A stretch of 32,952 bases of DNA from a virus. Taxonomy: Duplodnaviria > Caudoviricetes. A program made the translations under genes and the position numbers. Position 1 is the stretch's first letter. The number at the start of each line of letters is the position of its first letter. Where the stretch lies: the IMG/VR virus record IMGVR_UViG_3300018074_000014, positions 1 through 32,952 of that record; one strand, 5' to 3'. The notes beneath the pieces were generated by a model. The model had not been told where the DNA came from. It made no database searches and worked only from the letters and a program-made list of their open reading frames with translations. Positions 1 through 32,952 of this stretch are shown here, in pieces.

Positions 1-37
1 ATTATGGGTACCTAAAATAAAGTTAGTGGGGGTGAAT

Positions 38-256
38 ATGTTGGAGGTAGGGATGAGGCAAGCACAGGCGGGGTTGGGGTCATTGATGGGTCAAGCGGGA
101 GGGGGGAGGCGGATCATGTTGACGCGGCATGGGAAGGAGGTAGCGGGGCTGGTACCGGCTAGGGAGGCGAGGTTGCTGGAGGCGATGGAGAAGGATGGGG
201 TGTTGGAGCGGGGGTTGGAGGACTTGGTACTGAAATGGAGGCGGATCGAGGGCTAA
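38..256 (+). CDS. Phd/YefM-family antitoxin-like protein (no toxin partner in window)
   Basis: MLEVGMRQAQAGLGSLM...IMLTRHGKEVAGLVP matches the Phd N-terminal pattern ITRHGKPVAVLVP. ATG at 38 is preceded by a GGGGGTG RBS. Confidence 0.75.
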   Translation: MLEVGMRQAQAGLGSLMGQAGGGRRIMLTRHGKEVAGLVPAREARLLEAMEKDGVLERGLEDLVLKWRRIEG

Positions 257-441
257 TGGTCTCGGCGGGCGAGCCTGGATTTCATCAGGTTATTCCAGCC
301 TATTTTACGGATGAGGTCTAGGCCGTCCTGGACTTGTTTAGCTTCCAGGGCACAGGCTTTACAGGAGGGGGAGCAGCCGGTGGGGTTGTGGTGGAGGTGC
401 ATGTGCTGGGTGATGCGGGGTGAGGGGCGGCGGCGGATCAT
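253..441 (-). CDS. hypothetical protein (His/Cys cluster)
   Basis: Last gene of an ATGA-coupled leftward operon; HxHxHH..CxxxCxxC. Confidence 0.55.
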   Translation of the reverse strand: MIRRRPSPRITQHMHLHHNPTGCSPSCKACALEAKQVQDGLDLIRKIGWNNLMKSRLARRDH

Positions 442-725
442 TGAGGCCTGCGCTTCATGCGGGCTTCATGGCTGAGTTTGGCTTGGATGCGGCGGCGGGA
501 AATGGCGGCGGCGCGGCGTCGGGCCTGGGCTGGGGACGGCTTGGGGATGCCGAATGAATGCACCAGGGCTACCGAGGTTTCACGTGCAACCTTGGCCCTA
601 TCTCTTGTCTTTAGTTGACTTTCGGCCTTCTTCCAGGAGCAGGATTCGCACAGGGTTCGATTGGGGGATGCGGGTTGTTTGTGGCAGCAGCGGCAGCGGC
701 AGGGAGTGGGAGGGGGGGCGGTCAT
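438..725 (-). CDS. hypothetical protein, putative Zn-binding
   Basis: CRCRCC...CESC followed by a basic helix; ATGA overlaps at both ends. Confidence 0.6.
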   Translation of the reverse strand: MTAPPPTPCRCRCCHKQPASPNRTLCESCSWKKAESQLKTRDRAKVARETSVALVHSFGIPKPSPAQARRRAAAISRRRIQAKLSHEARMKRRPQ

Positions 726-1252
726 GGGGTCCAGGTCTGAGCCGCCTGGCGGACCTGCTCTAACTGACGGGCGCGTTCGGCCTGTTCGTCATCCATTCGC
801 AGCCGCGTGCGGCGTACCAGCTGTGACTCGAAGCCCAGGTCGGGGAGTTCCAATAAGTTCTGGCCGGGAGGCAGGGCCAGCGAGAGCGCACGGGCTTCGG
901 CGTCGTAAAAGACGCAGCGCTTCAAAGCTGATTCTGCGGCGGTCGAGGCGCCGACCAGCCACCAGGGAGTGGCGATCGATTGGCCCGCTAGCCGGCTAGT
1001 GCCGAGCCGGATAGTGCCGACCGGGATGGTCCGGACCCATTCGAGGATGGACGGAAAAGCGGAGCGGAACGGGCTGCAGGCGATCCGCTTGGCAAACTCC
1101 CACGGCGGCGTCGCCGGCTCCTGGCGCCGCTGCCGGATCAACTCCATGACGAAACCATGACAAGGCCCAGGCAGGGCACCGCTTTTCCAGGAACCGTTGG
1201 GGAGGAAGGCGCCGATGCCAGGGTCAACGGCCAACGGGGCTGGGGCTTTCAT
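722..1252 (-). CDS. hypothetical protein
   Basis: 176 aa ORF with ATGA overlaps to both neighbours. Confidence 0.6.
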   Translation of the reverse strand: MKAPAPLAVDPGIGAFLPNGSWKSGALPGPCHGFVMELIRQRRQEPATPPWEFAKRIACSPFRSAFPSILEWVRTIPVGTIRLGTSRLAGQSIATPWWLVGASTAAESALKRCVFYDAEARALSLALPPGQNLLELPDLGFESQLVRRTRLRMDDEQAERARQLEQVRQAAQTWTP

Positions 1253-1536
1253 TCCATGACCTTGGAGCCGCCGCCGAAAAGCTCGGATTTCGTCTTATAC
1301 CACGCCGCAATGCGTTCTGAGGCCATACGTTGTGCCTCCGCCACTGAGATTGGTTCGCCGCCTTCCACCGCCGCGCTAAACCCGCAGTGAATCCCATAAC
1401 ACCAATAAGAATGTAAGTTTGCCTCGTTTATGGGCCGGATGGTCTGATCCGGAACCTGTGGGTGGATGCCAAGATGGAGGTCCAAGCCGCTGTTGCGGTC
1501 GTAGCTAGTCTCCAGCCCGTAATGGCGGCATTTCAT
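1249..1536 (-). CDS. hypothetical protein
   Basis: Start moved to ATG 1536 (MKCRHYG...), which overlaps the stop of the upstream gene as ATGA. Confidence 0.55.
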   Translation of the reverse strand: MKCRHYGLETSYDRNSGLDLHLGIHPQVPDQTIRPINEANLHSYWCYGIHCGFSAAVEGGEPISVAEAQRMASERIAAWYKTKSELFGGGSKVME

Positions 1537-2006
1537 TCTACGTCCTGCCAGCGACGCTGATGGAGCCAAGTGGAGGCGTGGGTGATGAAACGGGGCTGGT
1601 CGCTTTCCCATTCGTTGGCGACGTAGTGCGCCAGACCGCGCATGATGTGGTCCAGCGTCGCCTGGTCGTCGTCCTTTAGTTTCAACGACTTCCAGGCCAA
1701 AAGCGCGGCGTGCTTGGCGATCTTGCGGGGATAGGCGGGCCAGAAGACGGCGTGGAACGCGTCTTCGGCGGTCAAATCGCCGGTTTTGGCGTCGGCGCCG
1801 CTTTTGGCCGCGCTAGCCTGTGCATTCTCTGACAGTAGAATAGGACCCGGCCCTCGTCTGTTATCAACCTCTGTGCCTGTTCGGAGGAACCCTACCCCTA
1901 ACCCGGAGACGGAAGAAGTGGGTGTTGACGATTCTAGCGGTGGGTCCGATGGGCTGTCAAGGGAAATCGTACGATGGATCATTTTTTCTTTCGTACGATG
2001 GATCAT
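1533..2006 (-). CDS. phage replication initiator-like protein (C-terminal domain only)
   Basis: FWPAYPRKIAKHAALLAWKSL...FITHASTWLHQRRWQD matches the conserved C-terminal domain of phage replisome organiser proteins; no N-terminal HTH is visible. Confidence 0.65.
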   Translation of the reverse strand: MIHRTKEKMIHRTISLDSPSDPPLESSTPTSSVSGLGVGFLRTGTEVDNRRGPGPILLSENAQASAAKSGADAKTGDLTAEDAFHAVFWPAYPRKIAKHAALLAWKSLKLKDDDQATLDHIMRGLAHYVANEWESDQPRFITHASTWLHQRRWQDVE

Positions 2007-2057
2007 TTTTCCTCCAACAGATTCGGGTCCAACAGATTAAGGTCCAAAAGATTCAGT
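1967..2057. repeat. iteron-like direct repeats
   Basis: TCGTACGATGGATCATTTTT twice (1967-1986, 1991-2010), then three 15-bp repeats with core TCCAA(C/A)AGATT starting at 2013, 2028 and 2043. Confidence 0.85.
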
Positions 2058-2245
2058 TGCTCGCCAGCAGGAGCGGCTGGATATGACTTGAGCGGGGCCT
2101 GGGAGATTCCACCGCAATCTGCCGCCATTTGTCTCAAAGTCTCCTGCTCGCATTCCATCGCAGCCAAAACATTGCGATGTTTGTGTCTGAAATGACACAA
2201 CACCATGCCAGCATGAACGTACTTCGAGACCCGGATTGGTCGCAT
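2003..2245 (-). CDS. hypothetical protein
   Basis: Start moved to ATG 2245, which has a GAGGAGG RBS; first gene of the leftward operon. Confidence 0.55.
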   Translation of the reverse strand: MRPIRVSKYVHAGMVLCHFRHKHRNVLAAMECEQETLRQMAADCGGISQAPLKSYPAAPAGEQLNLLDLNLLDPNLLEEK

Positions 2246-2374
2246 GAGCCTGTCCCTCCTCGGGCAGAAAAGACGAGCGCGGGGCCGGAGACGATGCCAG
2301 GTCGTCTGAGGTTGCCACGCGAGGGAAACCTGGCCGCTCGCGCCCGTCATCTTCGCTCTTTCCCTCGCCGGGCG

Positions 2375-2425
2375 ATTCTACCTCCCGCTTTTCCGCTTGC
2401 AAGGTTTTTCCCGCCGTTGCATCCT
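2375..2425. promoter_or_regulatory. candidate divergent sigma70-type promoters sharing a palindromic -35
   Basis: TTGCAA at 2397-2402. Leftward: N16-TAGAAT (2380-2375). Rightward: N17-CATCCT (2420-2425). Lies in the gap between the divergent operons. Confidence 0.45.
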
Positions 2426-2562
2426 GCCGCTGCGGGGAGACGGAAGTTCAAATGCCCGGTCAAGTTTTTGCAGTCGGGGCTGTGCCCTTGAGGTCGGGGA
2501 TGTGCCCCGAGTAAGCGACTCCAGTTCCATCCGGCTAGCGCCGATCCAGCCACGGAGGGCAG

Positions 2563-2721
2563 ATGCCGCTCAAGAAGGGCTCCAGCAAGGCCACCGTCTC
2601 CCATAACATCCGCACCGAGATCGCCCACGGCAAGCCCCACAAGCAGGCCGTCGCCATCGCCCTAGACGTGGCCCGTAAATCAGGCCGAGGGCCTTCGATC
2701 CCCAAGAAGCCCAAGCCCTGA
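2563..2721 (+). CDS. small conserved basic phage protein (MPLKKG...KQAVAIAL type)
   Basis: Missing from the ORF track (52 aa): MPLKKGSSKATVSHNIRTEIAHGKPHKQAVAIALDVARKSGRGPSIPKKPKP; GGAGGG RBS. Confidence 0.85.
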   Translation: MPLKKGSSKATVSHNIRTEIAHGKPHKQAVAIALDVARKSGRGPSIPKKPKP

Positions 2722-2763
2722 GTGATCTACGAGATCTACGATCCGCCACCTGTCGGCCACTGA

Positions 2764-3516
2764 TTGAGCCATACGGTCTATGCGTGCCCGACCTGTGACG
2801 GGGTGATCCACCGCTCCAAGTCCCCGATCGCCGACGACGCCTTCGAGCCGCTGTCCAAGTTCCTCTGCAAGGACTGCCGCCGTATGGTGCCGTGGTACGC
2901 CATGAAGCGGCGACCCTCGGTCGTCGTGCTCGAAGCGGTCGGCGGCGGGATAACGGCCACGCTTCAGCAGATTCTGTTCGCCACCGGAAATCGTGAGAGC
3001 CAGATCGTTGACGACAATGACGACGACTCGACCGTAACCGAGAGCGGCACTAACACCGCCGCCGGCACTAATGATAGTTCGGACTTGACCTTCGATGAGG
3101 TGTCCCACGTTGACGGAATCTTAAACGTCCCCGCCAGCGGGCACATGGAGACCATCTATACCGTCACTACCGCCACTTTCTCCGGTAGCATCGACTTCGT
3201 GCGCTGGATTCTGCGCGCGGTCCGCCAGGATATCTCGGGCGCCCCCATCGCCTCGCGCCTCACCAGCACCACGGCCACCGCGGGATTCGCCGCCATCAGT
3301 CATCCTGCCACCATCAAGAACCTCACCACCGCGCTGGCCAACTACACCATCGACGCCACCACCGACCCATCGGACGGACGGCCCTGGACCTTGGCCAAGA
3401 TCAACGCCCGCAAGTATGGTTTCCAGATGGACACCACAAATAGTGGTCCGCCTCCGACCGGAGCCGAAAGCCGCACCCGTGTCACCGAGTTCCGTATCGA
3501 GGTCTGGGGACACTGA
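2764..3516 (+). CDS. Zn-ribbon plus Thr-rich beta-sandwich protein, possibly virion-associated
   Basis: CPTC...CKDC at the N-terminus; C-terminal TTDPSDGRPWTLAKINARKYGF resembles virion beta domains. TTG start is uncertain. Confidence 0.6.
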   Translation: MSHTVYACPTCDGVIHRSKSPIADDAFEPLSKFLCKDCRRMVPWYAMKRRPSVVVLEAVGGGITATLQQILFATGNRESQIVDDNDDDSTVTESGTNTAAGTNDSSDLTFDEVSHVDGILNVPASGHMETIYTVTTATFSGSIDFVRWILRAVRQDISGAPIASRLTSTTATAGFAAISHPATIKNLTTALANYTIDATTDPSDGRPWTLAKINARKYGFQMDTTNSGPPPTGAESRTRVTEFRIEVWGH

Positions 3517-4055
3517 TGGGTGCCGAAAACCCTGCAAAGCCGACTCCGCAAGAGATCGAAGCCCTGATCGCCGAAATGGCGAGGAACGGCGAAGGAGCGG
3601 ATCAGCGCTGGGCGCTCAACATCCTGCGCCGCGAACAGGAAGCCGAAACCGTCATCCCGCCTCCACTTCAGGATCACGAGGTGATCGAGTACCTGATCCG
3701 CGTCATGCGCCCTTCGGGCCCCGAGCCCTGCATGATCGCCTTCCGCCGTTGCTGGCCCCACAAGGGTATGGACGGGATCAAGAAGCGCCCGGTCATCAGC
3801 GATCGCGACATCAGCCCCGAACAGATGCTGGCGGTCGAAAAGATCACCACTCTCAAGCAGTTCTACAAAGCCTTCCCCGAGATCAAGCCCAGAGGCGGAG
3901 TCCCCAAGGGCTACCCCTCGGGTCGCGGTCTGGTCGAAAAGCGCGATTGGTGCCGCCGAGCTGCCGCCCTGATCCTCGCCGACCGCGAACAGAATCAGAT
4001 CGACGGCAGCATCGCGCAGGAGGGCAAGGATGCCCCTACTACGGCCAGCACGTAA
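3516..4055 (+). CDS. putative terminase small subunit
   Basis: Position immediately upstream of and overlapping TerL, helical, 179 aa; synteny only. Confidence 0.45.
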   Translation: MGAENPAKPTPQEIEALIAEMARNGEGADQRWALNILRREQEAETVIPPPLQDHEVIEYLIRVMRPSGPEPCMIAFRRCWPHKGMDGIKKRPVISDRDISPEQMLAVEKITTLKQFYKAFPEIKPRGGVPKGYPSGRGLVEKRDWCRRAAALILADREQNQIDGSIAQEGKDAPTTAST

Positions 4056-5766
4056 GCCATTCGATCACCTCAAGCAGTTCGATAGCGATGCCCACGTCCG
4101 CCTGCTCCGACATGGAGCCCTGAAGGACTTCTGGACCTTCTTCCAGTACATCTTCGGCGCCCGGACCAATCCCAAGGGCAAGCGCTGGATCGATCCCGAA
4201 GTTCATGAGCCAATGGCGCGCTGGTTCCAGAAGCACGTCGATGAATGGTTCGACGCCCGGGAACGCGGCTGCGGCAGACAGAAGCACATCGCGGCCCTGG
4301 TTCACCGCGAGGTCGGTAAGACCACCATGCTGGTGCAGGCCGGCATCTGCTGGTTGCACCTGCGCGACCCCGAGATCAGCACCTACATTGGTTCGGAGAA
4401 GCTAGAACTCGCGAGTAAGTCCCTGAACGCGATCAAGGCGGTGTTCGACGGCACCGATCCCTACCCGCTGTTCGCCAAGTTGTTCGGCGATTGGAGTCAT
4501 GGCAGTCGCAAGTGGACCGATAAGGAAATCATCCACGTCGCCCGCAAGAACATCAGCCGCCGCGATCCCAGCATCGGCACCTTCGCGGTCGAGACCTCGA
4601 TCGTCGGCGCCCACCCCGACGCGATCTTCTACGACGATCCGATCTCCTACGAACGCCTGCAGAGCGACACCAACTGGCTGGCCACCGTCAACTCCCAGAT
4701 CACCTCCCTCTACCCGGTGATCCAGTCCGATGGCCTGGTGGTCTGGGTCGGGACCAGGTACGACGATGCCGATCACTTCGGCGTGGCGTTCGAGAACGAG
4801 GGTGTGGCGAGCCTCGAAGGTCTGCAGACCGATCAGATCACGGTCGATCCCAAGCACGGTCAATGGCACGTCTACTTCATGGCGGGAAGGAACAGCGATG
4901 GAATCCCAACCACCCCCAAGGTCTGGCCCGAAGACCGGCTGAAGCGCTACCAGAGACGCGACCCGCTGCGCTACGCTGCCCAGGTCATGAACGACCCGAC
5001 CCTGTCCGACACCAACCCACTGACCCGGGAGCAGATCAAGCAGTACGTCGTCAAGAAGGAGCAGGTGCCGTGGAACAGCCTGCGCTACGCCATCTGCTGC
5101 GACACCGCCTTCTCTGACGGCGACAAGGTTCATGGCAAGGACGAGACCGTGTTCATCGTCCATGGCTATCCTCGCAACGGCAGCGGCGACGTCTACGTCA
5201 TCGAGGGCTACGGCTCAGACGCCTGGCGGGCCGAGGACTTCGCCAACCAGCTGATCGCCACGGTACAGCGCTACCGGAGACTGGGAAGATCGATCTTCGC
5301 GATCACTGACGAGATGACCCATGCGGGCAAGAAGGGCGCCTGGGACATGGCGCTGATCTCACGCTTCAACGACGCCGGGATTCCGATGCCCCGCGGCCAG
5401 TTGCTCCAGTTCAATCGCCGCAACGTCCGCAAGGAGGAACGGCTGGTAATCGCCGCTAGCTTCTGGGTCGATGGCCATGTCCGAGTGGTGGAAGACGCCC
5501 CGGGCACCGAGGAGCTGATGAAGCAGATGGCCAAGATCGGCCAGTACATGGTCAACAAGAAGATCAAGATCGACTGGGCCGACGCCCACGCCGACGCCTT
5601 CCAGCCCGAGCTTTACAGCCCGATGCGCCGCGCCGAGACCCGCAAGCCCTACCTGCCCGGCGCTCGCGGGATCGATATGGACGGAATGGACGGCAGCATA
5701 TTCGAGGACTCCGACGAGTATATGCAATGGCGGGACGACAACCCGCGGCCCCCGGAGAGGGGGTGA
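4030..5766 (+). CDS. terL: terminase large subunit
   Basis: Walker A-like HREVGKTT, Walker B GAHPDAIFYDDP, coupling motif VGTRY, nuclease acidic residues CCDTAFS..KDETV and DWADA. Confidence 0.92.
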   Translation: MPLLRPARKPFDHLKQFDSDAHVRLLRHGALKDFWTFFQYIFGARTNPKGKRWIDPEVHEPMARWFQKHVDEWFDARERGCGRQKHIAALVHREVGKTTMLVQAGICWLHLRDPEISTYIGSEKLELASKSLNAIKAVFDGTDPYPLFAKLFGDWSHGSRKWTDKEIIHVARKNISRRDPSIGTFAVETSIVGAHPDAIFYDDPISYERLQSDTNWLATVNSQITSLYPVIQSDGLVVWVGTRYDDADHFGVAFENEGVASLEGLQTDQITVDPKHGQWHVYFMAGRNSDGIPTTPKVWPEDRLKRYQRRDPLRYAAQVMNDPTLSDTNPLTREQIKQYVVKKEQVPWNSLRYAICCDTAFSDGDKVHGKDETVFIVHGYPRNGSGDVYVIEGYGSDAWRAEDFANQLIATVQRYRRLGRSIFAITDEMTHAGKKGAWDMALISRFNDAGIPMPRGQLLQFNRRNVRKEERLVIAASFWVDGHVRVVEDAPGTEELMKQMAKIGQYMVNKKIKIDWADAHADAFQPELYSPMRRAETRKPYLPGARGIDMDGMDGSIFEDSDEYMQWRDDNPRPPERG

Positions 5767-5948
5767 CCCACAAGCATCCGTGCTCGTTCTGTGGCAACAT
5801 CGTGCCGTGTGCCGATAACAACTGCCACACCCGCAACACCTTCATCTGTGACCGCTGCAACGAAAGGCATCTGAAGGGCCTCGGTGGTGTCGTTTTGGCC
5901 AACGAAGCGGAGAAGGATTACCGCAGGAGAACCGGAGGGAACCCATGA
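5763..5948 (+). CDS. small Zn-finger protein
   Basis: GTG start overlapping the terL stop (GTGA); CSFC...CDRC. Confidence 0.6.
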   Translation: MTHKHPCSFCGNIVPCADNNCHTRNTFICDRCNERHLKGLGGVVLANEAEKDYRRRTGGNP

Positions 5949-6151
5949 ACACGCTGTTCGGCATCGTCTTGTTCTCGATCATCGAGAGCGCCGTCGTCAT
6001 CCTGTGGGCCAGCCTTGTATTCAAGAGCGAGGTCTTCACCGGCCAGCAGGTGCTGGGAGCGATCGTGTTCGTGATCGGCTATACCATCGAACACATCGTC
6101 GCCTACAACGTCGGCAAGGGCCGGCCGTTCTTCTCCTGGCCCAAGCCGTGA
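5945..6151 (+). CDS. small two-TM membrane protein
   Basis: Two hydrophobic segments; GGAGGG RBS; coupled to both neighbours. Confidence 0.7.
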   Translation: MNTLFGIVLFSIIESAVVILWASLVFKSEVFTGQQVLGAIVFVIGYTIEHIVAYNVGKGRPFFSWPKP

Positions 6152-7329
6152 TTGCGACGACTCGCACTACCTGCCGTCTCTGCGGCGGGCCGTTCAACAA
6201 TATGCTCTCGCTCGGCAGCCAGTACCTGGCCCGATTCCCAGACAAGATCGATCATGACCTGCCGCGGGTGCCGCTCAACCTGGTCCAGTGTAACTCTTGT
6301 AGCCTGCTCCAGCTTGAGCACACCACGCATCCCGATCTGCTGTTCCGTGAGTTCTGGTATCGAAGCTCGATCAACCAGACCATGCGGGACGCCCTTCAAG
6401 AGGTGGTGGACGACGCCCTGACCTATGTTAGCAAGGGCACCTGGCTCGACATCGGGGCTAACGACGGCTACCTGCTCTCCTGTCTTCCGGAGGGCTGGAC
6501 CAAGATCGCCTGCGAACCGGCGGTCAACTTCAAGCCGCTGCTGGAGGAGCATGCCGACCATGTCATCGCCGACTACTTCTCGGCCAACCACGAATGTCTC
6601 CGGGACAAGACCCGCGGCGCCTGCGACGTCATCACGTCGGTCGCCTGCTTTTACGACGTCGATGACCCGAACACCTTCGTCGCCGACATCGCCAAGGCGC
6701 TCGCCCCGGGCGGGGTCTGGATCAACCAGCTCAACGACTCCCCCACGATGCTCAAGACCAACGCCTTCGATTCGATCTGCCACGAGCACCTGGTCCACTA
6801 TGATATCCACAATCTGGCCATGCTTTACCTCCGCCACGGTCTCTACATCACTAAGATCAGCTTCAACGACATCAACGGTGGCAGCGTCCGGGTCTTTGCC
6901 CATAAGGAAGTAGCCGGCCTGAGACCGCTGGGACTGCGGGACGTTCCCAAATGCACCCCCGAGGCGGTGGAAGCCTTCGCGCGCCGGGTCGTTCGCTGGA
7001 AGGAGGAAATGGGTAATCTCCTGAAGGCGACCAAGCACGGTGTCTGGGGTTATGGCGCCAGCACCAAGGGCGCGGTCTTGCTCCAGTACCTGGACTGTAA
7101 TGACCGCTTTGTAGCCATCGCCGATCGCAACCCGCTGAAGTACGGCAAGCTGATGGCAGGAAGCTGGATTCCGATCACCGGAGAGGCAGAGATGCGTAAG
7201 GAGCATCCTGGCCATGCGGTAGTGCTGCCGTGGCCCTTCGCCAAAGAGTTCTCCGAACGGGAGGCCCAGACCCGCGCTAGCGGCACGGCATTTGTTTATC
7301 CGCTCCCCGAGATCAGGATCGAACTTTGA
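6148..7329 (+). CDS. NDP-sugar C-methyltransferase (Zn-binding N-domain, SAM domain, C-MT C-terminal domain)
   Basis: CRLC...CNSCSLLQL, LDIGANDGYLL, ICHEHLVHY, INGGSVR, YGASTKG, LPWPF. True start is GTG 6148, not 5884. Confidence 0.9.
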   Translation: MIATTRTTCRLCGGPFNNMLSLGSQYLARFPDKIDHDLPRVPLNLVQCNSCSLLQLEHTTHPDLLFREFWYRSSINQTMRDALQEVVDDALTYVSKGTWLDIGANDGYLLSCLPEGWTKIACEPAVNFKPLLEEHADHVIADYFSANHECLRDKTRGACDVITSVACFYDVDDPNTFVADIAKALAPGGVWINQLNDSPTMLKTNAFDSICHEHLVHYDIHNLAMLYLRHGLYITKISFNDINGGSVRVFAHKEVAGLRPLGLRDVPKCTPEAVEAFARRVVRWKEEMGNLLKATKHGVWGYGASTKGAVLLQYLDCNDRFVAIADRNPLKYGKLMAGSWIPITGEAEMRKEHPGHAVVLPWPFAKEFSEREAQTRASGTAFVYPLPEIRIEL

Positions 7330-7955
7330 GGATTGGGGTGCTGTGTCCCACCCGGGACGGCCCGGATCGGCTTCGGCAGGCGTTCCAGTCGATGATCGAT
7401 ACCTCCAAAAGCACCACGATGATCGCCTGCATCGACGACGATCAACGGGGTCTCTATGCGCCGATCCAGCACGAGCGATTGGTCTATCACGTCGCCCCCC
7501 GGGTCAACGTTGTCGATCTGCTCAACTCCGCCGTCAAGCTCCATCCATTTGACGTCTACGGCCTGATGGTCGACGACGCCCGCTTCAAGACCTTCGGATG
7601 GGACGACTACGTCGTCAGAACGATCGAGGCGTTCCCGGCCGGCATCGGCGTGGTCTCCGCCCACCACGGCAAGGGCTGGTTCGTGAACTTCCCCTATGTC
7701 TCGGCCCGCTGGATCGAGGTCGTAGGCTGGTACGCCTGTCCCCAGACCCATCACTTCTGCTGGGACACGGTCTTGGAACTGCTCGGCGAGGCGACACACA
7801 TTGACTATGCGTCGGAGCAGAACTTTGCCATCGAACACGATCTCCTACAAAACGACGCCACCCTGTGCAAGTTCGCCAGTGACTGCATTCAGTTCCTGGG
7901 ATGGTGTGTCAATGGCCGGCGCGACGTGGTTCAGAAGCTGCGCGAGGCGATGTGA
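7326..7955 (+). CDS. GT-A fold (GT2-like) glycosyltransferase, paralogue 1
   Basis: VLCPTRDGPDRL, IDDD, MVDDARFKTFGWD. Confidence 0.75.
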   Translation: MRIGVLCPTRDGPDRLRQAFQSMIDTSKSTTMIACIDDDQRGLYAPIQHERLVYHVAPRVNVVDLLNSAVKLHPFDVYGLMVDDARFKTFGWDDYVVRTIEAFPAGIGVVSAHHGKGWFVNFPYVSARWIEVVGWYACPQTHHFCWDTVLELLGEATHIDYASEQNFAIEHDLLQNDATLCKFASDCIQFLGWCVNGRRDVVQKLREAM

Positions 7956-8612
7956 TCGCTGTCCTATGCCCGACCCGCCGCGGACCCGACGCCCTCAAGC
8001 TACTAGCCAAGTCGGTGGCTGACACCTCCAACGCTCGGGTGCTGGCTTATGTAGATGATGACAGTCGCGAGGCGTACCGCCACGGCTGGGGGCAGAATCC
8101 TGGGCAGTTCGTTGATGCCATGGCCCGGACTTTCATCTACGAGGGACCAAGGATTGGACCTGTTGCCTCGATGAATGTTCTCGTGAACCACTATCTAGAT
8201 CAGTTCGATATCTTCGGTATGGTCCCCGACGATGCCACGTTCGAGACCGCAGGATGGGACCGGCGCATGGAAGAAGTGGCGGCCAGTTTTCAGGGCGGCA
8301 TTGGTGCTATGTCACCAAAACATAGCCTGGGGGATCATGTCGATATCCCGTTCGTGACGAGGCGATGGATCGATATCCTCGGCTGGTTTGCCTATCCGGG
8401 TTTCTACCACTGGGGCTGGCCCACCGTGATCTCGGCGCTGGCAGAAGGCATCCAGTCGTTGGTCCATTTGCCGGAGGAAAGCTGTTTTGTCCGCCACGAT
8501 CATCTGGAGCCCATGAAATCAGGACACCTCGCATGAAGACACGAAGCAGTTTTACGCCTTCATGATCGCTCGCTATCAGAACGCATTGAAGCATTTGAGG
8601 GACGCCAGATGA
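7952..8612 (+). pseudogene. GT2-like glycosyltransferase paralogue 2 with a +1 frameshift near the 3' end
   Basis: GTG 7952 frame stops at 8536. The paralogous C-terminal helix (QDTSHEDTKQFYAFMIARYQNALKHLRDAR*) continues in the +1 frame to TGA 8612, overlapping the next ATG. Confidence 0.75.
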
Positions 8613-9238
8613 GAGTGGCGGTGTTATGCCCGACCCGGGATCGCCCTGAACGCTTTCAACGTCTGTGTGATTCCGTCAAGGCCACCTCGTCGGAGGCCGT
8701 GGTCCGGGGCTACGTCGACGAGGATCAGGTAGACCTCTACCCGCCGAGCAATGGCCAGCGGTTCAGCTGGGAGTCGGGACCGAGGGTTGGCGTCGTCGCG
8801 GCCCTCAATCACCTGGTCAGAAAGAACCCCGGATTCGACGCCTACGGCATCCTGACCGACGACTGTGTCGTAAACACGCCGGGCTGGGACTACTACATCG
8901 GCGAGGTGATGGACTCGTTTCCGCGCCGACTGTGTGTGGTCTCGCCCTACCACAACTTCGGCAACCAAGTGGACATGCCATTTGTGAGCAAGGAATGGAT
9001 TAGGTTGATCGGCTGGTACGCCTGTCCCAACACTTACCACTACTGCTGGCCTATCATCACCGGCCTGATCGGCGAGATGACGGCGATCTGCCACTGCCCG
9101 ATGACCCGGTTTGGAATCGAGCACGATCTTCATGTCGAAAACAAGGCGGCGCAGGTGCGAGATGCCCAGCCGTTCTTTGAGTTTGTGAGTCTAAAACTAC
9201 CGGCGTTGGTCGAGCGCATCCGCGAGGCAATGAAATGA
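8609..9238 (+). CDS. GT2-like glycosyltransferase, paralogue 3
   Basis: VLCPTRDRPERF, YVDED, LTDDCVVNTPGWD, VDMPFVSKEWI. Confidence 0.75.
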   Translation: MRVAVLCPTRDRPERFQRLCDSVKATSSEAVVRGYVDEDQVDLYPPSNGQRFSWESGPRVGVVAALNHLVRKNPGFDAYGILTDDCVVNTPGWDYYIGEVMDSFPRRLCVVSPYHNFGNQVDMPFVSKEWIRLIGWYACPNTYHYCWPIITGLIGEMTAICHCPMTRFGIEHDLHVENKAAQVRDAQPFFEFVSLKLPALVERIREAMK

Positions 9239-9876
9239 ACCAGAACCCCTATCGAGTGCTCGACTATCCTAACGGATTTATCTCGGAATGGATTGCCGGC
9301 AAGTTCCCGGACGGATACCGCGGCCATGCCATCGACATTGGCGCCTCCGACGGCATCTCCGTCAACAACACCTATCACCTGGAGCGCGCTCATCGCTGGA
9401 CCGTGCTCTCAGTCGAGGCGAATCCCAAGTTTTTGCCCCTGATCCGGAAGCACCGCACCTGGTACGAGTGCTGCGCCTGCGCGGCGGAGCCCATCGATGA
9501 GGCCACGTTCTATGTCAATCCATTACAGCCAGAGGTATATTCGGCGCTCAAGGTGCCGGGCCGTCCGCGGATTATCGTCAATGGTCAGTCTTGCGAGTCG
9601 GAGAAGCCGGCCAACTGGGAACAGATCAAGGTGCCGGTGCGGACCGTAGACCAGTTGCTAGACAAGTGGTCATTCCCCAAGCTCGATCTGCTCTCGATCG
9701 ATGTCGAGGGTGGAGAGCGAGACGTGCTGATGGGCTGCGATCTGTTGCGCTGGAAACCCAAATGGATCGTCTCGGAATCTTGGGAGCCGGGAGGCGAGCA
9801 TGTCTATCTCTCAACCTACGGCTATCAGCGCGTCGCGCGTTGCGCCCACAACGACATCTACATGCTGGTGGAGTAA
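9235..9876 (+). CDS. FkbM-family methyltransferase
   Basis: IDIGASDGISVNNT, VEANP, LDLLSIDVEGGERDVLMG. Confidence 0.88.
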   Translation: MNQNPYRVLDYPNGFISEWIAGKFPDGYRGHAIDIGASDGISVNNTYHLERAHRWTVLSVEANPKFLPLIRKHRTWYECCACAAEPIDEATFYVNPLQPEVYSALKVPGRPRIIVNGQSCESEKPANWEQIKVPVRTVDQLLDKWSFPKLDLLSIDVEGGERDVLMGCDLLRWKPKWIVSESWEPGGEHVYLSTYGYQRVARCAHNDIYMLVE

Positions 9877-10451
9877 TGAGCGAGTATTCTGGCAATAACG
9901 TCGATGACATTGTCAGGCCGTTTCTTCCCGACATTGGCTGGGCCTGCGATGTCGGGGCCAGCGACGGGGTTTTCTTCAGCAATACGCTCGCGTTCGAGGA
10001 GCGTGGCTGGACCGTGCTTTGCATCGAGGCCAATCCGCTGTTGGCAGAGAAGGGGCAGTCACGCAGGAAACTATGGCGTGCGGTGGCCGCCGGGGCAGAG
10101 GACGCCGAAGATCGCGAGTTCTTCGCCTACGGCAGTGAGCCCTATCCCAGCTGGTCGTCGCTGGCGCCGATAAAGAGCACCCCGGGGCAACGGCCAATCC
10201 ATGCCTTCAAAGTCCCCGTGCGTCGGCTCGACCGCCTGCTGGAGGAGGTCGGATTCGATCGGCTCGACTTTTTGACCATAGACGCCGAAGGATACGAGCC
10301 GGAAATCCTGGCGGGGTTCACGGTCGAACGCTGGAAGCCTAAAGTCATCGTCGCCGAAAGCTGGAAGGAGGGCACTCTGGCGACCCCGCCCGGCTATTCC
10401 CTGATTCGGCGGGTGGAGTACGATAACATCTTCATTCGGGAGGGAGCATGA
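9876..10451 (+). CDS. FkbM-family methyltransferase
   Basis: Start ATG 9876 (TAATG overlap); DVGASDGVFFSNT, IEANP, LDFLTIDAEGYEPEILAG. Confidence 0.88.
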   Translation: MSEYSGNNVDDIVRPFLPDIGWACDVGASDGVFFSNTLAFEERGWTVLCIEANPLLAEKGQSRRKLWRAVAAGAEDAEDREFFAYGSEPYPSWSSLAPIKSTPGQRPIHAFKVPVRRLDRLLEEVGFDRLDFLTIDAEGYEPEILAGFTVERWKPKVIVAESWKEGTLATPPGYSLIRRVEYDNIFIREGA

Positions 10452-11287
10452 GTGAGGTGGTGTTCACGATGCCCGGCAAGATCGGCGATGCGCTTCATCA
10501 GTGGCCGGTCGCCTATCATTGGGCCAAGCAGACCGGAAAGAAGTTCACGCTCTGGCTTGATAGGGGATGTCTGGTCCCGCTGGTTAAGCTGTTTGAAGCC
10601 CAGCCTTGCGTCGAGAAGATAGAACTCAAGGGCGGAGTCGAGCATTACAACTGCGGTGGCCAGCCGTTCCATTTCGACCTCGACACCAAGGAGTTCGTTG
10701 GCAAGACGGTCTACCACTTGGGCCTCCGGAGCTTCCCGCAGCGCCAGTTGACGCTCCACTGTCTGAACGACTCGGGGGTCCCGGTGACGGTGGACATCGA
10801 TACCCTGACGGACGAGCCGAGCCTGATCGTCGAGCCGCAGCAGAAGAAGAACCGCGTCGTCCTCCACGGCCAGGCAGTCTATTCCCATACCCGAGCAACC
10901 CCCGGATTCTGGAAGTTCCTCTACGCGATCAAGCAGGACCTGGAGGAAAGATTCGAGGAAATCGTCTTCGTCGGCTCGGAGCGCGACCGCGAGGTGGCGA
11001 CGCGGGTCTATCCGGAATGGAAGACCTTCGACGATCAAGGCAACTTCAAGCTGCTGGCCGACTTCATCGCCGCCTCGGAGTTGGTGATCGGGGTGGGTTC
11101 CAGCGTGGTTGTGCTGCCGAGCCTGCTCAAAGTCCCGAGCGTCCGGGTTCATGACCCAATCGGGGACAACCCCAAGAACCTCTGGGAAAACCTCCAGCGA
11201 GATCACCTGAACGAGACCGAGATCGAACTGAGAAGGTCGTGGCCGGAATGGCGGGACAAGCACTTCCCGGCCAAGGTGCCGGCGTGA
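10448..11287 (+). CDS. GT9-like (heptosyltransferase-type) glycosyltransferase
   Basis: GKIGDAL N-terminal motif; LLADFIAASELVIGVGSS...LLKVPSV C-terminal GT9 pattern. Confidence 0.7.
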   Translation: MSEVVFTMPGKIGDALHQWPVAYHWAKQTGKKFTLWLDRGCLVPLVKLFEAQPCVEKIELKGGVEHYNCGGQPFHFDLDTKEFVGKTVYHLGLRSFPQRQLTLHCLNDSGVPVTVDIDTLTDEPSLIVEPQQKKNRVVLHGQAVYSHTRATPGFWKFLYAIKQDLEERFEEIVFVGSERDREVATRVYPEWKTFDDQGNFKLLADFIAASELVIGVGSSVVVLPSLLKVPSVRVHDPIGDNPKNLWENLQRDHLNETEIELRRSWPEWRDKHFPAKVPA

Positions 11288-11550
11288 GGACCATGGGTGA
11301 GCTTGTGGATCGTCTATCCATTTTGAACATCAAGATTTACAGCGTTCAGGACAAAATCTATGGCTATTCCGCGGACTCGCTGGACGTCTTCAAGGGCCGG
11401 GATCAAGCCGAGGTCCATGCCAACCTGAAAAAGCTCGCCAGCCTGAACCTGGAGCGCAACGAGACCATGCGGGCCATCGATCAGTGTCTCGCCGACGCCG
11501 TGAAGTCTGGGACCGCCAAGGTGGACGAGCGAATCAAGATCACGGGTTGA
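11284..11550 (+). CDS. DUF4254/DUF6165-like helical protein
   Basis: TMGELVDRLSILNIKIY...LNLERNETMRAID; GTG 11284 (or ATG 11293). Confidence 0.65.
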   Translation: MRTMGELVDRLSILNIKIYSVQDKIYGYSADSLDVFKGRDQAEVHANLKKLASLNLERNETMRAIDQCLADAVKSGTAKVDERIKITG

Positions 11551-11575
11551 CAGGCGCCCTATGTCACCCTAGCGT
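11547..11575 (+). promoter_or_regulatory. sigma70-like promoter upstream of the head operon
   Basis: TTGACA (11547-11552), N17, TAGCGT (11570-11575), spanning the gap before the gene at 11601. Confidence 0.6.
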
Positions 11576-11600
11576 AAGACGTTGAACAGGAGGGCCAAGG

Positions 11601-11834
11601 ATGGCCAGTACCCCCAAGGGCTACGGACCCCGCCCGCCCGCCAAACGGCGCCGGCAATCCCCCGCCGATGCAAGGTCCGAATCGCAGGATCGCGACCTCG
11701 ATGCTCGGGGCTACTCCAATAGCCCCAAGCGAATGTCCGAAGACGACCTCAAGGTCGAGCTGCGAAAGATGACGCCGGCCCAGTTGCGCCGCATGGAAAA
11801 GCTCTACTACCAGCGGCGCCGGGACACGATATAG
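11601..11834 (+). CDS. basic hypothetical protein
   Basis: AGGAGGG RBS; abuts the portal start. Confidence 0.65.
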   Translation: MASTPKGYGPRPPAKRRRQSPADARSESQDRDLDARGYSNSPKRMSEDDLKVELRKMTPAQLRRMEKLYYQRRRDTI

Positions 11835-13739
11835 ATGCAAGGCAAGTATCCCTCGGGGGAGTTGCCAGACCAGCGCCAGGCGGTTTCCACGGCGCGGCTG
11901 ATCGAACTCGTAGATGGACGCAGGCAGGACAGCATCCGCTACAACTCCAACCTGTTCAACAAGCTCAAGTCCTACTACGACAGCTATCGGGGTCTCTGGT
12001 CAGGGCGGCTCAACCAGTTCCGCAACCAGCTGACGATTCCCTTCACCTTCGCGATGATCCAGTCGGACGTTGCCCGCAAGGTCCAGACCTCGTTCGGGGC
12101 GTGGCCGATCGTCTCCTTCGAGGGCTATGCCCCCGAGGACGTGGCGCGCGCCAAGAAGAACGAAGTGCTGGTCTCGGCCCAGATGAAGGACGCCAACTCG
12201 ATCATCAAGGCGGTGGACCTCTACCTTCAGGCCGACATCTGCGGCACCGGAATCGTGCGCTACGGCTGGAAGAACATCACCCGCAAGAACCGCTTCCGCA
12301 AGATGGAGCAGATCGCCCCCGGCCTGACCATCCCCGTGGTCCACGAGGAGATGTCAGAAATCTTCAACGGCCCCAACTGGGAGCCGGTAGATCGCCTAGA
12401 TTTCTGGCAGCAGCCGGCCGTCAAGCGGATCGAGGCCATGGGGTGGGTGATCCACCGCTACTGGGCAGACTTCGACGACCTGATGGACGACGCTAACAGC
12501 CCGACCCCCTACTTCGATCCGCGCGCCGTCAGGGCCCTCAAGGACGCGCCGCTTCAGGGTGCGGCCTATGGCGAGTTCATCGAGCGCAAGGTCGCCTTCC
12601 GGAACGAGTTCGACTACACCGCGCGGCAGAACGAGCGCTTCGCTAAGCCGGTCGAAATCTGGGAGATGCACGGCCTAGTGCCGAACGAGTTCACCAACGA
12701 CGGCATCAGAGGCCGCTGCGTCGCGATCGGTAACGGCCGGGTAGTGCTCAAGAACCGCGAAGGGCCGATGCCGAACCAGCAGAAGCCCTTCCTCGCCTAC
12801 TGCCCGATGCCCGATCCCTACAGCTTCGACGGCATCGGCAAGGCGGAAATCGCCTACGGACCCCAGAAGACCATCGACCGGATCGGCAACCAGAAGCTCG
12901 ACGCCATCGATCTCTTGATCGATCCAATGTGGGCCGCCTCCGACACCGCGCTCAACAACCAGTCGCAGAACCTGTTCACCCGCGCCGGACGCGTTCTGCT
13001 CATCAACGGACCCGCCGACGAAACCTCGCTGCGCGCCCTGTCCCCGAACACTCAGGGCGTCAACATGGCCTACACGGAGATGGGCCAGCTGCACCAGTTC
13101 ATGCAGGTGGGCATGGGCCTGAACGACATCATCATGGGCATGAATAGCGGCGAGCGCGAGACCGCCCGCGGCACTCTGGCGCGGCAGGAGAACGCCATGA
13201 CCCGGCTCGGTATGGAGTCCCGGCTGGCGGAGGAGGGCCTGATCGAGCCGCTGGCGAACGCCTTCCGGCTGATGAACCGCGACTGGCTGCCGGTGCCGCA
13301 GCAGTTGAAGATTCTCGGTAGTTTGGCGATGGTCAATCCGATCACTGGGCTCCCGATGCCACAGGATTCGGTCTCGATCGACTACGACGATCTGGCCCCC
13401 GACTATCGCGCCCGCGCGGTGGGAGCAAGCCAGATGATGGGCCGTTCGGTGCGGCAGCAGAACTTCCTCGCCCTGTTCCAGTTCCTGTCTGCCAACCCGG
13501 TGATGATGCAGATGGTCAACTGGGCCGCCTTCGCCCGCCAGGCGTTCGAGCTGTTCGATTTCAAGAACATCGACGAGCTGCTGGTGCAGACGGTGCCGAT
13601 GGTGAACCAGCTGGCACAGGACACCGGACAGAACCCGATGGCAATCGCCGGGGCGGTGAGTCAGGACCTTCCCCAGCTCGATCCGGGCGTTCTCGGCCAG
13701 TTGATGCAGACCCAGAACCTAGGAAGGATCGCGGCCTGA
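11835..13739 (+). CDS. portal protein (P22/SU10-like)
   Basis: 634 aa; GTGIVRYGW, VEIWEMHG, P..YSFDGIG, RETARG; position in the head module. Confidence 0.88.
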   Translation: MQGKYPSGELPDQRQAVSTARLIELVDGRRQDSIRYNSNLFNKLKSYYDSYRGLWSGRLNQFRNQLTIPFTFAMIQSDVARKVQTSFGAWPIVSFEGYAPEDVARAKKNEVLVSAQMKDANSIIKAVDLYLQADICGTGIVRYGWKNITRKNRFRKMEQIAPGLTIPVVHEEMSEIFNGPNWEPVDRLDFWQQPAVKRIEAMGWVIHRYWADFDDLMDDANSPTPYFDPRAVRALKDAPLQGAAYGEFIERKVAFRNEFDYTARQNERFAKPVEIWEMHGLVPNEFTNDGIRGRCVAIGNGRVVLKNREGPMPNQQKPFLAYCPMPDPYSFDGIGKAEIAYGPQKTIDRIGNQKLDAIDLLIDPMWAASDTALNNQSQNLFTRAGRVLLINGPADETSLRALSPNTQGVNMAYTEMGQLHQFMQVGMGLNDIIMGMNSGERETARGTLARQENAMTRLGMESRLAEEGLIEPLANAFRLMNRDWLPVPQQLKILGSLAMVNPITGLPMPQDSVSIDYDDLAPDYRARAVGASQMMGRSVRQQNFLALFQFLSANPVMMQMVNWAAFARQAFELFDFKNIDELLVQTVPMVNQLAQDTGQNPMAIAGAVSQDLPQLDPGVLGQLMQTQNLGRIAA

Positions 13740-14035
13740 TGCTGACTAACGAACAGGCCCAGCAGGTTTCCATCGTCCTGCACATGGGAGGATGGAACGA
13801 AGTGATGAAGCCCGCCCTGATTCAGCGGCGGGAGATTGCGATGGCTGCTCTGGTGCTTTCGAGGTCCGAACGACAGACGAAGCTCAAGGGCACCGACTTC
13901 GACACCGACGATGACGTGCTCCGAGCCATGGTCAAGGATTGCAGCTGGATGACCAATATCTGGGAGACCGAAGTCAACGTGGCGAGGCATAACCAGCAGC
14001 GCGATGAACTCGATGCTGCCACGGCGAACCCGTGA
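13739..14035 (+). CDS. small helical protein following portal
   Basis: Typical post-portal ORF (GWNEVMKPAL); TGATG coupling. Confidence 0.6.
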   Translation: MLTNEQAQQVSIVLHMGGWNEVMKPALIQRREIAMAALVLSRSERQTKLKGTDFDTDDDVLRAMVKDCSWMTNIWETEVNVARHNQQRDELDAATANP

Positions 14036-14051
14036 AGAAGGAGACTCAAGG

Positions 14052-14759
14052 ATGAGCGAGCCCAGCGGTATCGAGCCCATCGGACCCGCGCCGGATTTGG
14101 CCGGCTATCCCACGCCCGAAGCTCTGGCGCAGGGATACCGCAACTCCAGCGCCGAGGCTCAGCGCCTCAAGGCCCGGGCGGATGCAGCCGAAAGCCAGCT
14201 TCAAGCCATGCTCGCTGCGAACCAGCGACCGGTCTACAGCCAGCCGCCAAAAACCTGGGAAGACCAGCTGATGGAAAATGGAGTCGATCCGGCACCGATC
14301 CGTCTCGGCATTCAGCAGGAGAGCCGGCAGATCGTGCAGGAGCTGTTCCAGCCCATCGCGCAAGGATTGCAGGCGCGTGGCAAGATCGTGGCTCAGCACC
14401 CTGATTACCTCAAGTTCGAGCAGCAGGTGGCGGCGTTCATCGAGTCCGATCCTCAGTTCAGTCAGAGTTACAACAAGATGTTCAGTGTTGATCCGCTGGG
14501 AGCGATGGAGTTCGCCTTCCTCAAGTATGGCGATGCCCAACGTCGCAATGCGGTCCCCTCTCCGAACGGGAGTCTGGACCCAGCCCACGCGACGATTCCC
14601 ACTCAGCGTTCCGGTGATTCGCGCCGCGGCGAAGACCCAAATGACACCATTCGCGCTGCCTACGAGCGCTATCAGCAGGCTCCAAGCTCGCCCAATGCCT
14701 ATGCCTACGCCAAGGCTCGTCTCAGAACTGTCATCACGGATGAGTTCCTGAACCAGTAA
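14052..14759 (+). CDS. putative capsid scaffolding protein
   Basis: GYPTPEALAQGYRN motif, coiled-coil character, directly upstream of the capsid gene. Confidence 0.7.
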   Translation: MSEPSGIEPIGPAPDLAGYPTPEALAQGYRNSSAEAQRLKARADAAESQLQAMLAANQRPVYSQPPKTWEDQLMENGVDPAPIRLGIQQESRQIVQELFQPIAQGLQARGKIVAQHPDYLKFEQQVAAFIESDPQFSQSYNKMFSVDPLGAMEFAFLKYGDAQRRNAVPSPNGSLDPAHATIPTQRSGDSRRGEDPNDTIRAAYERYQQAPSSPNAYAYAKARLRTVITDEFLNQ

Positions 14760-14783
14760 TCAGGGCTCGGAGGGCATAAGGAT

Positions 14784-15725
14784 ATGCCTGGTTCTACCAC
14801 CTACGACGTCGGCTTTTGGCCATCTGCCACTGCGCCGACGCACGAGGATTTGGTGGATATCGTCACCATCCTCGATTCGTTTCAGGCTCCATTTTTCTCG
14901 TCTTCGCCGAAGAACCGCGCGCGTGACGTGATCCATTCATGGACCGTGGACACGCTGGCGGCCACGGCGACAGCTGGAAGCGTCGAGATGTCGGCGTTCG
15001 GCGTCAGTACGCTCACCGCTCCGACTCGTCTGATCAACGCCACGCAGATTTTCCGGCGCGACATCGAGGTGTCGGATCGCGAGCGAGCCAGCAACGTTGC
15101 CGGCATCCGCGACATGTACGAACACCAGATCATGAAGGAGTTCAAGGTCATCGCCCGCAACTTCGAGGCACGCGTCTTCGCGAGCACGCTGGCAAGCACG
15201 GGCACGGCCTCGGGCGACAACAACAACGCTTCGCGCATGGCAGGCATCCGTGGCTTCTCAATCATCACGGCATCCTCGGCGTCAGGAGGCGTCACCACGG
15301 CCGACATCGTTACGCTCTCGGAGTCGCTGTTCAACGCCGGAGCGGAGCCGGATTCGATTTGGTTCGCCCCGTCATCGAAGCGTCAGTTCGTCAATGCCAC
15401 CGTGTCTTCGGGCTCGGGTAACGTGCGGAACATCGCGGCGACCGATCAGAAGCTGGTGGCCAACATCGACATCTTCGAGACGCCGTTCAATCAGCTCTAC
15501 GCCGTCATCACCGATCGGTTCATTCCGATCAGCACCAACTCGGCATCGGGTGCGTACTTCATCGGTGATCGTTCGATGGCCAAGACGAGCTTCTTCCGCC
15601 CGCCCCAGCACAAGCCGATGGGCAAGACAGGGGACGGCACGCGCGGTCTGGTGCTCATGGAGTGCACGCTTCAGCTCGATCACCCATCGAGTTGGGCAGC
15701 CATGACAGGTGTCATCAACAGCTAG
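14784..15725 (+). CDS. major capsid protein (SU10/DUF5309-like)
   Basis: EDLVDIV, HSWTVDTL, NATQIF..VS, MAGI, ETPF, KTGDGTRGLVLMECTL. Confidence 0.9.
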   Translation: MPGSTTYDVGFWPSATAPTHEDLVDIVTILDSFQAPFFSSSPKNRARDVIHSWTVDTLAATATAGSVEMSAFGVSTLTAPTRLINATQIFRRDIEVSDRERASNVAGIRDMYEHQIMKEFKVIARNFEARVFASTLASTGTASGDNNNASRMAGIRGFSIITASSASGGVTTADIVTLSESLFNAGAEPDSIWFAPSSKRQFVNATVSSGSGNVRNIAATDQKLVANIDIFETPFNQLYAVITDRFIPISTNSASGAYFIGDRSMAKTSFFRPPQHKPMGKTGDGTRGLVLMECTLQLDHPSSWAAMTGVINS

Positions 15726-15753
15726 CGCATCCAGCTAGCGCAATCTCCGGGGA

Positions 15754-15773
15754 GCGGGGGCTTCGGCCCCCGC
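15754..15773 (+). terminator. GC-rich hairpin with UUCG tetraloop after the capsid gene
   Basis: GCGGGGGC-TTCG-GCCCCCGC. No U-tract, so a weak terminator or an mRNA-stabilising stem. Confidence 0.6.
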
Positions 15774-15792
15774 CTCTCGAAGCGGAGGGACA

Positions 15793-16101
15793 ATGGCGCT
15801 CGGCGGACAGAGTAGCGCGCTCATCACGGTCAGTAAGGCACAGGGGTGGGACCCCACAGTCATTCAGGGGCCGGGAGGTGGCGAATCGATCGCCAACTTC
15901 GACAAGGACCCGACCACCGACAAGATGACTCACAAGACTATCGGCACGCTGCCGCAGGGCACGCCAGACACGTTCCCGGATGCTGATGCTCCTGATATGG
16001 GTCCGGGCGTTGACTGGCAGCATCCGCAGTATAACGATGGCAATCAGCCGGACCGGCGCACCAGTGGCGCCGATCCCACGCCCGGGAAGCCCGGGGCATA
16101 G
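15793..16101 (+). CDS. hypothetical Pro/Gly/Asp-rich protein
   Basis: GGAGGG RBS; head module. Confidence 0.65.
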   Translation: MALGGQSSALITVSKAQGWDPTVIQGPGGGESIANFDKDPTTDKMTHKTIGTLPQGTPDTFPDADAPDMGPGVDWQHPQYNDGNQPDRRTSGADPTPGKPGA

Positions 16102-16110
16102 GAGGAAGCA

Positions 16111-16350
16111 ATGACGGTCACCATGAAGGGTGGCACCAGTGGTTGCAGGCACGACTATCGCGCTCAGGTGCCGGATTCGGGCGCGTCTCAGCCGGTACTC
16201 AACACGGCATCGAACAGTTCGACCTCCTACGGCGTGGCATACCCGGCCAAGGGCGGGACGCATCCATTCGAGCAGCTGACGCCGGATTTCATGCCGGAGG
16301 GCGGTTCCATCCCCGCAGACTCGACCGACGTCGCGGATCAGGGCGCATGA
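16111..16350 (+). CDS. hypothetical protein
   Basis: AGGAGG RBS. Confidence 0.65.
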   Translation: MTVTMKGGTSGCRHDYRAQVPDSGASQPVLNTASNSSTSYGVAYPAKGGTHPFEQLTPDFMPEGGSIPADSTDVADQGA

Positions 16351-16754
16351 GCGGCATCGAGGGTTTTTTCATCGCCAAGAACAACAACTCGCCCGCCGAC
16401 ACGCTGTTGGATTCCGATCTCCTGATGGCTGTGGCGCCGGACTATTACGGGCCGCGGTTCGACGCCATCAGGGAACTGCGGGACGAAGACGATGGCTCGC
16501 TACACAAGGGCAGCAGCTTCCGGCGGGTGGCGAGCCTCGTCAATGTGCCGCTAGCGAACGCGATCTCTACCATCCTCGATCCGGGATGGATGCGGGACAA
16601 AAAGAAGTTTTATGCCTGGCTCGATCGCAATCGGGAATACTGCACCTATCAGCGCAAGGATCGGGCGAGCATGAATGCGCTCACGCAGCGCGATTTTGGC
16701 AATCTCGGCAAGGAGGTCAGCGATGGCGGACTACTCACCGCGCCCGAAGCGTAA
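16347..16754 (+). CDS. conserved podophage post-capsid protein
   Basis: ATG 16347 (ATGA overlap); FRRVASL...KKKFYAWLD..NREY. Confidence 0.65.
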   Translation: MSGIEGFFIAKNNNSPADTLLDSDLLMAVAPDYYGPRFDAIRELRDEDDGSLHKGSSFRRVASLVNVPLANAISTILDPGWMRDKKKFYAWLDRNREYCTYQRKDRASMNALTQRDFGNLGKEVSDGGLLTAPEA

Positions 16755-16929
16755 GGAGCGCGCCTATGGCTCCGGAGCCTATGGAGTCTCGGAGTCAGAC
16801 AGCCTGTACAAACCCGGCGCCCATCCGCCGACGCTCAGCACCAAGCCATGGGACACGTTGATGGGTATTGCGACCAAGATCGGCAAGAAGATCGAACCCA
16901 AGCTAAATAAGTTTTTGAGAGGCAAATGA
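16723..16929 (+). CDS. small basic hypothetical protein
   Basis: ATG 16723 with AAGGAGG RBS; ATGA-coupled to the next gene. Confidence 0.55.
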   Translation: MADYSPRPKRKERAYGSGAYGVSESDSLYKPGAHPPTLSTKPWDTLMGIATKIGKKIEPKLNKFLRGK

Positions 16930-18236
16930 GCCAGAAGAACCCGCTCAAGGTCTATACCTCGGTGCCGCAGAAGCATACGGCCAGCTTCTATTATCGGCTC
17001 CAGGTGCCGTTGCGGGCGGCGCAGATGCTTCAGCTACCGATCAAGGCGGTAATCGATACCGATTCGGCTTCGGTGTCGAATGAAGATCGGGTCCGTATCT
17101 TCTCCGAATCCGATCTCATCCTGCTCTATCAGCCGGTGGGCGAGTCGGCGAACCAGAACGTGCGCGCCGTTCAGAGCTTCCTACCGAGCAAGCGCGATGA
17201 TGGCTGGAAATGGGCGCCGACGATCGTGCTGGAGGCCGACGACAACCTGTTCAACGTCTCGCCACTCAATCAGGCATTCAAGAGCCTTGGCATCCGAGAC
17301 ATGAACGGCACCGAGATTCCGGTCGGCCACCACGTTGGCGTGATGAGGGACGGAGAGCGGCGGGTGCTCTGGAAGGACGGCGAGAACGGATTCTCGATCG
17401 CCAAGAACCGTCAGGCGGTGTCCGCCTATCGAAAAATCATCGATATGGCGGACGCGATCCAATGTTCTACCTCGGCCGTGGAGGCGGCGGTCAAGAAAGA
17501 GACGACGCCGCGCCGGACCCGGGTGTTCCCGAACAGCATGATAATGTCGGACTACGAGCAGGTGGACCTGCGCGAGACTCCCGACCAGATCAGGATTCTC
17601 TGGCAGGGCGGCATTAGTCACTGGGAGGACTGGTATCCGCTGAGGGAGGCGCTGGGCAACATCACGAAGAAGTATCCGCAGGTCCACTGGGTCATTTGGG
17701 GCGCCAACTTCCCCTGGGTGAACGAGTTGATCCCGGCTCACCGAATGACCTTCAAGTCCTGGTGCCCCTATCCGGAGTACCGGCTCCGACTGGCAATGGT
17801 CGGGCACGACATCAACCTGGCCCCGCTCACCGACAACGTCTTCAACGTCTGCCGATCGGCAATCAAGTGGTACGAGTCGAGCGTGCTCAAGAAGTCAATC
17901 CCAACGCTGGCGCAGAACACGGCCGCCTATGCACGCGAGATGGTGGACGGCGAAACCGGGCTCCTGTTCAACAACCCGGAGGAGTTCGAGTTGAAGCTGG
18001 GTCAACTGATCGAGGACGCCAGTCTCAGGAAGACGCTGGGGAGCAACGCCAGGGACTGGGTGCATGAGAACCGCGATGCGCTCAAGATCACACCCGAGAT
18101 CGTCGGATTCTGGGAGCAGTTGCGGGAGGAGCGCAAGATCGAGCAGCCGCACGCCTCCGATGATGAGTGGAAGGAGATCGTGGCGGAAGCAGAAGCGGAG
18201 ATGCAGCAGGAACAACCGATCGTTCCCGTGGGGTAA
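16926..18236 (+). CDS. GT-B fold (GT4-like) glycosyltransferase
   Basis: FYYRLQVP, EADDNLF, VFPNS, DINLAPL.DN.FN.CRSAIKWYE, GETGLL. Confidence 0.85.
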   Translation: MSQKNPLKVYTSVPQKHTASFYYRLQVPLRAAQMLQLPIKAVIDTDSASVSNEDRVRIFSESDLILLYQPVGESANQNVRAVQSFLPSKRDDGWKWAPTIVLEADDNLFNVSPLNQAFKSLGIRDMNGTEIPVGHHVGVMRDGERRVLWKDGENGFSIAKNRQAVSAYRKIIDMADAIQCSTSAVEAAVKKETTPRRTRVFPNSMIMSDYEQVDLRETPDQIRILWQGGISHWEDWYPLREALGNITKKYPQVHWVIWGANFPWVNELIPAHRMTFKSWCPYPEYRLRLAMVGHDINLAPLTDNVFNVCRSAIKWYESSVLKKSIPTLAQNTAAYAREMVDGETGLLFNNPEEFELKLGQLIEDASLRKTLGSNARDWVHENRDALKITPEIVGFWEQLREERKIEQPHASDDEWKEIVAEAEAEMQQEQPIVPVG

Positions 18237-18239
18237 GAG

Positions 18240-19154
18240 ATGGCCCTGTTTTTTGCTTCCACCAAGCCATGGATAACCGCAGTAGGAGAGATCGCCGATA
18301 CGATCGGGGCCTCTGCTCAGGGAGCGATGACCGATCGCGCCCACAAGTCTCTGGTTGCGGCGGTCCAGTACTTCAACGGCAAGAAGTGGGAGTTCATGAC
18401 CACCGAGGGGACCCCGACCCAGGTCTTCGGCCCCTTCAACGTCTCGGTCACCGCTTCCTCGGGACAGGTCACCGCGGCGGTCGTTACCGATCACGGCGTC
18501 AAGGTGGACGATCTTCTGGTAGGGAACGGCTTCGGTGCCGGGACGCGGGTAACGGCGACCGGGGCCAACTCGATCTCTTTCAACTTCGCGGTCGCGACTG
18601 CGTCCGGGGCGCAGAGCTACGACATCACGGCCCAGCGCGCCTTCTACGACTTGCCGTCCGACTTCAAGACCGAGTACTCGGTCCAGTTGCTGGGCAGTAA
18701 TCGCACGCTGTTCCCGCTGCGGCGCCGGATGCGGGTCCGTTCTCAGCCGCAGGAGAACTTGGCCTCTACCACCGATCGCTACGACATCTTCTCGGTGGGC
18801 CAGAAGGGCAAGATCAGGCTGGTCCACGATCCGGGCGGCAACGATGTGCTCCAGCTCGGCTACTACCGCCGGATCGCGGTCGGCTCGGCGTCGGGTGACA
18901 GCACTACGCTGGACATCCCGCACGACTACGAGCTTTACCTGCTCTCCTACGCCAAGTGGCACTTCCTGGTGGACAAGTCAGAGGGGCGGGTGGAGCAGGG
19001 GGCGGTCTGGATTGCTCTGGCCAAGGAGGGCCTGCAAACCATGATCGCGGACCAGACCGATCATCCCGACGAGGGGCTGGCGTTCACGCCCGGCCACTAC
19101 TGGGGCTACTCGACGTCTCCCAACGACGTCCGCCCCTACCTCAACGAGCCCTAA
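18240..19154 (+). CDS. head-tail adaptor (tail tubular protein A-like) with inserted beta domain
   Basis: N-terminal helix..WEF, YDLPSDF, YYRR, IPHDYELYLLSYA; synteny. Confidence 0.7.
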   Translation: MALFFASTKPWITAVGEIADTIGASAQGAMTDRAHKSLVAAVQYFNGKKWEFMTTEGTPTQVFGPFNVSVTASSGQVTAAVVTDHGVKVDDLLVGNGFGAGTRVTATGANSISFNFAVATASGAQSYDITAQRAFYDLPSDFKTEYSVQLLGSNRTLFPLRRRMRVRSQPQENLASTTDRYDIFSVGQKGKIRLVHDPGGNDVLQLGYYRRIAVGSASGDSTTLDIPHDYELYLLSYAKWHFLVDKSEGRVEQGAVWIALAKEGLQTMIADQTDHPDEGLAFTPGHYWGYSTSPNDVRPYLNEP

Positions 19155-21704
19155 ATGGCGAGGCACACCGAACCGCTCGACGGTGGCCTCGTCACCAATC
19201 TCGATCCCGCATTGCTCCAGCCTGGGCAGCTCTCCTACATTCGGAACGCGGTCTATAAGTCGGGGAGTCGGAGCTTACGCCGTGCCAAGGGGCGGGCCGC
19301 GTTCGGCACCGTTACGGCCACAGGCGAAGCCGTCGATGGCCTGAGGGACGCCAAGTTTGACAATGGCGATCACTACCTGCTCGCCCACGCCTCAGCGTCC
19401 TACCTGACCGCCACGGTGGGAGACACCGGGACCTTCGGAGTAGTTCTGAACGAGGTCGGCAACGGCGATCAACTCGACGTCGTCCATTACCGGAATCGGT
19501 TCTACCTGTTCAACGGGGTCCAGACCGACGCCACCGCGGCAGATTCAAACCGGGTCTTCTACCTGAGCGCCACCGCCGCCGCCTCGGCTCCGCTGACTCG
19601 ACTCCATGGCCTGCTGCCGGTGATCGATGCTCCTACCGTCACTACGGGAGCCGGGTCATTCTCTCAGAGTGTTACGGGCTACTACGAGTACTGGACCACT
19701 GAGGTGGCCAAGCTGACGCAGGACGGGGCGGAGCTGGTGATCGAATCCACCTTCGATGAGAAGACCGGACCCAGCACGGTATTCGTCTCGACGACAGCGA
19801 TAGTTCCCACCGTCCAGATGCCGGCGCTCCGCAATCCCAGCACCACTCACTGGCGCATCTATCGGAGTCCGAAGAAGGAGAAGGAGGCCGACAAGAAGTT
19901 CCCGACCGGATTCATGATCGCCGAGACGGCAGCATCAGGGGCCAGCGCCACGGCGTTTGTGAACGATACGCTGACGGTGGCATCGGCCTCCAGTTTTCCG
20001 AGCCTATTCAACACCGTGGCCCCGTTCTTCGACTTCGCCAATCGAGCGAATCTGGCGTCGGATAATGGTTCTTACGCTTCGGCTACTGTGCCATCCCTGC
20101 TGGTGCCGCAGCAGCAGGCGACCTACGGCTACAACCTGGGAGGCTTCACCGGCAACGTGAAGGGCATTCAAGTTGAGGTTCAGGGATACGTCTCTGGTGG
20201 AACCGGGCCAGTGCCGGTTCAGGTAACGATTGGGAAGCGGAATAGCAACGGTGGATTCGTCACCAACCTATTGTTACAGGGCACCTTCGCTTCAAAATCC
20301 GGGATCATCACTAGCACCAGCTCGGTGACTCCTACCACCTTTATCGTGGGCAGTTCCACCGATCGCTGGTTCCCGAGCAACGTCCCCGGACTGGTGGCGA
20401 CCGACTTCGATGGAAACTTCATGATCCGTCTCATGGTCTCCAAGCCCGGCGTTTCAGTTGGGATCGACTATCTCAAGGTCACGGCTCATTACTCCGCGAC
20501 CATCGACTCCGTGGTCCCGTTCCCGACCGTGGTTTACACTTTCGGCGACACCACGATCCAGGTCGGCAAGAACGGGCCGCCGCCCTCCGCGAATACCGGA
20601 GACATGTTTGAGGACTGTCTGGTCGTGAACGATGTCTTGGCGCCCAGTCTTATCAAGTGGTCCTATCCCGGAGACCCCGAAGCCTTCCCGCCCACTTATT
20701 TCCTCGACTTCGAGACCCGGGAGAACGATCGCATCCGGAACATCAAGACGGTCAACAATGTTCTGGTGGTGGGACTCGACAACTCGGTGTGGCGGGTCAA
20801 GTACCTGCCGAGCGAGCGGGACGCGAGTTTCGACCGCGGCAAGGCGATGGAGGCGATCAGCCGCACCTTCGGGATCGTCGATCCGATGTGCGCCTGCGTC
20901 TATACCCCGGACGGCAGCAGCACGGAGCGGCTGGCATTTGTCTCCAACAAGGGCATTCACTCGACGGACGGGTTCGACTTTCAGGACCTGACTCAACTCG
21001 ATTGGCGTCAGGTCATCTCTACCACCAGCACCAGCGCCCCGATTGCGCTGGTCAACGATCCGGAGGAATCCGAGCTCCTGTTCTACCACCGCAACGACAG
21101 CAACGCCAACGAGACCTATTTGTGTCTGCACTTGAACTACGGCTCGGATCACCTTCAGCCGAACGGGACCTGCAAGGTCTCGGGCCCTGTCCACATGCGG
21201 AACTTCACGACCCCGAACTTCGCCAGTCTGGAGTCAGCCTGGGCAGTCCCGCGCTCCTCCGGCGCCCATGGTGTTTATCTGGGCTACGGTGGAACGGGGG
21301 CCGCCACTGCGGCGGGATCGGGCAGGGTCTACTTCGAGACCGGGAGCACCATCCCGGCCGAAGACCCGGCCTACGCCTATCGAACCCGGCGCATGTATCT
21401 GGCGGGGTTCGCCAACGAGTGGAAGCTGGATGAGATTTACAACTACATCTCCAGCCATACCGGGTCGCAGTCGGTCCAGTACACGCTGCTCAATACGCTC
21501 ACCAACAACACCTCGGGGGAGCAGTCGGTTTCGGAGCCGGTGTTCTCGCTGAACGGTCAGGTGTTCCACTATCTGCCGATCAATACGGGTCAGGCGGAAG
21601 GGCTCCGGATTCAGGTAGCGGTTACGGCGGGACACGACGACATCGCCGACGAGTTCCTGGTGCTTGAGGGCCAGGGCTTCGGCCAGCAGGACTCCAAGCG
21701 ATGA
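19155..21704 (+). CDS. tail nozzle / stabilisation protein (tubular protein B-like)
   Basis: GGLVT...RNAVY..G.LRRAKG N-terminus, beta-propeller-like segments, 849 aa; synteny. Confidence 0.75.
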   Translation: MARHTEPLDGGLVTNLDPALLQPGQLSYIRNAVYKSGSRSLRRAKGRAAFGTVTATGEAVDGLRDAKFDNGDHYLLAHASASYLTATVGDTGTFGVVLNEVGNGDQLDVVHYRNRFYLFNGVQTDATAADSNRVFYLSATAAASAPLTRLHGLLPVIDAPTVTTGAGSFSQSVTGYYEYWTTEVAKLTQDGAELVIESTFDEKTGPSTVFVSTTAIVPTVQMPALRNPSTTHWRIYRSPKKEKEADKKFPTGFMIAETAASGASATAFVNDTLTVASASSFPSLFNTVAPFFDFANRANLASDNGSYASATVPSLLVPQQQATYGYNLGGFTGNVKGIQVEVQGYVSGGTGPVPVQVTIGKRNSNGGFVTNLLLQGTFASKSGIITSTSSVTPTTFIVGSSTDRWFPSNVPGLVATDFDGNFMIRLMVSKPGVSVGIDYLKVTAHYSATIDSVVPFPTVVYTFGDTTIQVGKNGPPPSANTGDMFEDCLVVNDVLAPSLIKWSYPGDPEAFPPTYFLDFETRENDRIRNIKTVNNVLVVGLDNSVWRVKYLPSERDASFDRGKAMEAISRTFGIVDPMCACVYTPDGSSTERLAFVSNKGIHSTDGFDFQDLTQLDWRQVISTTSTSAPIALVNDPEESELLFYHRNDSNANETYLCLHLNYGSDHLQPNGTCKVSGPVHMRNFTTPNFASLESAWAVPRSSGAHGVYLGYGGTGAATAAGSGRVYFETGSTIPAEDPAYAYRTRRMYLAGFANEWKLDEIYNYISSHTGSQSVQYTLLNTLTNNTSGEQSVSEPVFSLNGQVFHYLPINTGQAEGLRIQVAVTAGHDDIADEFLVLEGQGFGQQDSKR

Positions 21705-23779
21705 GGGACTACACGGGGGCTCCGTTCCAGCGCCTCGATCCCGAGGTGCGTGCGGCGATCGCTCCGATCGACTTCTATCTGCGCGACCTGACCAAGGGGA
21801 TGGCGCGGATCGAGAAGGGCGAGGTCCCGGACGGATCGGGCAGGCCGATCGTTCCGACCGATGGCGACTTCCTGTTCAAGCCCGGCATCTCCGGAGGCCA
21901 GATCGCCAGCGGGGGCACCAATGCCGGCGAGAACCTGGAGTTCCATTCCACCGCGCATCAGGATCGCGGCTCGATCCTGCTGGGCAGTTCGATCGCGGTG
22001 GACGAGGACAACATCCGGCTCGGGATCAATACTATTTCTCCTACCGCTAAGCTGGCCATCGCCACCGTTCCCGCAACCGCATTGCAGGCGAATAGTGACA
22101 TCACCACATTCAACACTCAGTGGGGCACCACCGGCGCGGCAACTCAATGGGAGGCGATTAAAACCGCCGATGATACGACCTCGTTTGCCCATCGACATGG
22201 CGATACAGGTTCCTACGTTTTCTCGATGGGACTAGATGGAGTGGTGAATCGGACCACATCTCCGGTATGGACCGTATCCTATCGTGCTAGATACGAAGGC
22301 GTTGTCCCGACTGCTAGTACGGTTTTCAGATTTGGGATCGGTGACAGTACTGGTCAGCAGGCACAAAGCCCAACCATAGATGCTACCGCCCTTACTACGT
22401 CGTGGATTGACTACACTACGACGGTGACGTTCCCGCAACCCGGAACCGCTGCGGCCAACAGCTTGCAACTGATCGCTGTGGTTGCGGTTGATTTCGATGG
22501 ATACATCGAAATCACCTATGTATCCATAATGGCCGGAGGTTCCGGGGATCGCCTTACTGACTGGTATAGCAATGGATCGTTGATTTCATGGATAGACGCC
22601 AATGCTTTCGCTAACTTCACGCGGTTGAATCTGCTCGATGCCACCGGAGACGCCCTGAGCATCGTTCCGGCCTCTGCCACAACGGCGCACACCCTGACCA
22701 TGCCGGGGGCGCAGGGAGCGGTTGATACGGTGCTCAAGAACAACGGCTCGGGCGCCCTATCGTGGGTCACGATATCGTCCCTTGGCGGGGCCTTCGCCGA
22801 CAGTATTTTCAGGATCGTTGGATCGAGTGACGCGACCAAGAAGCTGGCTTTCGAGGTGGACGGATTCACTACGGCAACGACGCGAACCATGACGCCGCCC
22901 AACGCTTCAGGAACGCTGGCACTAATCGATCTGGCCCAGACCTTCACTAAAGCCCAGTCGTTTTTTGACGCGGGGGGTGGGACGCTGACGATTAACATGG
23001 CGTCGGCCCAATACGTCTTTGAGTTGGTGGACAGTGTCGCCAATCGACTGCTGGCCGTGGATGTAACCGAATCCTCGTTCAATGTCCCCGCGTTCTTCTT
23101 ATGGCCCGGCGGCTCGGTTGGAACCGGATTTAGGGCCGCCTTCCTCCCCGCCGCGCTGACGGCCGATCGCAACTATACCTTCCCCAACGCCACCGGCACG
23201 GTGCCGTTGCTGGCCGCTGCGCAGACCTTCAACGGGGCCACTACGCTCGGGCCCGGCTGCATTCTGATCTCCAGCACCGCCGCATCCGGGGTCTCGTTCA
23301 CCGATACCACGACCGCGACCAAGAAGTTGCGGGTCGTGATGTCGGGGGCGGTGGGGAACAACACGATCACGGTGGCCAATGTGGCGGCTCGTGACTACAA
23401 GCTAGGCGATGATTCCGGTACCGTTGACCTGATCGTGGCGCCCAGCAGCGCGACGGTTGACAAGACGGGCCAGACCGCCAGCATTGGGGCCACGACCGCC
23501 TATACCACGGTCCATGCCGGCTTCTACCGGATGTCGGCCTACTGGGTCTTCACCGCGGTCACGGTGGCTGGCACGCTGACGGTGTCGGCGCTCTACACCG
23601 ATCCGCAGCAGGCCCAGACCAACGCCTTCATTAACGCGGTGGCGTTCGCGGCGGCTGGCAGCTTCGCGCAGGGCTCGTGCGTGTTCTACGCCACCACTGG
23701 GACCACGATCCAGTTCTCTACCACGCTGGTAAATACCGGCACCTACAACATCTACGTCCGGGTGGAAAGTCTGACTTAG
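21701..23779 (+). CDS. tail fibre / receptor-binding protein
   Basis: Thr/Gly/Ala-rich; repeated T..RT(M/Y)T.PNA(S/T)GT(L/V).L...AQTF and ATKKL motifs. Confidence 0.75.
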   Translation: MRDYTGAPFQRLDPEVRAAIAPIDFYLRDLTKGMARIEKGEVPDGSGRPIVPTDGDFLFKPGISGGQIASGGTNAGENLEFHSTAHQDRGSILLGSSIAVDEDNIRLGINTISPTAKLAIATVPATALQANSDITTFNTQWGTTGAATQWEAIKTADDTTSFAHRHGDTGSYVFSMGLDGVVNRTTSPVWTVSYRARYEGVVPTASTVFRFGIGDSTGQQAQSPTIDATALTTSWIDYTTTVTFPQPGTAAANSLQLIAVVAVDFDGYIEITYVSIMAGGSGDRLTDWYSNGSLISWIDANAFANFTRLNLLDATGDALSIVPASATTAHTLTMPGAQGAVDTVLKNNGSGALSWVTISSLGGAFADSIFRIVGSSDATKKLAFEVDGFTTATTRTMTPPNASGTLALIDLAQTFTKAQSFFDAGGGTLTINMASAQYVFELVDSVANRLLAVDVTESSFNVPAFFLWPGGSVGTGFRAAFLPAALTADRNYTFPNATGTVPLLAAAQTFNGATTLGPGCILISSTAASGVSFTDTTTATKKLRVVMSGAVGNNTITVANVAARDYKLGDDSGTVDLIVAPSSATVDKTGQTASIGATTAYTTVHAGFYRMSAYWVFTAVTVAGTLTVSALYTDPQQAQTNAFINAVAFAAAGSFAQGSCVFYATTGTTIQFSTTLVNTGTYNIYVRVESLT

Positions 23780-23787
23780 GAGGAGTA

Positions 23788-24006
23788 ATGGCGCGAGCGC
23801 AGGCGACGATCATCAAGACCGCCAACCCGGCCGGCTGGTACTGGACCTTCGATCGGCTGGACACCCCGGACGCGACGGTGGACAACTTCGCCACCGCGGC
23901 CAACCCCAACGCGGCGCTGGATTTCATCAAGCCGCTGATCGCGGGGTTGCCTGGGACCATGTCCAGAGTGGTCATCACGGTTGATTCTTTCGAGCCCCCG
24001 ACGTAG
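23788..24006 (+). CDS. hypothetical protein
   Basis: ATG 23788 with AGGAGGAG RBS. Confidence 0.6.
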   Translation: MARAQATIIKTANPAGWYWTFDRLDTPDATVDNFATAANPNAALDFIKPLIAGLPGTMSRVVITVDSFEPPT

Positions 24007-24036
24007 CATCGTTTTAGCGCCAGGGAGGGCGCGCCC

Positions 24037-24603
24037 ATGGACCCAACGCTGATTGCGGCGCTGCTATCCTCGCTTCCCGGACTGCTCGGAGCCCTGTTCG
24101 GAGACCCGAACAAGAAACTCCGCGGGGCGGTCCGCAACCTGACCTCAGCCGGCAATATCGGCAAGGTTACAAACCAGTTCTATCAGCAGGCCCTTGGGAG
24201 TCCAGCCTATGCTCAGGCGCAAGGCGCGATCGCTGCGGGCGCCAACACCGCTCAGGGCCAACTTGCGAGCAGCCTCGGTGCTCGTGGCCTCGGAACCTCC
24301 GGCACCGCCTCGATCCTCGGGGCGGCGATCCCGTCGATGATTGGCGGCCAGCAGGCGGGGCTTCGTACTTCGGCCTATGGCTCGGCCCAGAGCCAGGCCC
24401 AGCAGTCGATTGAGGCCCAGCTTCGGGCCCTGCTCGGAACTCAGGGGCCATCTCCGGCCCAGCAGGGAATCGCAGGCGGTATCGAGGCGTTCGCGCCCTA
24501 TCTCCGGCAGCTGCTGGCGAACCTCGGTCGGGGCGGCCTGCCGCGCAATGCCCTCGCAGGTGCAGCGAACTACGGTGGCCCACCCGTGCAGCCGAGATTC
24601 TAA
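24037..24603 (+). CDS. putative DNA ejection/internal virion protein 1
   Basis: Hydrophobic N-terminus MDPTLIAALL.., Gly/Ala/Gln-rich, ARGLGTSG motif; synteny. Confidence 0.65.
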   Translation: MDPTLIAALLSSLPGLLGALFGDPNKKLRGAVRNLTSAGNIGKVTNQFYQQALGSPAYAQAQGAIAAGANTAQGQLASSLGARGLGTSGTASILGAAIPSMIGGQQAGLRTSAYGSAQSQAQQSIEAQLRALLGTQGPSPAQQGIAGGIEAFAPYLRQLLANLGRGGLPRNALAGAANYGGPPVQPRF

Positions 24604-25784
24604 TGAGCGCCGGGCTTGGGGGGTTGAGCGGAACGCTACAGGCGCAGAGCGTACTGTCCATGATGGAGCAACTGCAGCAACGCCAGCAGGAAGACCTGGC
24701 ACAGCGCTCGGCCGAGTTGGAGCAGCAGGCGTCCCAGGCCCAAGGCCAGTACCAGCAGGCGGCGGCAGCCCCTGAGCCACAGCTTGACCCGGCCGACGTC
24801 TTCGTTCCCACTCTGCTCGGCCACATCGCCTCGATCATCGGACAGGACCCGGGCTTCATCCAGCGGGCGCAGGAAGGAATCAAAGCCAAGAAGTCAGATT
24901 TGCTCAAGGCCCGCGCCGACAATCTCCTGGCTCTCCGGGATGTCTACTCCCAGAAGGCCGACGAAGCCCAGCAGGCCGGAGACCTGGACAGCACGGAGAA
25001 GTACCGGCGCCAGTACGAGACGCTGACCAAGACGTTGGATACGGTGAATCAGAGCAGGTCGACCGCCGAATCACTGGAGAACCTGCGGCACCAAAACCGG
25101 CTGGCAGAGATCGCGGCGCGCGGCTCCGCCAAGGCGGAACCGCTGGTGATAGTGGAGGGTCCCACCGGACCAGAATACGTTCCGCGCTCCGAGGCGGTGG
25201 GCAGAAAGGCCACGACTCCCTCTGCGACCCGCGGCAAGATACCGACCGCCGGCGAACGCGAGGCTCTGGTCGGAGACCTGGCGATCATCAAGCAGCTGGG
25301 TGACACCAGAACCTATTTCAAGCCCGAGTTCACGGGTCCGGTGACGGGCGGTCTGACTGGTAGCTTAACGCAGGCGATCGGGATCGGCCGTCGTCCGGGT
25401 GAGGGGAGATTCCGCGCGGCGCTGGCTGGAATCCGGAACCAGATTTTGAAGCTGAGGTCCGGAGCGGCGATCACGACGGCCGAGGCCCAGCGGCTACTTG
25501 AGGAGCTTCCGACCCCGGACAATCCTCCCGACACCTTCAACGATAAGCTGGACCAGTTCGAGGAGACGTTCCGGGAGATCGCCCAGAACCGCCGTGACGT
25601 CATGGCGGAGACCGGAGTGGACGTGGAGAAGCTCCGTCCCCTGCCCCCGACGCTTAAGGGGGCTACCCCGGTCGAGACTCCTACCTACGTCCGCATGAAG
25701 AAGCCCAACGGACAAATCCGTGACGTCAGGTCGGACAAAGTGTCAGAGGCGGTATCGAACGGCTGGAAGCGGGCGCCCAAGTGA
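24603..25784 (+). CDS. putative DNA ejection/internal virion protein 2
   Basis: Gln-rich coiled coil; RSGAAITTAE motif; synteny. Confidence 0.6.
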   Translation: MSAGLGGLSGTLQAQSVLSMMEQLQQRQQEDLAQRSAELEQQASQAQGQYQQAAAAPEPQLDPADVFVPTLLGHIASIIGQDPGFIQRAQEGIKAKKSDLLKARADNLLALRDVYSQKADEAQQAGDLDSTEKYRRQYETLTKTLDTVNQSRSTAESLENLRHQNRLAEIAARGSAKAEPLVIVEGPTGPEYVPRSEAVGRKATTPSATRGKIPTAGEREALVGDLAIIKQLGDTRTYFKPEFTGPVTGGLTGSLTQAIGIGRRPGEGRFRAALAGIRNQILKLRSGAAITTAEAQRLLEELPTPDNPPDTFNDKLDQFEETFREIAQNRRDVMAETGVDVEKLRPLPPTLKGATPVETPTYVRMKKPNGQIRDVRSDKVSEAVSNGWKRAPK

Positions 25785-27040
25785 CGCGCGATCCCAACTG
25801 GGAGCCAGCAGGAACGCTGCCGGTCTCCGATCCAGACTGGGAGCCGGAGGGGACCCGGATTCCGGTCCGGGAGCATTCCAGGACCTCCAGGAATGCCCAG
25901 GAAGCCCAGGCAGAGGCGATCGGCATGGCGGCTGCCTCCGAGGTCAGGAGCCAGGCCGGAGGCCGCCTGGCTGCAATGTTGCCCGCCCTGGGAGGACTCG
26001 GCGGTGGTCTCGCCGGGGGGATTCCGGGCGCTACGATCGGTGGCATGGTCGGTAAGGCGGTCCAGCTAGGCCCGCGGGGGCTGAGGGCTGCAGCCGGAAT
26101 CCGTCCGTGGCGCAAGAGCGTGGCGGCGGAGCGTGCCAACGATCTGCGGGATATCGCCCGGGCCGGGGTCGAGCAGGGACTGCTCCAGACTGCCGGGGTC
26201 GGGGTTGCCAAGGTGATGGGCGGCGCGGGTACGTTGGCCATGAGAGCGGCCCTCAAGGCTGACCCCCGCGTTGCCCGTACCGCGATTCAAGAAGGGATCA
26301 CCGCTAGCAAATGGGGTCTCGGCAAGCTCAAGGGGAAGATCGTCTCGTCGGGCGCGGCTACGGCCAACCTCATTCGCCAAGCAACCAAACAGGGCGCCGA
26401 GTTGAATCCAGTTCAAATCGCCAGAGAAATCTTTCAGGACCTTGGGCCAGCTGCCACTAATCGAGCCTTGCCGGTTCCAGCGCAAACGATACTGCGGGAA
26501 CAGACTGAAGCGTTTCTTCGCGCTAATCCCGGCAGCCGGATTACTCCGACAAAACTCCAGGCGATCAAGCAAAGTTCGGATGCCGTCTTGAGCCGGTATT
26601 ACGCCAAGCTTCAGCCCGGCAAACACGTCAATCCCAAAGAGCTTCCAATCCGGCTGCGGTGGCATCTGGCGGTGGCCGATCGCTCCCGTGCTGCGCTGGA
26701 AAACATCCCAGGACTGGGGCCGCAGATCGCCGCGTCCAACGCGCGGACTCAATCGCTGATCGAAGTCCAGGGGCGACTATTTCCTGCTTCGCAGGGATTG
26801 GACGCCAAGCTCGCCCAGCTGGCGCTTCGCCATGGGACTGGGGCCGCCATCGGCGGGGCGATTGGTGCGGGCCAGCCGGGAGAACGAGGCCGGAATATTG
26901 CGCTCGGTGCTCTGGCCGGAACCGCCGCCAGCTCGCCATTTGCCCTCTCCCATATTGCGCTCTTGGCGAATAACCCGATGCTGGCCCAGATGGTCCGTGG
27001 CGCACCGCACGTCGGAAGTGCCCTGCTAGCCGAACCCTAG
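25781..27040 (+). CDS. putative DNA ejection/internal virion protein 3
   Basis: Glycine-zipper segments (GGLGGGLAGG, GAAIGGAIGAG); synteny. Confidence 0.6.
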   Translation: MTRDPNWEPAGTLPVSDPDWEPEGTRIPVREHSRTSRNAQEAQAEAIGMAAASEVRSQAGGRLAAMLPALGGLGGGLAGGIPGATIGGMVGKAVQLGPRGLRAAAGIRPWRKSVAAERANDLRDIARAGVEQGLLQTAGVGVAKVMGGAGTLAMRAALKADPRVARTAIQEGITASKWGLGKLKGKIVSSGAATANLIRQATKQGAELNPVQIAREIFQDLGPAATNRALPVPAQTILREQTEAFLRANPGSRITPTKLQAIKQSSDAVLSRYYAKLQPGKHVNPKELPIRLRWHLAVADRSRAALENIPGLGPQIAASNARTQSLIEVQGRLFPASQGLDAKLAQLALRHGTGAAIGGAIGAGQPGERGRNIALGALAGTAASSPFALSHIALLANNPMLAQMVRGAPHVGSALLAEP

Positions 27041-27093
27041 AGGGGGATCACCGTGACGGACCATGACAGCACGGCCCACGGAAGGGCCACCCC

Positions 27094-27612
27094 ATGAACC
27101 CCGATCAGGTGCTCGCTCGCGCTCGGCAAGCGATCGGGCAGGGCTGCGTTTACAAGCTCGGAGCCGGGGGCAGGAAGCCGTTCGCCCCGCTGCCGTGGAT
27201 CGGTCCCCCCGAGTGCGATTGCTCGGGCTTCGTCGCCTGGTGTCTCGGCGTGGACCGCCACACCGATAACCCTTGGTACAAGAACCAGAACGGCGGCTGG
27301 ATCGAGACCACGGCCATCTGTAGGGACAGCGACAGCCCCTACGGCATTTTCACCAAGGTGAAGTGGGAGGACGCGCTGCCGGGGATGTTGGTGGTCTATG
27401 GCGACAGGGTGATCGAGGGTACGCGCCGGCAGGGACACGTTGGCATCGTCACGGCAGTGGATCACGGGCCATCGCACGTCATCCATTGCAGCCTTGGCAA
27501 CTGGCACAAGACAGGTGATGCGATTCAGGAGACCGGACCTGCGGCGTGGAAGGCGCGGGGCGACGCCATCGTTGCCGCCTGCGGATTCGTCGAGGCGGAG
27601 CGTTCAGCATGA
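27094..27612 (+). CDS. endolysin, NlpC/P60-CHAP-type cysteine peptidase
   Basis: Catalytic DCSGFVAW and GHVGIV..VIHC motifs. Confidence 0.85.
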   Translation: MNPDQVLARARQAIGQGCVYKLGAGGRKPFAPLPWIGPPECDCSGFVAWCLGVDRHTDNPWYKNQNGGWIETTAICRDSDSPYGIFTKVKWEDALPGMLVVYGDRVIEGTRRQGHVGIVTAVDHGPSHVIHCSLGNWHKTGDAIQETGPAAWKARGDAIVAACGFVEAERSA

Positions 27613-27649
27613 CCGCCATCGGGGCGGCACCAGCGGGGGAGTGGCGTGA

Positions 27650-27847
27650 ATGCAGATGATCCCAGACGAGTGGAAGCTGGTTCTCTACCTGTTGGGCCTG
27701 GTGTTCATCGCTGGGGGAGCGTTCGCGAACCTCAAGCGGATGGACGGCCGGCTGGAGAAGCTGGAGCGCCGGGAGCGGTGGGCGAACAGTTGTATCCAGG
27801 TGGTCTTCTCACAGCTCGGTCTGTCCGTGCCGAAGGAGCCGGAATGA
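27650..27847 (+). CDS. single-TM protein, lysis accessory (holin/antiholin-like)
   Basis: TM segment plus short coiled coil; lies in the lysis cassette. Confidence 0.55.
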   Translation: MQMIPDEWKLVLYLLGLVFIAGGAFANLKRMDGRLEKLERRERWANSCIQVVFSQLGLSVPKEPE

Positions 27848-27960
27848 TGAAGCGGCCTTCGATCTGGCGCTGGCCCGGCTCGATCGCGATCTGTTGCGGC
27901 GTCGTGTTCATGATTATCGCAGCCACGCTCCTGGTGCTGACGCGCGTCAAGCCCGGATGA
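27844..27960 (+). CDS. 38 aa single-TM peptide
   Basis: MMKRPSIWRWPGSIAICCGVVFMIIAATLLVLTRVKPG; ATGA-coupled at both ends. Confidence 0.5.
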   Translation: MMKRPSIWRWPGSIAICCGVVFMIIAATLLVLTRVKPG

Positions 27961-28256
27961 CGCCGCGTCGCAACCCCTGGCTCGCCCGGCTGGTGAACGT
28001 CGATCTCAAGGAGATGATCAAGCTGGCGCTCCTGATCGGAGGTATCTTGGGCGGCTGCGAGATAAACCAGCGTGACATCCGCTCCGTGGCCTCATCTTCA
28101 GACTCCACCACGATCCGACTGGAAAAGAAGATCGCCCGGCTGGAACGACGTCTCGATCGGATGGAGCCCAGGAAACATCGGACCCGAGTCGCCGAGAATC
28201 CCAACCTCGTGACCCGCTTCTGGCAGGCCCTTCCGTTCACAGGAGGCAACTCATGA
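27957..28256 (+). CDS. spanin-like membrane-anchored coiled-coil protein (Rz-like)
   Basis: Hydrophobic anchor ending in LGGC, followed by coiled coil RLEKKIARLERRLDRME. Confidence 0.5.
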   Translation: MTPRRNPWLARLVNVDLKEMIKLALLIGGILGGCEINQRDIRSVASSSDSTTIRLEKKIARLERRLDRMEPRKHRTRVAENPNLVTRFWQALPFTGGNS

Positions 28257-28402
28257 AGCTGATCAGCCTATTGGCATTGCTGCTCCTGATCGCGGGCTGC
28301 GAGAAGAAGACGATCCGCATCTACAAGATCATGGCGCCCGTCGATACGGTCTGGGTGAGCCCGTGTCCGCACTATCCACCGTGTCATCCGAGGTGCCGAT
28401 AG
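28253..28402 (+). CDS. small Pro/Cys-rich lipoprotein (o-spanin/Rz1-like)
   Basis: Missing from the track (49 aa): MKLISLLALLLLIAG-CEKK...PCPHYPPCHPRCR; lipobox; AGGAGG RBS. Confidence 0.65.
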   Translation: MKLISLLALLLLIAGCEKKTIRIYKIMAPVDTVWVSPCPHYPPCHPRCR

Positions 28403-28920
28403 TGGCTGCGGGATGGAAGGCAATCTTAGGTCAGGTCGCTCCTGCGCTGGCAACTGCGCTCGGCGGTCCGCTGGCCGGCATGGCGGTCAAGGAACTCGGC
28501 GCCAAGTGGCTTGGTAAGCCGGACGCCAAAGAGAGCGATATCGAGGCAGCGGTGATTGCGGCCAATCCCGAGACGCTGCTTAAACTCAGGGAACTAGACA
28601 ATGCCTTCAAGTCAAAACTGGTTGAAGCCGGAGTCGAGCTTGAACGTCTTACCGTGGAGGATCGAGCGTCGGCTCGCGCAAGAGAGATTGCGCTCAAGGA
28701 TTGGACGCCGAAGCTCGTTGCGTTTTCGATCCTCGCAATCTTCGCCAGCACGCACGTTTTCCTGCTTTCTCAGGAAGCTCCCGCGGGATCTCGCGAACTG
28801 GTGGCGCGAGCGATGGGTACGCTTGATGCCCTGACGGTAGCAATCGTGAGTTACTATTTCGGTTCAAGTTCCGGCAGCCGCGCCAAGACCGAATCCCTGA
28901 TCGACAAGGCGACAAAATAA
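28402..28920 (+). CDS. 3TM holin-family protein
   Basis: VAPALATALGGPLAG, DRASARARE, YYFGSSSGS; probable GTG start at 28402. Confidence 0.75.
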   Translation: MAAGWKAILGQVAPALATALGGPLAGMAVKELGAKWLGKPDAKESDIEAAVIAANPETLLKLRELDNAFKSKLVEAGVELERLTVEDRASARAREIALKDWTPKLVAFSILAIFASTHVFLLSQEAPAGSRELVARAMGTLDALTVAIVSYYFGSSSGSRAKTESLIDKATK

Positions 28921-28952
28921 ACCGGCCAGAGCCAACAACTCCCTGGCCAGTT
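28914..28952 (-). terminator. intrinsic terminator (possibly bidirectional) closing the repeat transcript
   Basis: Minus strand: AACTGGCCAGGG-AGTTGTTGG-CTCTGGCCGGTT then TATTTT. The two G.U pairs form only on the minus strand. Confidence 0.65.
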
Positions 28953-28955
28953 GTC

Positions 28956-29155
28956 GCCTAGCCGCGCCTTGCCCAGCCACGCCCGGCCACGCCTCGCCCC
29001 GCCTTGCCGCGCCCGGCCGTGCCTTGCCGTGCCTTGCCTTGCCCCGCCATGCCCCGCCCGGCCTTGCCCCGCCATGCCCCGCCCCGCCATGCCCCGCCCG
29101 GCCGTGCCTTGCCTTGCCCAGCCGAGCCACGCCACGCCTTGCCCTGCCGCGCCTT
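28956..29155 (-). repeat. 40 x 5-nt array of invariant GGC plus variable NN; candidate guide ncRNA
   Basis: Plus strand reads (GCCNN)40 with no phase break; it begins 2 nt after the stop codon of the RAMP-like gene. Confidence 0.95.
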
Positions 29156-29157
29156 GC

Positions 29158-29781
29158 TTACAACCAACCTACGACTTCGCACTTGCCAAACTGACCGCGG
29201 AACGTCCCGAGCCCAACTGCCACCATGCCGTCAGTCATGACATTCATAATCTGCTGCTCTTGAATCATGCGATTGGGCCATAACGTCAACGTGAACGACA
29301 ACTCCCAAGGCAGTGGCAGCACGGGTCTGACTTTTGGGTTGGGAATGCCTTTTGGCAACCTAGCGACCTGACGATGCACGTAGATTCCTGATATCTTATC
29401 TAGGTCGTTGTCGAGTTTGCCAAACACGATTGGCTCATCATCCCTAAGAAACGGGATCATCTTCGGACCAATATTCACGAACGAACCACATGCGGTTGTG
29501 AAGTTCTTGTATTTACGGCTGTCGAGCAATCGCTTGGGGGCCGAATCGGTGTTTTGGGCCGAGAGGAACGACATTATATTCGCCGAAGGCAGGCATATTG
29601 TTCTGCCCTGTTCTCCGCCCAGATAGAGTTTTTGCCACGGCTCCAGCTTGGTGTCGTTGTCGCCAGGATAGCGGTCGAACATGATGTCGGTCAGACCGCG
29701 CAGGCGCACTTGCCGGACGATCTTCTCGCGAGTTCCGCTTTCGGCTCTGGTTTTTAGTTCCTGCTTTTCCTGTTCTTTCAT
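29158..29781 (-). CDS. stand-alone RAMP / Cas7-like RNA-binding protein
   Basis: beta1 VRLRGLTDIMF, LPSANIMSFL (RAMP iPgssikg-like), RPVLPLPWELSFTLTL, C-terminal Gly-rich loop GMVAVGLGTFRGQFGKCEV; GAGGTG RBS. Confidence 0.75.
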   Translation of the reverse strand: MKEQEKQELKTRAESGTREKIVRQVRLRGLTDIMFDRYPGDNDTKLEPWQKLYLGGEQGRTICLPSANIMSFLSAQNTDSAPKRLLDSRKYKNFTTACGSFVNIGPKMIPFLRDDEPIVFGKLDNDLDKISGIYVHRQVARLPKGIPNPKVRPVLPLPWELSFTLTLWPNRMIQEQQIMNVMTDGMVAVGLGTFRGQFGKCEVVGWL

Positions 29782-29835
29782 TTATCACCTCATTCTCCTT
29801 GGTTTATGACAGCATCACGCTCGTGACGAAGTACA

Positions 29836-30069
29836 CTAGCCCCGCCGCGCCTCGCTCAGCCAGGTCCCGCCGCGCCACGCCGCGCGCCTACTGATCTCCA
29901 TCGCCACGATTCGATCGATCTCCGCGCGCACCCGAGCCCGAATAGTTTCCCTCAGACCGCCGTTCAGTGCGATCTCATTGGCGATGTTGTCATTCGCCGC
30001 GCGCCGCCGCTTTGCCAGCACTCTGGGAGCCTTGTCCAACTCCTTCAATCGCTTCTCTCTCGTCGTCAC
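29836..30069 (-). CDS. basic helical hypothetical protein
   Basis: Probable GTG start at 30069 (VTTREKRL...) with GAAAGG upstream. Confidence 0.5.
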   Translation of the reverse strand: MTTREKRLKELDKAPRVLAKRRRAANDNIANEIALNGGLRETIRARVRAEIDRIVAMEISRRAAWRGGTWLSEARRG

Positions 30070-30098
30070 GGAAAACCTTTCTGCGACCAATGGTCGCC

Positions 30099-30182
30099 CT
30101 AGAACAATGCCACGCTGGCCAGATAACAGAGCACTCCTAACACCACCAGCAATATCGCGATCTCCCACAGCAGTTTCTTCAT
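30099..30182 (-). CDS. 27 aa single-TM peptide
   Basis: MKKLLWEIAILLVVLGVLCYLASVALF; GAGGG RBS; absent from the ORF track. Confidence 0.5.
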   Translation of the reverse strand: MKKLLWEIAILLVVLGVLCYLASVALF

Positions 30183-30195
30183 GGTGTCCCTCATT

Positions 30196-30243
30196 AAAAA
30201 GGGGGGCGGGCACCTAGCGGCCATCGTGGCCACGGTCCCGCCC
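30196..30243 (-). terminator. long hairpin with U-tract
   Basis: GGGCGGG-ACC-GTGGCCA-CGA-TGGCCGC-TA-GGT-G-CCCGCCC then CCCTTTTT. Confidence 0.6.
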
Positions 30244-30379
30244 GGACCCACTCATTGGGTCTTGAGTCCTGGGCCATCCGCAAGAGACAGCCCCGGTCGC
30301 TCCGCTCAACGCACGGCTAGTCCCCGAATCTGCGAATCCACCAAAGCAGATCGAGCAAAACCTTCTGCTTCATAACCAA

Positions 30380-30796
30380 TCACCTCCCTTCTCTCGGAAG
30401 CAAGCGCTTGAGTTCGGATTCCAGCCATAGCCGTTCGATTTCGCGATCGAGCTTGGGTTTGTTGCGCTTGTGCTCCCACGCCTTGAGCGCCAGCGCCCGG
30501 TCCGGGAACTTGTCCATCCACCACTGAAGCCCCTCGCCGGGTCTGGCCAGCGATCCCTTGTGGCTGTCGAACCAGAAGTGATGAGCGGCACACAGAGCGA
30601 GAGAAGCCCACGGGACAAAGACCAGGGACTTGGCCTTCCGATTCTTGATGTGTGCCCAGTGGACAGACTGTTTGATCCCCGACGAGCCACACTTCTGGCA
30701 CTTGTTTTGGTCCCGAATCTCCACCACCAGCCGGCGGCAGAGCTTGGTCATCAAGGCGTGGGAGGTCTTGCGGGTCGCCCTCTTGGACGCCCTCAC
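30380..30796 (-). CDS. NinG/Rap-like HNH-type nuclease
   Basis: IRDQNKCQKCG, HWAHI..R, ALCAAHHFWF; GTG 30796 overlaps the upstream stop. Confidence 0.65.
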   Translation of the reverse strand: MRASKRATRKTSHALMTKLCRRLVVEIRDQNKCQKCGSSGIKQSVHWAHIKNRKAKSLVFVPWASLALCAAHHFWFDSHKGSLARPGEGLQWWMDKFPDRALALKAWEHKRNKPKLDREIERLWLESELKRLLPREGR

Positions 30797-31587
30797 GGCG
30801 TGCCCGCAGTAGGTTCCGGGGGCGGCGAGGTGGCGAGGGCGACTGCCCGCCGCGAGGCTCGCCTCGCTTCGCTCGCCACCTTCTGGACGCGCTGTGCTCC
30901 GGCAAGGGGATCGCCAAAGAATACAGACACCGAATCGAGCGCGTTGGCCATCTCCCGCAGAGCCGCCTCCAGCGCGACGCACCGGGCCTCGGCGGCCTCT
31001 GCTCGGTCATATTGCTGCACTAGGTCGGAGTCATCGACCGTCTTGGCCGAAGCTTCGCGCAGCATGGCCTCGATCCGGTCTGGTAGGTCGATGAACGAGG
31101 CGTCCGGCGCGTACTTCTTGGTCAGCACTTCGCAACACGCCAGCGCCGCCACTCGCTCGGCGCTCAGCGCCCGCACCGCTTCGCCGTAGCCCGATTCCCC
31201 CGGTACCACGACCCCAGCGTCCACCAGAGCCCCGCTAACATTAGCGAGCCATGCCGCGGACCGGTCCAGCGCGGCGCGGGCGTCCAGCAAGTCGCGGACG
31301 GCGCGTAATCCGATATGAACTTGATACTGCGGCAGATGGTCGAATTCTACGCCGCAGTCGGCGAGGTAGGTTTCAAGCTCGTCCCGACTCACCCTCGGGC
31401 TCGGTTCGGTATGGGCAGGGGCGGGACCAGGGCGCACCGGCGCGGCGGAGTCGCTGGCGCTGACGTCGGCGCCGTCTCCGCTTGAACTCGCATCCCCTCT
31501 CGGGGCTCCCGCTCCCTGCTTCGTTTCGGTCTGTGGCTGGTGGTCTGATTCTGCGGGCATTTCGCTCGGCTTCTCGGCGGCGGTCAC
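30793..31587 (-). CDS. hypothetical coiled-coil protein
   Basis: GTG 31587 is coupled to the methyltransferase stop; low-complexity ends. Confidence 0.55.
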   Translation of the reverse strand: MTAAEKPSEMPAESDHQPQTETKQGAGAPRGDASSSGDGADVSASDSAAPVRPGPAPAHTEPSPRVSRDELETYLADCGVEFDHLPQYQVHIGLRAVRDLLDARAALDRSAAWLANVSGALVDAGVVVPGESGYGEAVRALSAERVAALACCEVLTKKYAPDASFIDLPDRIEAMLREASAKTVDDSDLVQQYDRAEAAEARCVALEAALREMANALDSVSVFFGDPLAGAQRVQKVASEARRASRRAVALATSPPPEPTAGTP

Positions 31588-32201
31588 TCGGCCTCCTCGT
31601 ACGTGGCGGCTTTGCCGGAGCACAGCGCGTCCTCGACTGGCGGCTCTGCTCGCCTGGAGCGCCACGCCTCCCACGCCCTGCCTACGCGGCCGCTGCCGGG
31701 GAACAGGTCCACGAACTCATCGCTTGGTCGCATATCGAGCGCCCCGAACAACCACTCCGCGAACGCCTCCGGCTTCTGGCCCTTCACCGTGCCCCCCTCT
31801 CGTTCGGCCTTGGTCACACCGTGGGGTTTGCAATGGACCCAATCGAACGGCGTAGGCTGGTCGCGACGGCAAGGACGGGCCGCCCTCATGAAGATCACGG
31901 GCTCCCATGCGTAGCACGGCCACACCTTGGGCCGCATGAAGGCGAACGGTTTGGTCCACGCCCCAACGCGCGTCTTGGGCGGGCAGAGCGGCAGGAGCAT
32001 ACGGAGGGCTGGAACCGACGTAGATAGAGCCCAGCCGTCGTAGGTCGTGCTCAAGCACAGGATCAGCTTACGGTGATCTACTTCGGCGCACTTATACATC
32101 GAGCGCGCCATGCCTGGATAGGGCGGGTCAGCGTAGGCGAACCTCATTGGCGACGCATCATCCATGTCCGCCACCCACACCGCATCCTTGGCCGGCACCA
32201 A
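31584..32201 (-). CDS. DNA amino-methyltransferase (m6A/m4C, beta-class motif order), orphan
   Basis: ADPPY catalytic motif first, GQKP, then SAM-binding VDLFPGSG. Start uncertain; may be about 32147-32165. Confidence 0.8.
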   Translation of the reverse strand: MVPAKDAVWVADMDDASPMRFAYADPPYPGMARSMYKCAEVDHRKLILCLSTTYDGWALSTSVPALRMLLPLCPPKTRVGAWTKPFAFMRPKVWPCYAWEPVIFMRAARPCRRDQPTPFDWVHCKPHGVTKAEREGGTVKGQKPEAFAEWLFGALDMRPSDEFVDLFPGSGRVGRAWEAWRSRRAEPPVEDALCSGKAATYEEAE

Positions 32202-32213
32202 TCACTCCTCCCC

Positions 32214-32952
32214 TCACGTCTCCACCCCCGGCCGGTACTCCTCGCCCCTCAGCCCGTGCAGGCTCGCCACCGCGTTGCGCGCCGTCATCTTCTGCGGCTC
32301 GCCCACCACTGAGCAGCCGTCCCGCAGCCGCCGCAACGGCCGCAGCTCGGGATGCACTCGCATGAAGTAGTCCTTGCGCGAGCCGTCCGCCTCAGGCGTC
32401 GAGTTGACCACCTTGACCATTAGGAGATCAGTGTCGTCGGGACGCGGTTTCCGATAGAGCGCGCCGAAATCATCCTCGTGAATCTTCTCGGCCTGGGTGT
32501 CGAGCAGATACCGGGCCGTGCCGTAGCGCGAGATCATCACGCGCCGGACCTCGGCATTCCGCTCGTTCTCGATGTGTTGGACCGTGATCCAGTCGGGGCG
32601 GACGACGACGAACGCCGGGACCAAAACGCCGTGCCAGAAATAGAGGTTCTCGGCGTCCGATTCGAGCGCGGGGCCGGTTTCATGGTGCAGGCGCCGCACC
32701 GAGCCCGTATCCATGTGAACCGTTGGCTTGGCGACCCAATACAGCGTGCTCTCCGTCCAGTAAAGCATCCAGCAGCCAGCGATGAATGCCTCAAAGAGCG
32801 GTTGAGACCAGCGCAGAACACCGTCCTTCCGCAACTGCGCAGCGCCGAGAGCGGTGACCGAAATCAAGGACATATCCCACAACCACCAGAACCAGGACGC
32901 TTGAACCATCGAGGCGGCAAATCGCTGGCGGGCGGCGCTGGCGGCGATGGCG
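32214..32952 (-). CDS. DUF6745-domain protein (5'-truncated by window edge)
   Basis: RLHHETGPAL, YFWHGV.VP, NAEVRRVMI.RYG, VVNSTPE.DGS, TARNAVA; the frame is open to the end of the window. Confidence 0.75.
   Translation of the reverse strand, partial: AIAASAARQRFAASMVQASWFWWLWDMSLISVTALGAAQLRKDGVLRWSQPLFEAFIAGCWMLYWTESTLYWVAKPTVHMDTGSVRRLHHETGPALESDAENLYFWHGVLVPAFVVVRPDWITVQHIENERNAEVRRVMISRYGTARYLLDTQAEKIHEDDFGALYRKPRPDDTDLLMVKVVNSTPEADGSRKDYFMRVHPELRPLRRLRDGCSVVGEPQKMTARNAVASLHGLRGEEYRPGVET

Follow-up and report, generated by a model that had tools for sequence, protein, structure and literature searches.

The closest described systems are those of VIPR, which was defined with vrRNAs of 9-16 units and a structured tail (10.64898/2026.04.26.720920); arrays of up to 30 repeats are cited in the accessible part of a second preprint (10.64898/2026.04.26.720927). 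For Escherichia phage SUSP1, skips of 0-3 nt were tested and only a 1-nt skip was found, a code in which two target bases are read and one is skipped, and this rule was then applied to Pseudomonas fulva and to types III and V; for type I, the accessible portion of the text gives no target rule (10.64898/2026.04.26.720920). In the available text of the VIPR preprints, the skip is presented as the code of the family and explained as protection against wobble escape, and repression is the outcome demonstrated for SUSP1 VIPR. The skipped base is described, in the part available, as lodged in the thumb/alpha-bundle pocket of SUSP1 Vipr (10.64898/2026.04.26.720927). Anti-vipr guides of SUSP1-family phages are wobble-aligned, nearly 90% skipping the wobble base, and solo vrRNAs using the Vipr of another phage are reported, again according to partial text (10.64898/2026.10.15.759431); the accessible text of a further preprint reports other fixed triplets and no other skips (10.64898/2026.10.21.760802). 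A literature search, carried out mostly outside subscription journals and preprint supplements, found no report of a zero-skip VIPR. We consider it probable that the phage-borne locus described here is a VIPR-type locus whose clade reads its guides by a zero-skip code.

The window, by which the whole analysed stretch of 32,952 nt is meant, is a podovirus-like phage contig with terminase, SU10-type portal, capsid and adaptor genes (Table 1), the viral or proviral location expected of VIPR. A preliminary description, made from the sequence alone, proposed a RAMP ORF of 207 residues, 40 phased units beginning 2 nt past its TAA and a terminator behind them, with neither a CRISPR array nor other cas genes. 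The ORF is indeed present and contains both LPSANI (residues 64-69) and GLGTFRGQFG (residues 190-199); it is followed by 40 uninterrupted GGC-NN units, whose NN-GGC phase runs from 29155 to 28956 on the minus strand, and by a 12-bp hairpin with a U-rich tract. No CRISPR-like repeat family was detected in the window, and PADLOC recognized 0 of its 21 proteins. The downstream array thus stands as described, but a second, degenerate array upstream on the same strand had been overlooked, which runs from 29881 to 29837, ends 56 nt before the vipr start codon and overlaps the 3' end of the upstream ORF.

Table 1. Coordinates of the locus and of the phage genes that place it within the window
Feature	Position	Strand	Remark
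vipr gene, stand-alone RAMP of 207 aa, Cas7/Csm3-like fold	29158..29781	-	without the alpha-helical bundle of SUSP1 Vipr, as judged from aligned sequence
Shine-Dalgarno-like GAGGTG ahead of the vipr ATG	29786..29791	-	seen in sequence
Downstream guide array, 40 perfect GGC-NN units	28954..29153	-	80 variable bases
12-bp hairpin and U-rich tract	28913..28952	-	probable intrinsic terminator / 3' end of the array transcript
Upstream degenerate array, 9 units	29837..29881	-	7 perfect units, one GAC and one AGC unit
Upstream ORF, no known family	29836..30213	-	final codons traverse the upstream array
HNH-endonuclease-like gene, two ORFs upstream of vipr	30380..30982	-	PHROG HNH, E 2.9e-7
Terminase large subunit	4030-5766	+	
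SU10-type portal	11835-13739	+	
Major capsid protein	14784-15725	+	
Adaptor	18240-19154	+	

The downstream array is the sole perfect phased run of at least 4 units on either strand of the window; with GGC at a frequency of 0.031 per position, 40 phased units would arise by chance at about 1e-60. The terminator hairpin has a minimum free energy (MFE) of -19.4 kcal/mol (z -2.9), and a pseudoknot reading of the array tail was considered, the MFE structure being the terminator fold; by eye, the tails of close relatives look unrelated to one another. Around the locus, neither an Rfam match nor a sigma-70 promoter was detected, and homologues of the window's neighbour genes, including the upstream ORF and the HNH gene, were not found beside other vipr genes, so that the upstream ORF does not qualify as a conserved vap. 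Elsewhere in the window, a methyltransferase cluster (C-methyltransferase, FkbM-like) with three diverged 54-nt repeats lies between terminase and portal at 5884-10173, and together with a glycosyltransferase-like gene at 16926-18236 it suggests a virion-modification module.

Independent assemblies back most of the downstream array. A second assembly (L021) is identical across its first 14 units, up to the end of the L021 contig, and two Logan contigs from run X1, possibly the source sample itself, agree with the array throughout and overlap each other by only 24 nt; none alone spans it, and the count of 40 rests on the window's assembly. This circumstance, an internal 4-unit repeat (p 0.065) and the negative target search described below are what could be expected if the array were a repeat that had expanded by slippage, decayed or been mis-assembled and that at present lacks a target. 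However, the scaffold triplets are perfect in 40 of 40 units, the gene is intact, the terminator is in place, and the clade often has long arrays (over 30 units in 54 of 282), which makes such an origin highly improbable.

The RAMP/Cas7 fold predicted for the protein at the outset is borne out: the protein has a Cas7/Csm3-like fold with the RRM core, thumb and G-loop of a RAMP located outside CRISPR-Cas, as is characteristic of VIPR. SUSP1 Vipr was the sole significant PDB match of the family profiles (E 2.5e-5; 7.4e-10), hhalign of the window family against SUSP1 Vipr returned a probability of 97%, and phrog_4652 is common to the two proteins. On these profile comparisons, the window's protein is a distant homologue of SUSP1 Vipr. 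The thumb Arg and the aromatic-Arg pair of the G-loop are conserved, R152, F194 and R195 here corresponding to R138, W178 and R179 in SUSP1. The segment equivalent to the alpha-helical bundle, which takes up 43 residues in SUSP1 (H17-Y60), has 17 residues and one 4-residue helix in the window's protein and 10-23 residues in 132 family representatives; the SUSP1 anchors were placed by hand, MAFFT having misaligned that part, and the SUSP1 structure (PDB 36pp) was used by sequence, bundle loss being judged from the alignment. As far as the aligned segments tell, the bundle is absent from the window's protein and from its family. Pfam, PADLOC and a single-sequence PDB search of the protein yielded nothing useful, a GntR match (E 0.017) was dismissed, and the ESM Atlas held unnamed viral clusters only, plus a RAMP lead at 0.77. 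The Vipr branch without vap comprises 496 clusters at 50% identity.

The pairing of gene and array, which the preliminary description had proposed to check, recurs among the homologues: same-strand arrays of differing NN content adjoin 124 of 135 genes, a count that leaves out the window and distant rows (37-50% identity) and takes as an array at least 8 units within 1.5 kb on the same strand. The 180 homologue-bearing loci that were fetched gave 148 aligned distinct genes. An array starts no more than 20 nt from the stop codon in 77 of 122 relatives, and arrays flank the gene on both sides in 61 of the 111 relatives with enough flank. Among the 282 arrays mentioned above, whose lengths tolerate isolated one-mismatch units, the median is 18 units, 165 exceed 16, 25 reach 40 and the maximum is 96; the first 99 loci, with 224 arrays in all, have 5 that contain a perfect run of at least 40 units, and the window's array is one of these. 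The triplet is GGC in 86% of units, NN entropy amounts to 3.8 of 4 bits, and the final units are A-rich (A fraction 0.70 vs 0.28 inside). Three decoded guides (L141 array +22, L076 array +450 and L078 array -74) end in pure A tracts of 12-24 bases, written as GGCAA runs, and such tracts could be either a 3' loading element that replaces the pseudoknot tail or a trace of guide writing. Between near-identical phages, entire blocks have been gained or lost (L069/L070/L076; L077/L080), and the arrays of L077 and L080 are staggered by 1 nt.

No accessory gene is conserved at these loci. Of 148 loci, 13 and 10 carry the commonest neighbour families, which resemble generic recombination genes, and the vap accessory gene of types II-VII is not conserved at these loci. 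The earlier statement that no nuclease is linked extends to the relatives, whose neighbours include no conserved nuclease partner; repression would therefore be the likely output. Rfam searches of 20 fetched loci returned tRNAs only and no hammerhead. At five divergent loci (L005, L006, L141, L143 and L162) the same gene type directly adjoins vipr; judging by its motifs we take it to be metallophosphoesterase-like, and it is a possible vap of a sub-branch. Homologues without a detected GGY array of at least 7 units in the fetched flanks (L004/L105, L082, L142, L155 and L167) may use another triplet or have lost the array, and a perfect 13-unit GGY-NN array on the minus strand near 1571 of the reversed locus L193, with no vipr in the 21 kb fetched, is possibly a solo guide; the capsid protein of the L193 phage is 75% identical to that of the window phage. 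The outgroup L007-L016 (37-40% identity) has arrays of 11-22 units with conserved, structured-looking tails in a phage head-gene region. The cultured Burkholderia phage vB_E436 (L100) encodes a homologue of 55% identity beside a short degenerate array, and its clade (L129, L146-L148, L153, L155, L156 and L161) offers a tractable experimental system.

The reading rule was approached by decoding every array under skips of 0, 1 and 2 nt and searching the fetched DNA. In a first pass, 8 of 166 arrays matched at 20-21 of 22 under zero skip and none did so under the other skips. In an ungapped search of 207 arrays, 8 reached at least 18 at zero skip and 0 at skips of 1 and 2 nt, against 0.0 per 207 in tenfold shuffles, and all 8 matches fall within vipr genes of other loci; in a larger set the ungapped search gave 9 of 331 arrays at zero skip, where 0.6 were expected from shuffles. 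With a codon-aware vipr profile, 10 of 331 arrays scored at least 24 at zero skip and 0 at skips of 1 or 2 nt, the maximum over 1324 shuffles being 20.4. VIPR's published 1-nt skip rule thus fails at clade level, and for this reason the locus is not filed as a standard 1-skip VIPR. The preliminary description had the dinucleotides spell a gapped target; the clade evidence instead favours a gapped guide with an ungapped target, and it is likely, on these sequence matches, that the clade reads ungapped DNA through a gapped guide.

The best match of a single array (p 2e-12) is at locus L043, where 37 nt encode RLEKGIPNPKVR, and other decoded blocks likewise translate to conserved Vipr peptides (GDNNTKLE, IMFDRY, IKEQDIIN, IVSFLSAH, LRDKRKYK). 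The directly joined NN pairs of these relatives spell real gene sequence, on either strand and with third codon positions included. Nine lineages carry the zero-skip signal (L043, L057, L067, L069/70/76, L072, L134, L161, L113 and L151, with L069, L070 and L076 taken as one). The matched blocks measure about 20-37 nt, start at unit 1 and reach the A-rich end in short arrays, and fill part of long ones. A single site of 21 nt is encoded by both L067 and L070, with 2 mismatches and with the dinucleotide register of one opposite to that of the other. Copying at the level of units cannot yield this arrangement, which implies two independent transfers of contiguous DNA into the scaffold. Read at zero skip, the L161 guide matches 19 of 19 bases ahead of vipr in the sister locus L156, against 13 of 19 for its best own-locus match. 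Outside vipr, genes of the own locus were matched by 3 of 259 arrays at p<0.001 (3.5e-9, 3.9e-6 and 2.8e-4), compared with 0 of 259 when the genes came from another locus; relaxing the limit to p<0.01 gave 5 and 4 of 259, respectively. Two of the matched non-vipr genes are, as look-alikes by motif, presumably a YqaJ-type exonuclease and a Sak4-like ATPase.

The majority of the clade's arrays are without an assigned target. When the 24 arrays of seven near-whole contigs were compared with the contigs that carry them, neither zero nor 1-nt skip added a match at p<0.01. Internal AA-AA doublets, considered as guide boundaries, were not enriched in long arrays (16 vs 22.3 in shuffles), and a five-base periodicity of the decoded guides, compared guide against array, was set aside, the 9 of 323 cases at p<=0.02 being near chance and often A-tracts.

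It could be argued that the window is an ordinary VIPR with a 1-nt skip and that zero skip is confined to its relatives, given that the 1-skip rule is demonstrated for SUSP1 and P. fulva and has been extended to two further types (10.64898/2026.04.26.720920). Against the window's own and kin gene profiles, the window's arrays also do marginally better at 1-nt skip, where shuffles were as good in 16 of 200 cases, than at zero skip (85 of 200; 2-nt skip, 35 of 200), none of these values being significant. On the other side, the 54 arrays of the window's subclade include 2 with p<0.001 against vipr at zero skip and 0 at 1-nt skip, and the 244 arrays of the sister clade include 9 and 1. The missing 1-skip matches cannot be ascribed to weak power, because planted 12-unit guides reached 24 in 66% of cases when written with 1-nt skip and in 39% when written with zero skip, with no cross-detection. 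In addition, the NN composition is without codon-phase signal, autocorrelation having revealed none in any of the three phases, and the window's protein, which lacks the bundle, is bracketed by zero-skip loci. In a quick maximum-likelihood tree of 148 rows it falls into a 24-row clade (SH-aLRT 97) with L043, which carries three zero-skip guides, while the remaining zero-skip loci are in the sister clade (L057 lies outside the alignment behind the tree). Within the subclade only L043 (66% identical) is significant, L026 (2e-3) and L038 (2e-3) being borderline. D36, Y53, P65, N68, K83, R141, R152, T193, F194 and R195 as well as a 16-residue segment are identical between the window and the zero-skip loci checked. 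Because of this bracketing on the tree and the shared residues, we infer the zero-skip rule for the window's Vipr, and an ordinary 1-nt skip in the window appears unlikely.

A bundle-less Vipr could also be permissive, accepting both zero and 1-nt skip, or some arrays could serve another Vipr that skips one base. The locus L072 points in this direction, as it holds a zero-skip guide (p 2.4e-6) together with a 17/17 wobble-aligned match to a vipr motif at 1-nt skip (p 2.5e-4); the outgroup of 37-40% identity, which is bundle-less as well, gives weak signals that are slightly better at 1-nt skip (1 of 23 at p<0.001), and the solo vrRNAs that use another phage's Vipr, reported in the available text of 10.64898/2026.10.15.759431, would be a precedent for the second variant. 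Yet L072 is one case in 298 ingroup arrays read under three rules, which is near chance (0.8 expected at >=20), and we hold permissive reading to be quite unlikely. A 21/21 match of L134 to L138 at 2-nt skip likewise runs counter to a strict zero-skip rule; it lies in G-rich DNA, with 0.2 expected.

The zero-skip guides bear a peculiar relation to the phage that carries them. They usually spell the phage's own peptide with different codons: over 11 guides, codon position 3 accounts for 72 of the 89 mismatches with the own gene, and in 11 of 11 another phage's gene fits better at the DNA level than the own gene, with exact matches of 17-20 nt. At codons capable of synonymous change, the own gene departs from the guide in 61 of 80 cases, where 43.1 were expected from other homologues (z 4.6), and the difference exceeds expectation in 10 of 10 guides; L057 was dropped from this test as unaligned, and the codons are not independent. 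Eight guides are in sense and three in antisense orientation, and guides on both strands fit a double-stranded DNA target. Self-directed guides, which would autoregulate vipr and its neighbours through pairing tolerant of a mismatch at every third base, would agree with peptide-level comparisons, in which the best match of a decoded guide is often a protein of the phage that carries it; in L043 the agreement extends to 10 of 10 residues, the variable part included. However, the differences are nearly all synonymous, also at two-fold sites and at first positions of Leu and Arg codons, which free drift would ignore, and the better fit of other phages' genes and an own gene more different than expected also speak against autoregulation, which is accordingly very unlikely. 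Local recoding of the own gene was considered and is not borne out, synonymous divergence among close relatives being 123/262 inside targeted windows and 1371/3072 outside; GC3 is lower inside targeted windows (56/96 vs 879/1229 outside), which is no more than suggestive, and a selection filter on persisting guides accounts for the self-mismatch equally well.

For the window's own arrays, a search of the window's genes and of the VIPR loci gave no significant target, and neither did one exact 17-nt probe of IMG/VR, whose two matches did not extend beyond the probe. A likeness to the window's own portal gene (7 of 9 residues) was discarded, as 22 of 300 shuffles equalled it and, among 120 portal homologues, all 64 in which the motif is visible lack the variant found in the guide. 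Fifty-one loci of capsid- and DUF6745-related phages offered neither a target nor a vipr gene. The arrays L026 +273 and L073 -6 each have 13 decoded bases in common with the window's array in the same register, which is near chance and possibly reflects a common target or a shared block. The preliminary description had all 40 dinucleotides jointly specify one target; because the matched blocks of relatives measure about 20-37 nt, the 40 units more likely represent 2-3 guides, and the AA-AA doublets at units 8-9 and 23-24 are no more than a hint at their boundaries.

By analogy with SUSP1, Vipr protomers would coat the array RNA, one per unit, with GGC buried, and the NN pairs would then align and pair with uninterrupted double-stranded DNA of 20-37 bp. 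A Vipr that lacks the bundle pocket would flip out none of the target bases, and each protomer would advance by two bases on continuous pairing; the lost helical bundle may thus be the structural cause of zero skip, although perhaps not the whole cause, because the bundle-less outgroup shows weak signals that lean slightly towards 1-nt skip. The complex would be likely to silence genes of closely related rival phages, the window's 40 units acting as 2-3 in-phase guides. Reading of the wobble base would allow the vipr and recombination genes of a relative to be silenced while the synonymous own copy is spared, at the price of resistance to synonymous escape.

A broader proposition, to which we assign about even chances, is that the vap-less branch uses a second code (5 RNA bases per 2 contiguous DNA bases), tells kin from self by synonymous sites and constitutes an adaptive memory free of Cas1, in which an acquisition process converts contiguous DNA, in either register and orientation, to GGC-NN units ending A-rich and adds or drops whole guide blocks. 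If the branch does read contiguous DNA, then skip length is evolvable and tied to one protein element, target searches with a 1-nt skip would miss the targets of this clade, and a 23-kDa protein without vap would provide specificity at every base, which could be useful for programmable repression. How VIPR guides originate becomes directly testable with guides that reproduce as many as 12 codons exactly and do so in either register.

The comparison with known systems summarizes where this locus belongs. From Class 1 CRISPR RAMPs (Csm3, Cmr4, Cas7) it is separated by the lack of a CRISPR array or other cas gene in the window and by guide information that is interleaved with a fixed triplet. The likeness to the VIPR (GGY/NN) architecture, pointed out in the preliminary description, is confirmed by Vipr homology and by same-strand GGC-NN arrays. 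With type II VIPR (Escherichia phage SUSP1, Pseudomonas fulva prophage) the locus shares a RAMP that a phage encodes in the absence of CRISPR and cas genes, GGY/NN arrays on either side of the gene and on its strand, the thumb Arg and G-loop aromatic-Arg, and targets on both strands. It differs in that decoding in the window's clade is probably by zero skip where SUSP1 uses a 1-nt skip, in that alpha-bundle and vap gene are absent from the clade, and in that the clade's arrays end in A-rich units with no conserved pseudoknot tail evident; the similarity of the window family to SUSP1 Vipr is remote and limited to the C-terminal half, and array lengths of up to 96 units in the clade and 40 in the window exceed the published 9-16 and 'up to 30'. 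Because the accessible preprint text lists vap genes for types II-VII, the vap-less system may be type I; the 1-nt stagger of two relatives is shared with type I or staggered-array VIPR as far as this is described in the available text, and none of the five founding accessions was among the 10 clusters looked up. With the anti-vipr and solo vrRNAs of SUSP1-family phages, as partially accessible, the clade has in common guides that are aimed at the vipr genes of rivals and a lower match to self, whereas its own guides include the wobble base, which is where self and non-self differ.
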